Shown: positions 1 to 64,000 of the stretch, piece after piece
How the letters are laid out: every line of letters begins with the position of its first letter
Position numbering within the stretch: the stretch's first letter is position 1
Origin: Planctomycetota bacterium
GTDB taxonomy: Bacteria > Planctomycetota > UBA8108 > SXIK01
Assembly: GCA_965223845.1 (NCBI GenBank)
Contig: CBDCXR010000004.1
Location: 7,168,001 to 7,232,000, forward strand
Length of the DNA stretch: 64,000 bases
Direction: 5' to 3'
Program-made: the position numbers and the translations under genes
Notes under the pieces: generated by a model
Databases searched by the model: none
What the model saw: the letters and a program-made list of their open reading frames with translations, nothing else
What the model was told of the DNA's origin: nothing

Positions 1-1139
1 ATCACCATACGGTGCACTTCGGAAGGCCCGTCGTAGATGCGAAAGGCTCTCGCTTCCTGCGAAAACTGGGCGAGCGGAAGGTCGGTGCTCATGCCCGCGG
101 CGCCGCAGACCTGAATCGCACGATCGATGACGCGACCGACCGTCTCGGCGACGAACACCTTGCACTGCGAGGTTTCGACGCGCGCCTTTTCACCGCGGGC
201 GACGCGCCACGCGGCCGCTCGCGTGAGGAGTCTCGCGGCTTCGATCTCGGTCGCGCTGTCCGCGAGCATCCAGGCGATGGCTTGATGCTCGCCGAGTGTC
301 TTCCCGAATGCTTCTCGGACTTGCGCTCGTTCGATCGCGATGTCGAGTGAGCGCGCGGCGACGCCGAGCCAGCGCATGCAGTGGGTGAGACGTGCTGGAC
401 CGAGCCGCTTCTGCATGAGGCGATAGCCCTGGCCGACTTCGCCGAGGATTTGACTCGTGTGGACGCGACAAGCCGCGAGCTTCACTTCGCAGTGACCGCC
501 GGGGGTCGCGTCGCCGAGGGTGGGAACTTCGCGGACGATCTCGTAGCCGGGAGTGTTCGCATCGACGAGAAACAGCGTCATCGCTTCGCGCGGCCGAGCT
601 TCCGCATCGGTGACGCAAGCTACGATGGCGAAGGCCGCGCCAGCGGCGCCGGTGGAAAACCATTTGTGCGCATCGATGACCCAGTCGTCGCCGTCCTTCA
701 CCGCGCGCGATCGCATCATCGTCGGGTCGGAGCCCGCTCCCGGAGGCGGCTCCGTCATCGCGAACGCCGAGCGCATCTCGCCGCGGGCGAGAGGAAACAA
801 GTACGCTTCGCGCTGCGCTTCCGTCGCCGCGATATCGAGAAGGTGAGCATTTCCTTCGTCCGGTGCGCTGCAGCCGAGGGCGAGGGGGCCGAGGAGGCTC
901 CGTCCCGCAGCTTCGAGCACCGGCGCCGCCTCGAGAAGAGTGAGCCCGCGTCCACCGAGACTTGCCGGTAGCTGCGGCGCCCACAGCCCCGCCTCGCGAG
1001 CCGCACGGCGGACCGACTCGAGAGCGGCCGTCGGCGGCGTCCCGGGAAGATGCTCTTCGAGCGGGAGGACCTGCGATTCGATGAACTCTCGCGTTTTCTC
1101 GGCGAGCGCCTCGGCTTCCGGGCTGATGCTGAGATCCAT
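1..1139 (-). CDS. Acyl-CoA dehydrogenase (ACAD10/11 / LvaC-like), 3' end runs off the window
   Basis: Not in the ORF track because there is no stop in the window. The reverse strand reads MDLSISPEAEALAEKTREFIESQVLPLEE from ATG 1139 and ends ...QEARAFRIYDGPSEVHRMV, the ACAD C-terminal motif. Confidence 0.9.
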   Translation of the reverse strand, partial: MDLSISPEAEALAEKTREFIESQVLPLEEHLPGTPPTAALESVRRAAREAGLWAPQLPASLGGRGLTLLEAAPVLEAAGRSLLGPLALGCSAPDEGNAHLLDIAATEAQREAYLFPLARGEMRSAFAMTEPPPGAGSDPTMMRSRAVKDGDDWVIDAHKWFSTGAAGAAFAIVACVTDAEARPREAMTLFLVDANTPGYEIVREVPTLGDATPGGHCEVKLAACRVHTSQILGEVGQGYRLMQKRLGPARLTHCMRWLGVAARSLDIAIERAQVREAFGKTLGEHQAIAWMLADSATEIEAARLLTRAAAWRVARGEKARVETSQCKVFVAETVGRVIDRAIQVCGAAGMSTDLPLAQFSQEARAFRIYDGPSEVHRMV

Positions 1140-1188
1140 TCGGAGCTTCTGTCCTGAGTGGTTCGTTCGACGGACTCGCTGCGTCCGC

Positions 1189-1956
1189 TCAGTCGCTCTC
1201 TTCGCGTCCGCCCGCCTGCACGCCCGCGGCGAGCGATTCGATCGCGCGGCGACTCTGGGTGAAGATTTGTTCCATGGTCGTGAGGCGAAGTCCGCGTTTC
1301 GTGCGTTCGTACTCGGTGTAGTTGAGAAGACGGACGAAGGCGTGTCCGTCCGCATCGACATCGATGATGTTGATGCAGCCCGCGTCCTGCTCGAGGCGGC
1401 CGAAGCATTCGAGCGGCGCGCCGAGAACGTGACTCAGAATCGCGCGATTGGTTCCCCCGTGCGCGACGAGGAGTAGGACGCGCCAGTCCGACCCGTCGAC
1501 GATGCGAGTGTAGGCCGGAATGACGCGCTCGCGAAACGCGCCGTACTCTTCGCCGCCGAGGAAGCGATCCGTAGGCCCAACCTTGCGTGCGAGCGACTCG
1601 ACGAAGAATTGTTCGATCCCCCCCGGCGTCGCGGCCAGCTCCGCGGCCCAGTCTTTGAGCGGTCCCGGGCGGATCTCGGCGAGATCGCTCTCGCGCTCGA
1701 GCTCGAGCGCGCTTCCGCCGACGATCGTTCGCGCGGTCGCGTCCGTTCGTTCGAGGCCGCTCGTCACGACGCGATCGATCGGTTCATCGGCGAGGACGTT
1801 CGCGAGCTCCGCCGCCTGTGCGCGGCCGCGAACGCTGAGCGGAAGCTGCTCCGTCGGCAACGGCCGACCGGCCTCGTCGAAATAGTTCACGTCGGCGTGA
1901 CGGATGAGGATGACGCGGCGGCGATCGCGCACGCGCTGTTCGATGAGCGATTCCAT
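1189..1956 (-). CDS. Histidine phosphatase (phosphoglycerate mutase-like) family protein
   Basis: LIRHA motif, S-GL-R, GE, and LLVAHGGTNRAIL. Confidence 0.9.
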   Translation of the reverse strand: MESLIEQRVRDRRRVILIRHADVNYFDEAGRPLPTEQLPLSVRGRAQAAELANVLADEPIDRVVTSGLERTDATARTIVGGSALELERESDLAEIRPGPLKDWAAELAATPGGIEQFFVESLARKVGPTDRFLGGEEYGAFRERVIPAYTRIVDGSDWRVLLLVAHGGTNRAILSHVLGAPLECFGRLEQDAGCINIIDVDADGHAFVRLLNYTEYERTKRGLRLTTMEQIFTQSRRAIESLAAGVQAGGREESD

Positions 1957-2173
1957 GGTGCACCCATGCTAACTCCGGTTTCCCCGGATTCTACCGCGCG
2001 GCTGAGCTCGGGCCGTCAGCAGCGTCTTCCGGATCGACTCCGGACGCGGATGCGCCTTTCTTCGCAGGTCCGACTGGGGCATCGTTGGCTCCGCGGAGGC
2101 TCGCTCCTCGGGCGCGGCCGCGAGATTGTCAGCTCCATAGGGGTTCCTCGATGCACGAACGACGGGTGATTTC

Positions 2174-3208
2174 ATGAACGATCTCGAGCTCGCGTCCCGA
2201 CTCGCTCGCTTCCTCACGGAGGCGCAGGACGGAGCCGCGGTGAGCGTCAGTGGAGTGCGCGCTCTCGCCGGCGGTGCATCGCGCGCGGCGTACGCGTTCG
2301 ACGCGACGGGGTGGCGAGGCGGGTCGGGCGGCGATCCCCTTCGCGCAGTCCTTCGTCTCGATCTCGGCGGAGAGATTCACGCTTCGTCGCTCTCGCGCCG
2401 GGCCGAGTTCGACGTGCTGCGGGTCGCGCGTGAGCGCGGAGTTCCCGTCCCGCGTGTGATCGCCGTGTGCGACGACGCGTCCGTACTCGGCCGCGATTTC
2501 TTGATCATGGAGCGAGTCGAAGGCGAGACGATCGGCGCGAAGATCGTCCGCCGGCCGGACCTCGCGGCGGCCCGAGAAAATCTACCGGCGCAGATGGGAG
2601 CTGCGCTCGCGCGGATCCACGCGATCGATCCTGAGTCGCTCGAGATTCTTCCGCGCCCGGTGAACGGAGCCTCTACCGTGCGTTCGGTTCTCGCGCGCGC
2701 ACGATCGGAGCTGGGGCGCGCGGGCGGAGCGCACCCGCTCATCGAAGCAGCTTTTCTGTGGCTGGACGCCCACGCGCCGGCCGGAGTCGAGCCGACGGTC
2801 GTCCACGGGGACTTTCGCCTCGGGAACGTCGTCGTCGGCGCGGACGGACTCGAGTCCGTTCTCGACTGGGAGTTCACCTGCGTGGGCGATCCCTACGAAG
2901 ACCTCGCGTGGCCGTTCGTCCGCGACTGGCGCTTCGGTGTCGACACGCTCCGCTTTGCGGGAATCTCCGATGGCGAGGACTTTCTCCGCGCCTACGAGAG
3001 CGCGGTGAACACCGTAGTGGATCGCCGGCGGCTCCGGTACTGGGAGGCCATCGGCAACCTCCGCTGGGCGATCGGCTGCCTCACGCAGGTGCTCCGGTAC
3101 ACGAGCGGGGAAGAGCGAAGCGTCGAGCTCGCGAGCCTCGGAAGGCGCTCGGTCGAAATGCAGCTCGAGCTGGCGACGCTCATCGAGGAGCTCGATCGCG
3201 CGGGCTGA
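2174..3208 (+). CDS. APH-like phosphotransferase (ACAD10/11 N-terminal / LvaA-like)
   Basis: LAGGASR, HGDFRLGN and VLDWE motifs; divergent from the ACAD and His-phosphatase genes. Confidence 0.9.
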   Translation: MNDLELASRLARFLTEAQDGAAVSVSGVRALAGGASRAAYAFDATGWRGGSGGDPLRAVLRLDLGGEIHASSLSRRAEFDVLRVARERGVPVPRVIAVCDDASVLGRDFLIMERVEGETIGAKIVRRPDLAAARENLPAQMGAALARIHAIDPESLEILPRPVNGASTVRSVLARARSELGRAGGAHPLIEAAFLWLDAHAPAGVEPTVVHGDFRLGNVVVGADGLESVLDWEFTCVGDPYEDLAWPFVRDWRFGVDTLRFAGISDGEDFLRAYESAVNTVVDRRRLRYWEAIGNLRWAIGCLTQVLRYTSGEERSVELASLGRRSVEMQLELATLIEELDRAG

Positions 3209-3220
3209 CCTGCGTTTCTG

Positions 3221-3327
3221 ACCCGATTCTACTGCGACACCTTAGGGTGAGAGCTGAGCATCGCTCACCTCGTTCGTCCTCGCCGCTCAGCTCACCGAAC
3301 CTGGTGAGGAATGCGGGCTCATCGGGT
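3221..3327. repeat. Inverted-repeat-bounded structured intergenic element
   Basis: ACCCGAT (3221-3227) pairs with ATCGGGT (3321-3327). Inside, GAGCTGAGC/GCTCAGCTC forms a stem and GGTGAG/CTCACC recurs. Lies between convergent genes. Confidence 0.4.
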
Positions 3328-3336
3328 GCGCGTCGG

Positions 3337-4389
3337 CTAGCGTTCGGCCGGCACCTCGTACGCGCGTCCGCCGAGCACGGCGACGAGCATCGCGAGCTCC
3401 TCGCGAATCTTCGCTCCCTGTGCCATCGAGTCGAGCCGCCGGGCGCGCGTGACGCTGAGGAGTCGCCCGTCCGCGTCAAACTCCGCCATCGCTTCGAACG
3501 GCGAGCTTCGGAGCGCGGTGAGGAAGTTGTAGCGAACGTCTATGAGGTGCACGGCGTGACCGCCGCCTGGGCGCGGTTCGAGTTCAACGTGCACGAAACC
3601 CTGCGCGAACTCGGAGAAGAGCCGCCCCTCATCGGACGCGAGTGCTCGCTCGGCGAGGGGGTGAGACGCCTTTGCCAGTCGCCGGTACGCCGGAGGATGC
3701 GAAGCGAGCGTCGAGACGAAGCCGGCGACGAGATCGCCCGTCGCGTCGCGTGCGGTGAGGCGCCAGACGATGGTGTTGAACAGCGTCGGCGTGGCCCGAA
3801 GCTCCGCCACCTCGACCCCCGCTTCGGTCAGCGCCTCGTGACCGCGCTCGAGCGCGATGCGCGACTGCCAAAAGCCGAAGCCGGCGTAGAGTGAGCTCAC
3901 GGCGAGCGCGATCCACGCGGCACGGCGGATCGACGATTCGTGGGCTCGGCGACGGCGCGCGACGACGAACGCGACGAGGAGCGGAAGAGTGTACAGTGGG
4001 TCGATGACGGCGATCGCGTCGAGCGCGAAACGCCCGTCGGAGAGTGGCCAGAGGAGCTGAGTTCCGTACGAGGTTCCCCAATCGAGGAGCGGGTGGCTGA
4101 GGAGCGCAGCGAGTGCCGCCGCCGTCCACGCTCCGAGCGAGCCGGTCCGAGCGAACCGGTGGCCGAGCCAGCCGCATCCGAGCGCGATCGCCGGCAGGAT
4201 CAGGAGCGAGTGCGTCGCGCCGCGGTGGTAAGCGAGAAACGTCCAGTCACCCCAGAGCATGGTGACGATGTCGAGATCGGGCGCGGCTCCACACGCCGCG
4301 CCGTACCAGCCCGCATTTCGGCCCAACCGATCGCGAAAACCGGCTTCGACGATCGCGCCGCCGAGAACCGCTTGGCTCACCGGATCCAC
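3337..4389 (-). CDS. Membrane-bound metal-dependent hydrolase (YdjM-like)
   Basis: GTG start giving MDPVSQAVLG; PDLD, HRGATHS and SHPLLD motifs; transmembrane helices. Confidence 0.88.
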   Translation of the reverse strand: MDPVSQAVLGGAIVEAGFRDRLGRNAGWYGAACGAAPDLDIVTMLWGDWTFLAYHRGATHSLLILPAIALGCGWLGHRFARTGSLGAWTAAALAALLSHPLLDWGTSYGTQLLWPLSDGRFALDAIAVIDPLYTLPLLVAFVVARRRRAHESSIRRAAWIALAVSSLYAGFGFWQSRIALERGHEALTEAGVEVAELRATPTLFNTIVWRLTARDATGDLVAGFVSTLASHPPAYRRLAKASHPLAERALASDEGRLFSEFAQGFVHVELEPRPGGGHAVHLIDVRYNFLTALRSSPFEAMAEFDADGRLLSVTRARRLDSMAQGAKIREELAMLVAVLGGRAYEVPAER

Positions 4390-4673
4390 GGCTGCTCTCC
4401 ACGAGGAGCGGGATCGAATGCCCAGGTTTTGGGCAGATACGAGACGTGTGGGCGGGCGACGGACGCGCAACGGTCGCGAGCCCTCGCCGCGTTCGATCGC
4501 TGTTCCCGCCGCGCGAATCGGCTCGGTCCGTCCGTCGCAGCTCGAAACGGGCCCCGGAGTTGCCGCGATGATGGCACGCGCGGAGCGGCACTCCAGCAAG
4601 ATTCGCGCCGAGCGACCGACGTCGGCGAGCGCGGCTCCGTCGTCGTAGACTTACTCAAGGGGCGAAACTCCGG

Positions 4674-5366
4674 ATGCAGATTCCAGTGACGACGATCCCC
4701 GCTCCTCACCGTTCGACCATTGCCGTCTCGGCGTCTCGAGCTCGCGAGGAGTTTTTCAACAGCCTGACGCACGGCGTGGGATTCCTCCTTACGCTCTTCG
4801 GCGTCCCGGCCCTCATCGCCTGTGCCGCCGGGAATGGAGACGCGTGGACGCTCGTCGGCTGCTCCGTCTACGGCGGCGGGCTCACGGTCATGTATCTCGT
4901 GTCGACGATTTACCACGGTGTCGCCGCGCGACCGAGTCGTGACACCTGGCGGCGACTCGATCATATCTGCATCTTTCTCTTCATCGCCGCGACGTACACG
5001 CCGTTTGCGCTCGTCCACCTGCGCGGTCCTACGGGTTGGCTGATCCTGAGCGTCGTGTGGTCCATCGCACTCGTCGGCATCACCTGCAAGCTCGTCCTCG
5101 AGGTGAACTCGCACTGGGTGTCGACGGTCAGCTACGTGATCATGGGGTGGCTCTGCCTCCTCGTCGTCAAGCCGATGATCGAGTCGGTGCCGCTCGGTGC
5201 GGTGCTCTGGCTCTTTGCCGGAGGGGTGACGTACACGCTCGGAACGGTGTTCTACATCCGCGACCACCGCCCGTACTACCACGTGATTTGGCACTGTTTC
5301 GTGCTCGCCGGCAGCGCGTGTCACTACGTCGCGATCTATTCGTACGTCATTCCGCCGATCGCTTGA
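4674..5366 (+). CDS. Hemolysin III / PAQR family membrane protein
   Basis: EEFFNSLTHG, STIYH, RRLDHICIFLFIAATYTPF and HVIWHCFVLAGS motifs; about 7 TM helices. Confidence 0.93.
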   Translation: MQIPVTTIPAPHRSTIAVSASRAREEFFNSLTHGVGFLLTLFGVPALIACAAGNGDAWTLVGCSVYGGGLTVMYLVSTIYHGVAARPSRDTWRRLDHICIFLFIAATYTPFALVHLRGPTGWLILSVVWSIALVGITCKLVLEVNSHWVSTVSYVIMGWLCLLVVKPMIESVPLGAVLWLFAGGVTYTLGTVFYIRDHRPYYHVIWHCFVLAGSACHYVAIYSYVIPPIA

Positions 5367-5384
5367 TCGACCGGAAGCCGGTGT

Positions 5385-5822
5385 TCAGTCGAACGATCCG
5401 CTCGCGATCGCCTCGCGAATCCGCTTTTTGAGTTCGTCGCGGACGAGCCGCGCGGTGCGCAGTTGCTCGTCTTCGTCATCGATCGCGGCGGGATCGGGAA
5501 GCGGCCACCGGAGTCGGGTCACCTCGCCGGGGAACACCGGGCAGTCGCGATCCGCGTTGCTGCAGACGCTCACGATGACGTGTGGGGTGACTTCCGACGG
5601 CGGGAGAAACTCGTCGATGCTCTTCGAGCGATGCGCCGAAAGATCGATGCCGAGCTCGGCCATCACCGTCGTTGCAACCGTATGGATCGTACCGGACGGA
5701 CGCGCACCGGCGGATTGGGCGACATAGCGGTCGCCACCCTCGTGTCGGAGGAGGGCCTCGCCCATGTGGCTGCGACAGGAGTTTCCGGTGCAGAGAAATA
5801 AGACTCGTCTTCGTGCATCCAT
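5385..5822 (-). CDS. arsC: Arsenate reductase ArsC / LMW-PTP fold
   Basis: VLFLCTGNSCRSHM, VC..A...CPVFPG and WPLPDP motifs. Confidence 0.85.
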   Translation of the reverse strand: MDARRRVLFLCTGNSCRSHMGEALLRHEGGDRYVAQSAGARPSGTIHTVATTVMAELGIDLSAHRSKSIDEFLPPSEVTPHVIVSVCSNADRDCPVFPGEVTRLRWPLPDPAAIDDEDEQLRTARLVRDELKKRIREAIASGSFD

Positions 5823-5992
5823 GCTTCGCCTCGATGAGTTCGGTGCGTTTCCCGCGCGGGAGTGTACCCGATCGGTCGCGCGGGAGAACGTGGCGGATTC
5901 CTTCCGCCGCGCGCAATCCGAAGCCGCGGGCGTTCGCACCTCGCGACGTGTGGAGGCGTTGTTTGGCCTGCGGTTTTTCCTTATTTCTTGGC

Positions 5993-6021
5993 TTGACGAA
6001 GAGAATCGGAGCGTCTATCGT
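5993..6021 (+). promoter_or_regulatory. Sigma70-type promoter with AT-rich UP-like tract
   Basis: TTGACG (5993-5998), 17-bp spacer, TATCGT (6016-6021), preceded by TTTTTCCTTATTTCTT, which is unusual in this GC-rich DNA. Confidence 0.65.
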
Positions 6022-6027
6022 CGATTT

Positions 6028-6830
6028 CACTTGCGGGCGCAAAGGCGTCCGCTAAGAATCCGCGACCGGAACGGAAACGCGGGTTCGCGCTCCGGCGGTT
6101 CAGAGGCCGCGTCGAAACGAACGCGGGGTCAACGCCGGAGGTCGGAGGGCGCTCGGTCGCACCTCCTTGCAGAAGCTCAGGGTTGAGGCTCGGACAATCG
6201 CGCTCGATTCGCGTGCGCGACGGGGCGCCGAGCGGTCAATCGTATGGCCGACGCCGTCGAGAGCGGTTACCGGCCCGCGAATTCGAGTTGGCTTGAACAA
6301 GTCTCGACGCTTTGTCGAAGAGAGAAGAGGCCGAGAGGCGGTCTCGTCGGTTAAAAGAGGCGGCTGCACAGCCCGCACCGCCTGACCGAAGCCGCGACGA
6401 GAGTTTGCCACTGCCGCTAAGACACAGCTTCCCGACGTCAGCGGAACACGAACAGTCGCGGCGCCCCGTCGTCGCGCACCGGTCCGCTGAAGCGGAGCGC
6501 CGAGACGACTTAGATACACGGGCGCTTACAGAACCAGCGGGGACTGCGACCTGAATCCGGCGCGGTGCCGGCTGTAGAACGGCCGGCGATCGATGTCCGA
6601 CCTTCGACGCGACGGCAAAGGATTGCAGTCTCGGATCGACCGAGCGGTCGGCTGAACTCGTGCATGCTCGCACCGCGTGCATGCTGGTGACGGTCACCTG
6701 ACTCTTGCGAGTCGCGGTGACGGTCTCGAGTTGGGAAACACTGACGTGGACGCTACCCTCGTGACCTGTCGTCGTGAGGTCCGATGCGTGAGGGATCGAT
6801 GTCCGACCGAAGCGTTGCACGCATGCGAGA
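6028..6830 (+). ncRNA. Candidate large structured ncRNA or very long 5' leader (~800 nt), family unassigned
   Basis: No credible ORF; a continuous series of hairpins with G-U pairs; an 18-bp long-range helix (6213-6230 with 6459-6479); a repeated 15-mer; starts just after a sigma70 promoter. Confidence 0.5.
6588..6808 (+). repeat. Exact 15-bp direct repeat GATCGATGTCCGACC (6588-6602 and 6794-6808)
   Basis: Read directly from the sequence. A 10-mer, GGTGACGGTC, also repeats at 6686-6695 and 6716-6725. Confidence 0.8.
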
Positions 6831-6847
6831 ATTGAAGAGGCAGACGG

Positions 6848-9800
6848 TTGGCTAGCACGCCGAGCGACAAGTCCGCGAAGAAGAAGTCAAAGAAGAAGAC
6901 TTCGACCGGAACGAAGAAGAAGACGTCCAAGTCCGCGGCGACAAAGACGACGAAGTCGACATCGAAAAAGAAGAAGACGACGAAGAAGAAGGTAGCCAAG
7001 AAGACGGCGAAGAAGACGACCAAAAGGTCGGCATCGTCGTCGAGCCCGGCGTCTTCAAAGGCTAAGTCGTCGAAGAACGGGTCCGCGGCGACCGGTGCGA
7101 ACCCGAGCGACGCGCCCACGCCGCCGGAGGTCGCGGAGGGACGGGCCGCGCCGAGGCGATCGGGTGCTCGAAACGCCGGCGCGAACACCGCGCGAGACGA
7201 TGCGAGGTCGCGCTCCGGTGCACGGCCGGCTGCGCGCCGAACCGCAGACGCTAGACCCCGGACGAGTGACGCCGGGGACGCGCCCTCGTCCGGCTCGACT
7301 CGCTCGCCGCGCGATGTCGAGTCCTCGACGACCGTCGAGACGAGGAGCGCTCCTCCCGGCGACGCTCCCTCGCGGCGGGACTCTCGCTATCGCGGCCGAC
7401 GCGGTGAGCCGAGTGGGGGTTCGAACAATGGACGCGCGCCGAATCGTGGACCGCAGAGACGCCCGGCGTCCGGCCCGGGGGGACGCCGAGGTGGGAGGAG
7501 GCGCCCGCCCGGACAGCACGAGGCGCGGCGAGGTGCGTCTCCCGAAGGTGATCTCAACGGGCGCCGCGACGGTTCACCCGCTCGAACTCACTCCTCTCGA
7601 ACCGGGCCGAGCGCTCATCCTCAGCGCGGACGCGGTCCGCGACGTCGTCCCCATCCGCAGCGTTCGCCGCGCCGCCAGCACGGACATCGGGGCGCGCGCG
7701 GCCCGCGACTTCCGGATGGCCCGGCCGGTCTCGTCTACGTCGTCGACGCGAGCGCTCCGATCGGCTCGACCGGAGTCCTCCGCGTCTACTACCGTCAGCC
7801 GAGAGCGGGCGGCGGAGACGCGGGCCGCGGCTCGAAGCAGCAGCGACGGCGCACGGCGTCGTTGACGCCGCTCACCATCGATCGCCAGCTCAGTCGCCAC
7901 GCGAAGCACCCCCTCGACCACCGGATCACCGGCCTTCTTCTCCGCCTCCCGAGGCAGTCGAAGAGCGCGGCGCGCAAGAAGACGCGAGGCCCGCAGAGAA
8001 AAAAGGCTCGCACCAAAATCGTACCGGGAAGCGCCGTGACGGTGACGGAGAAGGCCTGGCGCACCCTGATGCCGTGGTTGCTCGAAACGAAGCGGTTCTT
8101 TCTGCTCCAGCCGGGGAGCCAGCAGCGCGCAGTCCCGGTCATCGAAGAGGAGCTCGTTCCGCTTCAGTTCCATCTTCTCCTCGAGCGCATCAAGAAGCGC
8201 GGCGACTTCCATCTCACCTGCCGCTTTGTGCGCGGTAACAAGACGCTTCTCTACAAGTCGCAAGTGCTCCTCATCACGGACGGCGAAGAGGGCATGTTGC
8301 TCCGGCGGTCGGGTCGTATCAGCAAGGTTCAGTTCGACGGCTCGGTCGCGTGGCTGAAGGCGCTTCGTCGCGGACGATTTCGCCACGTTCCGAAGCGCAA
8401 GATCGCCTCGCTCCTCAAGATCTTCGAGCGATCGACGACGCTGCCGATGGTGCACTTTCCGTCGGTGCTGCGCGTGAAGCCGATCGAGGGCGTCGAGCCG
8501 CGGCCCGAGCTCAAGCTCGATAGCGGCACGCAGGAAGTCGACGCGGAGGTGACCTTTCGCTACGGCGAAAACCTCGTGCGTGCCGCGCGTCCGGGGAAGC
8601 GGTTCTTCTCTCTCAAGCAGCGATGTCTCGTCGTACGCAACCTCGACGCCGAAGGCGCCCGCGCGGTCGAGCTCCTCCAGGCCGGCTTTACGTACGACAA
8701 CAACAAACACTCGTTCGGCCTCTCGGCGGATCTCCTCGTGACCGCGGCCCCCGCGCTGTTCGAGCTCGGGTGGACTCTGCACGGAAAGCGGATGCCGTTC
8801 CGTCCTCCGACCGGGATGGACGTCGACGTTACGACCGGACCCGACTACATCGATGTCGATGTGACGGTGAGGTTCGGCGACCAGAAGATCAAGGTGCCGC
8901 AGCTCCTCGAAGCGATGCGAGAGGGAAACCGGATGATTGTCCTCAAGCAGGGCGTCGTCGGTGTGCTCCCATCCGATTGGATCGAAAAGAATGCGGCGTG
9001 GATGGAGCTCGGTCAGCTCCACGGCGACAAGCTGAGACTTCGCCGCAACCAATCGTCGATGATCGACGCGCTCGTCGAAGAGAACATCAAGGCGCGGCTC
9101 GATCAGGGGTTCAGCTTCGAGAAGAATCGGCTCGAGGGATTCGAGGGCGTCGAGGAGTGCGACCCCACCGACGATTTCTGCGGCGAGCTGCGCGCCTACC
9201 AGCGATTCGGTCTCGGTTGGCTCCGCTTCCTCGACCGGATGGCGTGGGGCGGGTGTCTCGCCGACGATATGGGACTCGGAAAGACCGTGCAGGCCCTCGC
9301 GCTTCTCCAGCTCCACAAGGCGGACGGCCGCGAGGGGACGACGCTCGTCGTCGCGCCGAAATCGCTGATCTTCAACTGGGAGCGCGAGGCGAAGAAGTTC
9401 ACTCCGGATCTGCGCTGTGCGAGCTACCACGGTCCGAAGCGCGCGCAGCTCCTCGAATCGATCGAGGACTACGATCTCCTCTTCACGACCTACGGCACGG
9501 TACGCCAGGACGTCGAGATCCTCTCGCAGCAACAGTTCTTCTACGTGATCCTCGACGAAGCGCAGGCGATTAAGAACGTCGACTCGCAGAACTCGAAGTC
9601 GGCGCGACTCCTCAACGCCGAGCGGCGTCTGATTCTCAGTGGAACGCCGGTCGAGAACCACCTCGGCGAGCTCTGGTCGCTGTTCGATTTCATCAATCCC
9701 GGCATGCTCGGAACCTACGCCGCATTCAAGCGTCGATTCGGCGGGGAGCGCGGCGTCGACTCGGGCAGTCTCGCATTTCTCCGGCGGACGCTCCGGCCGT

Positions 9801-10564
9801 TTATCCTCCGGCGAAAGAAGGAGGAGGTCGCACCGGATCTGCCTCCGCGCTTCGAAGAGACGATCCTCTGCGAGATGGAATCGGAGCAGAAGAAGATCTA
9901 CCGCGAGCTGAAGGAGCGATGTCGAAACTCCGTGCTCGCGCAGGTCAAGGCGAAGGGGATGGCGCGGTCGAAGCTCCACATCCTCGAAGCGCTCCTCCGT
10001 CTCCGCCAGGCCGCTTGCCACCCGGCGCTCATCGACGAAAAGCACGGCGGCGCGGCGTCCGGCAAGATGACCGCCCTTCTCGGCATGCTCGAACAGGTCG
10101 AGGACGAAGGGCACAAGGTGCTCATCTTCTCGCAGTTCACCTCACTCCTCGCGCTCGTCCGAGAGCAGCTTGACGCGGCGGGGCAGGTGTACGAGTACCT
10201 CGACGGTCAGACGCGCGACCGCGCGGAACGCGTCGATCGCTTCCAGAACGATGATTCCTGCCGCGTGTTCCTGATCAGCCTCAAGGCGGGCGGCGTCGGA
10301 CTCAATCTCACCGCGGCGGACTACGTCTTCATTCTCGATCCGTGGTGGAACCCAGCCGTCGAAGCGCAGGCGATCGACCGGGCCCATCGCATTGGGCAAG
10401 ACAAGAAAGTCTTCGCGTACCGCTTCGTCTCCGAGTCGACGATCGAGGAGCGCATCGCCCAGATGCAGGAGTCGAAGCGAAAGCTCGCGGATGCGATCGT
10501 GAGTGCGGACGAGAACATCATGCGCGACATGACGAAAGAGGATCTCGAGGTCCTCTTCAGCTAG
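6848..10564 (+). CDS. SNF2-family (SWI2/SNF2) ATPase with Lys-rich and Arg/Gly-rich N-terminal extension
   Basis: LADDMGLGKT, ILDEAQ, LSGTPVEN, FSQF, SLKAGGVGLNL and DPWWNPAVEAQAIDRAHRIGQ motifs. TTG start with AGAGG 7 nt upstream. Confidence 0.95.
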   Translation: MASTPSDKSAKKKSKKKTSTGTKKKTSKSAATKTTKSTSKKKKTTKKKVAKKTAKKTTKRSASSSSPASSKAKSSKNGSAATGANPSDAPTPPEVAEGRAAPRRSGARNAGANTARDDARSRSGARPAARRTADARPRTSDAGDAPSSGSTRSPRDVESSTTVETRSAPPGDAPSRRDSRYRGRRGEPSGGSNNGRAPNRGPQRRPASGPGGRRGGRRRPPGQHEARRGASPEGDLNGRRDGSPARTHSSRTGPSAHPQRGRGPRRRPHPQRSPRRQHGHRGARGPRLPDGPAGLVYVVDASAPIGSTGVLRVYYRQPRAGGGDAGRGSKQQRRRTASLTPLTIDRQLSRHAKHPLDHRITGLLLRLPRQSKSAARKKTRGPQRKKARTKIVPGSAVTVTEKAWRTLMPWLLETKRFFLLQPGSQQRAVPVIEEELVPLQFHLLLERIKKRGDFHLTCRFVRGNKTLLYKSQVLLITDGEEGMLLRRSGRISKVQFDGSVAWLKALRRGRFRHVPKRKIASLLKIFERSTTLPMVHFPSVLRVKPIEGVEPRPELKLDSGTQEVDAEVTFRYGENLVRAARPGKRFFSLKQRCLVVRNLDAEGARAVELLQAGFTYDNNKHSFGLSADLLVTAAPALFELGWTLHGKRMPFRPPTGMDVDVTTGPDYIDVDVTVRFGDQKIKVPQLLEAMREGNRMIVLKQGVVGVLPSDWIEKNAAWMELGQLHGDKLRLRRNQSSMIDALVEENIKARLDQGFSFEKNRLEGFEGVEECDPTDDFCGELRAYQRFGLGWLRFLDRMAWGGCLADDMGLGKTVQALALLQLHKADGREGTTLVVAPKSLIFNWEREAKKFTPDLRCASYHGPKRAQLLESIEDYDLLFTTYGTVRQDVEILSQQQFFYVILDEAQAIKNVDSQNSKSARLLNAERRLILSGTPVENHLGELWSLFDFINPGMLGTYAAFKRRFGGERGVDSGSLAFLRRTLRPFILRRKKEEVAPDLPPRFEETILCEMESEQKKIYRELKERCRNSVLAQVKAKGMARSKLHILEALLRLRQAACHPALIDEKHGGAASGKMTALLGMLEQVEDEGHKVLIFSQFTSLLALVREQLDAAGQVYEYLDGQTRDRAERVDRFQNDDSCRVFLISLKAGGVGLNLTAADYVFILDPWWNPAVEAQAIDRAHRIGQDKKVFAYRFVSESTIEERIAQMQESKRKLADAIVSADENIMRDMTKEDLEVLFS

Positions 10565-10603
10565 ATCCGTCGCGAGCGGCTTCGCGAGCCCCGCTCGACG
10601 GAT
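10565..10603. terminator. Hairpin directly after the SNF2 stop, between convergent genes
   Basis: ATCCGTCGCGAGCGG pairs with CCGCTCGACGGAT (2-nt bulge); no clear U-tract. Confidence 0.45.
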
Positions 10604-10671
10604 TCACACGCGAAAGCGAGCGTTTGGCTCGATTCGATCCGCAGTGCGCGATTCCCTAGCGGCGCTGCCGA

Positions 10672-11151
10672 TCAGTGGGGCGGGGCCGCACCCCGCGACC
10701 ACCGGCGCCACGGCAGGAGCACACCGCTCTCCGCCCACCCGAGCTCGCCTCGGACCTCGAGGATGACGCGCACCGTCTTTCCCCCGTAGTCGCCGATCAG
10801 CTCTCGGCAACTGCCGCAGGGAGGGAGCACGAAGAGGCGTCCGTTGTGCTCTCTCGGTTTCGGATGGCGGATCGCGACGCACCCGACGATCGAGTCTTCG
10901 CCCGCCGTCATCGCCCGCCCGATGGCCACTTTTTCGGCACACACGGCGGGCTCGCCGATCACCCCCTGCAAGTGAACGCCGGCGTAGATGGCCCCCGTTC
11001 CGCCGCGGACGGCCGCGCCGACGTGGTGACGCCCCTCAGCGAAGCGGTGGGTAATGATCTCGGCGGCGGAGTCGTAGAGTTCCCGATCCACCGGCTCGAG
11101 CGGGAGGAGTGCCGGGAGTTCGAGCGCGCCAGGAAGGTGCGAGTCGGACAT
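10672..11151 (-). CDS. Cytidine deaminase family, blasticidin-S deaminase (Bsr)-like
   Basis: HHVGAAVR, VCAE, AIRHP and PCGSCRELI: a three-Cys zinc site with the catalytic Glu. Confidence 0.85.
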   Translation of the reverse strand: MSDSHLPGALELPALLPLEPVDRELYDSAAEIITHRFAEGRHHVGAAVRGGTGAIYAGVHLQGVIGEPAVCAEKVAIGRAMTAGEDSIVGCVAIRHPKPREHNGRLFVLPPCGSCRELIGDYGGKTVRVILEVRGELGWAESGVLLPWRRWSRGAAPPH

Positions 11152-11247
11152 GAGGTAGAGACGAGAGGGAAGTGTGGGGTCCCGAGTTATCGGCGGCGCT
11201 CGCCTAGCGGGCCCGGTTCCTTCTATCGTCCGAAGCGGCGTCCGTCC

Positions 11248-12348
11248 TCAGCCGCTCGAGCGACCGAGCGGGTGACGGCGTTCGGCGAGTGGAAGCCGAA
11301 CGGGCGCGTCCGCCCGGTGAGACGCGTACGTCGCGAGAATCATCTCGAGGGCGGCGCGTCCGTCGTAGACGCTGCCGCGAGGTCTCCGCCCGTCCTCGAT
11401 CGATGCGATGAGATCCTTCGCGATGAGAACGTTTCCCATGTGGAGCCCGCCGTCGGCGAGCGGCTCGGGGGCTCCGAGCCCCGCGCTCGTGATCGGGATC
11501 CACTCCGCGCCGCTCCGCCCTGGCGACCACGAGGGATCCTCGATGAAGTGCGCGGCCGGGAGGCTTCCCGTGCGGAGAGTGACCGCGCCGCGGCTGCCAA
11601 GAATGTGAAGGCCGAAGCGCTGCGCTGCGCCGTGCCTTGCGCGATGCGTCGAAAAGGTCGCGACCGTCGGACTCTGAAAGCGGTAGAGCGCGTGGATCTC
11701 ATCCCCGGCGAGGGGACCGATTCCTTCGGCGCCGTCGCGCACCTCGTTTGGCGTGACAGGCTTTCCGTTTTCCAGCACGTGGGCGAAGCACGATACGGGA
11801 TCTCCCGCGAAGAGTCGCATGAGATCCATGATGTGCGTTCCGAGCACCATGAGATCTTCGCCGCCGCCGCGGCGGTCTTCCTTTCCGCGTCCGCGCAGCT
11901 CGAGGATGTCTCCGAGACGCCCCGCACGGATGAGCGCTTCGATTTGAGCGACGCGCGGGCTGTAGCGCGTCTGGTGGCAGATCGCGAGTTGAACGTGCGC
12001 GCGCTCGCAGGCATCGACCATCTCATCCGCCTCTTCGAGATTCCGGCACATCGGCTTCTCGAGAAGCACGTGGCACCCGTAGCTCACGGCGGCGAGCACC
12101 ATGTCGCGATGGCAATCGAGCCAGCGGGGAGCGACGCTCACGATCTGCGGTCGCTCCTTGTCGAGCATCTCGCGATAGTCCGCGTACGCGCGCGGGGCGC
12201 CGGTCCGCTGAGCGGCCGCGGCGCGACCCGCGTCGTTTTCGTCCGCAACGGCGACGACCGTCGTCCTCGGGACGTCCCTCCAAACGGTGTCCAGTCCGTG
12301 CCCGTAGTTCCCTCGCCCGGTTCTGCCGATGATCGCGACCTTGTACAT
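11248..12348 (-). CDS. Gfo/Idh/MocA oxidoreductase
   Basis: KVAIIGRTGRGNYGHG, LEKP and LMVLGTHIMDL motifs. Confidence 0.9.
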   Translation of the reverse strand: MYKVAIIGRTGRGNYGHGLDTVWRDVPRTTVVAVADENDAGRAAAAQRTGAPRAYADYREMLDKERPQIVSVAPRWLDCHRDMVLAAVSYGCHVLLEKPMCRNLEEADEMVDACERAHVQLAICHQTRYSPRVAQIEALIRAGRLGDILELRGRGKEDRRGGGEDLMVLGTHIMDLMRLFAGDPVSCFAHVLENGKPVTPNEVRDGAEGIGPLAGDEIHALYRFQSPTVATFSTHRARHGAAQRFGLHILGSRGAVTLRTGSLPAAHFIEDPSWSPGRSGAEWIPITSAGLGAPEPLADGGLHMGNVLIAKDLIASIEDGRRPRGSVYDGRAALEMILATYASHRADAPVRLPLAERRHPLGRSSG

Positions 12349-12433
12349 CGAGCGGATCCCTCGTCTTGCCGCCAGGAGTTTCAAGCCTAGGGGAGACATT
12401 GTAGCCCGAGTCCCGCGAGCGCCGGAGTCGCCG

Positions 12434-12462
12434 TTCAATCGAGCGTCGCCCCCGAGTATCCT
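12434..12462 (+). promoter_or_regulatory. Sigma70-like promoter, probably giving a leaderless DUF6285 mRNA
   Basis: TTCAAT, 17 bp, TATCCT, with ATG 8 nt downstream and no SD. A divergent TACAAT -10 lies on the minus strand at 12398-12403. Confidence 0.4.
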
Positions 12463-12470
12463 CATTAGCG

Positions 12471-12911
12471 ATGCAGGACTCTCCCGAACTTCCCCAGCTC
12501 ATCGCCAGCGTCGAGCGGTTTCTCCGCGAAGAGTGGCTTCCGCGCGCAGCGGATGCACGCAGTCGATTTCGGCTCCTCGTCGCCATGCACGTCCTCGGCG
12601 TGGCCGCGCGGGAGGCGACTCTCGGAGCGGAGCTCGATGCACGCGAGCTCGAGCGACTCTCTCGTCTCGTCGGCGGTGAACGCGACGGGGACGACGAGGC
12701 GAGCGGTGCCGCGTCGACGGACGCCGATCGATTGCGCGCACTGAACGATCAGCTAGTGACGGACATCCGCGAGGGACGCGTCGCCGCCCGGCCGGGAACG
12801 GAGGCCTGGGCTCACCTCAAAGCGACTGCGATCGAGAAGCTTCGCATCGCGAATCCCGCATATCTCGCTCGGGTCGGCGTCGACCCCGAGGCCCGCGGAG
12901 ACACGAGATGA
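12471..12911 (+). CDS. DUF6285 (LvaB-like) small protein
   Basis: MQDSP..L+.SV..FLR, RF...VA..VL....RE, L...IR.G and KL.IANP.Y match this family's pattern. Confidence 0.8.
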
Positions 12912-14923
12912 CCGCGTCCGATCAAGGACTCGAGTCGCTCATGCGCGCGGACGAGTCGATCTTCGTCCTGAGAACGCACGCGCCGGGGCCGCGCGGCTCG
13001 CTCCCGCTCGACGCTCGGCTCCTTCGCGAGAGCCCGAGCGGCGATCTGTTCGCGCTTACGCAGAACGCCGGCATGGGTTGGAATCCGGCCGAGGTGCTCC
13101 GCGATCCGTTCCTCATTCTGAGCACGAAGGGGGGAATCCGCGAGGCCGACGGGCGTCCGATCGCCCTCGGCTACCACACCGGTCACTGGGAGGTCGGTCT
13201 CCTCGCGGAGGCGGCGGCGCGAGAGCTGCGCGCGCTCGGACGCCTACCTCACGCCGCGTTCGTCAGCGATCCCTGCGATGGCCGCTCGCAAGGGACGACC
13301 GCGATGATGGACAGCCTCGCGTACCGAAACGACGCGGCGATCGTACTGCGCCGATTGATTCGTTCGCTCCCGACGGCGCGCGGCGTGCTCGGCATCGCGA
13401 CGTGCGACAAAGGTCTCCCGGCGATGATGCTCGCGATCGCGGGCGAAGGTCGGCTGCCCGGGGTGATCGTGCCGGGCGGTGTAACGCTGCCGCCCACCGA
13501 CGGTGAGGATGCAGGCCGCGTGCAGTCTCTCGGCGCGCGTTTCGCGCACGGTGAGGTCAGCCTCGAGGAGGCCGCCGCGCTCGCCTGCCGCGCGTGCGGG
13601 TCACCGGGCGGAGGCTGTCAGTTCCTAGGAACGGCGGCGACGTCGCAGGTCATCGCCGAGGCGCTCGGTCTCAGCGTTCCGCACTCGGCGCTCGCTCCGT
13701 CGGGGGAGTCGGTGTGGCTCGACGTCGCACGGCGCTCGGCGATCGCGCTCGCTCGCGCGAGCGAGCGCGGGGCGACGACGGCCGACGTTCTCACCGAGTC
13801 GGCGCTCCGCAATGCCATGGCCGTCCACGCGGCCTTCGGCGGCTCGACAAACTTGCTTCTCCACATCCCCGCGATCGCGCACGCCGCTGGTCTTCACCGT
13901 CCGGACGTTCGCGAATGGACGCGCGTCAATCAAGCCGTGCCGCGTCTCGTCGACGTCCTTCCGAACGGTCCCGTCGGCCATCCGACCGTTCGCGTTTTTC
14001 TCGCCGGCGGCGTGCCCGAGGTGATGCTGCACCTTCGCGCGCTCGGACTTCTCGACCTCGAAGCGAAGACCGTGACCGGTGCGAGCGTCGGGGACGTCCT
14101 CGCCTGGTGGGAAGCGAGTGAACGACGCGAGCGCTTCCGCGCGCTCCTGTCGTCCGCCGACGGCGTCGATCCCGACGGCGTGATCTTGGCGCCCGAGCGA
14201 GCGCGCGTCGCGGGACTGACGAGCACCGTGACTTTTCCGATGGGGAACCTCGCTCCCGAAGGCTCGGTGATCAAGAGCACGGCGATCGACCCGAGCCTCG
14301 TCGACGAGGACGGCGTTTACCGCAAGGTCGGCCCGGCGCGAGTTTTCGTGAGCGAGCGCGCCGCGATCGAAGCGATCAAGTCGTCCGGCGCCGATCGAGT
14401 TCGGCCCGGGGACGTCCTCGCCCTCATCGGCCGCGGACCGATAGGCGCCGGGATGGAGGAGATCTACCAGATCACCGCGGCGCTCCGGTATCTCAGCTTC
14501 GGGAAGGAGATCGCTGTCATCACGGACGCGCGCTTCTCCGGCGTGTCGACCGGCGCCTGCGTCGGCCACGTCGGGCCCGAGGCTCTCGCCGGTGGACCGA
14601 TCGGGAAGCTACACGACGGCGACCGGATCCGCATCGCGATTGATTGCGGTCGGCTCGAGGGGCGCGTCGACTTCATCGGCGACGCTGAATCCGGGGAATT
14701 GAGTCCCGAAGACGGAGCGCGAGTGCTCGCGTCTCGACCGCCGCGCGACGATCTCGTTCCCGATTCGAGTCTTCCCGCCGACACGCGGCTCTGGGCGGTG
14801 CTCCAGGACGCGAGCGGCGGAACGTGGGGCGGATGTGTCTACGATGTGGACGCGATCATCGATGCGCTCGGGTCTTCCAAGAAAGAGATTCACACGAAGG
14901 GCGCGGACGAAACGCGGAATTGA
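12908..14923 (+). CDS. YjhG/YagF-family D-xylonate dehydratase (IlvD/Edd superfamily)
   Basis: [42 protein letters not shown] and TDARFSG motifs; ATGA overlap with the upstream gene. Confidence 0.92.
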
Positions 14924-15090
14924 GAACGAAAGAGCCGACGAGAACGCCGCGCTGAGTCTACCCGCGCAGCGGTCGGCCGAGGGGCGGAGCATCGACTCCC
15001 GTCCATGGTTCGGCTTGAAGAATCGGGAACGGACTGCGAACACCGACTCGCGAAGCGACCCTCACTCGCATCGAACGAGGATGGAGACTC

Positions 15091-16434
15091 ATGAACCGAC
15101 GATCGTTTCTGCACCAGATGACGACGGGAGCTGCGCTCGCCGGAGCGGCGTGGGGCGGCTCGAACACTCTTCGCGCGGCTCAGGCGCCGGAGCCGGACCC
15201 TCCGACCTCTGATCCGCTCCGCATCACTCGCGTGCGTGCGTTCCTCACCGCTCCGGGCGGCATCCGCCTCGTGGTCGTCCGCGTGGAGACGAGCGAGCCG
15301 GGGCTCTACGGACTCGGCTGCGGCACGTTCACCCAGCGCGCGCGCACGGTCGTCACCGCGGTCAACGACTACCTCGACCCTTTCCTCCGCGGGAAAAACC
15401 CGAACCACGTCGAGGATCTGTGGCAGGCGATGTTTCAGAGCTCGTACTGGAGAAACGGACCGGTCCTCATGAACGCGCTGAGCGGCGTCGACATGGCGCT
15501 CTGGGATATCAAGGGCAAGCGCGCGGGGATGCCGGTCTACGAGCTGCTCGGCGGGAAGTGCCGCGTCGGCGTGCCGGTCTACCGTCACGTCCACGCCGCG
15601 TCGCCCGAGGCCGCCGCCGACGGCGTTCGTCGCTTCATGGCGAAGGGTGTGCGGCACGTCCGCGTTCAGTTCAGCATCCCCGGGCAAGCCGCGTACGGTG
15701 CGCGCGGGAGCTCGGCCCGTGCGGGAAACGGACACTTCGCCGGCAATCGGTTCGAGCCCCGCAGCTACCGCTTGCTGATTCCGAAGTACTTCGCGCGACT
15801 CCGAGAGATCCTCGGCGACGAAATCGCTCTGCTCCACGATGTGCACGAGCGATTGCACCCGATTCAGGGAATCGGCCTCGCGAAGGACTTGGAGCCGTAC
15901 CATCTGTTCTTTCTCGAGGATCCGGTGGCACCGGAGGACGTCGACTATCTGCCGAAGCTGCGCGAGCAGACGTCGACACCGATCGCGATGGGTGAGCTCT
16001 TCAACAATCCGAACGAGTGGCTGAACATCATCTCGAGCCGGAGCATCGATTTCATCCGCTGCCATCTCTCGCAGATCGGCGGGATCACCGTCGGCAAGAA
16101 GCTCGCGGCGCTGTGTGAGTTCTTCCGCGTACGAACGGCGTGGCACGGGCCGGGAGATCTGACGCCGATCGGACACGCCGCCAATCTCCACCTCGACACC
16201 GCGATCTGGAATTTCGGCATCCAGGAGCTCGTCGATTTCAATGACGCGACGCACGAGGTCTTTCCTGGCGCGCCGCGGATGGGCGCGGGAATCGTCGAGC
16301 TCAGTGATCGACCGGGATTCGGCGTCGACTTCAACGAAGCGCTCGCGGCGAAGCATCCCATCCGCGACGATCCGCCGTTCGACCTCCATTGGGGCCAACT
16401 TCGGGGTGCGGACGGGACGATTCGCCGACCTTAG
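15091..16434 (+). CDS. Tat-exported mandelate racemase/enolase-superfamily acid-sugar dehydratase (RspA/ManD-like)
   Basis: MNRRSFL Tat signal; YWRNGPV, DMALWDIKGK, LHDVHERL, FFLEDP, MGE and AWHGPGD motifs; GGAG SD. Confidence 0.9.
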   Translation: MNRRSFLHQMTTGAALAGAAWGGSNTLRAAQAPEPDPPTSDPLRITRVRAFLTAPGGIRLVVVRVETSEPGLYGLGCGTFTQRARTVVTAVNDYLDPFLRGKNPNHVEDLWQAMFQSSYWRNGPVLMNALSGVDMALWDIKGKRAGMPVYELLGGKCRVGVPVYRHVHAASPEAAADGVRRFMAKGVRHVRVQFSIPGQAAYGARGSSARAGNGHFAGNRFEPRSYRLLIPKYFARLREILGDEIALLHDVHERLHPIQGIGLAKDLEPYHLFFLEDPVAPEDVDYLPKLREQTSTPIAMGELFNNPNEWLNIISSRSIDFIRCHLSQIGGITVGKKLAALCEFFRVRTAWHGPGDLTPIGHAANLHLDTAIWNFGIQELVDFNDATHEVFPGAPRMGAGIVELSDRPGFGVDFNEALAAKHPIRDDPPFDLHWGQLRGADGTIRRP

Positions 16435-16458
16435 CCGCCGCGTAATCGATGGGACGCG

Positions 16459-17268
16459 CTAGCGCAGCGCGGCCGCGAGCGCTGCGCGAGGAGTTGCGCG
16501 GACGAAGGCGACGAGGCCGGGGTAGGCCTCGTTCCAGGCTCGCGAACGCGAGAGGCCGTGGCGGAGCTCGAGGGTTACGGTTGGAGTGTCGAGGTCGATC
16601 CCCGCGTAGCTTCCGAGCGATCCCGGTGTTGGGTAGCCGATCGACGCGCGGAGCGGATACTTAGTCGCGCGGGCCATCGCTTCGGCGATCTCGCGCGCGG
16701 GACCGTCGTAGTTCACGCAATGAAGCGGTGAGTGGATCGCGAGGATGCGCGCCGGTCGAAACTGCCGCATCAGTTTGAGGACCGTGCGCGTCTCCGGCTC
16801 GCTTCCGGGGTAGAGCCCGTGGCGGCGGGCGGGCGTCCAGTTCTCTGCGGGAAAATTGCGATTGAGATCGACTCCGCGCACGTTGGTCCGCTGCCCCCGC
16901 GCGAGTCCGTCCGGATTGACGACCGGGACGACGACGAACCGCCGTCCGCGCAAGAGGGCCGGATCGGCGCGCACCTCGGCGATGAATCGCTCGAGGATGG
17001 GACCGCCGAGCGGCTCGTTGCCGTGCACGACGCCGAGGAGGAGGTACGTCTCTCGATCCCGCGCGGGCTCCTCGAGTGAGAGGATGGTCCCCCGAATCGG
17101 GAGTCCGTTCGTCGACACGCCGAACTGTTCTCGTTCGACGCGGACGCGCTCGTCGCGCTGGGGTGAAAACGGCGACACGCAGCCGATCGTCGCCGCACAG
17201 ATCGCCAGGGCAATGTAGAGACGCGCGCGAATCTGGAGCGCGCGCGTGAGAAAGAAGGGTGAGGGCAT
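16459..17268 (-). CDS. M14-like murein peptide amidase (MpaA-like), probable lipoprotein
   Basis: HGNE, NPDG, RTN.RGVDLNRNFP, SEPET, IH and TPGSLG motifs; N-terminal hydrophobic segment ending TIGC. Confidence 0.85.
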   Translation of the reverse strand: MPSPFFLTRALQIRARLYIALAICAATIGCVSPFSPQRDERVRVEREQFGVSTNGLPIRGTILSLEEPARDRETYLLLGVVHGNEPLGGPILERFIAEVRADPALLRGRRFVVVPVVNPDGLARGQRTNVRGVDLNRNFPAENWTPARRHGLYPGSEPETRTVLKLMRQFRPARILAIHSPLHCVNYDGPAREIAEAMARATKYPLRASIGYPTPGSLGSYAGIDLDTPTVTLELRHGLSRSRAWNEAYPGLVAFVRATPRAALAAALR

Positions 17269-17686
17269 CGTGGCTCCTTCGCCGTTCGTTTCGTCAGAGC
17301 TCGCTCTCCACGCCCCGAGGTCCGGGACGGGCGAGGCCGGAGGCGTTCGTCGAGTGTGAGCGACCATCGACGGAATTCGAGCGCGGCGATGGTCCGAAAA
17401 AGTCGTCGTGACGCCACCGGGACCGCGGCGACACCGGGCTCACTCGAACGACGACATCCGACGGACTCTTATCGGACAACGGACCCACATCACTTTGGCC
17501 TCACCCTAAAACACGCGCGTCGCTTGCAGTCTCGTGACCTCTCTCGGAGAATAGATCTCTGGCCACGTACAAAAGCGGGGCGTTGACCACGGAGCGACCG
17601 CCGGGGAGGCGGAGCGGGGCGGCTCCGGACACTACGCCGAGCCCCGAAGTGCGGCGGGTTTTCGTCGCCGATTGGAGACTATCCGT

Positions 17687-18478
17687 ATGAGTGATGACCG
17701 ACATCTCTACGCGATCATGCACCCGAACCACGCGCTGGTGGGGTCGATGCTGCCGCCGGAGGAGTTCGGAAAGCACTACACCCTCGGCAGCTCGCGCTAT
17801 TTTCACGGACAGGTGATTTTCGCCGAGATCGCGATCGACTTCCGTCACGACTATTTCCCGATCGACGAGAAGCTCGCCGACGTCAAGCCGAAGGTGGACG
17901 GGAGTCCGAAACGGACGAAGTTCATCAAGTCCTACCGGGTGCTCGAGCACATCGACTTCGGCGCGTTCAAGGACCTCTTTGTCACGTCTTCGGTCGGTGA
18001 GGTCCTCCGCCTCGAGAAGGCGCCCTACACCCGTGATCACCAGCCCGGGTTCATCCGCACGTTCCAGGAGATCTGCCCGCTCCACATGATCGTGCTGTCG
18101 TACATGGATCCGCCGGAATTCGGGAAGTACATCACCTCGCCGGGCGTCGCGAAGGGGGCTCCGAAGCTGTTCTTCGCGCAGATCGATCTCAACATCGACG
18201 AGTTCCTGTCGAAGCTCGCGACCGACCCGTTCGTCCAGTCGCCGCTTCCGAACGTCCACCCGCACAAGCTGCGCGATCAGATCCTCGAAATGCGCGCGAA
18301 TCCCGAGAAGGGCACGAAGGGAATCAGCCTCGACTCCGTGCTGGGCCAAATCTCGTTTCTCCGGCTCCGCACCGGCTTCTGGATCGCCGGCCACGACGAT
18401 CTTCTCTTCTACCCGATTCCGGATGCCGAGACGCTCCAGCGCGACCACTTCCAGTGGCTGCGCTCGCTCAGTCAATAG
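17687..18478 (+). CDS. Conserved hypothetical protein
   Basis: Clean 263-aa globular-looking ORF with GGAG SD and strongly biased codons; motifs ALVGSMLPPEEFGKHY and KSYRVLEH. No function recognised. Confidence 0.8.
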   Translation: MSDDRHLYAIMHPNHALVGSMLPPEEFGKHYTLGSSRYFHGQVIFAEIAIDFRHDYFPIDEKLADVKPKVDGSPKRTKFIKSYRVLEHIDFGAFKDLFVTSSVGEVLRLEKAPYTRDHQPGFIRTFQEICPLHMIVLSYMDPPEFGKYITSPGVAKGAPKLFFAQIDLNIDEFLSKLATDPFVQSPLPNVHPHKLRDQILEMRANPEKGTKGISLDSVLGQISFLRLRTGFWIAGHDDLLFYPIPDAETLQRDHFQWLRSLSQ

Positions 18479-18568
18479 CCTCAACATGGGATCGTGCTCT
18501 AGCGCGCTGACCGGCGAGCAGCCCGACGTGGTTCTGAGTGCTCGAGGTCTACGGCGCCAGCTTAGACG

Positions 18569-20011
18569 CTAGGACGACGCGCTCAGGCGAGCGAACGACC
18601 AATCGTCGAGCTGAGTTCGTTCGTCGAACGCGATCTCGCAGTCGTACCCGAACCCGACCGCAGACACGACGCTGCGAAGATCGATGGTTCCGTCGACGAT
18701 GCGAAGGAGCACGGAATCTCCCGAATCGGTGTAGAGATCCGAGTGCGCGGCGAGTGCGGCTTCCGACTCCGCGGCCGGGAGATGATCGAGTCCGCGATAG
18801 TAGTGGTGGCCGTTTCGTTCCGCGTGCGCGATGTCGAGCGCCGCGAGGGCGGCGAAGTCTTCGTGGAGAGGCAACACCGCGACGTTCGCAAGATCCTCGG
18901 CGCTTTGAAAGTACCGCGGCTCGTCGAGCTCTGCATTGAGCTCAGAGATGAGCGCGCGATTCGTGAGCGACTTGAAGATTCCCTTACAATTCTTGTGCGA
19001 CACGCCTTGGTACCCGAGGTCCACCGCGCGGCGGAACGAATCGATTCGGTCGTCGCTCTCATCGATGAGAACGGGACGCAGCTCGGCGAGGCGACCGATC
19101 TCAGATTTCGCTTCCTCTCTGAGTGCGACGCTCCGCTCGAGCGGCTGTTCGACGAAGAGGATCGAGCGAAAGAGCTCGTCGCCGTAAGGCTGCGATCGCA
19201 GCTCTTCGAGAAGGCGCTCGAGCTCACCGGCGCTCCGGTACTGCTCGTTGCCGTCGAGAGTGACCGAATAGCCGTTCTCGCAGCGTTGAGAGAGCAGCGC
19301 CGCCATGCGTGTGAGTCGTTCGAGGTCGCGGTCGAACTCGCCGAAGACCTTCACCTTGAAGTATCGGAGGCCGTAGAACTCGATATCCTCCTCCAGCGCC
19401 TGCGGGAGACCGTCGTTCAATCGATCCTCGTCGGCGATCTCGCCGCGCGTGATCGGGTCGGCGAGCCCGACGGTGTGGCGGCACCAGATGCGTTCCCGCG
19501 GCTTCTCCGGTAGGTGTTGTGCGGTGTCGAATCCGAGCAGGTTCCGGCGAAGTCCGTCAAAGAACGAGATCCCCTCGGCGCGGCAGAGGGCGTCCGCGAT
19601 CGCTCGCTCGAAGAACGAGCTGGCGAACGAAGCGGTGAGGGCGTTGATGCCGGTCGTCGCCGCCTCGTCGATCACGCGCGGCAGAGCCGCTTCCCAGAGA
19701 GCGTGCGCGGGCTGCGCTGAGTGCCCGAGCAAGGAGTAGATCGCGCGCGCCTTGCGAAAGGCTTCGATCTGGTCTTCGACGTTTCGCTGAAAGTCCTTGC
19801 TCGGATCCTTGTCGAACCAGAGCGGCGGCAGACAGTCACCGGCGTATCCGGTCGCTCGAGTCCCTGTGCCCGTCTCGATGTCGACCTTGACGAGGAGAAT
19901 CGGCGCGGCGGTGAGGCAGGCCTTGCCGTAGCGGAACGGCATGCGCGTCCGCACTTCCTGCAGGACGGCGTCGGAGGAGACGATCGTGAACGTCGGCGCG
20001 TTTCGTTTCAT
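18569..20011 (-). CDS. Enolase-superfamily (mandelate racemase-like) protein
   Basis: RMPFRYG N-terminus, FKVK, LDGNEQY, VEQP, IDES and KNCKG: an enolase metal-ligand pattern. Confidence 0.75.
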   Translation of the reverse strand: MKRNAPTFTIVSSDAVLQEVRTRMPFRYGKACLTAAPILLVKVDIETGTGTRATGYAGDCLPPLWFDKDPSKDFQRNVEDQIEAFRKARAIYSLLGHSAQPAHALWEAALPRVIDEAATTGINALTASFASSFFERAIADALCRAEGISFFDGLRRNLLGFDTAQHLPEKPRERIWCRHTVGLADPITRGEIADEDRLNDGLPQALEEDIEFYGLRYFKVKVFGEFDRDLERLTRMAALLSQRCENGYSVTLDGNEQYRSAGELERLLEELRSQPYGDELFRSILFVEQPLERSVALREEAKSEIGRLAELRPVLIDESDDRIDSFRRAVDLGYQGVSHKNCKGIFKSLTNRALISELNAELDEPRYFQSAEDLANVAVLPLHEDFAALAALDIAHAERNGHHYYRGLDHLPAAESEAALAAHSDLYTDSGDSVLLRIVDGTIDLRSVVSAVGFGYDCEIAFDERTQLDDWSFARLSASS

Positions 20012-20247
20012 AGCGCGTCTGATTATTGCGCTCGCTGCGTCGATGTCAAAGCGAACGCGCGCTCGGACTCACTCTCCAATCGGCCGTGCGAGTCGAGCGG
20101 CCGATCCCGCGTGAAGTGGCGACGAGCGCGAAGAAGATGCTGTCGCGCGCGGCGTCGTGTACTCTGGGGCCACTGTCCGCGACCGCTTCGCGCGGTGGAG
20201 GCGACGCGGGGAAACGCGGAACTGAGCTCGGTTCGAGGTGGTCTCTC

Positions 20248-21111
20248 GTGACAAACCGAATTGCCGCAAGCGGGCGCATGAACTCTCTGCTCGCTCTCGC
20301 GCTCATCGCCGGCTGTCGGGCCGGTACCGACCACGTCTCTCCGGCGATTCGGACTGAGTCCGGGGGCGTCGTCGCGCCTGGGGGACGCGTCGATCACGAC
20401 ACGACGGCGGAAGAGTTGGCGCACACGCTCGGATCGACGAACGCCGGACGGACGCTTCTCCGTGCGGTCGATGCGCACGGGGGCTGGAGCCGATGGGTCG
20501 AGCTCACGGCGATCGAGTACCGCCGCGCGCGCTCGCACGCTCCGAACGGGAGTCGAGACGACGGTGCGGAAGACGGCGGCGACGGGCCGATCGCCGACGC
20601 ACCGATCGACGCGGCGCGCGAGTCCGGCGACGTGTCCCCGCCGCCCGACGGGGAGGGCGCGTTCCCGAGCGCGTCGCGAGAGGTCGAGATGGTGGTCCTC
20701 GATCCGCGCGAGTGGCGTTCGCTCAGCGGAAACGACGTCGAGCGCGACGAGGCGGAGCTCGTGTTCGCGCCGTTTTTCTTTCTCCGTGCGAACTGCACGA
20801 TCGAGTATCTCGGCGTCGAGTACGACCCCGAGGACGACGTGGCGTACGACAAGCTCCGCGTCGCGGACCTGAGCGACGAGCGCAGGAGCTGGATCGGCTT
20901 CTTCGGCGGAAACTCGGGACTTCTCCACCGCATCTTGAGGCCGCGCGCGGACGGACGATGGGAGCGAGTATCGTTCGGAGGGTGGGTCGACGCCGCTGGC
21001 CTCCGATGGCCGACGACGCGCTCGGTCCACCTGCTCGAGAGTCGCTTTCGGCGGGCGTCCGAACGCACCTTCGCGTGGCGCGACGAACTGGGCGAGTGGA
21101 GCGTTCGCTGA
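20248..21111 (+). CDS. Hypothetical lipoprotein
   Basis: GAGGTGG SD, GTG start, lipobox LIAGC, AHGGW motif. Confidence 0.6.
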   Translation: MTNRIAASGRMNSLLALALIAGCRAGTDHVSPAIRTESGGVVAPGGRVDHDTTAEELAHTLGSTNAGRTLLRAVDAHGGWSRWVELTAIEYRRARSHAPNGSRDDGAEDGGDGPIADAPIDAARESGDVSPPPDGEGAFPSASREVEMVVLDPREWRSLSGNDVERDEAELVFAPFFFLRANCTIEYLGVEYDPEDDVAYDKLRVADLSDERRSWIGFFGGNSGLLHRILRPRADGRWERVSFGGWVDAAGLRWPTTRSVHLLESRFRRASERTFAWRDELGEWSVR

Positions 21112-21138
21112 CGCCGCCCAGAGGACGTCGTTCTTTCC

Positions 21139-23061
21139 ATGTACTGCCCTCGCTGTTCACTCGAGTTCGACGGAAAGAGCGACGACGACGCGTGCCCCCG
21201 ATGCGGGGAGGCCGGGCGGCTCGCCGGTCCGCCCGCGTCGATCACGTCCACGATTCCCGCGCCGGACGCTGAGGACGACGGCGATCGTACGCGCACGGAG
21301 AATCGCTCGGAACCCGCCGATCCCTGGGCGCCGAATTCCATCGTCGCCGGAAAGTACGAGGTGCTGTCGCGTCTCGGCTCGGGTGGTTTTGGGACCGTCT
21401 ACAAGGTGCGGCACCTCTTCCGCAAGAAATACTACGCGCTCAAAGTTCCCCATCCTTCGGTCGCGCGCGACGAGAGCTTTCGCCTCCGCTTCGAGCGCGA
21501 AATCGAGGTGATGGAGCGGTTCGTTCACCCGGACGTCGTCATGATCCGCGACTCCGGTCGCACCGAAGAGGATTGGCCCTACTTCACGATGGACTTCATC
21601 GAGGGCGAGAGTCTCCGCGCCGTGCTCCGTCGCGAGGGGCGACTCCCCGTCCGGCGCGCGCTCGAGATCGTCACCCGCATTCTGCAGGTGCTCGATGTTG
21701 CGCATTCGCACCAGATCATTCACCGCGACATCAAGCCGGACAACATCCTCCTCACATCGGTCGGAGGGCGCGAACGCGTCAAGGTGGTCGACTTCGGGGT
21801 GGCGAAGCTCCTCGATCTGGTCGGCGAATCGGAGACGATCACTCGCGGGCAGCGCGTCGGAACGCCGAAGTACATGTCCCCGGAGCAGATCACGGGCGGC
21901 GACGTCGATGCGCGCAGTGACCTTTTCTCCCTGGGCATCCTTCTCTACGAGATGGTGACGGGAGCGTATCCCTTCGCCGGTTCACGCGATCCCATCCGAG
22001 TCACAGGGGCGATTCTCAGCGCTGAGCCGGAGCCGCCGCGCGACCGATGTCCCGACATCTCTCGGGGTACGAGCGATCTCATCCTCTCCCTGCTCGAGAA
22101 GCGCGCGCGGCGGCGACCGGAGTCGGCGTTGGCCGTGATCCGGAGCATCGAGGCTCTCGACGAACGAGTTTCCGGCGGCGAGCCGAGCGTGGCGCTCGCT
22201 TTAGAGCTCGAACCCGGCTTCGAGCGCGAGTCAGCGCGCTCTCTCGTTCTCCGCGAGTCCGGAGCCAGCGGCGAGCGGCGTTATTTTCTTTTCTTTCGCG
22301 ATCGCGTTACGTTTGGCCGTGCGAACGATCGCACTCGCGGCATCGCGAACGACGTTCTGCTTCGACGACTCCCGTGTCGCTCGCGATCGCTCGATCCCGA
22401 GAACTGGCGCGCGAACGCCACGCTCAGCCACGGGCTCGTCGCGGTGTACCCGGACGGGAACGCGCTCGTCGTCGAGCCGCTCGCGGTCGCCAAATGCCCG
22501 ATCGTGATCGGCGGCGTTCGGAGTACGAGCGCGGCGCGGCTCTACGCGGATCGCTTTCACCTCGCGTTCGGTGAGCGTGTGATCGAGCTCGACGGCTACC
22601 GTGTCGCCCGAACGCCGCAGAGCTCCGCGTGGGATCTCGAGTTTCTCCTCGAGGGCCGCCCCGGCGACCTTCCGGTCGCGACGCTCGGCGGCTACTCGAA
22701 TCCGAGTGCGATGCTCGACGGCGCGTACTTTCGCCGCGCGAACAACGGCGATCGCCACGAGTACTATCTCATCTACCGTATGCTACGCGTCGGTTCCGGC
22801 GCGCGCTCGGCGCTGCGCCTCGATCGACCGGGAGTCGCCGGCGAGCACGCCGTGATCCTCTTCGAGGGAGGCGAGGCTTTCCTTGTCGCCACGGGTGGAC
22901 CGGTCGGTGTTTCCGGTGCGCGTGGGCTCGATGGCGAGCGCGAGCCGTTCGAGCTGCGACCGGGACGCTGCCTTCCGCTCACGCCCGGGTTGCAACTGCG
23001 TTTCGGGGACGCCATCCTGAGTGCGAGTGCGACGGTGGAGCGAGACTTCAAAACCGACTAG
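21139..23061 (+). CDS. Hanks-type Ser/Thr kinase with N-terminal zinc ribbon and C-terminal FHA-like domains
   Basis: CPRC...CPRC; LGSGGFGTVY, ALK, HRDIKPDN, DFG and GTPKYMSPEQ motifs; C-terminal FGR..S.H-like segments. Confidence 0.92.
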   Translation: MYCPRCSLEFDGKSDDDACPRCGEAGRLAGPPASITSTIPAPDAEDDGDRTRTENRSEPADPWAPNSIVAGKYEVLSRLGSGGFGTVYKVRHLFRKKYYALKVPHPSVARDESFRLRFEREIEVMERFVHPDVVMIRDSGRTEEDWPYFTMDFIEGESLRAVLRREGRLPVRRALEIVTRILQVLDVAHSHQIIHRDIKPDNILLTSVGGRERVKVVDFGVAKLLDLVGESETITRGQRVGTPKYMSPEQITGGDVDARSDLFSLGILLYEMVTGAYPFAGSRDPIRVTGAILSAEPEPPRDRCPDISRGTSDLILSLLEKRARRRPESALAVIRSIEALDERVSGGEPSVALALELEPGFERESARSLVLRESGASGERRYFLFFRDRVTFGRANDRTRGIANDVLLRRLPCRSRSLDPENWRANATLSHGLVAVYPDGNALVVEPLAVAKCPIVIGGVRSTSAARLYADRFHLAFGERVIELDGYRVARTPQSSAWDLEFLLEGRPGDLPVATLGGYSNPSAMLDGAYFRRANNGDRHEYYLIYRMLRVGSGARSALRLDRPGVAGEHAVILFEGGEAFLVATGGPVGVSGARGLDGEREPFELRPGRCLPLTPGLQLRFGDAILSASATVERDFKTD

Positions 23062-23242
23062 TCTCCTTCCCGCCCGCACGGCAGGAGACTGCCGGCGTCA
23101 CCCCAACGAGCGAGCCTTCGGCGCGTTCAGCCTCGAGGACACGCGGTTCTGACGAATCGCGTCTGTTTGGAACCGATACCGCGATCAGTCGGAGAGCCTT
23201 GTCCTCCGACGGAGTTTCGCCGCGACACGTACGGAGCTCAGA

Positions 23243-23614
23243 GTGCCCGATCGACTCAAACTCGCCTGCTGGCTGGGATCCGTCCGCTCGATCGTCGGCG
23301 TGCTGCTCGCTTCGTTTCTCGTCTACAAGCTCTTCTTCGCCGAAAAGCCCGTTCCCGAGGTGTTCGCATCCGACCGGCGGCTGTTCCTCGTCCTCGCGAT
23401 CGTGCTCGCCGTCCTCGCGCTCCTCCGGCTCACGATCGTCGTCGGCTCCGTACTCTCGCTCCGGTGGGTCCGTCGGCTCGGACTCGGTCTCGCGATCTTC
23501 GACTGCGCCAACCTGATTCTCTTCCCGCTATCGACCGCGTTCGGGCTTCATGGCCTGGTCGTGTTCCGTCACGCCGACACCGTTCACTTCTTCGGCTCCC
23601 GCCCCCGAAGCTGA
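23243..23614 (+). CDS. Small membrane protein, hypothetical
   Basis: 3-4 hydrophobic helices, GGAG upstream, and FP..TA.G..GL motif. Confidence 0.65.
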   Translation: MPDRLKLACWLGSVRSIVGVLLASFLVYKLFFAEKPVPEVFASDRRLFLVLAIVLAVLALLRLTIVVGSVLSLRWVRRLGLGLAIFDCANLILFPLSTAFGLHGLVVFRHADTVHFFGSRPRS

Positions 23615-23828
23615 CTCCGCAGCGAAACGGATCGCGCGGGCACTCCCCGGCTCGCGTTTGGGATCGACCGCCTGGTTTTTGTCCTGGTGGTTGAGCTCGG
23701 ACGTCTCATTTGAGACAATAGCGGTTTGTCTCCACTCGACATGTAAGTTGGGACACGCAGCCTGGTTACGATTCTCCCGGTCCTGCGGCCGACGAGCTCG
23801 TCGCCTTCCATCGAGGTTTCTTTCCCGA

Positions 23829-25088
23829 ATGCCGTCCAAGGTCGAACGATACCGAGAAGACTTCTCGATTCCCGAGAAAACGCTCTGCTGGCAACTGAGC
23901 GGCAAGGGCTTCGAGAGTTTCGCCCTCGCCGAAGTCGCCGTCCCCGAGATGGGGCCGCGGGACATCCGCTTCCGTTCCGATTCGAACGGGATCTGCTTTT
24001 CCGACGTGAAGGTCATCGCGGCGGGCGGCGAACATCCTCGCCTCAAGGGTTACGACATCGCGAAGGACAAAGTCGTTCCCGGTCATGAGATTTCGATCAC
24101 CATCGTCGAAGTCGGCGAAGATGCGGACCCGAGATTTCGCGTCGGCGATCGCTACATCGTCCAGGCGGACATGCTCGAGTTCGACACCGCGGTCGGCTAC
24201 GCGATTTGGGGCGGGATGATTCAGTACGGCGTGTTCGACGACCGCGTGCAGAAGTATCTCATCAAGGTCGAGGAGCCGGACCTCGGCTTTTCCCAGGCGT
24301 CGCTCGTCGAGCCGTGGGCCTGCATCGAGGCGTCCTACGAACGAGCGGATCTCCAGCCGACCGACGATTCGGTGTGGGTCATCGGGGGGGGCGGCCCGAT
24401 GGGGCAGATGCACATCCAGCGGACGATCGCGCTCGCTGAGCTCGGGCGTCTCCCGGCCCTCGAGCTCGTTCTCGTCACGGACGTGAGCGCCGAGCGCCTC
24501 GACGCGGTCGCGACGCGATTCGGTCCGTCGATCGAAAAGGTCGGGGCACGACTCGTCACGCTCAACCCGCTCGACGACCAGTTCGAAGCGCGCATGAACG
24601 AAGTCGCGCCGCGCGGCGTCGCGTACTCGATCGCGTGCGCGCAGATTCCGGAGGTCGTGAGTGATTCGCTCCGGTTTCTCCGTCGTTACGGCGTCTGCAA
24701 TCTCTTCGCCGGATTGAAACGCGGCACCGGTCCCGTTTTCCTCGGCGACATTCACTACGATCAGCACACCCTGACGGGAAACTCCGGATCGCGTGTCGCG
24801 GACATGGAAAAGGTCCTTCGCATGACTGAAAAAGGCGAGATGGACACGAACGCGTCCGCCGGTGCCGTCGTCGGCATGAAGGCGTGCGCCGACGGCGTGC
24901 GTGCGGTCGCCGACGGCGCGATCACCAACAAGACGATTCTCTACCCGCAGCTTGCCGATCTGCCGCTCACGCCGATCGAAGAGCTGCCGAAACTCGTCGA
25001 GTTTTCACCGGACGTCCGCCGCGAGGTCGAGGCCGGACGCTGGAGCAGGGACGCCGAGCGCGAGATGCTCGAAGCGCTCCTGCCCTGA
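23829..25088 (+). CDS. Zn-dependent medium-chain dehydrogenase, L-sorbose-1-phosphate reductase (SorE)-like
   Basis: GICFSD, PGHE, SLVEP and IGGGGPMG motifs; lacks the structural-zinc Cys lobe. Confidence 0.8.
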   Translation: MPSKVERYREDFSIPEKTLCWQLSGKGFESFALAEVAVPEMGPRDIRFRSDSNGICFSDVKVIAAGGEHPRLKGYDIAKDKVVPGHEISITIVEVGEDADPRFRVGDRYIVQADMLEFDTAVGYAIWGGMIQYGVFDDRVQKYLIKVEEPDLGFSQASLVEPWACIEASYERADLQPTDDSVWVIGGGGPMGQMHIQRTIALAELGRLPALELVLVTDVSAERLDAVATRFGPSIEKVGARLVTLNPLDDQFEARMNEVAPRGVAYSIACAQIPEVVSDSLRFLRRYGVCNLFAGLKRGTGPVFLGDIHYDQHTLTGNSGSRVADMEKVLRMTEKGEMDTNASAGAVVGMKACADGVRAVADGAITNKTILYPQLADLPLTPIEELPKLVEFSPDVRREVEAGRWSRDAEREMLEALLP

Positions 25089-25191
25089 CGATCGGAAGCA
25101 GGACCGGCCGCCGGAGCGCGCGCGTTCGTCGTCGGTAGGTTCGGGGCCGCTTTCTGGCGCGAGCCGACTTAGTTTTCTCGAGGAATCGTCC

Positions 25192-27204
25192 ATGGCGAAG
25201 CGGCAGAGGGCCGGCGGTCGAAGGGCTCGCGCGGCCGGTGCGCTCCGGGAGCTGATCGAGCTGTCCCGGGCGCTCGGCGTCGATCGAGATCTCGTTCAAG
25301 GAGGGGGCGGGAATACGTCGGTCAAAACGCGCGACAGCGAGACGATGTTCGTCAAGGCGTCCGGCGCAGAGCTGCGCGACATGGACGCGGACCGAGGCTG
25401 GGCCGAGGTCGAACTCGAGCCGGTACGCGCGCTCGCGGAAGATCGCTCTCTGCGCGCGCTCGATCCCGCGGAGCGCGAGCGCCGAGTTCGCGAACGTCTT
25501 CAACTGGCCGTGATCCGGCCGTCCGGTGCGCGCCCGAGCGTCGAGAGCTCGATCCACGCGCTACTCGGGCGCGTCGTGATCCACACGCATCCCGTGCACC
25601 TCAACTCGATTCTCTGCGCGCGTGGCGGCGGCGAGGAGGCTCGGGAGTTGGTCCGCGGGATCGCCGGTCCGCCGATCGTTCTGGGGTACGTCGACCCCGG
25701 GTACGTGCTCGGGACTGAGCTCCACCGCGCGATCACCGAATACCGCGCACGCGAGGGTCGCGAGCCGGCGATCGTCATTCTCGAGAACCACGGGGTGTTC
25801 GTCTCGGACGACGACCCGAGTCGATGCGCGCGCATTCACCGCCGCGTAACGGAGCGGGCGAAAAAGCGTACGGGACGCGGGACGATCAACGTCTCCCCGC
25901 ACGAGACGCGGCCGGCGTCGCGGCGACGAAAAGCCCGCGCGCTCGAGGAGCCGCCGCGGGACTCCGCCGTCGAGATCCGCGGCGCGCTTCTTCGCGCCGG
26001 CGTCGCGGCGGGCGTCGTCCGTCGCGATGAAACGGAGATCGCGCGCGAGTGGATCGCGAACACTCCGGCGATCGCCGTCGCGAAGCGTGGAGCCTTCACT
26101 CCGGATCAAATCGTCTATTGCCGCACGCAGCCGCTCGTTCTCTCCGAAACTCGCTCCGCGACTTGGGAGCGAAGCGCGGCAACCTACCGTGAACGCCACG
26201 GGCTCGATCCTCGCGTCATCATCGCGCCCGGGGACGGCGTCTACTACGCCTCGTCCCAGCCGCGCGAGCTCGAGGTGATCGGAGACGTCTACCGGAGCGC
26301 GATGGTCCCGCTCCTCGACCGGACGAAATCTGCGCGTCTTCTCACGAAGCGTGAAGCCGCCTTCATCGAGGGCTGGGAAGTCGAAGCGTTTCGCGCGCGC
26401 CTCCTCGCCGGCGAGAGTCGGCGCTTGACCGGCCGCATCGCCGTCGTTACCGGAGCCGCGAGCGGACTCGGGAAAGGCATCGCGCTCGGGCTCGCGTCCG
26501 AGGGCGCGATCATCGCGGGCTGCGATGTCAATCGAGACCTCCTTGCGACCGCCGAACGCGAGTTCCCGGCCGGGCATTTCGTTCCGCTCGAATGCGACGT
26601 CACGGACGAAGTGTCGGTCGACGCCGCGTTCGCGGCGGTCGCGGCGCGGCTCGGAGGGCTCGACATCCTCGTCAACGCCGCGGGCATCGCACCGTCGTTT
26701 CCACTCGTCGACTTTCCTCTCGGCGCGTGGCGGAAGACACTCGAAATCAATCTCACCGGCTACTTTCTCTGCGCGCGCGCGGCGGCGCGTGTCCTTCTCC
26801 GTCAAGACGCCGGCGGAAGCATCGTGAACGTGACGAGCAAGTCGGGACTCGACGCGAGCAAGTCGAACTCCGCGTACAACGCGACGAAGGCGGGCGAGAT
26901 TCATCTGATGCGCGGATGGGCGCTCGAGCTCGGATCGAAGAAGATCCGCGTCAATTGCGTCGCTCCGGGTAACGTGTTTCAGGGATCGCAGATCTGGAAC
27001 GCGGAGTACATTCGCGCCGCCGCGAAAAAGAAGGGGATTCGCCCGGAGGAAGTGATCCCTTACTACACGTCTCTCTCTCCGCTCGGAGAGGAGATCCTCC
27101 CCGCCGATATTGCGAACGCGGTTCTCTACCTCGTGTCGGACGACGGCGCGAAGGTGACGGGACAGACGCTCGTCGTCGACGGAGGTCAGGTGATGGTCCG
27201 CTGA
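25192..27204 (+). CDS. Bifunctional class II aldolase-like / short-chain dehydrogenase
   Basis: N-terminal GGGNTSVK, PSVE, HTHP and NHG; C-terminal VTGAASGLG, NAAG and YNATKAG; GAGG SD. Confidence 0.9.
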   Translation: MAKRQRAGGRRARAAGALRELIELSRALGVDRDLVQGGGGNTSVKTRDSETMFVKASGAELRDMDADRGWAEVELEPVRALAEDRSLRALDPAERERRVRERLQLAVIRPSGARPSVESSIHALLGRVVIHTHPVHLNSILCARGGGEEARELVRGIAGPPIVLGYVDPGYVLGTELHRAITEYRAREGREPAIVILENHGVFVSDDDPSRCARIHRRVTERAKKRTGRGTINVSPHETRPASRRRKARALEEPPRDSAVEIRGALLRAGVAAGVVRRDETEIAREWIANTPAIAVAKRGAFTPDQIVYCRTQPLVLSETRSATWERSAATYRERHGLDPRVIIAPGDGVYYASSQPRELEVIGDVYRSAMVPLLDRTKSARLLTKREAAFIEGWEVEAFRARLLAGESRRLTGRIAVVTGAASGLGKGIALGLASEGAIIAGCDVNRDLLATAEREFPAGHFVPLECDVTDEVSVDAAFAAVAARLGGLDILVNAAGIAPSFPLVDFPLGAWRKTLEINLTGYFLCARAAARVLLRQDAGGSIVNVTSKSGLDASKSNSAYNATKAGEIHLMRGWALELGSKKIRVNCVAPGNVFQGSQIWNAEYIRAAAKKKGIRPEEVIPYYTSLSPLGEEILPADIANAVLYLVSDDGAKVTGQTLVVDGGQVMVR

Positions 27205-27211
27205 GGCGGGG

Positions 27212-28513
27212 ATGGGAACCGCTCGCGCCGAACTCGAAGCACGTCTCCGTCGCCCCGACCTCGGCGAAAACGGCTACGTCGACGGAAGCGAGTCGCGCAC
27301 ACGGATCGACGCGCTCGAGGAGCTCGTGCGCCGCGTCGAGCGCGGCGACATCGCGCGGGCGGGCGAACGCGGAGGGGTGAACACTCACGTTCACACCGCG
27401 AAGTCGTTCGCGTACTTCGACTCACCGGCGGCCGCCGTCTGGGCGGCCTATCTCGCGGGCATCGAAGTGTTCGGGATCAACGATCACTATACGATCGCCG
27501 GACACGAGGAGTTTCGCGCCGCCTGCGCGGTGACCGGGATCGCTCCCCTCTTCAGCATGGAAGCGATCGCGATGTGGGAAGAGGCGGAAGCCTCAGGGGA
27601 GACGGTCAACGATCCCGCGAACCCGGGACGGACCTATCTCACCGCCAAGGCGATCACGCGCGATTTCGCCCCCGAAGCGGAGGGGGCGCGAGATCTCCGG
27701 CGGATGAACGCCGCGCTGGCGGAGCGGAATCGAGACATCACCGCGAAGCTCGCGGCGCTCCTCGCCGAGCGACTCGACGTCCGTACGGGGGTCGATTGGA
27801 GTGCCGTCCTCGCGCTCACGCCGCACGACCAGCCGACCGAGCGACATCTCGCTCAACTCGTCGCGAACGCCGTGCTCGCGCGCTGGCCGGATCCCGCGCA
27901 CGCGCGGGACGCCGTCGTTCGTCTCGTGCGCGAAGACATCGCCGCCGACGTCGTGAGCGACCCGGCCCGCCTTCAGGACCTGATCCGCGCGCGACTCATC
28001 AAGTCGGGGTGTCCGGCCTACGTCGAGGAGTCCAGAGAGGCGTTCATCCCGCTCGCCCGTATGGTCGCACTCTCCCTCGATCTCGGCGCCGTTCCGACCT
28101 ATCCCGTGCTCGGCGATCCGGTGACGCCCTGGGAGGAGGACCTCGACACTCTCTTTGATCGACTCGAGGCCGAACGCATTTTCGCGATCGAGGTGATCCC
28201 CGATCGCAACTCGCGCGAGCGACTCTCGGCGATCCTAACGACGGCGGAGGACCGCGCCTTTCCTGTCGTGAACGGGACGGAACACAACACGAAGAACCCG
28301 GCACCGCTCGTCGACCGGTTCTTCACCGAACCAGGGTTTCACGCGGCCTTCGTCCGCGGCGCATGCGTCATGCTCGGCCACCAAGCGCTTCGCGCGGCGG
28401 GCGACCCCGGCTACGTAGACGATCGCGGCGAGCTGGCGCCGGGGCCGCGCTCGGTTCACCTCGCACGAATCGAGGCGGCGGGTCGCGAAGTCTGGTCGTC
28501 CGCGCGAACCTGA
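27212..28513 (+). CDS. PHP-domain metallophosphoesterase-like protein
   Basis: NTHVHT, GINDH, E.IP.RN and GTEHNT motifs; 7 bp downstream of the aldolase/SDR gene. Confidence 0.78.
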   Translation: MGTARAELEARLRRPDLGENGYVDGSESRTRIDALEELVRRVERGDIARAGERGGVNTHVHTAKSFAYFDSPAAAVWAAYLAGIEVFGINDHYTIAGHEEFRAACAVTGIAPLFSMEAIAMWEEAEASGETVNDPANPGRTYLTAKAITRDFAPEAEGARDLRRMNAALAERNRDITAKLAALLAERLDVRTGVDWSAVLALTPHDQPTERHLAQLVANAVLARWPDPAHARDAVVRLVREDIAADVVSDPARLQDLIRARLIKSGCPAYVEESREAFIPLARMVALSLDLGAVPTYPVLGDPVTPWEEDLDTLFDRLEAERIFAIEVIPDRNSRERLSAILTTAEDRAFPVVNGTEHNTKNPAPLVDRFFTEPGFHAAFVRGACVMLGHQALRAAGDPGYVDDRGELAPGPRSVHLARIEAAGREVWSSART

Positions 28514-28545
28514 GACCGGCTGCCCGCGCGGGCGTCGGTCCGAGA

Positions 28546-29211
28546 CTACCTCTCGAGCTCGACCTCTCGCTCGATTGCGTCGACCGACTCTGGCTCACTC
28601 TCTTCGGTGCCGGAGTCTTCGCACCGATTCGTAGTGGCGTCAGAACCGGAGATCGACGCTTCGTCGGGGTCGGCGGCTGCTCCCGAAACGACCTCGTCGG
28701 GAAGCTCGCAGAGTTCGCAATCGAGCTTGAGTTCGTCGTCGTTCTCTGCGGCGCACTTGATGAGGAGCGCCTCGGTCGAAAGACCCTGCTTGAGGACGGT
28801 CATCCGGTCGGTGATCTTGCACGGCTTGAAGTGGACGACCCCGCTTTCCCAAGTGAGGAGGTCCTTGACGACGCGCCGGATGTGGTCCTTCGTCTGGCGT
28901 TCGAGTGCGTCCGACTCGACGAACCCGTGCGCGACGAGGCTGGTCGCGAGAGGAACCCAGTGCGTGTTCGTCTGCTGCGCGCGAAGCGCGGTGGCGAGAT
29001 CGTTCTCGGAGATCACGCCGCGCTGAACGAGCCAGAAGCCGAGCCGACTCTGTGTGTCGGAGCTCGCGTAGACGACGTTTCCCCGCCGGAACACGAGGCG
29101 GCCGGTCACCGCGTCGTGAATGATGGTGGCGATACCGGACAGACGACCGATCGAGACGATCTGGAAGACGTCGTTGAGATCGAGGCCTTCGAGGTGAGCA
29201 GTGAACGACAT
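28546..29211 (-). CDS. DUF4388-domain protein with acidic tail
   Basis: MSF.AHLEGLDLNDVFQI...SG, G.+.FRRG.VVYA, RLG..LV and W..G.+.F pattern. Confidence 0.8.
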   Translation of the reverse strand: MSFTAHLEGLDLNDVFQIVSIGRLSGIATIIHDAVTGRLVFRRGNVVYASSDTQSRLGFWLVQRGVISENDLATALRAQQTNTHWVPLATSLVAHGFVESDALERQTKDHIRRVVKDLLTWESGVVHFKPCKITDRMTVLKQGLSTEALLIKCAAENDDELKLDCELCELPDEVVSGAAADPDEASISGSDATTNRCEDSGTEESEPESVDAIEREVELER

Positions 29212-29456
29212 GGCGATGCACGTGGTGGGAGCTTGATGAGGGTCGGACCGGCCCCGCATTCTTCTTCGGGTTCATCTCCGTGAGATCTATAGGCGCTCCC
29301 ACCGGACCGGCGCGTCACGCGTGATCCGATTCCGAAAACTCGCCGTCCGGGCGAAGGCGACCAGATTTCCGGAAGCCAGGGCGTCTGGTGTTTTCCGACC
29401 CGTCCGTAGTAAAAAGGGAGGTCTCCCCGGATTCCCAGCCCCTTTGGTCGAAACTC

Positions 29457-32400
29457 ATGGTTCGTTCCCGCGACGCTTCGTTGTTCCATCGTTCGAGTGG
29501 CTGCCGCCGGCGCCGTCTCCTCGTGAGCTCTCTCTTCGCGCTCGCGCTCCTAACCCTCGTGCGATCGGCGACGAGCTCGATGGACGCGCGTGCAGAAACG
29601 ATCGAATTCCTCGAGGATCGCTTCGAGATCCCTGCGGGCTTTCGCGTTTATCGTGTCGCCGATGGATCGCTTGCGGGAGGTTCCTACGACCTCGCGTTCG
29701 ATGGCGACGGTCGATTGCTCGTAGGAGACGGCACTAGGGTGCGGCGCCTCGAGGATACGGACGGCGACGCGGTGTACGATCGCTTCAGCGTCATCGCCGA
29801 GGGGCTCGGCGGCCGAGGGCCCCAGGGGCTCGTCGTCGATGGTGATCGCTTAATCGCGGTGGGCGGTGACGGCGTGCAGATGTTCACCGGCTACCGATCC
29901 GGCGAAATCCAGCACGCATCTCGCATCGGCGCACCGTTTCACACCGGCGGTGACCATGCCGCACACACGATCTTCCGCGGGCACGACGACTACTTCTATT
30001 TCATCACCGGCGACGGCGGCGGCGCGCGCGACCGAGATCACATCACGGTCGAAACATCGCCGGCGCTTTTCGAGCGGGCGGGCTCCGTCTTTCGCATCGA
30101 TCCTACGGGCGAGAATTGGGAGTGCATCGGAACGGGCGGTCGGAACGCGCCGAACCTGGGGATGGACGAGCTCGGCGATCTCTTCAGCCTCGACAGCGAC
30201 ATGGAGTGGCACGTAGATCTTCCTTGGTGGCGTCCCGTGCGGCTCAACCATTGGCTCACCGGCGGCGATCAGGGCTGGCAATCGGTGGGGGCTTACCCGC
30301 CGTATTTCGTCGACGCTCTGCCGGGGATTCTCGACGTCGGTCGCGGCTCACCCGATTGGGGCCAGTTCTACGAGCATGAACGATTTCCCGCGAAGTATCG
30401 CGGAGCGTACTTTGTTTGCGACTACCGTTCGAAGTCCGCGACGTCGGGCGGTTACGACACGACCGGACGACTCTACGCGTTTTTCATCGAGCGCGATGGC
30501 CCCGGTTACCGCGTCGAGCAGGAAGTGTTCGCGATTCCCCGGAGCGGCGCCGTCGACGATCGCGGCGAGCGGATCGACTTTGCCCTCGTCGACATCGAGG
30601 TCGGACCCGACGGCGACCTCTACCTGAGCGATCACAGCCGCGGCGTGTGGCGGGTCTACTTCGATCCCGAGGGGGCGGGAGACCCACCGCCTCTACCCGG
30701 CTCGAAACCAGCGTCGCTTCCGGTCGCGTTCGACCTCGATGCGCTGCTCGCCCTTCCGCAGCCTGGAGCCGAATGGAGCCGTGTTCGTCGCGACGCGTTT
30801 CGGCGCGCAGCGGGAGACGCGTACGGGTCGAGCCTAGAGCGCGTCGTGCTCGATTCCTCCGAAAGCCTCGCGCGGCGCCTTCGCGCGCTGCGCTACCTCG
30901 CGCCGCTCTTTGCGGAGCTGTCGACCGAGTTCGTCGCCAGGCTCGCGCGAACGAACGCTCCCGAGCTGCGCGGTCAGGCGGCGTGGCTCGCGGGCATCCG
31001 TCGTCGCCCGAGTGAAACGCAGCTTCTTGTCGACGGACTCCGGCGCGACGCCGACCCGTTCGTCCGGCGACGCGCACTCGAAGCTCTAACCCGTCGCCGT
31101 CTCACGAACGCCGAGCTCCTTCGGGTCGCCGCGTCGCTCGAAGATCCGCACCGCACCATTCGCTACGCCGCAACGCTCGTCCTCTCCCATCATCCCATCG
31201 AAGCGTGGTTCGATGAGCTCGACGCTCGTCCCGGCGTGCAGACGCGCGTCCGGGCGCTCGTTGCGGCGAGCTTGCGGAGAGATCGTCCGGAGCCGCCCCG
31301 GACGCGAGCGACGATTCGGCGTTTGATCGCGGACGTGCGGGACGAAGAAAACTCGTCGGAGCAGATCGTAGAAAATCGGCTCGACGTCCTTCGCACGATC
31401 GGGCTCTACGCCGGCGAAGTGCGCGCGGACGAGGCTCTCGTCGACGAGGTCGAGCGGTTCCTCCTCGAACAGTTCGCAGCGGGGGGCGCACGCATTCGCT
31501 GGGAGACCGCGCGTCTCATCGGCCAGCTCGATGTCCACACCGGATTTGCACCGCTCTCGGCCGCACTCGAGCGCGAAGGGGACCGCGTCGCTCAGTTCCA
31601 CTTCGCGCAGTGTCTGGCGCGTCTCTCCGGCGGCTGGGCCCCCGAGACCGAGGCGCGCGCCGTCGCTTGGTTTCTCGCCGCGCAGAGCGGCTGGTTCACC
31701 GAGTTCGCGGGGAAGGGACGGCAGTTCCCCGGCTTCTGGTCGACGGTTCTCACGGCGTTCGTCGAACACCACGCGACCGCGCTCGCTCAGGCGATCGATC
31801 GCGTCGATCTCAGCGGCCGACTCGGGCGCGCCCTTCTCGATCGCATGGCCGAAGACGAGGGTGCCGCGGAGCAGCTCGCGGCTCTGCTTCGGTCCACCGA
31901 GCAAGCCGAGTCGCGTCGTCGCATCGCGGAAGCGTTCCGGCGTCAGAAGGGTGAGCTCGCGAGCGAAATTCTTCGGGACGCGATCGATCGTGAGCGGAAC
32001 GACGAAGTGCGGCGGGCGCTTACTCGTAGTCTCTGCGAGCAGCCGCCGCGGCCGCGCAATCGTCCGTATCTCGAGGACGCGCTACTCGAGACGGACGATG
32101 AGACCGTCCGCGCCGCCGCGATCGCGCTCACTCGATTCCGGCCGAGCGTAGAGCAGGATGTCGTTCAGGCTGCAATCTCGCGGATGGTGGAGCGGAGTGA
32201 GCTCGTACGTGCGTGCGAGAAGTTCCTCGTCGCGATGACGGGCGAGAAGCGGGATGGCTACGAATCGAACGCGGAGGTACGGCGACGCGCGAGTGACGCC
32301 GAACGCACCGCGGCGCTCGAGTTTTGGCGACTCTGGTACGCGCGGCAATTCGGTGAGCCGTTTCGTCCCGTAACCGACGAAGCGATCGTCGAAAAGTCGA

Positions 32401-32894
32401 ACGAAGAAGTCCGGCGCTTCCTTCTCGGCGAAGAGGTTCGCGGCGGCGATCCCCGCCGCGGTGCCGCCATCTACGAGGCACTCTGCGTCAAGTGTCACGG
32501 CGGTTCGAACAAGGGGCGAACCGTGGCCGCGATCTTCGGGCCGGATCTCGCCGGAGTGACGCGGCGCCTCAATCCCACGGAGTTCGCCGACGGCCTCGTC
32601 GATCCGTCGAAAGTTGTCGCCGACCGCTACCGCGCGGTGATCGTGCAACTCGAGGACGGTCGCACCCTGACGGGCTTCGTGACGGAAGAGACGGAGAAGA
32701 GACTCTCGCTCGCCACGCAGGAGCGAGTCGAGCGCATCGCCAGCGCAGAGATCGAAGTCGTCATGCCGCAGGAAACATCGCTCATGCCCGACGGCCTGCT
32801 CAATCGACTCGAGTGGGGTGAGATTCGCAATCTCGTCGCGTACATCGAGGCCCTCGGCGCGAAGCCCGCGCCGGGAGTCGAGAAGACGGAGTGA
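29457..32894 (+). CDS. PVC-type heme-binding membrane-associated dehydrogenase-like protein (beta-propeller, HEAT repeats, cytochrome c)
   Basis: Signal/TM segment, DTDGD, GGRNAPN, HEAT-like repeats, GDPRRG, CVKCH, GPDL, DPS and SLMP motifs. Start codon uncertain. Confidence 0.88.
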   Translation: MVRSRDASLFHRSSGCRRRRLLVSSLFALALLTLVRSATSSMDARAETIEFLEDRFEIPAGFRVYRVADGSLAGGSYDLAFDGDGRLLVGDGTRVRRLEDTDGDAVYDRFSVIAEGLGGRGPQGLVVDGDRLIAVGGDGVQMFTGYRSGEIQHASRIGAPFHTGGDHAAHTIFRGHDDYFYFITGDGGGARDRDHITVETSPALFERAGSVFRIDPTGENWECIGTGGRNAPNLGMDELGDLFSLDSDMEWHVDLPWWRPVRLNHWLTGGDQGWQSVGAYPPYFVDALPGILDVGRGSPDWGQFYEHERFPAKYRGAYFVCDYRSKSATSGGYDTTGRLYAFFIERDGPGYRVEQEVFAIPRSGAVDDRGERIDFALVDIEVGPDGDLYLSDHSRGVWRVYFDPEGAGDPPPLPGSKPASLPVAFDLDALLALPQPGAEWSRVRRDAFRRAAGDAYGSSLERVVLDSSESLARRLRALRYLAPLFAELSTEFVARLARTNAPELRGQAAWLAGIRRRPSETQLLVDGLRRDADPFVRRRALEALTRRRLTNAELLRVAASLEDPHRTIRYAATLVLSHHPIEAWFDELDARPGVQTRVRALVAASLRRDRPEPPRTRATIRRLIADVRDEENSSEQIVENRLDVLRTIGLYAGEVRADEALVDEVERFLLEQFAAGGARIRWETARLIGQLDVHTGFAPLSAALEREGDRVAQFHFAQCLARLSGGWAPETEARAVAWFLAAQSGWFTEFAGKGRQFPGFWSTVLTAFVEHHATALAQAIDRVDLSGRLGRALLDRMAEDEGAAEQLAALLRSTEQAESRRRIAEAFRRQKGELASEILRDAIDRERNDEVRRALTRSLCEQPPRPRNRPYLEDALLETDDETVRAAAIALTRFRPSVEQDVVQAAISRMVERSELVRACEKFLVAMTGEKRDGYESNAEVRRRASDAERTAALEFWRLWYARQFGEPFRPVTDEAIVEKSNEEVRRFLLGEEVRGGDPRRGAAIYEALCVKCHGGSNKGRTVAAIFGPDLAGVTRRLNPTEFADGLVDPSKVVADRYRAVIVQLEDGRTLTGFVTEETEKRLSLATQERVERIASAEIEVVMPQETSLMPDGLLNRLEWGEIRNLVAYIEALGAKPAPGVEKTE

Positions 32895-32946
32895 TCGCGA
32901 GTGCGCACGGTGGCCAACAGGGCCCCGGAGAGAGGAGACTAGGTCT

Positions 32947-33693
32947 ATGCGCCGACGTCGTTCTTTGAATTCGATCACCGTCGCCGTCGTCACGGGAGCG
33001 CTCGCGGCGACCGTCTCGTGTGAAGCGCCGCATTCCGGAGTGACCGACTCGGGCGAGGCGGCGCCAATCCAGCCGCCGCCCGAAGAGGTCGCGCCGATCG
33101 TTCGGACCGACCCGGTCGCCGAAGATTGGCGGCCGCTTCTGTCGCCGGGCGGTCTCGGAGGGTGGAAGACGGCGGAGTTCGGCGGCCACGGGGAGCCCGA
33201 GGTCGACGGCGAGCGTCTCGTTCTTCCTATGGGAGAGTTCCTCACCGGCGTCGTGTGGACGAACGAGTTCCCCAGCCTCGACTACGAGATCGCGCTCGAC
33301 GCGATGCGAGTAGAAGGCCAGGATTTCTTCTGCGGCCTCACGTTTCCGTATCGCGACACCTGCGCGTCGCTCATCCTCGGCGGATGGGGCGGTCGGACCT
33401 GCGGGATCTCTTCGCTCGAGGGAGAGGATGCTTCGTCGAACGAGACAACCGACTACATCGGGTTCGAGACCGAGCGGTGGTACGCCGTGCGTCTCCGCGT
33501 GACCGGCGAACGAATCGAAGCGTGGGTCGATGAGCGAAAGATCGTCGATGTCGCGACGAAAGACCGCGTCATCGATATCCGACCCGAGGTCGATCTCTGC
33601 CGGCCGCTCGGTCTCGCGTCCTATCAGACGACGGCGGCTCTCCGCCGAATTCGCTGGCGGCCGGCGTCGCCGGAGTCCCCCGCGGCGGAGTGA
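32947..33693 (+). CDS. DUF1080 (3-keto-disaccharide hydrolase-like) lipoprotein
   Basis: GAGGAG SD, lipobox TVSC, and YEI.LDAMRVEGQDFFCGLTFP / LGGWGG motifs. Confidence 0.8.
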   Translation: MRRRRSLNSITVAVVTGALAATVSCEAPHSGVTDSGEAAPIQPPPEEVAPIVRTDPVAEDWRPLLSPGGLGGWKTAEFGGHGEPEVDGERLVLPMGEFLTGVVWTNEFPSLDYEIALDAMRVEGQDFFCGLTFPYRDTCASLILGGWGGRTCGISSLEGEDASSNETTDYIGFETERWYAVRLRVTGERIEAWVDERKIVDVATKDRVIDIRPEVDLCRPLGLASYQTTAALRRIRWRPASPESPAAE

Positions 33694-33728
33694 GCTTCGA
33701 CGACCCGGGTGGAGCCGAACACGCGACG

Positions 33729-34862
33729 ATGTGGACAACAGAGAACGACGGCGGGACGTATCGAGTCCTGGTGACGAAGGGGCTTCCGGGTGAGCGGTGG
33801 CGCGAGATTCTCGCGGACGCCGATTGCGCGGTCGTTTCGTGCGAGAGGGAAGCGGCGCTGAGTCCGGCGGAGATCCGAGCGGCCATCGGGGATCGCTGCG
33901 ACGGTGTGATCGGACAGCTCACCGAGCGGTGGGATGATCCCCTCTTCGCGGCACTGGGGGCAGCGGGCGGGCGGGTGTACTCGAACTATGCGGTCGGGTA
34001 CGACAACGTCGATGTCGCGGCCGCGACTGCGCGGCGAATCGCCGTCGGCAATACGCCCGGCGTCCTCACCGAGACGACCGCGGAGCTCGCCGCCGCGCTC
34101 ACGTTCGCCGCGGCGCGTCGCGTCGTCGAGTCGGATCGATTCGTCCGCGATGGTCGGTGGGACGGCTGGCTGCCCGGGATGTTTCTCGGCAAGAGACTCT
34201 ACGGGCAAACGCTCGGTGTCGTCGGTGCCGGTCGCATCGGGAGTGCGTACGCGCGCCTGCTCGGGGTGGGCTGCGGAATGGACGTCCTCTACCACGCCCG
34301 GAGCCGGAAGCCCGCACTCGAGTCGTACTTCGCGGCGGTGGCGCCTGCCGCGCTGGCCGCATCCGGTCGCGCACCCGGGTGCGAGTTTTGCCCCGATCTC
34401 GATGACCTCCTCGGGCGCGCCGACGTCGTCGCGCTTCACGTACCGCTGTCGGAGTCGACGCGGCAGCTCATCGGCCGCGAGCAACTGCGGCGGATGAAAT
34501 CCGACGCCGTTCTCGTCAACACGAGTCGCGGCGCGGTCATCGACGAGGCGGCACTCGTCGAGCATCTCCGGGAGAACTCCGAGTTTCGCGCCGGACTCGA
34601 CGTGTTCGAGCGCGAGCCCGAGCTCGCCCCGGGTCTCTCCGACCTTCCGAACGCCGTGATCGTTCCGCACATCGGAAGCGCCACGGTTTGGACGCGTGCC
34701 GGGATGGCGTCACTCGCCGCCGCGAACGTGGCAGGAGTGCTTCGGGGGGATCCACTCGCGGAGATTCTCGACATCGACGCGGTTCTCGCCGGTCCTTGCC
34801 CGCGATTCATACCATCGCTCGTCAACGCGGACCCACTCGGCTTCGCCTCCTCACCGGAGTGA
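33729..34862 (+). CDS. D-glycerate dehydrogenase / hydroxypyruvate reductase, plant-HPR-like
   Basis: GVIGQLTE.W, SNYAVGYDNVDV, GNTPGVLTETTAELA, GAGRIG, NTSRG, GLDVFE.EP and PHIGSA motifs. Alternative GTG start at 33690. Confidence 0.9.
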   Translation: MWTTENDGGTYRVLVTKGLPGERWREILADADCAVVSCEREAALSPAEIRAAIGDRCDGVIGQLTERWDDPLFAALGAAGGRVYSNYAVGYDNVDVAAATARRIAVGNTPGVLTETTAELAAALTFAAARRVVESDRFVRDGRWDGWLPGMFLGKRLYGQTLGVVGAGRIGSAYARLLGVGCGMDVLYHARSRKPALESYFAAVAPAALAASGRAPGCEFCPDLDDLLGRADVVALHVPLSESTRQLIGREQLRRMKSDAVLVNTSRGAVIDEAALVEHLRENSEFRAGLDVFEREPELAPGLSDLPNAVIVPHIGSATVWTRAGMASLAAANVAGVLRGDPLAEILDIDAVLAGPCPRFIPSLVNADPLGFASSPE

Positions 34863-35047
34863 CGTCGTCGGTCGGCCGAACGCGACACGAACGATCGCCC
34901 GGACGCCCGCTGAATCGCCTAGAAGTGCGTAGAAGGACGCGCAGCCGCTCCGCTATCCTGTTCCGCGTCGCCTGCATTCGCTCTCGAGTGAGTCGATCGC
35001 GACGGATCTCTCTTTCCTCTCGTGTGCAATCGAATCGGAGACGAACT

Positions 35048-36265
35048 ATGTCCCTCAAGAGAGCTGGTGCGCTGGCGTTTGCGGTCTTTGCGTTGACGGC
35101 GTTTCGACCGGAGCCGATCGCGGCGCAGGCGTCGATCCGCGTCCGCGTCGAATCGGGTCCGCACGCCCGCTTCGAGACGCCGATCCGCTGCGAGATTCCG
35201 GATGGGATCGGCGAGAGCCTCGGTTGTCCCTCCGTATACTCTGCGTCGGGGACTGTGATGCCAGCGCAGTGGGAAACGCCGGAGAAGCGGGCGATCGTCT
35301 TCGTTCTCCGAGAGCGCCTCGGTCCGAAGGAAACGCACATCTACCGGATCGCCGATGGCCCCTGTACGGCCGACGTCTCGGTCTCGGACGAGGAAGGGAA
35401 GCACCTCGTCTGCCGCGTCGGTGAGGACGAAGTGCTCCGCTACAACTACGGCGTCATGGAGCCGCCGGAGGGGTACGGCGAGCTCTACGCGCGAAGCGGC
35501 TACATCCATCCGATTCGCGCGCCGTCCGGGCGCATCGTATCGAACGATTTCCCGCCCCAACACAAGCACCACCACGGAATTTGGTTCCCGTGGACCGCAA
35601 CCGAGTTTCAAGGTCGCAAGGTCGACTTTTGGAACTCGGGGAAGGGCGAAGGGCGAATCGAATGCACCGGAGTCCAGGGCTACACGTCCGGTCATGTCTA
35701 CGGCCGCTTTGCAACGGGTCAGCGATTTCTCGATCTCAAGGCCCCGTCTGGTCCGATCGAAGTCCTTCGCGAGCAGTGGGACGTCCGGGTGTACTCCCAG
35801 TCGAAGTACAACCTGATCGACTTCGAGTCCGTGCAGGAGTGCTCGACGGAGGACTCGCTCAAGCTCCTTCAGAACCGCTACGGCGGATTCGGCTTTCGGG
35901 GCTCCCACGAGTGGGAGGGCGAGCACGTCGAGTTTCTAACGAGTGAAGGAAAGACGCGAAAGGACGGGCACGCGACTACCGCGCGGTGGTGCGCCGTGTA
36001 CGGAAAGGTCGACGGATCGACCTGCGGAGTGACGTTCTTCTGTCACCCGGAGAACTTTCGAGCGCCGCAGAACATGCGGATCCATCCGAACGAGCCGTTC
36101 TTCAATTGGGCGCCTTGCCAAGCCGGTGATTTCGCGATCGAGCCCGGGAAGCCGTACCGATCGCGGTATCGCTTCGTCGTCTACGAGGGCGCGCCCGATG
36201 TCGGGGAGATGGAGCGTCTCTGGCGCGACTACGTCGATCCGCCGAAGGTCACCGTCCTACGCTGA
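35048..36265 (+). CDS. Secreted PmoA-family / DUF6807 protein
   Basis: Signal peptide; RSGYIHP, H.HHHGIW, DFWN, YGGFGFRG and HPEN motifs. Confidence 0.8.
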   Translation: MSLKRAGALAFAVFALTAFRPEPIAAQASIRVRVESGPHARFETPIRCEIPDGIGESLGCPSVYSASGTVMPAQWETPEKRAIVFVLRERLGPKETHIYRIADGPCTADVSVSDEEGKHLVCRVGEDEVLRYNYGVMEPPEGYGELYARSGYIHPIRAPSGRIVSNDFPPQHKHHHGIWFPWTATEFQGRKVDFWNSGKGEGRIECTGVQGYTSGHVYGRFATGQRFLDLKAPSGPIEVLREQWDVRVYSQSKYNLIDFESVQECSTEDSLKLLQNRYGGFGFRGSHEWEGEHVEFLTSEGKTRKDGHATTARWCAVYGKVDGSTCGVTFFCHPENFRAPQNMRIHPNEPFFNWAPCQAGDFAIEPGKPYRSRYRFVVYEGAPDVGEMERLWRDYVDPPKVTVLR

Positions 36266-36440
36266 TCGCCGCTCGATCGGGCGGGGGTTCGCGGTCCTCT
36301 CCGCCGCCCGGGACGGATTGGTCGCAGAAGCCTCTTCCTTCACCGCCGGCTTCGAGTATGGTTTCGCTTCTCGACCGGCGCACCCGCGGAGTCGGCGTAC
36401 GTCACGGTGGGGCGCGAGACCCGATACGAAAGGAGAGCGC

Positions 36441-36869
36441 ATGGCGGAGTTCGGCATCGAAACCCGCTGGACCGGTAGTCTGAGCGGAGAGGCCGCCGCC
36501 GAGGGTGTCGACGCGGCTCTCGGCTTCGGCGTGCCGAAGGAGTTTGGCGGAGCGGGAGGCGAGTGGACGCCGGAGCACCTTCTCGCGGCGGCGGTCGCGA
36601 GCTGCATCCAGTCGACGTTTTTTTTCGTCGCGAAGCAGTCGAAGGTCGAGGTGAAGGCCTATCGGAGCTCCGCACGGTGCGGGATGGCGCCGGGAAGCGG
36701 CGGATACACGTTGACCGGCATCGAGATTGCGGCGACAGCGGTGGTCGCCGACGAGGCGACGCGAGCCCGCGCCGAGAGAGCTCTCGAGAAAGCGGACTCG
36801 CTCTGCCCGATTTCGAAATCGCTCGGCGGTCTCGTCACCTTTGAAGGCACCGTGGAGGTCGAAGGATGA
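36441..36869 (+). CDS. OsmC/Ohr family protein
   Basis: AAGGAG SD; P.EFGG.G..WTPEHLL.AAVASC and CPISKSL (two catalytic Cys). Confidence 0.9.
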   Translation: MAEFGIETRWTGSLSGEAAAEGVDAALGFGVPKEFGGAGGEWTPEHLLAAAVASCIQSTFFFVAKQSKVEVKAYRSSARCGMAPGSGGYTLTGIEIAATAVVADEATRARAERALEKADSLCPISKSLGGLVTFEGTVEVEG

Positions 36870-37867
36870 GCGAAGCTCTGCGCTGGGGGATCTTGAGCAC
36901 GGCGAAAATCGGCATCGAGAAGGTCATTCCGGCGATGCAGAAGGGGCAGTACACGCAGGTGAGCGCGATCGCCTCGCGCGACCTCGGTCGCGCCGAAAGC
37001 GCAGCGAAGGAGCTCGGGATTCCGCGTGCGTACGGGAGCTACGAGGAGCTGTGCGCCGATTCGGAGATCGACGCGATCTACAACCCGCTTCCGAATCACC
37101 TCCACGTCTCGTGGACGATCCGGGCGGCGGAGGCCGGGAAGCACGTCCTCTGCGAGAAACCGATCGCGCTCTCGGCGGAAGAAGCCTCAGAGCTCATCGC
37201 GGCTCGGGACCGGACGGGCGTCAAGATCCAAGAAGCGTTCATGGTGCGGACGCATCCTCAGTGGATCAAGGTGCTCGAGACTGTTCGTTCGGGCGCGGTG
37301 GGAGAGATCCGTTCCGTCCAGGGCTTCTTCAGCTACTTCAACGACGATCCGAACAATATCCGCAACATCCTCGAGATCGGCGGCGGCGGCGTCATGGACA
37401 TCGGGTGCTATCCGATCACGACCTCACGCTTCGTCTACGGCGAGGAGCCGCGACGTGTCGTCGCGCTCGTCGATCGCGACGAACGCTTCAAGACGGATCG
37501 ATTGACGTCCGCGATCCTCGATTACCCGTCCGGTCAGTGCGTTTTCACGTGCAGCACGCAGCTCGTGCCCTACCAGCGGATGCACTTCTTCGGGACGAAG
37601 GGGCGCATGGAGGTCGAGATTCCCTTCAACGCGCCGAACGACCGACCCTGCCGCGTATTCGTCGACGGCGGCGATCTTCTCGGCCGCGAGATCGAAACGA
37701 TGTCGCTCGACACTTGCGATCAGTACACGGTTCAGGGCGACCGCTTTTCCGAGTCGATTCTCCGCGGCGAGGAGCAGCCGATTCCGCTCGAGGACGCGAT
37801 CGCGAACATGCGAGTGATCGAGGCCGTTCTCCGATCGGCGGAAACGGGTGCGTGGGAAGTCCCCTGA
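36866..37867 (+). CDS. Gfo/Idh/MocA oxidoreductase
   Basis: WGILSTAKIG, PLPNHLH, CEKP, EAFM and GGG.MDIGCY motifs; ATGA overlap with the OsmC gene. Confidence 0.92.
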   Translation: MSEALRWGILSTAKIGIEKVIPAMQKGQYTQVSAIASRDLGRAESAAKELGIPRAYGSYEELCADSEIDAIYNPLPNHLHVSWTIRAAEAGKHVLCEKPIALSAEEASELIAARDRTGVKIQEAFMVRTHPQWIKVLETVRSGAVGEIRSVQGFFSYFNDDPNNIRNILEIGGGGVMDIGCYPITTSRFVYGEEPRRVVALVDRDERFKTDRLTSAILDYPSGQCVFTCSTQLVPYQRMHFFGTKGRMEVEIPFNAPNDRPCRVFVDGGDLLGREIETMSLDTCDQYTVQGDRFSESILRGEEQPIPLEDAIANMRVIEAVLRSAETGAWEVP

Positions 37868-38042
37868 AGCGGCGTTTGGGCAGTACCCTCGTCCCGACCC
37901 GCGCCGCGGACAGGATTCCGAATTGGCGCTTCGCCGTGGTACTCTCGTGTCGCCGACCCGGGCTAGGTCTCGCTCCGCCCGCGGTCCGAGCGGCGAGGCC
38001 GCTGAACTTCAATCAAGTGTTTCCCTCGATCGAGGATCTCGC

Positions 38043-38801
38043 ATGAAGAGTCTCGGAGCCCAAATTCTCGTTCTCCTCGCGCTCGCGGGGGTCACCGGGA
38101 CGATCGCGAAGATCGCGCGCGAGGGAGATCCGGAGAAGGATCTCGCCTGGTCGACGAACCTCTACGACACGTCGGTGAAGCCGGCACCGGCGAACGATCC
38201 GGAGACTCCGAGCTCGACCCCGGACGGCGGCCCCGCGCCGGCACCGGAGGAGAACCCGTCGGATCCGAAGGCGACGACTCCGAGCGGCGACCCCACCGCA
38301 CCCACGACCTCGTCCAGCGGGAACGGCGCAGCGAACGCGAGCGCAGCGCCGCCCGAAACGGCGACGGACCCACCGCCGAGCGACGACAAGGATGCCGAAT
38401 CGGAACCCGAAGACGGCTTCGATCGCCTCGAGTTCGCTGGGGCGCGCGAAGAGTTCGAGAGTGGGGCGACGTTCATCGATGCGCGGAGGACGCGCGAGTA
38501 CGTCGAAGGGCACATCACGGGCGCGGTGTCTCTCTCGCCTTATGAGCAGTCTCAGTTCGCCGAGAAGATCGTCGCGCTCCAGGAAAGCGTTCCCGAGGAG
38601 GCGACGCTCGTCGTCTACTGCTCGGCGAGCGCGGACTGCGAAGATTCCGCCATGGTTGCGAAACAGCTTCAGAATGCCGGATTCGTCGACGTTCGCATCT
38701 ACAAAGGCGGGTTCCCGGAGTGGGAAGCGAAGCTAAAAGATGATCCCGTGCGCGACAAGCTGATCACGAAGGGCGCGGAGCCCGGGGAGATCGATCAATG
38801 A
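38043..38801 (+). CDS. Membrane-anchored rhodanese-like protein with Pro/Thr-rich linker
   Basis: N-terminal TM segment; FIDAR...Y..GHI.GA, VYCSASADC and YKGGFPEW motifs. Confidence 0.85.
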   Translation: MKSLGAQILVLLALAGVTGTIAKIAREGDPEKDLAWSTNLYDTSVKPAPANDPETPSSTPDGGPAPAPEENPSDPKATTPSGDPTAPTTSSSGNGAANASAAPPETATDPPPSDDKDAESEPEDGFDRLEFAGAREEFESGATFIDARRTREYVEGHITGAVSLSPYEQSQFAEKIVALQESVPEEATLVVYCSASADCEDSAMVAKQLQNAGFVDVRIYKGGFPEWEAKLKDDPVRDKLITKGAEPGEIDQ

Positions 38802-39283
38802 ACTGGATGCGGAACCGCTGGCTCACGATCGGCTGCGCGGTTGTTCTCGGTGGGTTCTTTCTCTACGCGTGCGGCCACAAGATCGCCGATCCGCCCGATT
38901 TCGCGAAGAGCGTCAACAACTACAAGCTCCTGCCGAGCGAATACGTCAACTACGTCGCGATCTTCATGCCGTGGCTCGAGCTCTTCCTCGGAATTGCTCT
39001 CGTCACCGGACTCGCGCGGCGCGGCGCGGCGTTCCTCTCGGGTGGATTGCTCGTCCTCTTTATCGCGGCGCTTACGTACAACCTCTGGCGCGGTATCCCG
39101 ACGATCTGCGGGTGCACCCTCACGTACGAGGAGGCGAAGAACTTCACCGACGAGGAGAAGTTCCGTCAGATGAAGTGGACGATTGCGCGCGACGTTGGGT
39201 TGCTTCTCCTCGCGGCGCAGGTGTACATCGCCACCTGTCCCTGCTGGGGAAAGAAGGCGACCGGCGGCGGCGCCGCCGCCTGA
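38798..39283 (+). CDS. MauE/DoxX family membrane protein
   Basis: K..DP..FA, PWLE, ICGC and RD motifs; ATGA overlap with the rhodanese gene. Confidence 0.88.
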   Translation: MNWMRNRWLTIGCAVVLGGFFLYACGHKIADPPDFAKSVNNYKLLPSEYVNYVAIFMPWLELFLGIALVTGLARRGAAFLSGGLLVLFIAALTYNLWRGIPTICGCTLTYEEAKNFTDEEKFRQMKWTIARDVGLLLLAAQVYIATCPCWGKKATGGGAAA

Positions 39284-39305
39284 CGCGTCCGTCTACGGCG
39301 AACGA

Positions 39306-40469
39306 ATGACGGAGCGAGATCCGATCGCGGCGGACTCGAGGACGCTCGTTTTCGGGCGACGGCACGCGCGGCGCTCGGAGCGCTTCTGCGACGGCCGCCT
39401 GGAGATCAGCTCGCCGCGCGGGACGAGCGCCGTCGATAGTCTGCTCCTGAGCGCCCTCTCTCAACGAATCGAGGGGCGCGTGCTCTCGATCCGGAGTCGG
39501 GAGGGCGTCGTCGCGCTGGGTGCGGCGTCTCTGTTTCCCGAGGCGGACGTCGTTCACTTCGATCTCGACGCCTTCGAACGTCACCGGGCGATCGCCGCCG
39601 CGGTGCGTAATGGTGTCGAGCGTGTGAGCTGGTATATCGGGGCGGACTTGCCCCCGGGGCCGTTCGATTGGGTGCTTCTCGCCGCACCCGGAAGCGGAGA
39701 CGCAGCGCTCGCGGGGGATCTCGTCCGTCAGAGTTTCGTGCGACTGACGGATCGCGGAAAGATCGTCGTCGCGACAGACGCGCGGCGCGACCGATGGGTT
39801 CACGCACGGATCCGGGATGTCTTCGGAGATGTGACGATTCACGTGAAATCGCGCGCGGGAATCGTCTACGTGGCGCGGAAGCCACCCGGCCGTTCGACGC
39901 GCACGCGAAACACCGCGCGAGAATGTACGGGGCGACTCTTCGATCGTGTCATCTCGCTCGTCAGCCGTCCCGGGGTGTTCGGGCACGGGAAGGTGGACGA
40001 CGGAGCGCTCTCCCTCGCCGACGTGGCCGGAGTGAAGGACGATGCGCGCAGCGTCGATCTCGGCTGCGGGAGCGGAGCGATCGGCGTCGCAGCTGCGCTC
40101 GCCGCACCGAACGGCACGGCACTCCTCGTCGACTCGAACGCGCGCGCTGTCGCCTGCGCCCGCGAGAACCTCGCGCGAAACGGTGCTGCGAACGGCGCTG
40201 CGACGCTCGCGTACGATCTCTCCGCGGTGCGAGGCGGAAGCGTCGACCTCGTCTTCGCCAATCCTCCCTATTTCGGCGATTTCCGAATCGCGGAGCGGTT
40301 CACGCGCGATGCGGCGCGCGTTCTCGCTCCCGGGGGAGAGTACTATCTCGTCACCAAGAGCGTCGAGCGTCCGGAGGCGATCTGCCGAGAGTCGTTCGCC
40401 GAGCTCGAACGGTTCTCACGGCGCGGTTACACCGTGTTTCGTTGTACCGCGCCCCGGTCGAGCGGTTGA
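39306..40469 (+). CDS. Class I SAM methyltransferase, RsmC/RlmG-like
   Basis: PGVFGHGKVDDGA, DLGCGSG, VDSNARA and NPPY motifs; degenerate N-terminal MTase domain. Confidence 0.85.
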   Translation: MTERDPIAADSRTLVFGRRHARRSERFCDGRLEISSPRGTSAVDSLLLSALSQRIEGRVLSIRSREGVVALGAASLFPEADVVHFDLDAFERHRAIAAAVRNGVERVSWYIGADLPPGPFDWVLLAAPGSGDAALAGDLVRQSFVRLTDRGKIVVATDARRDRWVHARIRDVFGDVTIHVKSRAGIVYVARKPPGRSTRTRNTARECTGRLFDRVISLVSRPGVFGHGKVDDGALSLADVAGVKDDARSVDLGCGSGAIGVAAALAAPNGTALLVDSNARAVACARENLARNGAANGAATLAYDLSAVRGGSVDLVFANPPYFGDFRIAERFTRDAARVLAPGGEYYLVTKSVERPEAICRESFAELERFSRRGYTVFRCTAPRSSG

Positions 40470-40566
40470 GAACGGCGGCTTGACGTCGTGTTTTTGCTCC
40501 CGCGTCGTCGCGTGGCAAGTCGCGCATCCTCTTGACAATCGATCGGCGTCCAACGTCGATGGATGC

Positions 40567-41673
40567 ATGAGTGAGCGCAAACCGAACGAGCCGCCGATCG
40601 AACCCCGCGGCCGACGCACGCCCGTCGTCGCCGTCGCCGCGGGCGGGAGCACCCGTCGTGAGGAGCGAGTCCTTCCCGCGCTGTCGCCGGGGGAGATCTT
40701 GCTTCGTCTTCGCGGTTGCGGACTTTGCGGTACCGATCTCTTCAAGCTCGACCACCAGAGCGCGCCGGACGGGGCCGTGCTCGGGCACGAGGTCGTCGGG
40801 GACGTCGTCGAGACGCGCGCTCCGGAGCGCTTCGCGATCGGCGACCGCGTCGTCGTGCCGCATCACGTTCCGTGCGGGGAGTGTGCTCTCTGCCGGCGAG
40901 GCAGTGAGACGATGTGCGACGTGTTTCGCGAGAACTTGCTCTCGCCGGGCGGGTTCAGCGAGTTTCTCGTCGTCGGGGAGCGTGCGGTTCGTCTCGCCGC
41001 GCAGCTCGTACCGGAGGAGATCTCGGACGACGCCGCGGTGTTTCTCGAACCCGCCGCGTGTGTTCTTCGAGGAATCGAGCGCTCGGCGCTCGCGGCTGTT
41101 CCCGAGGAGATCGAGCCCTCGGGCTGCGCCGTCGTCATCGGCGGCGGGAGCATGGGGCTTCTTCACCTACTCACGCTTCGCGCGTGGCGACCGTCGCTCC
41201 GTATCGTCCTCAGCGACCCGGTCGCCGAGCGCCGGCGTCTCGCGCTCGAGCTCGGCGCGGCGGCGGCGCCTCCTCCCGGCGAGGAGGCGGGGAGTGCGGT
41301 GGAAGCGCTGACGTCGGGACTCGGCGCCGATGCGGCGTTCGACACCGTCGGTGGGGCAGCGGTGCTCGACGGAGCTCTCGCTCTCCTCCGCGAAGGCGGG
41401 TCGGCCGTCCTCTTCGCGCACGCGCGCGATGGCGAGGCACCGTCATTCCATCTCAACTCGCTCTTCAAATCCGAGCGCCGCGTCCTAGGCACCTATTCAG
41501 GATCGCTCCGCGAACAACGGACGGTGTTCGAATGGATCGCCGCCGGCCGGCTCGATGCTTCGCCTCTCGTTACGCATCGCCTTCCTCTCGCGCGATTCGA
41601 CGAGGCGGTCGCTCTCGTTCGCCGGCGCGAAGCGCTCAAGATCCTTCTCGTCCCGGACTCGCGGTCAGCATGA
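40567..41673 (+). CDS. Zn-dependent alcohol/polyol dehydrogenase
   Basis: GLCGTD, GHE, CGECALC...C, EP and GGGSMG motifs. Confidence 0.9.
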   Translation: MSERKPNEPPIEPRGRRTPVVAVAAGGSTRREERVLPALSPGEILLRLRGCGLCGTDLFKLDHQSAPDGAVLGHEVVGDVVETRAPERFAIGDRVVVPHHVPCGECALCRRGSETMCDVFRENLLSPGGFSEFLVVGERAVRLAAQLVPEEISDDAAVFLEPAACVLRGIERSALAAVPEEIEPSGCAVVIGGGSMGLLHLLTLRAWRPSLRIVLSDPVAERRRLALELGAAAAPPPGEEAGSAVEALTSGLGADAAFDTVGGAAVLDGALALLREGGSAVLFAHARDGEAPSFHLNSLFKSERRVLGTYSGSLREQRTVFEWIAAGRLDASPLVTHRLPLARFDEAVALVRRREALKILLVPDSRSA

Positions 41674-42792
41674 CGAAATCAAGGCGGGATCGAAGTTGAG
41701 CGCGTGTAGGTCGTCCGGGAGAAACTGACCGTCCCGGCGGATGACTTCGCCGTCGAAGCGGACTTCGCCGCCGCCGTAGTCCGCGCGCTGGATCGTGACG
41801 AGATCCCAGTGGATCTGTGAGCGGTTGCCGTTGTCCGCATCCTCGTACGCCTGTCCCGGCGTGAAGTGGAACGATCCGGCGATCTTCTCGTCGAAAAGGA
41901 TGTCCAGCATCGGATGGAGAATCTCCGGATTGAATCCGAGGGAAAACTCGCCGATGAACCTCCCCCCTTCGTCCATATCGAGGATTTGGTTCAAGCGCTC
42001 GGACTGGTTGGCGGATGCTTCGACGATGCGACCGGCGCGAAACTTGAGTCGGATGTTGTCGAAGACGACGCCCTGATAGAGGCTCCGCGTGTTGACGCTG
42101 AGCTCGCCCTCGACGGAGTCGCGTACGGGACTCGTGAACACTTCGCCGTCGGGTAGATTGTGCTCTCCGGCACAGCCGATCACGGGGATGTCCGCGATCG
42201 AGAATCGGAGATCCGTCCCCGGTCCGACGATGTGAACATCGCGGGCCGCGCGCATGCGATCTTCGAGCGGACGCATGGCTTCGGCCATCGCGGCGTAGTC
42301 GACGGTGCAAACGCGAAAGTAGAAGTCCTCGAAGGCCTCGGTGCTCATTTCGGCTTGCTGCGCCATCGACGGAGTCGGCCAGCGGAGAACGACCCACTTC
42401 GTCCGCGGGACGCGCACCTCGGTGTGAACTCGCTGGAGAACGTGCTTCGTGTAGAGCTCCATACGTTCGTGGGGAACGTCGGTGAACTCGGTCGAGTTGT
42501 GCGTTCCGCGCAGACCGACGTAAGCCTGAACACACTTCATCTGCGCGACCTCGACGTCGCCCCAGAGCTCCATCTGCTCTTCGGTCGCGTTTCGGCAGAG
42601 CTCGCGGAGAACGCGGTTTTGCTTGGTGAGGCACAAGGGGCGTCCGCCGGCGGAGGCGATGTGGCGGACGAGAAGAGCCGTAAACTCAGCGGGAATGTCG
42701 AAGCTCTCGATGAGCACCGTCTCACCCGGGGCGACGCGGCAAGAGTGATGGACGATGGTTTCCGCGAGTGTCTGCTGCCTGGAATCGGACAC
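41665..42792 (-). CDS. Aminopeptidase (M29, AmpS/PepS family)
   Basis: NLPDGEVFTSP, GEFSLG.N, LFDEKI.GSFH and SQIHWD motifs. Confidence 0.92.
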   Translation of the reverse strand: MSDSRQQTLAETIVHHSCRVAPGETVLIESFDIPAEFTALLVRHIASAGGRPLCLTKQNRVLRELCRNATEEQMELWGDVEVAQMKCVQAYVGLRGTHNSTEFTDVPHERMELYTKHVLQRVHTEVRVPRTKWVVLRWPTPSMAQQAEMSTEAFEDFYFRVCTVDYAAMAEAMRPLEDRMRAARDVHIVGPGTDLRFSIADIPVIGCAGEHNLPDGEVFTSPVRDSVEGELSVNTRSLYQGVVFDNIRLKFRAGRIVEASANQSERLNQILDMDEGGRFIGEFSLGFNPEILHPMLDILFDEKIAGSFHFTPGQAYEDADNGNRSQIHWDLVTIQRADYGGGEVRFDGEVIRRDGQFLPDDLHALNFDPALISSC

Positions 42793-42934
42793 GGCCGTCT
42801 CCTCTCTAGTGGTGGTTCCGCGTGCGCTAGCTGCCCGGAGTCGGCTCGGATTCTACTCCGGCGGGGTCCGTTCCGCGCCTAGCGAAAGGATGGACGCAGA
42901 CATCGCTCGACGTGGAGGCCGGAGCGGACCCCGA

Positions 42935-44110
42935 TCAAGTCGCCGCGACGGTCGACCTCTGCGTTTCGTTCGGAGGGTCCTCCGAGAGGCAAGCGGAAAT
43001 GAGGGCTTCGACCTCCGGTTTCCCGTGCATGTCTTCGGGCAGCAGTCGAAACTGGCTCAAAGCGTCGTCGAATCGCCCGAGCTTCAAGTAGCACTCGCCG
43101 AGGCGAAAGCGTGCCATCGCGAATCCCGGGGCGATCGCGAGACAGGATCGAAGGTGAGTGACCGCTTCGTTGAGGCGATCCGTTCGCACGCATTGCGACG
43201 CGAGGTCGTAGCGGAGATCAGGAAATCCGGGACGGAGCTGGATCGCGCGCAAGAGGTGGTGTTCGGCGCGCATCGCGTCGTCGTTCGCGCTGTAGAAGTG
43301 CGCGAGCTGCTCGTGAGCACGGGCGTAGTCGGGGTTGCACTGAATCGCCTTCACGAGCCAACGCTCGGCACGGTGATGGTGACCGTTCAGAAACTCCATC
43401 CAGCCGCGCAGGGTGGCGTACGGGGCGTACTGCGGATCGGTCGCGAGCAGCTTGTCGATCTCCGCCACCGCTTCGCGCGTCTGTCCGCGCGTGTAGAGCC
43501 AGCGTGCGGCCTCGCGGTGAATCTCGGCGAAGCCGGGGAGCGACGGGAGGCGATCGATCTCGTTCGCGAGGAGCTCGATCGAGGGCAACCCGTCCTTCTC
43601 GACGCCGAGGCGACGATAAGAGTCGACGCAGCCGCCGTTCCCGCGCGCGGCACGAAGAAGCCACCGCTGAGCGTCGCGCTGCCGCCCGCTCGAATGGAGA
43701 ATGTAGGCGCCCCAATGGAGCGGGCGCGGATCGTCGGGGCCGAGCGCTCGCGCGTGCTCGAGAGCGTCCCACGCCTCGGTGGCGTGGCCGTGCAGGTAGC
43801 AAAGCCGCGCCATGTCGACGAATCGTCCGACCGGCCGTTCCGAGAGCTTGGCCACACTCGAAATTAAGTCGAGCGCCCCGGCGAAATCGTCGACCGCGAG
43901 CGCGAACGCGAGGTTCACGCGGGCATCCTCGTAGCGACCGTTCCGCGAGAGCGCGGCGAGGAAGTCCTTTTTGGCGCCGTCGACCTGTCCGAGGTGAAGT
44001 CGCAGGACACCCCGACGGTTCAGGAGATCGGGGTAGGTCGGAGTCGAAGCGAGAAGAGATTCGACTTCCTTCAGATAAGATGAATAGAGGTCCTCGTCGG
44101 GCTGCGTCAT
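42935..44110 (-). CDS. Tetratricopeptide-repeat protein
   Basis: Repeated TPR consensus (P.YPDL.N..G, NP.YA.A, PGFPDL.Y.L, PGFA.A.F.LG). Confidence 0.85.
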   Translation of the reverse strand: MTQPDEDLYSSYLKEVESLLASTPTYPDLLNRRGVLRLHLGQVDGAKKDFLAALSRNGRYEDARVNLAFALAVDDFAGALDLISSVAKLSERPVGRFVDMARLCYLHGHATEAWDALEHARALGPDDPRPLHWGAYILHSSGRQRDAQRWLLRAARGNGGCVDSYRRLGVEKDGLPSIELLANEIDRLPSLPGFAEIHREAARWLYTRGQTREAVAEIDKLLATDPQYAPYATLRGWMEFLNGHHHRAERWLVKAIQCNPDYARAHEQLAHFYSANDDAMRAEHHLLRAIQLRPGFPDLRYDLASQCVRTDRLNEAVTHLRSCLAIAPGFAMARFRLGECYLKLGRFDDALSQFRLLPEDMHGKPEVEALISACLSEDPPNETQRSTVAAT

Positions 44111-44365
44111 CGAGCTGGGGTGCGGGTCGGCTGGACGGATCGGAAGATCCGCGAGCATCCGGGTCAATCGGAAACGGCGAGGGCCCATCGTCCGAACGGT
44201 GGACCTGAATCTCCTGTCGTCATCGACCGAGGAGTGCGAAAAGATGAAGGACCGGAGATCTTCGGATGTCGTCTCGACGACGAGAGACGATCTGGTTCCG
44301 ATAGCGTGCGATCGGCGTCGCGCCGCGCTCGATCGGAAATCTCAAGACCCCTGCGGAGTTCACGA

Positions 44366-45652
44366 ATGAAGATCAGTGCGATTTCTGCGTCGTTCCTGTT
44401 CGTTTCGACGGTCGCGGCACCGCTTCTCGCGACGAATCCGGTGTTCATTCCGATGAAGGTCGACGGGCCGACACACGCGCCGGAGAAGAACTCTTGGTGG
44501 TACGGACCGTTCAGCGAAGCGTCGGCCGTCTTCGATGTCGACGGCGACGGCGATCTCGACATCACCGCGGGAAACCACTGGTACGAGAACGCCGGCGCTG
44601 AGCGCGCGGGTGGGAAGCTGATGGTGCCGAAGTGGCGGAAGCACTCCGGGCACCGTCCCCACGCGTCCGTTCACGGGGAATTCGTCAACAACTGTGGCGA
44701 GTATCCGCTCGACGTCAATCGTGACGGTAAGCTCGATCTCGTCAGTGCCGGCTGGATGAAGGACGGCGTCTGGTGGTACGAGAATCCGGGCGGAAAAGCC
44801 GGCGAGTGGCGCGCGACGAAGATCATCTCGTCGCAGCAGACCGAAGGCCTCGTCGTCGAGGACATCGATGGCGACGGCGATGCCGATGTCCTCGTCAACC
44901 ACTGGGGGCCGCGGGAGGGGCAAGGCGTCACGTGGCTCGAATTGCAAGACGACGCGGAGTTTGCCGTTCACGTCCTCGGCACCGAGGGCGATCACCACGG
45001 CATCGGCCTCGGAGACCTCGACGGTGACGGCCGGAAGGACGTGATCACTCCGAATGGTTGGTATCGAGCACCGGAGAACGTGCGCGAGGAGAAGTGGGAA
45101 TTCCGCAAGGACTACGGTCCGCTCGGCGAGCTCGGCATCCGGATGCTCGTCGTCGACGTCAACGAGGACGGATTGAACGACATCGTCTACGGACGCGGAC
45201 ACGACTACGGTCTCTACTGGCTCGTCCAGACGAAGACCGAGGGGGACGCCGAGGGACTCTCGTTCTCGCGGCCGGAGCTCATCCGGCTCGACCCGGGACA
45301 GTTTCACACTCTCGTGCTTGCCGACGTCAATCAGGACGGGCGCGACGACCTCGTCACGGGAAAGCGTCTCCGCGGGCATGCCGGCAATGATCCGAGCAGC
45401 TTCGATCCCCTCGGAGTGTTTTGGTACGAGATCAAGGACGGAAAGTTCATCGAGCATGTCCTCTCGTACAACCATCTTCCGTTTTACGCGGGGCGGTGGG
45501 AGTTCAATCCGCCGCCGCTCGGAGCGATCGGCACGGGGATGAACATCAACGTCGCCGACCTGAACGGTGACGGCAAGGTCGAGATCGTGATGTCCGGCAA
45601 GACCGGGCTCTACGTGTTTCTCAACCGCGGCGTGCCGCCTACGTCTAAGTAG
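44366..45652 (+). CDS. Secreted FG-GAP/VCBS repeat protein
   Basis: Signal peptide; repeated D(V/I/L)(D/N)xDGxxD Ca-binding motifs. Confidence 0.88.
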   Translation: MKISAISASFLFVSTVAAPLLATNPVFIPMKVDGPTHAPEKNSWWYGPFSEASAVFDVDGDGDLDITAGNHWYENAGAERAGGKLMVPKWRKHSGHRPHASVHGEFVNNCGEYPLDVNRDGKLDLVSAGWMKDGVWWYENPGGKAGEWRATKIISSQQTEGLVVEDIDGDGDADVLVNHWGPREGQGVTWLELQDDAEFAVHVLGTEGDHHGIGLGDLDGDGRKDVITPNGWYRAPENVREEKWEFRKDYGPLGELGIRMLVVDVNEDGLNDIVYGRGHDYGLYWLVQTKTEGDAEGLSFSRPELIRLDPGQFHTLVLADVNQDGRDDLVTGKRLRGHAGNDPSSFDPLGVFWYEIKDGKFIEHVLSYNHLPFYAGRWEFNPPPLGAIGTGMNINVADLNGDGKVEIVMSGKTGLYVFLNRGVPPTSK

Positions 45653-45664
45653 TCGACGAGTCGC

Positions 45665-46675
45665 TCAAGCTTCCCCGGACTCGATCGGGGATTTCGCCGC
45701 CTCGCCCGGTACCTCACGCACGTAACGGGGGACGGCGTAGCCGGGGAGACGGCGCCGAAGCGCGGCGATGAGCTCGCGACCGCGAGCCTCCGCTACTTCG
45801 AAATGCGCCGCGCCCTCGACGCGATCGAGTTGGTGGAGGTAATAGGGAATCACGCCGAGCTCGACGCAGCGTTCGCAGAGTTCCGCGAGCGCAGTTTCGT
45901 CGTCGTTCACTCCGCGAAGGAGAACCGCTTGGTTGAAGAGCGGCGTTCGGGTCGAGGCGAGTCGGGAGAGTGCCTCCGCGCAGGGCCCGCGTAGCTCCGA
46001 GGCATGGTTTGCGTGAACGACCACGATCGATGCGAGCGCGGTGTCGCGGAGAATCTCCCTGAGCTCTTCCGTGACGCGCTCGGGCAGGACGATCGGCAGG
46101 CGCGTGTGGATGCGGAGCCGGCGCAGGTGCGGAATCGCCTCGAGCTCCGCGACGAGGTCGCGGAGAACATCGTCGTCGAGAACGAGCGGGTCTCCACCAC
46201 TCAGAATGACCTCGCGGAGCGAGCGATCTTCTCGGATCGCCGCGATCGCGCTCGTCCAATTCGAGGATCCGAGCGGTGCGCTGTCGTAGGGAAAATGGCG
46301 GCGAAAGCAGTAGCGGCAGTGCACCGCGCACGCCCCGGTTACGATGAGAAGTGCGCGCCCCGGGTACTTCTGAAGGAGTCCTCGTGCGCGCGTCGCGTCC
46401 CGCTCGTCGAGTGGATCGCGCGTGTATCCGTCGACCGGAACGGCTTCGGCGTCGAGCGGCAGCACTTGGCGGAGGAGCGGATCCGCCGGATCACCGCGCT
46501 TCATCCGTTCGACGAATTCGCGGGGGACGACGAGCGGGAAGAGTCGAGCCGATCGCGTTGCGCCCGCGAGCAAGTCCACCGGTAGATCGAGCGCGGCGAG
46601 AAGCTCCGCCGGATCGCGGATGGCGTCCGCGAGCGCGTGCTTCCAGGAGAGAGTCGGAGCGGACTCGCGGGCCAT
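45665..46675 (-). CDS. epmB: EF-P beta-lysylation lysine 2,3-aminomutase (radical SAM, KamA family)
   Basis: DPLLRQV, CAVHCRYCFRRHFPY, SGGDPL, NQAVLLRGVND and PYYLHQLD motifs; divergent from efp. Confidence 0.93.
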   Translation of the reverse strand: MARESAPTLSWKHALADAIRDPAELLAALDLPVDLLAGATRSARLFPLVVPREFVERMKRGDPADPLLRQVLPLDAEAVPVDGYTRDPLDERDATRARGLLQKYPGRALLIVTGACAVHCRYCFRRHFPYDSAPLGSSNWTSAIAAIREDRSLREVILSGGDPLVLDDDVLRDLVAELEAIPHLRRLRIHTRLPIVLPERVTEELREILRDTALASIVVVHANHASELRGPCAEALSRLASTRTPLFNQAVLLRGVNDDETALAELCERCVELGVIPYYLHQLDRVEGAAHFEVAEARGRELIAALRRRLPGYAVPRYVREVPGEAAKSPIESGEA

Positions 46676-46718
46676 CGAGGGAGTGAGGAAAACCCTGGGA
46701 GAATGTCGAGAAACCGGT

Positions 46719-46747
46719 ATCATAGCAGCCTTTGCAATCACGGTCAG
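46719..46747 (-). promoter_or_regulatory. Extended -10 promoter for epmB, overlapping a plus-strand -10 for efp
   Basis: The minus strand reads CTGACC-N17-TATGAT with a TGn extension. The same bases give TATCAT (46718-46723) on the plus strand. Confidence 0.4.
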
Positions 46748-46796
46748 CACCGTAGCCGGAGCGACTCTCGAGACTCGCGCAGCGGACGACAGAACC

Positions 46797-47366
46797 ATGG
46801 CGAACACCTACAACACGAGCGACTTTCGTAAGGGCCTCAAGGTTCTGATCGACGGCGAGCCCTACCTCATCGTCGAGAACGAGTTCCGCAAGCCCGGGAA
46901 GGGGCAGGCGGTGTACACCCTCCGAATGAAGAACCTTCTTCGCGGAAATGTTCTCGAGAAGGCGTACCGCAGCGGTGACAAGGTCGAGGCGGCCGACGTC
47001 TCCGAATCGAATCTTCAGTACCTCTACAACGACTCGAAGAACTGGGTGTTCATGGACCCGGAGTCGTTTGAGCAGTACGAGGTCGCGAAGGAAAACCTCA
47101 ACGACGCGGACAAGTGGCTCAAAGAAGAGGCGAAGGTTCAGGTCGTCTTTTGGAACGGACAGCCGATCACCGTGACGCCCCCGAATCACGTCGTTCTCGA
47201 GATTACCTACTGCGAGCCCGGCGCGAAGGGCAACACCGCGACGAACGTGCTCAAGCCGGCGACTCTCGAAACGGGAGCGGTCGTCGAGGTGCCGCTCTTC
47301 ATCAACATGGGGGACAAGGTGAGAGTGGACACGCGGACCGGTGAGTACATCGAGCGGACGAAGTAG
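46797..47366 (+). CDS. efp: Elongation factor P
   Basis: KPGKGQA loop (modified Lys), FMD.ESFEQ, KPATLETG and VDTRTGEY motifs. Confidence 0.97.
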   Translation: MANTYNTSDFRKGLKVLIDGEPYLIVENEFRKPGKGQAVYTLRMKNLLRGNVLEKAYRSGDKVEAADVSESNLQYLYNDSKNWVFMDPESFEQYEVAKENLNDADKWLKEEAKVQVVFWNGQPITVTPPNHVVLEITYCEPGAKGNTATNVLKPATLETGAVVEVPLFINMGDKVRVDTRTGEYIERTK

Positions 47367-48360
47367 CGGGTCGGCATCCGGTCCTTCGTCTCATCGTCCG
47401 TCCGCGGCGCTCGAAACGCTGCGCATCCGGGCGCAGATCCTCGCGGCGCTGCGCCGGTTCTTCGCGGAGAGGGGAGTTCTCGAGGTCGACACTCCGCTTC
47501 TTTGCGCTGCGGGCGCGGTCGATGCGCACGTGGAGCCGACGGCCGTCGTCGATCCTGCGACGGGCGAACGTCGGTTCCTCGTCACGTCCCCGGAGCTCTG
47601 CCTCAAGCGACTCCTCGCCTCGGGGAGCGGGCCGATCTACGAAATCTCGCGCGCGTTCCGAGACGGCGAGCGCGGCGCGCTCCATCACCCCGAGTTCGTG
47701 CTTGTCGAGTGGTATCGTCCAGGGTTCGAGCTCGACGACTTGATGGACGAAGTGGAAGCGCTCGTTCGCGCTGCGTTCACCGTCACGGGGAGCGAGCTCG
47801 GCTCGAATCCCTGGCGCCGGGCGACCTATCGCGAGCTCTTTGTAGAGGTCGTCGGTGTAGATCCGATCGCGTCGAGCACCGCGAAGCTCCGCGAGGTCGC
47901 GCAGCGAGGCGACGTCGAGCCGCCGGCTCGCCTCGACACCGACGATCGCGACGGCTGGCTGAACTTCATTCTCGCCGCGCAGATCGAGCCGACGTTCGGC
48001 CCGGAGCCCTTGTTCCTCTCGGAGTATCCCGCCTCGCAGGCTGCCCTCGCGCGCCTCAAGCCGGCAGATTCGAGCGTCGCGGAGCGATTCGAGCTCTACG
48101 CGGGCGGCGTCGAGCTCGCAAACGGTTACCGTGAGCTCCGCGACCCGGTCGAGCAGCGAGAGCGTTTCGAGCGCGCCAACCGCGAACGAGTGAAGCTCGG
48201 GAAGTCGGCGCTGCCCATCGACGAGCGACTCCTTGCGGCGCTCGGAGATGGGTTCCCGGAGGCGAGCGGAGTCGCGCTCGGATTCGACCGGCTCGTGATG
48301 CTTGCAGTCGGTGGTGAGTGCCTCGACGATGTCGTCGCGTTTCCGCGCGAGCTCGCCTAG
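47341..48360 (+). CDS. epmA: EF-P lysine aminoacylase (GenX/PoxA)
   Basis: LEVDTP, TSPE..KRLL, FRDGE...HHPEF, ERFELY, ELANGY.EL and GVALGFDRL motifs. Exact start uncertain. Confidence 0.93.
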   Translation: MSTSSGRSSGSASGPSSHRPSAALETLRIRAQILAALRRFFAERGVLEVDTPLLCAAGAVDAHVEPTAVVDPATGERRFLVTSPELCLKRLLASGSGPIYEISRAFRDGERGALHHPEFVLVEWYRPGFELDDLMDEVEALVRAAFTVTGSELGSNPWRRATYRELFVEVVGVDPIASSTAKLREVAQRGDVEPPARLDTDDRDGWLNFILAAQIEPTFGPEPLFLSEYPASQAALARLKPADSSVAERFELYAGGVELANGYRELRDPVEQRERFERANRERVKLGKSALPIDERLLAALGDGFPEASGVALGFDRLVMLAVGGECLDDVVAFPRELA

Positions 48361-48485
48361 CGTCGAGCGCCGACATCTCGTCACGGCAAAAGAAACGTGG
48401 ACCGTGACGATCGACTACGATGGACCCGCGCCGTCGAACGATGTCCGTTCGCGACGGGGCACGACTGTAGAAGGAGAGACCGCCG

Positions 48486-49328
48486 ATGAGAGAGTTCGAC
48501 GGGCGCGTCGCAGTAGTGACCGGCGGAGCGAGCGGAATCGGCCGCGCGCTCTGCGAGCGATTTCTCCGTGCCGGAATGCGCGTCGTCGTCGCCGACGTCG
48601 AGGAGGCTGCGCTCGCGGCTGCGGAAAAGGAGCTTTCCTCCGGGGGCGGCGACGTGCTCGCCGTTCGCACCGACGTGTCCAAGGCGGCCGATGTCGAAGC
48701 TCTAGCGAGTGCCGCCTACTCGCGGTTCGGGTCCGTCCACGTACTCTGCAACAACGCGGGGGTCGGGTTCGGGCGCTCTCTCCTCGAGACGACTCCCGGC
48801 GACTGGCAGTGGGTGCTCGGAGTCAATCTCTGGGGCGTCGTGCACGGTGTTCGCGCCTTCGTGCCGAGGATGAAGGAGGCGGGAGTGGAAGGGCACGTCG
48901 TGAACACCGCGTCGATTTGCGGTCTCATCTCTCTTCCGGGAGCCGGCGTGTATACGGTGTCGAAGTACGGCGTCGTCGCGATCAGCGAAACTCTCGCCGT
49001 CGAGCTCGCCGCGGAGAAGAGTCCGATCGGAGTCTCCGTGCTCTGCCCCGCCGCCGTCGCGACGAACATCACGAGCAGCGAACGAAACCGTCCGCGCGAG
49101 CTCGACGACGCTCCGGCGCCGACGGCGGAAGACGAGGCGCGCAGCGAAGAGATCCGCGCGGCGATCGCGGCAGGCATGAATCCGCGTGATACCGCCGAGC
49201 GCGTCTTCGGCGCTATCGAAAGCGGAGAGTTCTACATCCTGACGCATCCGGAGGCGAATACTGCGATCGAGGCGCGCTTCCGCGCGGTTCTCGAGGGAAA
49301 GGCGCCGGCCGTACCCGAGTGGGAGTGA
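48486..49328 (+). CDS. Short-chain dehydrogenase/reductase
   Basis: AAGGAG SD; VTGGASGIG, NNAG and Y.VSK motifs. Confidence 0.93.
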   Translation: MREFDGRVAVVTGGASGIGRALCERFLRAGMRVVVADVEEAALAAAEKELSSGGGDVLAVRTDVSKAADVEALASAAYSRFGSVHVLCNNAGVGFGRSLLETTPGDWQWVLGVNLWGVVHGVRAFVPRMKEAGVEGHVVNTASICGLISLPGAGVYTVSKYGVVAISETLAVELAAEKSPIGVSVLCPAAVATNITSSERNRPRELDDAPAPTAEDEARSEEIRAAIAAGMNPRDTAERVFGAIESGEFYILTHPEANTAIEARFRAVLEGKAPAVPEWE

Positions 49329-49344
49329 AGTCGGTGATTCGGCC

Positions 49345-52300
49345 CTAGAGAACCGGCGAGCGCTCTTCCTGCCCCCGCGCTCCCAGGTTGCCGTAGCGGT
49401 GATAGTCTCGGCTGATGCTCTGCTCGCGCAGGTACCAGAGGAGCTCGATCCGACCGTGCGCGAGTACCGGCTCGCGCGCGACGAAGATGCCCGCCCGCTC
49501 CCCGGCCGCCGCAAGCACTCCGCCGGGGGCGCGCTCGGGCTGCGCATAGCGGATGCGGTCCGTCTGTCCGCCCCGAATCGCGTCGACGAGGTCTGCATCG
49601 TCCTCCTCGACGAACTCGATCGCCGCGGCCCAGCGCTCCGTGAGGACTTCGATTGCCGAGAGGGCCGCGCTCTCGGAGCCGGGCGGGAGGCTCACGGTCG
49701 AACGACAACCTGCGGCGCGCGCGGCCGCCACGCGCGCGAAGAGCTCGAACGCGGTATCGGCTTCGTGAACGCGGATGCGCAGCGCGTCGACCGGGCGGTA
49801 GCGCCGGAGATTGTCCTGGCCGAGGAGGCGTACGTCGTCGTGAGTCCGGCCGAACTCGGTTCTCACCCAGTAGTCGTAGCTCTCGATCGCGCCGATGATC
49901 GCTTCGACCTCGGCCGGTGCGAACTCTCCGGGGGAGCGCAGATGCTCGGCCATCTCGCGGCGAAGTCCCGCGAGAAGCGGATCGTCGATCTCTTCGCTCC
50001 GCGGTGAACCGCCGGAACTCCGAAAGTTCATGAGCTGAGCGACGTAGTTCGGACCGCCCACCTTGATCCCCGGTCCGAACCCCGATTTCCCCATCCCGCC
50101 GAACGGCTGACGACTCACGATCGCACCGGTCGTCACGCGATTGATGTACAGATTGCCGGCGCGGATTCCCTCGAGCCACTGCGCCTGCTCGCGATCATCG
50201 AGGCTCTCGAGACCCGAGGTGAGGCCGTAACCCGTCTGATTCGCGAGCGCGACCGCGTCGCGGAGGTGGCGCGCGCGCATGACTCCGAGCACGGGCCCGA
50301 AGAACTCCGTCAGATGGGTGAAGCTGTCGGGCGACACATCCCACTTCACTCCCGGGGAGTAGAGGCGCGGATTGCCTTCGCGCTGCCGCGGCCGCACGGC
50401 CCAGCTTTCTCCCGATTCCAGCTCCTTGAGCGCGGTCTCGAGCTCGCCGCGGGGCGGGCGGATCATCGGATTCACCCGCGTCTCGAGATCCCACGCCGAA
50501 CCGACCGCGAGACTCGTCACCGCGTCGCAGAGCGTTCGACGAAACTCTTCGTCCGCGTAGACTTCCTCTTCGAGGATGAGGAGCGACGTCGCGGAGCATT
50601 TCTGACCCGCGTGACCGAACGCCGATTGCACGACGTGACGGATCGCGAGCTCGCGATCCGCGAGCGCGGTCACGATCGTCGCGTTCTTTCCGCCGGTCTC
50701 CGCGATGAGATGCATCGCCGGTCGCGCGTTGAGCATGGCGAGCGCAGTCGCGGTCCCGCCGGTGAGGATGACGCAATCGACGTCTGGATGGGACACCATC
50801 TCCGCGCCGATCGTCGATCCGCCGCCCGCGATGAACTGGAGGGCGCGGCGAGGAACCCCGGCGCGCCAGAAGCACTCGCAGAGAAGTGCACCGACCAGCA
50901 CCGCGTCGGATGCGGGCTTGAGGATCACCGTGTTCCCTGCGGCGAGCGCCGCCGCGACACCGCCACACGGTATCGCGAGCGGGAAGTTCCACGGCGGGAC
51001 GACCATCGCGACGCCCTTCCCGGTCACGTCGAGTCCCTCGAGTTGCGAAAGCTCGGCTGCGGAACGCCCGTAGTACTCGAGAAAATCCACGGCCTCGGAG
51101 ACTTCCGGGTCGGCCTCGACGATCGTCTTCCCGCCCTCTGCCATGCACGCGCCGATGAGATCTCCGCGCGCGGCTCGCACCTCGTTCGCCACTTGCGCAA
51201 GGCGGGCCGCACGCTCTTCGACCGGGAGTGCGCGCCACGCGTCCGCGTCCTCGCGCGCGCAGCGGATCGCGCGCGCCGCATCGTCGCTCGTCGCCTGCGC
51301 ACAGCGCGCGACGACGACCCCGGGGCGGGAGGGATCTTCGGAATCGCGAAGCTCTCGCCCTTCGGCGATGGATTCGCCGTCGATGACGATCGGCAGAATT
51401 CGCGCACGGTCACCGCAGCGGGGCTTCCACTCGCGGACGATTCGCTCGGCCCACGCCACGTTCGCCGGGAGCGAAAAGTCGGTGTCGGGCTCGTTCGAGA
51501 ACGTCGAGAGTTCGAGCGGTGAGGACAAGTCCGGTCTTTCGCCCGCTCGCTCCTCAGCGGCACGGTCTTGGGTCCGGCGCGGAGTCGCCGGCAGATCGTC
51601 GATGACTTCGAATGCTCGGTAAAAATCGGTCTCGAGCGCCTCCCATTCGTTCGAGCCGACTTCGAGCTTGAACGCGTGCCGGAGAAAATTGTCCGGCCCC
51701 GTGTTCTCGTCGAGGCGACGGACGAGGTAGCCGATCGCGTGGATGAAGTCTTCTCGTCGCGTCGCGGGAGCATAGAGAAGAAGACTCTCGGTGATCTCTT
51801 GCAAGGCGCGTCGCTGGTGGTTCGCCATCCCTTCGAGCATCTCGAACTGCACGCGATGGATCGCGTCACGCTCGACGGCGAGCACGAGACCGTACGCGAC
51901 GTCGAAGAGATTGTGCGACGCGACGCCGAGTCGGATCGCGCCGGCGTATTCTGGATCGAGTCCCTCGTGAAGCATGCGCTTGTAGTTGGCATCGACTTCG
52001 ATCTTCGTGCGATATGGTGCTTGCGGCCAACCGGCGATCGATGCCTCGACGCGTTCCATTTCCATATTGGCGCCTTTGACGACGCGGATCGTCACGGGAG
52101 CGCCTCCGCGTGCGACGCGCTTGCTCGCCCACTCATGAATTCGCCGCTGGACGGGGATCGCGTCGGGCAGATAGGCCTGGAGCGCAATTCCTGCGCTGAC
52201 GTGCTCGAGACCGGGACGGTCGAGGGTCTCCATGAACGCCCGCGCGGTGACCTCCATATCCCGGTACTCTTCCATGTCGAGGTAGACGAACTTGGGTACC

Positions 52301-53040
52301 TCGGTTCCGTCTCGCCGGCGAAAGCGCTCTTTCGCCGCTGCGCGGTAGAGCAACTCCAGGCGATTGCTGAGAACACCGATGGTGTGCTCGAGGGCAACGG
52401 CCGAGATCTGCGAGTAAAGCGTGGAAACCTTGACCGAGATCACCTCGATCTCGGGAAGCTGCAGCGCGGCGAGATAGTTCTCGAGCCTCTGCTCGGCTTC
52501 GGCTTCCCCGAGCAGGGCTTCTCCGAGCAGGTTGACGTTCATCCGGATGCCAGCGGCATTGCGCGCGGCGAGATGGCGCGCGAGGTGATCTCTCTCCGCG
52601 GGAAGGACGACGTTCGCCGTCTCCTCGCGCATCTTGTCTTTGACGAGCGGTACGGCCACGCCCGGAAGGTAGTTGCCGAACGATTGGAATCCTTTGAGGA
52701 GCGCCCGGTCGAACGGGCTGAAGAACCGCGGAACGCCTTGCACGTCGAGGATATGAGTGAGCTGGTCTGCGGCCCGCTCCGGATTCTCCGAACGAAACGC
52801 CTGATCGGTCATCTCGATCAGGGTCACCTTGTCCGCGTTCGAGGCCATCATGCGCTCGAGCTCCGCCTGCTGGCGGCGTTCCTGCGGGGTCTGGAGTTCC
52901 GCGGCACGCGTTTGAAGCAGACGAGCGAGCGCGGTGGCCTTCGTCGCCGCCGGCGGTAGACGAGACTGCGGATCCACGGTCGCTCCGCTCAGGATCTCGT
53001 CGAGGCGCTGGCGGAGAGGGGTGTCGGTGGGATCGGCCAT
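49345..53040 (-). CDS. putA: Bifunctional proline dehydrogenase / P5C dehydrogenase
   Basis: PRODH motifs LLGE, DMEEY, QAY, RVVKGA, ASHN and YLVRRLDEN; ALDH motifs PWNFP, ETGGKN, GQKCSA and EFFGP. Confidence 0.95.
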   Translation of the reverse strand: MADPTDTPLRQRLDEILSGATVDPQSRLPPAATKATALARLLQTRAAELQTPQERRQQAELERMMASNADKVTLIEMTDQAFRSENPERAADQLTHILDVQGVPRFFSPFDRALLKGFQSFGNYLPGVAVPLVKDKMREETANVVLPAERDHLARHLAARNAAGIRMNVNLLGEALLGEAEAEQRLENYLAALQLPEIEVISVKVSTLYSQISAVALEHTIGVLSNRLELLYRAAAKERFRRRDGTEVPKFVYLDMEEYRDMEVTARAFMETLDRPGLEHVSAGIALQAYLPDAIPVQRRIHEWASKRVARGGAPVTIRVVKGANMEMERVEASIAGWPQAPYRTKIEVDANYKRMLHEGLDPEYAGAIRLGVASHNLFDVAYGLVLAVERDAIHRVQFEMLEGMANHQRRALQEITESLLLYAPATRREDFIHAIGYLVRRLDENTGPDNFLRHAFKLEVGSNEWEALETDFYRAFEVIDDLPATPRRTQDRAAEERAGERPDLSSPLELSTFSNEPDTDFSLPANVAWAERIVREWKPRCGDRARILPIVIDGESIAEGRELRDSEDPSRPGVVVARCAQATSDDAARAIRCAREDADAWRALPVEERAARLAQVANEVRAARGDLIGACMAEGGKTIVEADPEVSEAVDFLEYYGRSAAELSQLEGLDVTGKGVAMVVPPWNFPLAIPCGGVAAALAAGNTVILKPASDAVLVGALLCECFWRAGVPRRALQFIAGGGSTIGAEMVSHPDVDCVILTGGTATALAMLNARPAMHLIAETGGKNATIVTALADRELAIRHVVQSAFGHAGQKCSATSLLILEEEVYADEEFRRTLCDAVTSLAVGSAWDLETRVNPMIRPPRGELETALKELESGESWAVRPRQREGNPRLYSPGVKWDVSPDSFTHLTEFFGPVLGVMRARHLRDAVALANQTGYGLTSGLESLDDREQAQWLEGIRAGNLYINRVTTGAIVSRQPFGGMGKSGFGPGIKVGGPNYVAQLMNFRSSGGSPRSEEIDDPLLAGLRREMAEHLRSPGEFAPAEVEAIIGAIESYDYWVRTEFGRTHDDVRLLGQDNLRRYRPVDALRIRVHEADTAFELFARVAAARAAGCRSTVSLPPGSESAALSAIEVLTERWAAAIEFVEEDDADLVDAIRGGQTDRIRYAQPERAPGGVLAAAGERAGIFVAREPVLAHGRIELLWYLREQSISRDYHRYGNLGARGQEERSPVL

Positions 53041-53143
53041 GGTTCACCTCGAACAGATTCACACGAAGTGCGCGAGCAAAGACGAAGAAGTGATGATTTG
53101 AGGAGCGTAGCACGCCGCGAGGTGTTCTGGCATCGTAGTGATC

Positions 53144-53620
53144 ATGGAAGCACGGAACTTCAGCATCCGCACCGCTCGCCCGGAGGACGTCGATACGCTC
53201 GCCCGATTCAACGCGGAGCTCGCACGGGAGACGGAGTCGCTCGCACTCGATCCGGACGTGGTCCAGCGTGGCGTGCGCGCCGTGATCGACGATGCGAGCC
53301 TCGGCTCCTACTACGTCGCCGAATCGAGTGGTCGCGTCGTCGGCGCTCTCATGACGACATCGGAGTGGAGCGACTGGCGCTGCGCCAAGTACGTCTGGAT
53401 CCAGAGCGTGTTCGTCGAGCCGATGTTTCGCGGGCGCGGCGCGTTCAGTGCGCTCTACGCGCACGTCGACTCCCTCGTGCGCGCGGACGATGCGCTCTGC
53501 GGTCTTCGTCTCTACGTCCACGCCGAGAATGCGCGCGCGACGTCGACCTACGAGCGACTCGGGATGCGCCACTACGGCTACCGCGTCCTCGAAACTCCGG
53601 ACGTCCTCCGGCCGGACTGA
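53144..53620 (+). CDS. GNAT N-acetyltransferase
   Basis: EWSDWR, WIQSVFV.P.FRGRG and LRLYV..EN..A...Y motifs. Confidence 0.9.
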   Translation: MEARNFSIRTARPEDVDTLARFNAELARETESLALDPDVVQRGVRAVIDDASLGSYYVAESSGRVVGALMTTSEWSDWRCAKYVWIQSVFVEPMFRGRGAFSALYAHVDSLVRADDALCGLRLYVHAENARATSTYERLGMRHYGYRVLETPDVLRPD

Positions 53621-53638
53621 GATCGTTCCCCGCCCCGA

Positions 53639-56600
53639 TCAGTTCGCCGTGAGACCGAGCGCTTCGAGAAGCTTCCGCGCGTTCTCGTTCGCTGGATTCT
53701 CGGCGAGCGCCGCGCGGTAAGCCTCGGCGGCGCGCTCTCGATCGCCGGCGCGTTCGAGAGTGAATCCGCGATTCTGAAGGATCTGGCTCCGCACGGCCTT
53801 GTCGGTCGCCAAGCTCAGCGCACGCTCGAGCTCGCGCAGTCCTTCGGCCGACCTTCCACTCGCGGCGTAGAGGGTTCCGAGGAGCTGCGCGCGGCGTGCG
53901 TCTTTCGGGTGCGCGGCGACATCCTTCTCGACGAGCGGGATCGCTCGCCCGGGACGCTGGACCGACAGCCAGAGTTGTCCGTGCTTCATCGGCGCCTCGG
54001 GATCCGCGTGGGCGAACGGCAGCGCGGCTTCGAGCCAGCGCAAGCGTCCGTCGCCGCTCTGCTTCGAGGCGAAGATGAGGTATTGCCGGGAGATCGTACC
54101 CGCGAGCGTCGGCGACGGCGAAATTCCGAACGTCTTCGCGGCGATGGCATTTGCTCGCTTCTCGAGCCACGGATCGCGACCTACACGAAGGCTCGCCTCC
54201 ACGTGGACGAGGCTGTCCATGATGCCCTGCGCGGCTCGGAGGAGGCGCGGGTCGTTGAGTGGCTTCCCCGCCCGGCGGAGCCGCGCGACCTCGTCGGCGA
54301 GGTGGTCCTCGGCGACACGCACGCGCTCGAAGCGAAGAAACGCCTCCTGGAGGGTGTCGCTTCGAGCGATCGTTTCGGGCGCGACACCGGAGATCCAGGT
54401 CGCGTTCGTCAGCTCGGCGCGTCCGGCCTGCGTGAGCGCGCCGTAGGCGTCCCAGGTATGGCCGTAGAGACCGTGCGGGCAGGAGAACTCGAGGACGGGA
54501 AAGTTGTCGCTGTTCGCAACGCCCGCACCCGCGAAACGCCGAAGACCCGCCGTGTCGAGCCGAAAGTGCTTCAGGAAGGTCGCGGTATCGGTCACGCCGA
54601 GATTGGCGAGGTCGTTGGCGATCTCCGGATTGGCTAGACTCGCGGCGAAGCGCGCCTGGTCGAACGTCACCGGCGCAAGGCTCCCGATCAGCATGCAATC
54701 GAGACCGAAGTCCCAGAGCTGCGCGTGCTCGCCGAAGACCATCGAGAATGTCCGCGCCACCGTACGGAAATCCTCATCGCGCATATTGATCTTGTGGATC
54801 CAGTTGCAGAGGATTCCGCCCTCGGCGAGCCGAGCGCGGCAGGCTTCGAAGAACTCGACGGTGAACAGGTTGCCGATGCCGGCGATCCACGGGTTCGACG
54901 GAACGGAAGTGATCACGTCGAACATTTGGTCCGTGTACTCGATGTGGTTACGGCCGTCACCGACGACGTGGCGGACGATCGAGTTTGTGATCGCCCCTCG
55001 ATTCACTCCGGCGAAGTACTCCCCGGCGGCATCGACGACCTCGGGGGAGATCTCGAGGCTGTCGATGGCCTCGACCTCGGGGTAGAGCGTGAGCGTGCCG
55101 AGCGTGACGCCGCCGCCGAGCCCGAGCGTGAGGACTCGCTTCGGCTGCGGATGAAGAAGCATCGGCAAATGTCCCGCCATGATCTGGTGCGGGAGATCGT
55201 TGTTGTAGCCACCGTCGGCCGCGGCGGACGCCTCAACCTTCCCCGAGATGCGCATCGCCGTCTCGCCGGTAGCGCTGTGCCTCACGATCGCTACCGGCGC
55301 GTGCACGCCTTCCTTGTAGAGGAGGACGTCGTTGTACGCGATCACCCCGGCGGCGTAGTCGTCCTCGGCGATGACGTTGCCGTTCAGGTCGTAGTACGAG
55401 TTCTCGTAGTAAGCGTAGGCACCGCGACTGAGAAGGGACGGGTGCCAAGAAAAGTTTTCGGAGCCGAGTACGCCGGCCGGGCGAGTCGCGTATCCCCACG
55501 CTAGGACCACGACGGTGAGCCCCGCGACGATCGCGCCGCGCACGGCGACGCGTGCGGGCATAGACGACGCGAGAAGGACCAAGCCGAGAGCGAGACTGAG
55601 CCCCGCGCCGATGTAGAGGGTGGAATACACCCGCCCGAGGAGCGGGATGAGGACGAATCCTGACGTGAGCGTCCCGAGGATCGAGCCGAGCGTGTTCCAA
55701 AAATAGGCCGAGCCGACGGCGCTCCCGACGCGTTCGAGTGCACGCGTGCGGATTTTTCCGACGATCGGGAAGACCATCCCCATGAGGATGGTCGACGGTA
55801 GGATCACCGCGGAGACGATCCACACCTGCTCGAAGAGAAACTTTCCGTACGTCGGCTCGGCGATCCGGTCGAACGCGCGTGCACCGACAACCGGGAGAAA
55901 GCCGAGCTCAGGAATCGTCCACGCGACGGAGACGCCCGTCGCGAAGATCACGACGCCGAGCGCGAGTGAGAGATTCTTTACGCGGTCGATGAAGGCCGAC
56001 ACCACGCCGCCGCCGATCGCGATTCCGAGGATGAAGAGGGTCACGATCAAGCTGAACGCGTAGGTGCTGTTTCCGATCGTGAGGATGAGCGCCTTCGTCC
56101 ACGCGATTTGAAGAAGCATGTTGGCGAATCCGCTCACGCCGAAGGCGACGAGCGCCATGCGTACGGGGCCGGGAAGACGCGTTCGCGTCTCGGCTTCGCC
56201 GGAGCTCGAGGTCGGTTTCTCCTCGTGCGCCGCGACGGCGATCCGGGTTTCGTTTCGCGACAGGATCAAGATCGTCATCCCGAGACCGAGATCGACGACG
56301 ACGGCAGTGAGCGTACAGCCCCAGAGTCCGAGGAGCGGAATCGCCGCGAACCCGGCGAACGCCGCGCCGAACACGGCGCCGAGCGTGTTGACCGTGTAGA
56401 GCATGCCCACCGTCGAGCCGACTTCGTCCAGTCGACGCGTGAAGTAGCGCGCGAGCGCCGGAAGCGTCGCACCCATGAGTGTGGTCGGGACGAGGAGCAG
56501 TGCCGCGCAAAACACGATCCTCGCGGTCAGAAGGAGGGGAGCCTCCGGCCGTCCTTCGTAGTAACCGTAGAGGAAGCCGAAGATCGGGCGTCCGATGTGC

Positions 56601-56866
56601 GCGGCGAAGGGGACGAGCAGGCAAGCGATTCCGGCTGCGACCGTGATCCAGCCGTAGAGACGGAACGGGCGAGAGGCGCGGTCGGCGACTCGACCGCCGG
56701 CATAGCTGCCGATCGCGAGTCCGCCCATGAAGACCGCGACGACGATGGTGATCGAGAAGTGTGTATTCCCGATGATTCCGCCCATGAATCGCGTCCAGAG
56801 GACTTGATACATGAGTCCGGTCGTGCCCGAGAGGAAGAAGCAGGCGAGAGCAAACAGGCGAAGCAT
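53639..56866 (-). CDS. Fused multi-TM (MFS-like) / spermidine synthase-like protein with C-terminal TPRs
   Basis: Duplicated TM unit (FFLSG..GL.YQV.W...GN and SGFA..LQI.W...GNSTY), LGLGGG.T, GDGRNH and PSNPW motifs, then TPRs. Confidence 0.88.
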   Translation of the reverse strand: MLRLFALACFFLSGTTGLMYQVLWTRFMGGIIGNTHFSITIVVAVFMGGLAIGSYAGGRVADRASRPFRLYGWITVAAGIACLLVPFAAHIGRPIFGFLYGYYEGRPEAPLLLTARIVFCAALLLVPTTLMGATLPALARYFTRRLDEVGSTVGMLYTVNTLGAVFGAAFAGFAAIPLLGLWGCTLTAVVVDLGLGMTILILSRNETRIAVAAHEEKPTSSSGEAETRTRLPGPVRMALVAFGVSGFANMLLQIAWTKALILTIGNSTYAFSLIVTLFILGIAIGGGVVSAFIDRVKNLSLALGVVIFATGVSVAWTIPELGFLPVVGARAFDRIAEPTYGKFLFEQVWIVSAVILPSTILMGMVFPIVGKIRTRALERVGSAVGSAYFWNTLGSILGTLTSGFVLIPLLGRVYSTLYIGAGLSLALGLVLLASSMPARVAVRGAIVAGLTVVVLAWGYATRPAGVLGSENFSWHPSLLSRGAYAYYENSYYDLNGNVIAEDDYAAGVIAYNDVLLYKEGVHAPVAIVRHSATGETAMRISGKVEASAAADGGYNNDLPHQIMAGHLPMLLHPQPKRVLTLGLGGGVTLGTLTLYPEVEAIDSLEISPEVVDAAGEYFAGVNRGAITNSIVRHVVGDGRNHIEYTDQMFDVITSVPSNPWIAGIGNLFTVEFFEACRARLAEGGILCNWIHKINMRDEDFRTVARTFSMVFGEHAQLWDFGLDCMLIGSLAPVTFDQARFAASLANPEIANDLANLGVTDTATFLKHFRLDTAGLRRFAGAGVANSDNFPVLEFSCPHGLYGHTWDAYGALTQAGRAELTNATWISGVAPETIARSDTLQEAFLRFERVRVAEDHLADEVARLRRAGKPLNDPRLLRAAQGIMDSLVHVEASLRVGRDPWLEKRANAIAAKTFGISPSPTLAGTISRQYLIFASKQSGDGRLRWLEAALPFAHADPEAPMKHGQLWLSVQRPGRAIPLVEKDVAAHPKDARRAQLLGTLYAASGRSAEGLRELERALSLATDKAVRSQILQNRGFTLERAGDRERAAEAYRAALAENPANENARKLLEALGLTAN

Positions 56867-57100
56867 GAATCCCCGAGGCGGAAGCCGATCGGCGCGCGTC
56901 GAACAGCAGTCCGGGCGAACGCGGTTCGGGATCGCCGGGACACGAACCGGCTATCATAGCACGCGCAACCGGCCGTCTCGTCCGGAGAGCGGACAAGAAC
57001 ATCGGGGCCGGCCGGAATCTGGCGCGTGATTTGCGCGAGCGATCGAGATCCGCTCGGGACGGCGTTCTCGGCGCCCCCGGCTCGCCGCGATCGTCGGGAA

Positions 57101-57141
57101 CGGGTCCCTGAACAAGCGCGACGCGCCCGTTCAGGGACCCG
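57101..57141 (-). terminator. Perfect 13-bp hairpin immediately after the LuxR gene
   Basis: CGGGTCCCTGAAC pairs with GTTCAGGGACCCG, 5 nt past the stop codon. Confidence 0.6.
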
Positions 57142-57146
57142 CGACC

Positions 57147-57581
57147 TTACCCGTAAAACGAAAGCGCGTGCTGCGCGAGCGCGGTGCGGCTCTTGATGCG
57201 CAGCTTCGTAAAAATCGTTCGGAGATGAGCGGCGACGGTCGCGGGGCTGATCTCGAGGTCGTCGGCGATCTTCCGGTTCGACATGCCCTGAGCGACGCGC
57301 AGCGCGATCTCGCGCTGACGACCCGTCAGCGTCTCGTCGGGGAGCAACTTGATGCGGGTGAGTACGTAGGTGTAGCCCTCGTGGTCGAACTCGGCGACCT
57401 TGAGTTGGGTCTGATCGGGGAGCGCCGTCAGCGAGTGTCGTCCGCCCTTCGAGAAACGCTTCAGAACGCGCGTTACGGACGATTTGATCTCGGGCTCGAG
57501 CTTCACCAGGATCGGATTCGGGGCGGGTTTTCTAGGCGCGCTCGTTCGCCGTTTAGTCTTCCGTTTGCGTCGTGTGGCCAC
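57147..57581 (-). CDS. Stand-alone LuxR-type HTH regulator with basic N-terminus
   Basis: LTGRQREIA..VAQGMSNRKIA..LEISPATV..HL..IF.KL; GAGGA SD before GTG 57581. Confidence 0.85.
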   Translation of the reverse strand: MATRRKRKTKRRTSAPRKPAPNPILVKLEPEIKSSVTRVLKRFSKGGRHSLTALPDQTQLKVAEFDHEGYTYVLTRIKLLPDETLTGRQREIALRVAQGMSNRKIADDLEISPATVAAHLRTIFTKLRIKSRTALAQHALSFYG

Positions 57582-58077
57582 GCTAACATCCTCGCTCAGA
57601 CAACTTGCGTCAGGGTGCCCGCTGACGAGTGGTGATTCGCCGGACCCGAAACGAATCCAAGCCAATGCGCCTTTGGGACTTGTTCCACCCCGAACTGGAG
57701 TACAAGTCCGCCGCCCCCGAGCTTTCGCGGCCGTTCCTCGAAGCTCCGGTCCCCCGGACGTTTACGGTTTTGTTGGTGATCTGTTTTAAGGGGTCCTACG
57801 GCGAACTCCGGCGAGACCGCCGTGTACTCTGTTTAGAGCACACTCGACGTCTGAGGGCCACACTTTTTCGCCGGGAGATGTTTTCGGTCGTTCGGAGGAG
57901 TCAGAAACGGTGGGTGTCTCGATTCGGACGTCCTGCTTCGAACGATCCGCGTCGTTTGAAGGCGACGTTCGACGCAAGCGTCGGCGAAATTGCGATGGAG
58001 CAAACGCGTCTTTGTCGACGTCTGATCCGCGACCAACTGCGACGGCGACGGGCGTTGTTCATCGATGAATGTTTCGC

Positions 58078-59322
58078 CTACGTAGTCCGGTCGGACTCGC
58101 GAGCGAGACGGGAAGTCGAACCATCGCTTCGCGCCGAGCGCCGCGGTGCCTGGACGAACGCCGCGATCGCGTTCGCGATCTCGCGACGGAATCGCGGGAG
58201 GGAAAACTCCTCGGCGCGCCGCCGGAGTCGGCGTGGATCGAACTCTCCTTCGACGCGCTCGAGTGCGGCCATCGCATCCGCGAGAGCGTCGGCGTCCGAT
58301 GGCTCATCGAAGAACACTCCGGTCGGCCCGTCCGGGCCGTCTCGAACGACCGTCTCCAGCGCTCCGCCGCGCGCGAGCGCGATCACGGGTCGCCCTGCCG
58401 CCATCGCTTCGAGCGGCGTGATGCCGAAGTCCTCCTCGCCGGGGAGGACGAGCGCGCGGCAACGTGCCATGCGCTCAGCGACCTCGCGGTCCGAAACCCA
58501 GCCGAGAAAGCGAACGGTCGGGCCGGCCAACCGGCGAAGGCGTCCCTCCTCCGTGCCGCGGCCGACGATCGCGAGACGGCGTCCGGTCCGATTGCACGCC
58601 TCTATGGCGAGGTCGACTCGCTTGTAGGGAACCAGCGCCGATACGATCAGATACTCGTCCGTCGTCTCCTCTGCCGGGGAGAATCGATCGAGATCGACCG
58701 GTGGGTAAATCACTCGGCTCGGGAACCCATAGGTGTCCTCGATCCTCGATTTCACGCACTGGGAAATCGCGATGTACTCGTCCGGATGGCGACTTCGATC
58801 CCATCGGCGCAGGCGTCGCAGCACGCGCTCGATCGACCACCGCATCGCTCGGTTGTAGCGATTCGCTCCGAAGTACGCTTCGCCTTGCGTCCAAAGATAC
58901 CGCATCGGAGTGAAGCAATAGGAGAGATGCGGCGCGTCGCTCGCGTTTCCCGCGCCTTTCGCGACGCAGTGGCTGAGCGAGAGAATGAGATCGTAGCCGC
59001 GAAGATCGAAGCTCTCCACCGCGCGCGGAAAGAACGGCAAGTAGTAGCGGTACGCGCGTCCGATCGCCGGAAAATCCTGAAGAAAGCTCGTTCGAACTCC
59101 GCCTCCCTCGATCGATCGCGAAACGCTCTCGGGAACATGGAACAGAGTGTAAAGATCAGCGTGGGGATAGAGCTCGCGGTAGACTTCGAGGCATCGCTCA
59201 CCACCACGCATCCCGGTCAACCAGTCGTGGACGAGAGCGATGCGGAGCGGACGCAGTTCCGCCGCGATCTCCTTCGCGGCCGCCGTGCTCGCATCCGCAC
59301 ATCGATCGAACGCTCGAATCAT
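58078..59322 (-). CDS. Glycosyltransferase family 4
   Basis: HDWLTGMRGGE, YCFTPMRY, SALVPYKR and EDFGITPLEAMA motifs. Confidence 0.93.
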   Translation of the reverse strand: MIRAFDRCADASTAAAKEIAAELRPLRIALVHDWLTGMRGGERCLEVYRELYPHADLYTLFHVPESVSRSIEGGGVRTSFLQDFPAIGRAYRYYLPFFPRAVESFDLRGYDLILSLSHCVAKGAGNASDAPHLSYCFTPMRYLWTQGEAYFGANRYNRAMRWSIERVLRRLRRWDRSRHPDEYIAISQCVKSRIEDTYGFPSRVIYPPVDLDRFSPAEETTDEYLIVSALVPYKRVDLAIEACNRTGRRLAIVGRGTEEGRLRRLAGPTVRFLGWVSDREVAERMARCRALVLPGEEDFGITPLEAMAAGRPVIALARGGALETVVRDGPDGPTGVFFDEPSDADALADAMAALERVEGEFDPRRLRRRAEEFSLPRFRREIANAIAAFVQAPRRSARSDGSTSRLARESDRTT

Positions 59323-59435
59323 CGCCGTCCGCCCTCTCCGGCGGTCTCACTCGACTCGCTGCGAGGCACACGCGAGCGTCGGGGCTCCGGCGCGGCACCT
59401 CCGCTCGGTTCTCGCACTGCGATCGCCCGTACGCT

Positions 59436-60599
59436 TCAGCGATAGAAGCGCTCGATCTCGGCCACGACGCGCTCGAGATCTTCGGCGCCGAGATAAGGAT
59501 GGATCGGCAGCGAGACGACCTCGCGGGACGCCTGCTCGGCGTGGGGGAAGTCGCCTTCGCGGTGACCGAGATCGGCGAAGACCGGTTGAAACGGCAGCGC
59601 GAGAGGATAGTACACTCCCGTCGAGACGCCGCGCTCCCTCAATGCGGAGACCAGCCCGTCGCGGTCCCGCACGCGGAGAGTGAACTGATGGTAGTTCGCC
59701 AGCTCCCCCGGTGGGACCGGCGGCGGAAGTCGAACTGCCTCGCGCGCGACGAGATCGGTCGCCTCGAAAAGGCGCCGGTAGCGAGCGGCGTTCTCCCGCC
59801 GGCGCTCGTTCCACGCGTCGATGCGGCGGAGGCGGACGTCGAGAATCGCGGCTTGGATCGCGTCGATCCGCGCGTTTCCGCCGAGGAGGACGTGGTGGTA
59901 CTGCGCGTCCATTCCGTGATTGCGGAGCTGTCTCGCGCGCTCGAACTGATGGGCGTTCGACGTCACCATCAATCCGGCCTCACCGCAGGCCGCGAGGTTC
60001 TTCGTCGCGTAGAACGAGTAGCAGCCCCAAACGCCGATGGCGCCCGCTTTTTTCGTCTCGCCGCGAAAGCGACACTCCGACCCGATCGCCTGCGCCGCGT
60101 CCTCGATCACCGCGATCGGGTCCTCGGGCTCCTCGGCGATGCGGACCCACTCTTCCATCGGCGCCGGATGGCCGTAGAGATGGACCGCGATCACCGCGCG
60201 CGTTCGATCGGTCACCGCGGCAGCGAATCCGGCGGTATCCATCTGATACGTATCGGGGTCGATGTCGACGAACACCGGGCGCGCGCCGACGCGCGCCACG
60301 GACGTCGCACTCGCGATGAAGCTGAACGCGGTGGTGATCACCTCGTCGCCAGGGCCGACACCGAGGCTGCTGAGAGCTACGAGGAGCGACTCGGTCCCGG
60401 AAGATACGCCGAGTGCCCGCGTTGTGCCGAGGTAGGCGCTCGCGTTCTCTTCGAAGCGCGTGACGACGTCGCTCAGCGCGTAGTGGCCCGACTCGAGGAC
60501 GTCCAGCACGGCGCGCTCCGTCTCCGCGCGCAACTCGGCGTACGTCGCCTTCGGGTCGATGATCGGAATCTGTCGCTGTTCGCCGCTGACTAAGCTCAC
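59436..60599 (-). CDS. DegT/DnrJ/EryC1/StrS sugar aminotransferase
   Basis: SSGT, PVFVDID, VHLYG, EDAAQA, SFYATKNL and SLPIHP motifs. Confidence 0.93.
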   Translation of the reverse strand: MSLVSGEQRQIPIIDPKATYAELRAETERAVLDVLESGHYALSDVVTRFEENASAYLGTTRALGVSSGTESLLVALSSLGVGPGDEVITTAFSFIASATSVARVGARPVFVDIDPDTYQMDTAGFAAAVTDRTRAVIAVHLYGHPAPMEEWVRIAEEPEDPIAVIEDAAQAIGSECRFRGETKKAGAIGVWGCYSFYATKNLAACGEAGLMVTSNAHQFERARQLRNHGMDAQYHHVLLGGNARIDAIQAAILDVRLRRIDAWNERRRENAARYRRLFEATDLVAREAVRLPPPVPPGELANYHQFTLRVRDRDGLVSALRERGVSTGVYYPLALPFQPVFADLGHREGDFPHAEQASREVVSLPIHPYLGAEDLERVVAEIERFYR

Positions 60600-60758
60600 A
60601 CCTCGGCCTCCACTCCTCCTCTTCGCTGCGGATTCAGATGAAACGCTCAGGCTAATCGTTGCGCGCGAGCGGTGTACAGGAAAAAGGGCCCCGCGCGAGT
60701 GCAGCCCAGACTCGTAGGCGAGTGTTCAGGCTGAAGACGCGGCTCCCGCCGGTGTGAC

Positions 60759-60813
60759 GAACCCGTACCCGTCCCCGTACTTGTCCCGGAACTTCGTTCC
60801 CGTTCCCGAATCC
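60759..60813. repeat. Degenerate tandem hexamer repeat (G(A/T)NCCC-like, about 9 units)
   Basis: gaaccc gtaccc gtcccc gtactt gtcccg gaactt c gttccc gttccc gaatcc. Confidence 0.55.
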
Positions 60814-60916
60814 TCGTCGCAGCGCTCGAGGCGAGTGAGCTTCGATGCGATCCTCCCGAGGCTCGGTTCGCCCCCGACGACGGCGCTCCACGGTGGAGTT
60901 CGCCGGCGGTGCGGGC

Positions 60917-62320
60917 TCAGTACGCGTTCGGGTGAGTCCAGCCCCGAAAGAACGTGAGGAGGAGGATCTTGATGTCGAACCAGAGCGACCAGTTGTGCAT
61001 GTAGAAGAGATCGTACTGGAGGCGCTTCTTGAGGGAACTATCCCCCCGCCACCCGTTGATCTGCGCCCAACCGGTCATGCCGGCTTTGATCCGGTGCCGC
61101 AGCATGTACCGCGGCAGTCGCGAACGGAATCGCTCGATGTAGACGGGGCGTTCGGGCCGCGGACCGACGAGGGACATCTCGCCGATGACGACGTTGACGA
61201 GCTGCGGGAGCTCGTCGAGGCTCGTCCGGCGGAGAAAGCGGCCGACTCGGGTGCAGCGGTCATCACCGGGCTGAGTGAAGTGTCCGCGCTCGGCTGCGTC
61301 GACTTTCATCGTGCGGAACTTCACCATCGTGAAGAGGCGGCCGTCGAGTCCCATCCGCCGCTGGCGGTAGAACACGGGACCGCGCGAGGTCGTCGCGACG
61401 GCGAGCGCGATCAGCGCGAAGAGCGGCGCGAGGATGACGAGAGCGATCGACGCGACGACGATGTCGAGAACGCGCTTCACCGCGGCGTTGTTCCCCGTCA
61501 GATGATTCTCCCAAACACTCGTGATGCGGAGGCCGCCGAAGTCGATCGTGACCGGGTGGCGGACGCGGAGAATCGGATCCTCGACGAGTCGCGTCGCGAC
61601 GAAGTGCTCCGCGCAGACTTCGAGCGCTCGCTCGGCGGTGCGACGATGCTCGGGGGCGAGGGCTATGTAAACGTGATCGAATCGCTCGCGATCGAGGAGT
61701 CCGGACAAGTCGCCGACGTGCGCGATCACCGGGACTCCGTGGAGGACCCGGCCGACCGACTCCGGTCGCGTGCCGACGAATCCGACGACGCGGATTCCCG
61801 TCCACGGATTCTTCCGAAACGAGTGGACGAGCTGCTGACCGGCGCGACCGATCCCGACGACGAGCACGTGGCGCAGGTTGTAGCCGCGAGAGCGGAGCAG
61901 ACGTAGCGCCGTGCGAACGAGCACGCGAAACGCGAAGGTGCCGATGGGATTGAGCACGGCCCAGAGAAGCACGACGCCGCGCGCGTAGGACGCCGAGCGG
62001 TCCATGAAGAAGACGGTCATGAGGAGAATCGTCGCGGCCAGGTTCGCCTTGGCGATCGCGAGTGCTTCGTCGGCGAACGAATGCACTCGCCGCGGGTGGT
62101 AGAGGCGGAAGTAGCCGTTTGCGAGAAGGACGATCACGTACACCGCGGGCAGGACGACGATGTACGCTTCGAGCGGGGGCACCTCGTGACGAGGGGGGAA
62201 GACGGTGCTCACCGGCGGGACGAAGCGGAGAGCGTAGCTCGCGAGGAACAGCCCGGCGGAGAGGGAGAGCTCCGTCAAAACGAACAGATTTCGCCAGAGG
62301 ATGCTCGTGCGGCGCAGCAT
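60917..62320 (-). CDS. Undecaprenyl-phosphate sugar phosphotransferase (WcaJ-like priming glycosyltransferase)
   Basis: N-terminal TMs and CoA-binding-like domain; [31 protein letters not shown] and [12 protein letters not shown] motifs. Confidence 0.93.
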
Positions 62321-62478
62321 GTCATCGTCCGGAGTTCCGAGGTACCACTCGCCGAGGGAACGCGTCGCGTAGCTGCCAGCCCGATGCTCGCGGCGCCTCG
62401 GCACGGGCGGGAAGCGCGCCGTTAGTCTACCCGAACGTCGTCCGAGAGCACGGCGAGAAGGCCGCGTCGAAGCGAAAG

Positions 62479-63537
62479 TCAGGCGTGCGCGAGGAACCAG
62501 TCTGCGAAGCGCTGGATGCCTTCCTCGATCGGCACTCGCGGCGCGTAGTCGAGATCGCGTCCGGCGGCGTTGATCTCGGCGCAGGTCATCGGGACATCGC
62601 CCGGCTGAGGCGGCAGCCTCTCGATCTCGGCCCGCCGACCGAGGGCGTTCTCGATGAGATCGATCAGCTCGCTCAGCTCCACCGTCCGGTGGTTGCCGAG
62701 GTTGTAGATGTGGTAGCCGCTCGCCCGATCGATCGACCGCTCGATGCCGTCGACGATATCCGAAATGAACGTGTAGTCGCGCCGGGACGAACCATCGCCG
62801 TAGACTTTGATCGGCTCGCCCCGGTGGATCGACCGCGTGAACTTGTGGATCGCCATCTCCGGTCGCTGACGGGGACCGTAGACCGTGAAGAAGCGGAGGC
62901 AACTCACGGCGAGTCCGAAGAGGTGGTGGTGAGCGTGGCAGAGAACTTCGCCCGCCTTCTTCGTCGCCGCGTACGGCGAGACCGGAAAGTCGACGCAGTC
63001 CGTCTCCCGAAACGGTGCGGTTTCGCGGTCGCCGTAGACGGAGGAAGAGGAAGCGAAGACGAACTTCGGGATCCCGAGCGCGCGCGCGAGCTCGAGCATG
63101 CGCGTCGTACCGAGGAGGTTGACCTCGGAGTAGAGGGCGGGATCCTCTACCGAAGGCCGCACTCCGGCGCGCGCGGCGAGGTGGACGAGCACGTCGAACG
63201 ACCGGGCTGCGGAAGCCCCTCCCCGCTCGTCCGAAACGCGTGCTATACTTCGCGCCAATTCGGGGTCGCGGATGTCACCCTCGACGAAGTGAAAGCGTCC
63301 GGGCGAGCTCGGTTCGGCGAGATTCACCGCGTCGAGATCGTCCGCGCGGTGCCGTCCTGCGGACGGGGCTCCACCGGAGCTCGTCTTCAGCGCGGCGAGG
63401 TTTCTTTCTTTTGCAGCGCGGTCGTAGTAGGGATCGAAATTGTCGACGCCGACGACTTCCCAGCTCCGCGAGATCAGTCTCTCGGCCAAGTGGGAGCCGA
63501 TGAACCCCGCTGCGCCGGTGATCAGCGCGCGTGCCAT
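62479..63537 (-). CDS. NAD-dependent epimerase (UDP-glucuronate 4-epimerase-like)
   Basis: TGAAGFIGSH, HLAARAGVRPS, ASSSSVYG, YAATKKAGE and FFTVYGPRQRPEMA motifs. Confidence 0.92.
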   Translation of the reverse strand: MARALITGAAGFIGSHLAERLISRSWEVVGVDNFDPYYDRAAKERNLAALKTSSGGAPSAGRHRADDLDAVNLAEPSSPGRFHFVEGDIRDPELARSIARVSDERGGASAARSFDVLVHLAARAGVRPSVEDPALYSEVNLLGTTRMLELARALGIPKFVFASSSSVYGDRETAPFRETDCVDFPVSPYAATKKAGEVLCHAHHHLFGLAVSCLRFFTVYGPRQRPEMAIHKFTRSIHRGEPIKVYGDGSSRRDYTFISDIVDGIERSIDRASGYHIYNLGNHRTVELSELIDLIENALGRRAEIERLPPQPGDVPMTCAEINAAGRDLDYAPRVPIEEGIQRFADWFLAHA

Positions 63538-63545
63538 GGACGCGG

Positions 63546-63573
63546 ATTATAGCGAGCCGCGGTCCTCCCGCAA
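63546..63573 (-). promoter_or_regulatory. Sigma70 promoter of the polysaccharide operon, probably leaderless
   Basis: The minus strand reads TTGCGG-N16-TATAAT, then 8 nt to ATG 63537; no SD. Confidence 0.55.
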
Positions 63574-63621
63574 GCGGGTCGAATGCGCGCTGCTGCGTTC
63601 GAGTGCGTCGCGAGTGGCCCC

Positions 63622-64000
63622 GTGAAGCGCGCGCTCGTCTTGTGGAGTGGCGGACTCGACTCGACGACCGTGCTCGCTATCGCGGAGGCGGAAGGCTTCG
63701 CCGTCGTCCCGCTCGTCTTCCGTTACGGTCAACGCCACGCGGTCGAAGTGGAGAGAGCGGAGGCGATCGCCCGCCGCCGCGAGCTCGACTATCGCGTCGT
63801 CGATCTCGATCTCCGCGCCGTCGGCGGATCGGCGCTCACGTCCGATGCCATCGAGGTTCCGGCGAATCGAGGGCCGGGCGAAATCGCATCCGGCGGCATT
63901 CCTCCGACGTACGTTCCGGCGCGGAATACCGTGTTCCTCGCCTACGCACTCGCGTGGGCGGAGGTGCTCGATCTCGCCGATATCTTCCTCGGCGTCAACG
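63622..64000 (+). CDS. queC: 7-cyano-7-deazaguanine synthase, 5' part (runs off the window)
   Basis: Not in the ORF track. Reads [16 protein letters not shown]...YGQRH..E...GGSALT...[14 protein letters not shown]. Confidence 0.93.

What the first reader, a model, noticed from the sequence alone, without database searches (positions are those of the whole stretch)
5970..6847. Candidate ~800-nt large structured ncRNA behind the best promoter in the window
Seen: the largest gene-free gap in the window begins with an AT-rich tract and TTGACG-N17-TATCGT (predicted start about 6028), then folds almost end to end. Helices: 6033-6040/6045-6052, 6056-6064/6078-6086, 6090-6097/6133-6140; an 18-bp long-range helix 6213-6230/6459-6479 (3-nt bulge) closing a ~230-nt multibranch domain that contains 6343-6349/6395-6401 and 6358-6363/6378-6383; then 6542-6549/6623-6630, 6567-6587, 6757-6765/6771-6779 and 6784-6790/6818-6824. 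Many stems use G-U pairs on the plus strand and have A-rich linkers, as in functional RNAs. I see no tmRNA, RNase P or group II hallmarks. Known: large orphan bacterial RNAs of this size exist (GOLLD, ROOL, OLE, and MISL in Verrucomicrobia). Inference: a new or divergent large ncRNA, or a giant regulatory leader. Caveat: GC-rich DNA forms hairpins by chance.
Basis: partly seen in the sequence, partly recalled or inferred. Interest (0 to 1): 0.8.

Follow-up and report, generated by a model that had tools for sequence, protein, structure and literature searches.

The report
Long structured leader before SNF2 gene
The gap is most likely the promoter and an unusually long (about 820 nt), well-folding but fast-evolving untranslated leader of a planctomycete SNF2 helicase gene, not a conserved large RNA of the GOLLD, ROOL or OLE kind.

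Summary
The sequence features are real. Window 5823-6847 is non-coding. The only sigma-70-like site is TTGACG-N17-TATCGT at 5993-6021. All 10 proposed helices are complementary and 7 of 10 are in the MFE fold.

The case for a conserved large ncRNA fails:
- No Rfam match.
- No DNA homolog in 40 relatives or elsewhere in the genome.
- Folding z is -3.0 on the plus strand but also -2.3 on the minus strand. It lies within the range of 10 other non-coding-like stretches of the same genome, mean -2.8.

What is conserved is the layout. All 6 family orthologs with enough upstream DNA carry one TTGAC-type promoter 610-910 nt upstream of the SNF2 start. The leaders are about 600-890 nt long and cannot be aligned with each other.

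A 23-codon upstream ORF ends on the weak TTG start of SNF2. The same holds in 3 of 6 orthologs.

In a sister genus the equivalent leader holds a roughly 250-nt covarying structure. It is not detectable in the window.

Best reading: a long regulatory 5' leader of the SNF2 mRNA. No RNA data were available.

The parts
5385..5822 (-). Divergent upstream gene: low-molecular-weight phosphatase/ArsC-like (LMWPc). The likely start is at 5822 (MDARRRVLFLCTGNSCRS...).
   Evidence: The ORF is listed as 5385..5939. Pfam LMWPc, E 6.3e-15. The ortholog sits next to SNF2 in G003 and in L038.
5960..5992 (+). T-rich tract directly upstream of the -35 hexamer
   Evidence: Read from the sequence: 18 of 32 bases are A or T, in DNA that is about 64% GC.
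5993..6021 (+). Sigma-70-like promoter TTGACG-N17-TATCGT. The predicted transcript start is about 6028.
   Evidence: It is the only site in 5300-7400, with 0.1 expected. It is the only match to TTGAC-N16-19-TANNNT in the whole 64-kb window on both strands. One equivalent site lies at the same relative place in each of 5 orthologous loci.
6028..6847 (+). Predicted 5' leader of about 820 nt. It is non-coding and folds extensively: 67% of bases are paired in the MFE.
   Evidence: No Rfam match. No tRNA or tmRNA.
6033..6140 (+). Three consecutive stable hairpins at the predicted 5' end: 6033-6052, 6056-6086 and 6090-6140
   Evidence: All are in the MFE with mean pair probability 0.96-0.99. The local window 6000-6199 has z -2.7.
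6213..6479 (.). Long-range helix 6213-6230 with 6459-6479. It is a perfect inverted repeat with a 3-nt bulge and closes a domain of about 230 nt.
   Evidence: pairs I4 and I15. 13 of 18 pairs are in the MFE, with mean probability 0.81. All pairs are Watson-Crick, so the helix says nothing about strand. A perfect inverted repeat of 13 nt or more arises in 4.3% of shuffles.
6588..6602 (+). First copy of the exact 15-nt direct repeat GATCGATGTCCGACC
   Evidence: D3. A direct repeat this long arises in 0.2% of 1000 shuffles. The genome holds only these two copies.
6794..6808 (+). Second copy of the 15-nt direct repeat. It lies inside the upstream ORF and holds an internal ATG preceded by GAGGGA.
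6784..6855 (+). Upstream ORF of 23 codons (MREGSMSDRSVARMRELKRQTVG). Its TAG stop overlaps codons 2-3 of SNF2.
   Evidence: By chance, 2.8% of leader positions have such an ORF ending beside them.
6848..10564 (+). SNF2-family helicase gene with a TTG start and AAGAGG 7 nt upstream. It encodes a Lys-rich N-terminal tail, then a low-complexity R/G/P/S region, then the SNF2_assoc, SNF2-rel_dom and Helicase_C domains.
   Evidence: Codon periodicity begins at about 6850.

Best explanation
Window 5993-6847 is the promoter and a roughly 820-nt 5' untranslated leader of the SNF2-family helicase mRNA.

Proposed mechanism (inferred, not shown):
1. A sigma-70-type promoter at 5993-6021 starts transcription near 6028.
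2. The first 110 nt or so form three stable hairpins, which probably protect the 5' end.
3. The rest folds extensively, but into a lineage-specific shape.
4. At the 3' end a short ORF (6784-6855) is translated and stops on the weak TTG start of SNF2. Production of SNF2 protein would then depend on upstream-ORF translation (termination-reinitiation or coupling) and on the stability and folding of the leader.

Shown here: the region is non-coding, the promoter is conserved, a long leader is conserved in length but not in sequence, and the upstream-ORF geometry exists. Not shown: that the promoter fires, that the transcript runs into SNF2, or that the upstream ORF is translated.
For: 1. Non-coding. 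There is no codon periodicity across 5700-6850. None of the 5 gap ORFs scanned has a Pfam match. tblastx finds no shared peptide between the orthologous leaders except over the promoter of one pair. The long minus-strand ORFs are unrelated to each other.
2. Promoter. It is the only sigma-70-like site in 5300-7400, with 0.1 expected. TTGAC-N16-19-TANNNT occurs exactly once in each of the 6 family loci, counting both strands and the whole 64-kb window. It is always on the SNF2 strand, 610-910 nt before the SNF2 start.
3. The promoter goes with SNF2, not with the neighbour. The upstream gene is LMWPc in the window, G003 and L038, but an ILV_EDD dehydratase in G001.
4. Leader length. From predicted start to start codon the leaders measure 821, 887, 829, 849, 769 and about 603 nt. 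All lack periodicity.
5. No plus-strand terminator-like site lies between 6028 and 6847.
6. Upstream ORF. An ATG-started ORF of 20 or more codons ends within 5 nt of the SNF2 start in 3 of 6 orthologs. These are exactly the three with TTG or GTG starts. The null rate is 2.8% per position, giving P about 4e-4 for 3 or more of 6, with thresholds chosen after the fact.
7. Folding. The six leaders average z -2.7 against -0.5 for 9 random genome pieces. All six are purine-rich on the SNF2 strand.
8. Sister genus. In genus g5, 10 of 10 genomes hold a single-copy element of about 250 nt in the SNF2 leader. In the 9 aligned sequences 95.9% of cells are paired, and 12 pairs change on both sides (shuffles give 7.0, with 2 of 500 reaching 12; slid controls give 1-6). 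Several G-U pairs are invariant, and these exist only on the SNF2 strand.
Against: - There are no expression data. No RNA run was listed, and the laid contigs say nothing about transcripts.
- The leader bodies share no detectable sequence. blastn finds 0 hits at E <= 0.05 among all 15 pairs. Relaxed searches find only the promoter of one pair. No shared 10-16-mers exceed chance. The specific fold is therefore not conserved and may not matter.
- The z-score is not special. The minus strand gives -2.3. Ten other non-periodic stretches of the genome average -2.8. Two of the six leaders are weak, at -1.07 and -1.85.
- The strict promoter motif is not enriched genome-wide: 5 hits against 5.1 expected. 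It cannot be called this organism's standard promoter, and planctomycete promoters are poorly known.
- The predicted fold does not hide the ribosome-binding sites or start codons more than the average base: P(paired) is 0.56-0.69 against 0.65 overall.
- Start codons in L041, L043 and G001 are uncertain, because their N-terminal regions lack periodicity.
- The upstream-ORF pattern rests on only 6 sequences.
Confidence: 0.55

Rival explanations
1. A stand-alone, lineage-specific large structured ncRNA of about 800 nt is transcribed from the 5993-6021 promoter and ends before SNF2. SNF2 has its own unrecognised promoter.
For: - The promoter is conserved.
- The predicted fold is extensive, with z -3.0.
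- Leader length is similar in 5 of 6 orthologs, at 769-887 nt.
- The window's leader has an exact 15-nt repeat and an 18-bp long-range helix.
- In genus g5 the equivalent region holds a covarying element.
Against: - No Rfam family matches.
- No homolog turned up in 40 relatives, or in the orthologous leaders by blastn, tblastx, k-mer search or covariance model.
- Known large bacterial RNAs keep conserved cores at far greater divergence (my own knowledge).
- No terminator-like site lies before SNF2.
- The upstream ORF that stops on the SNF2 start argues that the 3' end belongs to the mRNA.
- The z-score is ordinary for this genome's non-coding DNA.
Confidence: 0.12
2. The gap is a neutral spacer. 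The promoter simply lies far from the gene, or is not used. The hairpins are what GC-rich non-coding DNA gives, and the leader sequence has no function of its own.
For: - The leader bodies show no sequence conservation at all, while the adjacent protein is 47-72% identical.
- The z-score sits within the range of other non-periodic stretches and is similar on both strands.
- The genome has 45 non-periodic runs of 1000 nt or more, so long gaps are not rare in it.
Against: - A leader of 600-890 nt persists in 6 of 6 orthologs despite saturated sequence divergence, whereas neutral DNA would be expected to drift in length.
- The upstream-ORF and start-codon geometry recurs.
- The leaders fold better than random genome pieces.
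- In genus g5 a block in the leader is more conserved than the protein's N-terminus: about 73% DNA identity against 55% protein identity.
Confidence: 0.2
3. The gap is a DNA-level control region. The two exact 15-bp repeats (6588-6602 and 6794-6808) and the inverted repeats are protein-binding sites acting on a proximal SNF2 promoter.
For: - The 15-bp exact repeat is very unlikely by chance, arising in 0.2% of shuffles.
- It is unique to this locus in the genome.
- The copies lie 206 bp apart, just upstream of the gene.
- The inverted repeats are all Watson-Crick, so they would work equally well in DNA.
Against: - No second promoter-like site exists between 6028 and 6848.
- The repeats are absent from 4 of the 5 other leaders; L041 has a 13-nt repeat.
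- Nothing identifies a binding protein.
Confidence: 0.1
4. The gap holds a missed or decayed protein-coding gene.
For: ORFs of 139 and 194 aa exist on the minus strand. Minus-strand ORFs of 132-143 aa lie at a similar place in 4 of 6 leaders.
Against: - There is no codon periodicity.
- There are no Pfam matches.
- The minus-strand ORF products are unrelated to each other.
- tblastx finds nothing outside the promoter.
- The plus strand is purine-rich, which makes stop codons rare on the minus strand and explains the long ORFs.
Confidence: 0.03

Closest known systems
Long structured 5' untranslated leaders of bacterial mRNAs
   Same: A promoter sits hundreds of nucleotides upstream of the start codon with no gene in between. 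The leader folds extensively and has hairpins at the extreme 5' end.
   Different: At about 820 nt it is longer than most described cases. The long leader persists across several genera while its sequence does not. No regulator or signal is known.
Translational coupling or reinitiation through an upstream ORF that ends at the main start codon
   Same: An ATG-started ORF of 23 codons with a GAGG-type site ahead of it stops 5 nt into SNF2, which starts with a weak TTG. The same geometry appears in the 2 other orthologs with TTG or GTG starts.
   Different: The peptide is not conserved. Translation was not tested. SNF2 also has its own AAGAGG site upstream of the TTG.
Large orphan bacterial ncRNAs (GOLLD, ROOL, OLE, HEARO; Rfam families). 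For GOLLD, ROOL and OLE I saw only the search listing and the start of the abstract of PMC12286853.
   Same: Similar size class (600-900 nt), many predicted helices, non-coding.
   Different: No covariance-model match. No conserved core among orthologous loci. It is tied to one gene's 5' end rather than free-standing.
The SNF2-leader element of sister genus g5
   Same: It sits in the same place, in the long non-coding leader of the orthologous SNF2 gene and on the same strand. It is a multi-stem domain of about 250 nt closed by a long-range helix. The window has a domain of about 230 nt closed by the 6213/6479 helix.
   Different: The model finds nothing in the window, in the other 3 family genomes or in the other genera of the order, even with filters off. 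The promoter sequence differs. Homology is unproven.

Membership tests
Any Rfam 15 family (including GOLLD, ROOL, OLE, HEARO, RNase P, tmRNA, 6S, riboswitches) | Covariance-model match at the family's gathering score | tested here: not met
   There are 0 matches in the whole 64-kb window. At E <= 10 in 5500-7300 there are 3 weak matches (E 5.7-9.9), none inside 5970-6847.
tRNA / tmRNA | ARAGORN detection | tested here: not met
   0 genes in 5000-7500.
Conserved structured ncRNA (generic) | Alignable homologs in related genomes | tested here: not met
   - 0 of 40 relatives match the DNA.
- 0 blastn hits at E <= 0.05 among the 15 pairs of orthologous leaders.
- Only one pair's promoter matches under relaxed settings.
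- No shared 10-16-mers exceed chance.
- The single-sequence model R1 of 6028-6145 finds nothing in the orthologous loci searched.
Conserved structured ncRNA (generic) | Covariation supporting the helices | not testable with these tools
   There is no alignable homolog of the window's leader, and its genus has only this genome in the collections.
Conserved structured ncRNA (generic) | Folding energy beyond the background of the same genome | tested here: inconclusive
   z is -2.99 on the plus strand and -2.31 on the minus strand. That is better than 9 random pieces, mean -0.5. It is within 10 other non-periodic stretches, mean -2.8.
5' leader (5' UTR) of the SNF2 mRNA | A promoter oriented toward the gene, with no gene or terminator in between | tested here: met
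   The promoter is conserved in 6 of 6 usable orthologous loci.
5' leader (5' UTR) of the SNF2 mRNA | One continuous transcript from about 6028 into SNF2 | not testable with these tools
   No RNA run was listed. The laid runs are contigs only.
Upstream-ORF coupling | An upstream ORF whose stop overlaps or abuts the main start codon | tested here: met
   The ORF at 6784-6855 stops at +5 of TTG 6848. The same is seen in G003 (+5) and G001 (-4). It is absent from the 3 orthologs with ATG starts. The null rate is 2.8% per position.
Upstream-ORF coupling | The upstream ORF is translated and affects the main ORF | not testable with these tools
   This needs ribosome profiling or reporter fusions.
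   The best hit in the window's region or in other genera has E 0.2 (8 bits) and is not full-length, with filters off. In whole genomes, 10 of 10 g5 genomes match and 0 of the 11 other genomes of the order do, the window's included.

The most novel reading that the evidence does not exclude
The SNF2 helicase gene of this planctomycete order carries a functionally conserved but very fast-evolving structured RNA leader of 500-900 nt. Its fold is kept within genera, as in the covarying 250-nt element of g5, and is remodelled beyond recognition between genera. On this reading the window's 820-nt leader, with its 5' hairpins, closed 230-nt domain, paired 15-nt repeats and terminal upstream ORF, is one lineage's version of a cis-acting RNA switch that sets the level of a chromatin-remodeller-like protein.
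Probability: 0.3. Interest if true: 0.55.

Novelty: new member of a known kind. Interest (0 to 1): 0.3.

Why it matters
If this is right, it is a clear bacterial case of a very long 5' leader that is kept across several genera while its sequence turns over completely. It is attached to a SNF2-family ATPase with a histone-H1-like tail, in a phylum whose gene regulation is almost unstudied.

It also gives a concrete test. Once a second genome of the window's genus is available, the covariation test can be run, as it could be for genus g5.

It does not add a new member to the GOLLD/ROOL/OLE class of large RNAs. The practical lesson for the scan is that a folding z-score near -3 and a list of hairpins are ordinary for long non-coding stretches of this GC-rich genome.

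Tried and rejected
- Rfam at gathering and at permissive thresholds found nothing in the gap. It also found nothing relevant in 5 related loci: 2 weak matches at E 0.7-0.76, neither in a leader.
- Public runs: no RNA holder was listed. The four laid runs are contigs. X1 spans the stretch identically and may be the source of the assembly. X4 has no contig over 5993-6839. X5 and X6 touch only the Lys-rich coding repeats or small pieces. None of this bears on expression.
- DNA search of 40 relatives and of the window's own genome found only the region itself.
- Alignment of the leaders gave about 40% identity, the random level. blastn, tblastx and a k-mer scan found nothing beyond the promoter.
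- Four of the 8 metagenome loci (L037, L039, L040, L042) were dropped from the leader comparison because their contigs end inside or just before the SNF2 N-terminus. L044 and L046 are the same contig as G001's.
- The single-sequence covariance model R1 (window 6028-6145) found no hits in the orthologous loci searched. The alignment prepared for a 3' model (A2) was never built into a model.
- The g5 model R2 found nothing in the window or in other genera.
- Minus-strand ORFs at similar places in 4 of 6 leaders are unrelated proteins, so I rejected them as a gene.
- The strict promoter motif is not enriched genome-wide, with 5 hits against 5.1 expected. I rejected the idea that it marks a promoter class.
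- I tested whether the fold hides the SD or start sites, or pairs the two 15-nt repeats alternately. There is no particular sequestration, so I dropped that idea as a claim.
- Literature. Searches were listings only. One search gave passages of PMC10632474, which say nothing about leaders. I found nothing on planctomycete 5' leaders in those searches. One search listed no paper on a 'MISL' RNA of Verrucomicrobia among the 10 shown of 4,091, so I could neither confirm nor deny that name. One search was a listing plus abstract starts for GOLLD, ROOL and OLE. Supplementary files were not consulted.
Full report
**What is at the coordinates**

The window lies in a 7.9-Mb genome. Its nearest relatives are labelled Planctomycetota or Planctomycetia MAGs.

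- The gap is bounded on the left by a minus-strand LMWPc/ArsC-like phosphatase gene (Pfam E 6.3e-15). Its conserved N-terminus starts at about 5822.
- On the right is a plus-strand SNF2-family helicase gene starting at TTG 6848 (SNF2_assoc, SNF2-rel_dom and Helicase_C).
- Between them, 5823-6847, the three codon positions have equal GC content. Both flanking genes show strong periodicity.
- The 5 ORFs inside the gap that I scanned have no Pfam match.
- My crude genome-wide periodicity scan finds this to be the only non-periodic run of 800 nt or more in the window's range. It is one of 45 runs of 1000 nt or more in the genome.

- The promoter-like site TTGACG-N17-TATCGT at 5993-6021 is the only one in 5300-7400, with 0.1 expected.
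- All ten helices are complementary. Seven are in the MFE structure with mean pair probabilities of 0.57-0.99, and three are not.
- The long-range helix 6213-6230 with 6459-6479 is a perfect inverted repeat with a 3-nt bulge.
- ARAGORN finds no tRNA or tmRNA.
- Rfam finds nothing at gathering score in the whole window and nothing inside the gap even at E <= 10.

**Is the folding more than chance?**

- With 100 dinucleotide shuffles the 820-nt stretch has z -2.99 on the plus strand and -2.31 on the minus strand. No shuffle reached either value. The tool's own 20 shuffles gave -2.58 and -1.98.
- Locally, only 2 of 9 windows of 200 nt stand out: 6000-6199 (z -2.7) and 6600-6799 (z -2.5 on plus, -2.3 on minus).
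- Nine random 820-nt pieces of the genome average z -0.5.
- Ten other long non-periodic stretches average -2.8, ranging from -0.6 to -6.0, with 4 of 10 at or below -2.7.
- So the leader folds better than coding DNA but no better than this genome's other non-coding-like DNA. The signal is only weakly strand-specific.
- Two internal repeats are unusual. The 13-nt perfect inverted repeat arises in 4.3% of 1000 shuffles. The exact 15-nt direct repeat GATCGATGTCCGACC (6588-6602 and 6794-6808) arises in 0.2%. The genome holds no other copy of it.

**Comparative evidence**

- The gap's DNA matches nothing in 40 relatives and nothing else in its own genome.
- I located orthologs of the SNF2 gene through its specific middle region (24 of 41 genomes). 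I also searched metagenome contigs (8 loci) and genome contigs (2 loci).
- Six loci of the window's family reach far enough upstream: the window, G003, G001 (the same contig as L044 and L046), L038, L041 and L043. Four metagenome contigs end too early and were dropped.
- In each of the six, the pattern TTGAC-N16-19-TANNNT occurs exactly once, counting both strands of the entire locus and of the 64-kb window. It is always on the SNF2 strand, 610-910 nt before the SNF2 start.
- The promoter travels with SNF2, not with the neighbour. The upstream gene is the LMWPc gene in the window, G003 and L038, but a dehydratase gene in G001.
- Predicted leader lengths are 821, 887, 829, 849, 769 and about 603 nt. 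The last three depend on less certain start codons.
- All six leaders lack codon periodicity and are purine-rich on the SNF2 strand.
- The leader bodies cannot be aligned. MAFFT identity is about 40%. blastn gives no hit at E <= 0.05 in 15 pairs. Relaxed blastn and tblastx recover only the promoter of the G001/L041 pair. No 10-16-mer is shared beyond chance.
- The SNF2 proteins themselves are 47-72% identical.
- A single-sequence covariance model of the window's 5' hairpin cluster finds nothing in the orthologous loci searched.
- The six leaders have z-scores of -2.99, -1.07, -3.69, -1.85, -3.25 and -3.41.

**An upstream ORF at the 3' end**

- In the window an ATG-started ORF of 23 codons (6784-6855) stops at TAG, 5 nt into SNF2. 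SNF2 starts with a weak TTG.
- G003 (GTG start) has a 42-codon ATG ORF stopping at the same +5 position.
- G001 (TTG start) has a 42-codon ATG ORF stopping at -4.
- The three orthologs with ATG starts have none.
- Among all positions in the six leaders, 2.8% have such an ORF ending beside them. Three or more of six therefore has P about 4e-4, though I chose the thresholds after seeing the data.
- This geometry is what termination-reinitiation or translational coupling needs. It argues that the 3' part of the gap belongs to the SNF2 mRNA.
- The predicted fold does not specifically bury the ribosome-binding sites or start codons.

**A sister genus as an indirect test**

- The orthologous SNF2 genes of the other family in the order also sit behind 500-1300 nt without periodicity.
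- In genus g5 the upstream regions can be aligned. Besides the upstream gene, a block of about 330 nt inside the leader is conserved at about 73% DNA identity between sub-lineages whose SNF2 N-termini are only about 55% identical.
- The block has no conserved ORF and no three-base substitution pattern, and no Rfam match.
- RNAalifold predicts 80 pairs, 16 with compensatory changes.
- On the 259-column core, 95.9% of cells are paired. Twelve pairs change on both sides, against 7.0 in shuffles (2 of 500 reach 12) and 1-6 when partners are slid. Several invariant G-U pairs exist only on the SNF2 strand.
- The model built from it (R2) finds one copy in 10 of 10 g5 genomes, one of which was not used to build it. 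It finds none in the other 11 genomes of the order, the window's included. Filters-off searches of the leaders also find none.
- So a structured RNA in this gene's leader is supported for g5. It is genus-specific, and its homology to the window's leader is unproven. The support rests on only three sub-lineages.

**Interpretation**

The best-supported reading is that 5993-6847 is the promoter and an unusually long, strongly folding 5' leader of the SNF2 mRNA. Its 5' end carries stabilising hairpins, and its 3' end carries an upstream ORF that feeds or gates the weak start codon. Confidence is 0.55.

- Shown: the region is non-coding, the promoter is conserved, the long leader persists in length, and the upstream-ORF geometry exists.
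- Inferred: that it is transcribed, that the transcript continues into SNF2, that the upstream ORF is translated, and any regulatory role.

The rivals are:
- a neutral spacer (0.20);
- a stand-alone lineage-specific ncRNA (0.12);
- a DNA-level operator region using the 15-bp repeats (0.10);
- a missed gene (0.03).

The claim of a conserved large ncRNA comparable to GOLLD, ROOL or OLE fails the tests that could be run. The covariation test could not be run, because the window's genus has no second genome in any collection I could search.

**Limits**

- No RNA-seq holder was listed.
- Literature searches gave nothing on planctomycete leaders.
- Supplementary files were not consulted.

Noticed in passing
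L034:2237-2486 (-), L033:4031-4276 (+), L035:3804-4056 (+) and 7 more g5 loci (L051-L060): A conserved, covarying, single-copy structured element of about 250 nt lies in the 5' leader of the orthologous SNF2 gene in 10 of 10 genomes of sister genus g5. It has no Rfam match and is a candidate new cis-regulatory RNA motif.
   Followed up: partly
window 6848-7800: The SNF2 protein begins with a histone-H1-like Lys-rich tail (KKKSKKKTS...KKKKTTKKK). A low-complexity Arg/Gly/Pro/Ser region of about 250 aa follows. There GC is high at codon positions 1 and 2, so the usual third-position signal fades. The Lys-rich start is shared by G003 and L038.
   Followed up: partly
G000:C4:3368311-3369360, C4:3331771-3332940, C4:2038291-2039460 (outside the window): Three non-periodic stretches used as folding controls have much stronger folding z-scores than the finding: -6.0, -5.8 and -4.6. 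They may be repeats or genuinely structured elements.
   Followed up: no
window 6588-6602 and 6794-6808: An exact 15-nt direct repeat is unique to this locus in the genome. Each copy holds an ATG followed by TCC GAC (Met-Ser-Asp). Its function is unknown.
   Followed up: partly
window 6868-7119: A 252-nt contig in coded run X5 (a different study) matches with 6 differences. A close relative therefore exists in another sample, but no contig there covered the leader.
   Followed up: no
window 5933-5954: A plus-strand terminator-like hairpin followed by a T-run lies just upstream of the promoter, inside the divergent promoter region of the LMWPc gene. Its meaning is unclear.
   Followed up: no

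Follow-up and report, generated by a model that had tools for sequence, protein, structure and literature searches.

In a Planctomycetota bacterium (UBA8108; SXIK01; assembly GCA_965223845.1, contig CBDCXR010000004.1), the gene for an SNF2-family ATPase is preceded by a predicted untranslated leader of ~820 nt, which we regard, at a probability of roughly 55%, as a cis-acting regulatory 5' UTR that sets the level of the ATPase. The protein is best explained as having given up the SWIM zinc finger found in its paralogues, in place of which its N-terminus is strongly basic and disordered. Control of its own gene is the most likely role of the leader, more so than a part in an RNA-protein machine. 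The locus lies in a 64-kb stretch of DNA (positions 7,168,001-7,232,000 of the contig), the whole of which is referred to here as the window. A sigma-70-type promoter, ~820 nt without coding signal, a Shine-Dalgarno sequence, a TTG codon, the SNF2 gene and a stem-loop follow one another on the forward strand. This layout, described in the initial annotation, is real, and both flanking genes do lie on the opposite strand. The features, in window coordinates, are as follows:

5388-5822, reverse strand: upstream flanking gene for a low-molecular-weight phosphatase (LMWPc; Pfam PF01451, 57 bits)
5993-6021, forward strand: sigma-70-type promoter from the promoter scan (-35 TTGACG at 5993-5998, 17-nt spacer, -10 TATCGT at 6016-6021)
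6028-6847, forward strand: predicted ~820-nt untranslated 5' leader, with no codon periodicity and no Pfam or Rfam match
6033-6086, forward strand: two stable hairpins in the fold of the predicted 5' end (6033-6052 and 6056-6086)
6213-6230, forward strand: long-range inverted repeat, 5' arm (partner at 6459-6479)
6459-6479, forward strand: 3' arm of the same inverted repeat, pairing with 6213-6230
6588-6602, forward strand: direct repeat of 15 nt, the first of two identical copies
6794-6808, forward strand: second copy of the direct repeat, separated from the Shine-Dalgarno sequence downstream by 26 nt
6835-6840, forward strand: Shine-Dalgarno-like AAGAGG, read from the sequence, with 7 nt between it and the start codon
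6848-10564, forward strand: SNF2-family ATPase gene identified by its Pfam domains (TTG start at 6848, 1238 aa, stop codon at 10562-10564)
6848-7837, forward strand: N-terminal low-complexity basic region, identified by composition (aa 1-330)
8039-9112, forward strand: SNF2_assoc domain (aa 398-755; PF08455, 27.8 bits, cut-off 27)
9197-10396, forward strand: SNF2-related lobe (aa 784-1060; PF00176) and Helicase_C lobe (aa 1073-1183; PF00271)
10564-10604, forward strand: terminal stem-loop from folding, beginning at the final base of the stop codon, between convergent genes
10675-11151, reverse strand: downstream flanking gene, cytidine/deoxycytidylate deaminase-like (PF00383, 32.5 bits)

The LMWPc gene is divergent from the SNF2 gene, with its ATG 170 nt from the SNF2 promoter, and its codon periodicity persists to about 5800. 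The deaminase-like gene is convergent with the SNF2 gene and is also found downstream of it at the orthologue locus G003 and on the metagenome contig L050. The stem-loop between the two convergent genes is unremarkable (z -1.7; an equally good fold in 15 of 200 shuffles). It is not an intrinsic terminator of the usual form, a GC-rich stem followed by a U tract: the letters that follow it are ACACGCG, and the terminator scan does not report the site.

The promoter is the only promoter-like site in 5300-11200, a region for which dinucleotide shuffles give 0.2 +/- 0.5, and its motif, CTTGAC[GC]-N17/18-TAT[CT][CGT]T, occurs only three times in the entire 7.93-Mb genome, both strands counted together. 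The motif was found upstream of the gene in all six close orthologues with upstream sequence (the window counted among them), at distances from the inferred start of 826 nt in the window, 877 nt in G003, 834 nt in L057, 581 nt in G001, 854 nt in L053, and 774 nt in L052. Because the upstream neighbour gene is not the same across these loci, the promoter travels with the SNF2 gene. Judging from its position, transcription would begin about 7 nt past the -10 box, near 6028, and probably reads through from the leader into the SNF2 gene. Among the sequencing runs listed as containing this DNA there was no RNA run; the four listed belong to a single sample and study, probably the source itself. Neither a terminator-like site on the forward strand nor a second promoter-like site was found in 6021-6848, in scans that cover canonical terminators and sigma-70-like promoters and that other kinds of signal could escape. 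Further, the orthologues of the window's clade show no conserved block close to the start codon that might serve as a second promoter. The initial annotation had proposed that RNA and gene form a single transcription unit with no terminator between them; the second point is borne out by the scan, and the first is supported by a promoter kept in position and sequence together with the lack of an intervening terminator.

Codon periodicity is missing throughout 5824-6847 and present in the genes on either side. A non-periodic run of 1260 nt spans the gap and ties for 12th longest in the genome, in which 18 such runs reach at least 1200 nt and 49 reach at least 1000 nt. Several ORFs of 41-194 aa lie within the gap, and none of the five that were scanned matched a Pfam family; its GC content (0.64) is near the genome mean (0.65). 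At gathering thresholds, Rfam 15 returned no match in the whole 64-kb window and none at nine orthologue loci. At E<=10, two matches were returned for 5700-7100, both at E 7.7, on the reverse strand and far below gathering. No known riboswitch aptamer was thus found in the window's leader with Rfam.

Downstream of the leader, translation is predicted to begin at TTG 6848, the sole ATG, GTG, or TTG among the 334 codons at the head of the open frame; TTG or GTG starts are found in the window, in G003, and in the sister genus g5. The domain matches place the protein in the SNF2 family, with 231.5 bits for SNF2-rel_dom (cut-off 24.9) and 75.4 bits for Helicase_C (cut-off 23.5), and the Shine-Dalgarno sequence and SNF2 gene of the initial annotation are confirmed. 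Walker A (GxGKT) and DExx are ATPase motifs of SNF2 proteins, and both are present in the translation, as MGLGKT and LDEAQ. Among solved structures, the closest match is 1z63, the SNF2/Rad54 ATPase core from Sulfolobus (E 9e-99). With SNF2_assoc upstream of the ATPase, the protein belongs with the bacterial SNF2_assoc-type helicases, although the PF08455 match that places it there is marginal in score (352 of 373 profile positions covered). Residues 1-75 are Lys-rich (27 K) and residues 76-330 are rich in Arg, Gly, and Pro (51 R), for a net charge of +59 over residues 1-330. No Pfam family, including the SWIM zinc finger, was found in these residues at E<=0.1. The basic tail that had been noted earlier therefore exists and is strongly basic, but it is N-terminal (aa 1-330) and not C-terminal. 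Among orthologues its composition is kept and its sequence is not.

Two functional assignments known for bacterial SNF2 proteins were considered. An anti-phage SNF2 helicase was rejected, since NCBIfam equivalog scores fall below their cut-offs for ZorD (230 versus 1500), DrmD (75 versus 950), and DpdE (65 versus 500), and the gene's neighbours in the window are HlyIII, LMWPc, and the deaminase. PADLOC matches begin at residue 654 or later (the best five at 654-768) and lie mainly on the ATPase part. RapA (HepA) is the SNF2-family RNA polymerase recycling factor of E. coli; it is likewise a bacterial SNF2-family ATPase, but its N-terminal architecture differs and the window's protein reaches 29.6 bits against the RapA equivalog cut-off of 576. 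For RapA, no leader RNA is known to us from the literature.

The long leader is shared by the orthologues of this gene. Lengths, which are approximate because gene starts were inferred (a plausible ATG, GTG, or TTG near the head of the open frame, with gene ends from ORF and GC3 heuristics), are 774-877 nt in five of the six close orthologues and 581 nt in G001. Four-fold-site identity between close orthologues is 0.34-0.43, indicating that synonymous sites are saturated. Orthologues of the sister family f2 have a conserved promoter of another kind (TGTATTATGCT, preceded by a T-rich block), which stands 447-660 nt upstream in seven loci from four genera and on one metagenome contig, and all sister-family orthologues examined have a long leader. 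By comparison, paralogues that bear SWIM, which are 41-45% identical to the window's protein over about 800-900 residues (477 residues for the copy in its own genome), have an upstream gap of at most ~340 nt in seven of seven evaluable loci (nine were fetched). A Pfam SWIM match was obtained in all three paralogues tested, at 21.3, 18.8, and 13.2 bits, of which only the first passes the cut-off of 19.6 bits. From the long gaps in orthologues and sister family and the short gaps in the paralogues, it follows that the long leader goes with the clade that lacks SWIM and has a basic N-terminus: the two occur together in every orthologue examined and in no SWIM paralogue. The co-occurrence of leader and SNF2 orthologue that had been put forward as a check on the initial annotation was therefore observed.

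This persistence of length is not matched by persistence of sequence. Smith-Waterman comparison of the window's leader with those of G003 and L057 gave local scores of 25-28 against shuffle maxima of 28-30, global MAFFT identity was 0.42-0.43 against 0.43 for shuffles, and blastn (word size 7) and nhmmer among the three leaders revealed nothing in common outside the promoter. When 41 related genomes were searched with the leader by BLASTn, no homologue was recovered; five matches besides the window itself (24-33 nt, E 0.002-0.006, in unrelated places), none of them in the three genomes of the same family, were treated as noise. The metagenome and genome collections that were searched likewise contained no alignable homologue, and no relative in them was closer than 79% protein identity. 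The window's leader thus evolves as if neutral at the distance between genera, whereas the ATPase is 76-79% identical at that distance, and this difference argues against a precise RNA-protein machine.

The initial annotation also described the ~800 nt as a structured region; for the window this was not confirmed, given the absence of an Rfam match and of an orthologue alignment and folding energies within the range of controls. The fold of 6028-6090 (-33 kcal/mol, z -3.8) is equalled in stability by 1 of 200 shuffles, and the corresponding 5'-end fold has a z of -3.75 in G003 and of -1.7 to +1.0 in the other four orthologues. The arms of the inverted repeat pair perfectly over 13 bp and an overlapping or adjacent 10 bp and are used in the minimum free energy (MFE) fold; a perfect inverted repeat of at least 13 bp arises in 8 of 500 shuffles. 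A mobile-element origin of the repeat was rejected, as its arms are unique in the genome. A direct repeat of at least 15 nt arises in 1 of 500 shuffles, and the genome holds just the two exact copies listed above. The MFE z of the full-length leader is -2.8 with 20 shuffles and -2.6 with 40 (antisense -1.7 and -1.9). Its mean z over 200-nt windows, -1.35, is reached on at least one strand by three of nine control stretches, likewise long and non-coding, from elsewhere in the genome. It should be noted that folding energy does not discriminate as a test of structure, since the covariation-supported leader of g5 itself has a mean window z of -0.33.

In that sister genus, the first ~290 nt of the g5 leader are 73-77% identical among three lineages, as compared with 49-53% at the four-fold sites of the adjoining gene. 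In this core, 95.9% of cells pair, and 13 pairs are changed on both sides, where shuffles give 8.3 +/- 1.7 and slid controls 1-6, a covariation drawn from three independent lineages only. In the linker that follows, lineage B looks neutral, sharing 49-51% identity with A and C, while A and C are 77% identical to each other. These comparisons indicate that the g5 core is clearly under selection for sequence and base pairing, and the ~290-nt element, which is absent from Rfam 15, is put forward as a new candidate structured RNA. It is present as one copy per genome in all ten g5 genomes and adjoins the SNF2 gene in the nine that could be checked, RNA and gene being on different contigs in the tenth. 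Since the window's leader is also single-copy in its own genome, no leader copy was found next to an unrelated gene, an arrangement that would have spoken against the pairing proposed in the initial annotation. Among the genomes searched, the g5 RNA is confined to one genus. A model built from it (R1; 288 positions, 78 pairs) and used to search 27 sources gave no match at E<=10 in the leaders of the window, G003, or L057 and four weak matches elsewhere. A weak partial match (E 0.2) in the leader of L056 fits a family-level similarity of the first hairpin.

Taken as a regulatory 5' UTR, the leader could work as follows. The promoter at 5993-6021 would drive the ~820-nt leader and then the SNF2 gene as one transcription unit, and the leader would control the stability of the mRNA and the access of ribosomes to a weak TTG start. 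It would do so through an RNA structure that evolves fast between genera, and one candidate reader of that structure is the SNF2 protein itself, which would make the control autoregulatory. This reading draws on the promoter kept among the orthologues, the other promoter kept in f2, the restriction of the long leader to this clade, the length of the gap, the selection seen in g5, the lack of a terminator-like site, the TTG or GTG starts, the 5' hairpins of the window and G003, and internal repeats that shuffles seldom produce. Against it stand the dissimilarity of the window's leader to those of G003 and L057, its ordinary folding energy, and the lack of an Rfam or R1 match. A more elaborate version, in which the SWIM finger was exchanged for the basic, disordered N-terminus as a leader of 0.45-0.9 kb was gained, and in which the protein binds the leader, or a 5' piece released from it by processing, for feedback or as a cofactor, is rather unlikely.

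That the leader has no specific role, the promoter simply lying far upstream and ~820 nt being tolerated as a spacer, is unlikely as well. The comparison of leaders between genera is indeed no better than that of shuffled sequence, other non-coding stretches fold as stably, and long non-coding stretches are many in planctomycetes, as the 49 runs mentioned above illustrate. Nevertheless, bacterial genomes generally lose useless DNA, and in five of six close orthologues the length has been kept despite saturated synonymous sites; the short gaps of the paralogue clade and the clear selection on the g5 core also tell against a mere spacer. Small proteins encoded in the gap, or what is left of a gene that has decayed, such as a lost 5' part that encoded SWIM, might seem to fit the ORFs in the gap and its genome-like GC content. 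This reading was rejected as very improbable on the lack of codon periodicity, the empty Pfam scan, and a tblastx comparison among six leaders that found nothing outside the 75 nt nearest the promoter in G001 and L053. Moreover, the N-termini of the SWIM clade have no convincing match in leaders (for the window's leader, E 0.089 at best).

Two further alternatives treat the RNA as an entity in its own right. The leader, either whole or cut down by processing, could be a scaffold or guide acting in trans and bound through the basic N-terminus as a ribonucleoprotein, which is close to what the initial annotation envisaged. The strict co-occurrence of long leader and SWIM-less, basic-N-terminus clade and the charge of +59 over 330 residues would suit it, as would the discrete g5 core with its neutral-like linker in lineage B, which is what a separable RNA might look like. 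Against it, a specific interface is normally conserved, and between genera leader and basic N-terminus, unlike the ATPase, are not conserved in sequence; in addition, no terminator or processing signal that could release the RNA was found. We consider this arrangement improbable. The same holds for a separate non-coding RNA that starts at the 5993 promoter and ends before 6848, with the SNF2 gene served by a nearer promoter of its own: it would be compatible with the restriction of g5 conservation to the 5' ~290 nt and with scans that saw only sigma-70-like promoters and canonical terminators, but those scans detected neither a terminator-like site nor a second promoter-like site in 6021-6848, and the window's clade has no conserved promoter-like block near the start codon. 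Regulation of the SNF2 gene by its own leader is accordingly preferred over each of these alternatives.

Precedents exist for parts of the proposed control. The rne leader of E. coli, of ~360 nt (rne5 and rne-II in Rfam), and the Rho leader are long autoregulatory 5' UTRs. By analogy, the window combines a long, possibly partly structured leader with the gene for a nucleic-acid enzyme with which it would be co-transcribed, so that feedback is plausible; it differs from these leaders in having no sequence or Rfam relation to them, in being more than twice as long as that of rne, and in that the gene encodes an SNF2 ATPase. The helicases that combine SWIM, SNF2_assoc, and SNF2 domains, one of which is encoded elsewhere in the same genome, share the core of SNF2_assoc, SNF2-related, and Helicase_C domains with the window's protein; they have a SWIM-like zinc finger and short gaps, whereas the window's protein has no SWIM, a basic N-terminus, and a long leader. 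Eukaryotic SNF2 remodellers have been reported to bind long non-coding RNAs, and such pairs resemble the ribonucleoprotein idea; the RNAs in question come from genes of their own and act in chromatin, whereas the candidate RNA here is the gene's own leader. Bacterial RNA motifs proposed from comparative genomics rest on conservation, compensatory pairs, and a fixed gene neighbour (Weinberg et al., 2010; PMC2864571). The g5 core is alike in being a conserved ~290-nt element with compensatory pairs and a fixed neighbour, and evidence of this kind concerns the g5 core and not the window's own leader. Passages of PMC8567305 and PMC2864571 gave nothing on an SNF2 leader RNA, and the supplementary motif lists of the latter might hold a related motif. 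A full-text literature search returned no description of a leader RNA for an SNF2-family motor.

A promoter fixed 0.45-0.9 kb upstream, only in the clade that lacks SWIM and has a basic N-terminus, is a lineage-wide trait, and the paralogues with and without a leader offer a natural comparison. Few bacterial genes have leaders that are both long and conserved, and those that do are usually under tight post-transcriptional control, examples being rne, rho, and ribosomal protein operons. A link between SNF2 proteins and RNA has so far been known mainly from eukaryotic chromatin remodellers. If the SNF2 protein does read its leader, bacterial SNF2 motors would be linked to RNA as well, and a protein that binds its own leader would constitute the first bacterial SNF2-RNA pair.

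The locus belongs to a planctomycete genome of 7.93 Mb and 65% G+C, of which one further contig, C1 (15,005 nt), has a G+C of 0.48 against 0.65 in the main contig and could be plasmid, phage or contaminant DNA. The features of the locus are as follows.

5388-5822, minus strand: LMWPc phosphatase gene, upstream of the gap
5993-6021, plus strand: promoter
6028-6847, plus strand: predicted leader (~820 nt)
6848-10564, plus strand: SNF2 ATPase gene, a 1238-codon frame opening with TTG
10564-10604: stem-loop after the SNF2 stop codon, without a U tract (an equally stable fold in 15 of 200 shuffles)
Downstream of the SNF2 gene, minus strand: deaminase-like gene, converging

Codon periodicity was absent from every frame of 5824-6847 and present in the genes to either side of it. 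The non-periodic run that includes this gap (5631-6890, 1260 nt) is the joint 12th longest in the genome, where 18 runs reach at least 1200 nt and 49 at least 1000 nt. Consensus scans returned a single promoter-like site in 5300-11200, that at 5993-6021 (shuffles 0.2 +/- 0.5), and no terminator-like site on the plus strand between it and the start codon. This layout, with one promoter-like site, no terminator-like site before the gene, a terminal stem-loop and a convergent deaminase gene, therefore upholds the anatomy drawn in the initial annotation, namely a promoter, a region of ~800 nt, a Shine-Dalgarno site, the SNF2 gene and a terminal hairpin in order on one strand, between flanking genes on the other. 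Leader and gene are probably transcribed as one unit.

Upstream regions of SNF2 orthologues were first read by eye and then scanned with the promoter pattern, which was present in all six close orthologues with upstream sequence (window counted); start codons of the orthologues were inferred, and the distances below are therefore approximate.

Promoter CTTGAC[GC]-N17/18-TAT[CT][CGT]T and its distance to the inferred SNF2 start codon
Window: 826 nt
G003 (related genome): 877 nt
L057 (metagenome contig): 834 nt
G001 (related genome): 581 nt
L053 (metagenome contig): 854 nt
L052: 774 nt

The pattern occurs three times in the whole genome, both strands counted. In G001 and L053 another gene, co-directional with SNF2, takes the upstream position; the promoter is therefore that of the SNF2 gene. 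In sister family f2, a conserved but different promoter (TGTATTATGCT after a T-rich block) stands 447-660 nt before the start in seven loci, drawn from four genera plus one metagenome contig.

The start at TTG 6848 is the sole ATG, GTG or TTG within the first 334 codons of the SNF2 frame; AAGAGG stands 7 nt 5' of it, and third-position G+C rises to about 0.8 exactly there. The protein carries the following Pfam domains.

Residues 398-755: SNF2_assoc, 27.8 bits (cut-off 27)
Residues 784-1060: SNF2-rel_dom, 231.5 bits
Residues 1073-1183: Helicase_C, 75.4 bits

Among solved structures, the Sulfolobus SNF2/Rad54 ATPase core comes closest (1z63, E 9e-99). No NCBIfam equivalog, RapA, ZorD, DrmD and DpdE included, was matched at cut-off, and PADLOC matches fell mainly on the ATPase part. 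Residues 1-330 matched no Pfam family and are of low complexity and very basic (net charge +59), with 27 Lys in residues 1-75 and 51 Arg in residues 76-330; the basic "tail" of the initial annotation is thus present, at the N-terminus. Within the Arg/Gly/Pro-rich stretch at 7400-7700, G+C periodicity is inverted (about 0.57 at third positions, about 0.8 at the other two), which fits the amino-acid bias; a frame problem is conceivable, but orthologues have the same frame there. An 846-codon open frame antisense to the gene (7574-10114, minus strand) is taken as the usual high-G+C artifact.

The SNF2 protein is 76% identical to its orthologue in G003, 75-79% to those of metagenome contigs L057 and L050, 67-72% to those of G001 and metagenome relatives, and 57-63% to those of f2. 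Overlapping N-terminal pieces of L057 and L050 are identical, and the two may come from one organism. The order HlyIII (plus), LMWPc (minus), gap, SNF2 (plus), deaminase (minus) is common to the window and L057/L050, and G003 shares HlyIII and deaminase. All these orthologues keep a long, basic, low-complexity N-terminus, the sequence of which differs. The closest protein relatives are the SWIM-SNF2_assoc-SNF2 helicases, a paralogous clade (41-45% identical) with a second copy in the window's genome (L094, G000:C4:3746000-3753000) and others at L086-L093. Its N-terminus holds a SWIM-like zinc finger, seen by eye and matched by Pfam SWIM in three of three paralogues tested (21.3, 18.8 and 13.2 bits, of which only the first passes the cut-off); the window's clade has no SWIM, and no SWIM-coding remnant was detectable in any leader. 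Of nine paralogue loci fetched, two of low GC were not evaluable by the heuristic used, and the other seven all have upstream gaps of at most about 340 nt. Given these short gaps and the long leaders of SWIM-less orthologues, the long leader tracks the SWIM-less clade with a basic N-terminus, in favor of the co-occurrence that the initial annotation proposed to test.

The leader is single-copy in its own genome, and BLASTn against 40 related genomes yielded nothing beyond five chance matches of 24-33 nt. The window, G003 and L057 have leaders without similarity to one another: blastn and nhmmer found none, local alignment scores were 25-28 against shuffle maxima of 28-30, and global identity was 0.42-0.43 against 0.43 in shuffles; four-fold sites of the SNF2 gene are saturated over this distance (identity 0.34-0.43). 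About 75 nt just 3' of the promoter are alike in G001 (L038, about 394-456) and L053 (about 401-463), by eye and by tblastx (E 4e-5), a hint of an element of the 5' leader that this subclade conserves.

The description of the leader as structured was not confirmed in the window itself. Rfam 15 gave no match at gathering in the whole window and, at E<=10 around the leader, only two matches of E 7.7, both on the wrong strand. The full-length leader folds at -388 kcal/mol (z -2.8 with 20 shuffles, -2.6 with 40) and its antisense strand at z -1.7 and -1.9. Over windows of 200 nt, z averages -1.35. Nine other long non-periodic stretches were chosen at random from the genome, and three of them reach that value on at least one strand; the covariation-supported leader of g5, one genus of f2, averages only -0.33 by this measure. 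Folding energy therefore decides nothing. Locally, three features are conspicuous. Two hairpins occupy the first 63 nt past the predicted start (z -3.8; 1 of 200 shuffles as stable). An inverted repeat pairs 6213-6230 with 6459-6479 (a perfect repeat of at least 13 bp arose in 8 of 500 shuffles), and a 15-nt exact direct repeat lies at 6588-6602 and 6794-6808 (that length in only 1 of 500). Both are found nowhere else in the genome, and a mobile element was therefore ruled out. The second direct copy ends 26 nt 5' of the Shine-Dalgarno site, and the copies might alternately pair with a complement near 6141-6147 (6133-6155; inverted repeat I1, 74% complementary), so that a switch between two pairings is conceivable.

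In g5, an alignment of eight genomes from three lineages shows 73-77% identity between lineages over the first ~290 nt of the leader, against 49-53% at the four-fold sites of SNF2 next to it; in the 3' part of the leader, lineage B is 49-51% identical to the other two. The g5 leader is, on this sequence evidence, under selection. RNAalifold on the whole leader gave 106 pairs, with compensatory changes in 24. In the core (MAFFT alignment), 95.9% of cells pair and 13 of 78 pairs show two-sided changes. Shuffles give 8.3 +/- 1.7 such pairs, with 13 attained in 3 of 500, and slid controls give 1-6.

L042:4115-4402, minus strand: g5 leader core (~290 nt), 5'-terminal in the SNF2 leader, with equivalents in L043-L049, L095 and L096

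A covariance model of this core found exactly one copy in each of ten g5 genomes (two outside model building), just upstream of the SNF2 gene wherever the contig permits the check, and none in four other f2 genomes; it matched no Rfam family and did not match the window's leader. Between f2 genera (proteins 64-75% identical), the promoter and first hairpin are the only recognizable leader parts. With a protein identity of 0.76, the window and G003 stand at a similar distance, and leader dissimilarity in the window's clade therefore leaves room for a core conserved at genus level.

The reading that we favor, at a probability of about 0.55, is a 5' UTR: the conserved promoter would transcribe the ~820 nt together with the SNF2 mRNA, and the leader would influence, in cis, both the stability of the mRNA and initiation at the weak TTG codon, by means of structure with a rapid turnover between genera. 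A spacer without function is a distinctly weaker alternative, to be set beside both the shuffle-level identity of the window's leader to its relatives and the selection on the g5 leader. It is doubtful that the leader RNA is a trans-acting partner of the protein, as the initial annotation proposed; leader and basic N-terminus occur together, but both lose their sequence where the motor domains keep theirs, and there is no mark of RNA release, which argues against a precise ribonucleoprotein. Equally improbable is a separate RNA gene followed by an SNF2 gene with a second, unseen promoter, given one promoter-like site and no terminator-like site. A coding sequence hidden in the gap is the least credible proposal: none of five open frames scanned there matched Pfam, and tblastx found no common peptide when leaders from the window, G003 and L057 were compared.

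For a cis-acting leader, one candidate reader would be the SNF2 protein itself, by feedback. In function, the SNF2 leader would come closest to the long, autoregulatory ones of rne and rho. Full-text literature searches turned up no description of a leader RNA for an SNF2 gene. The SNF2 leader would belong to a known kind, the cis-acting leader, and the ~290-nt element of the sister genus is a candidate new RNA motif.
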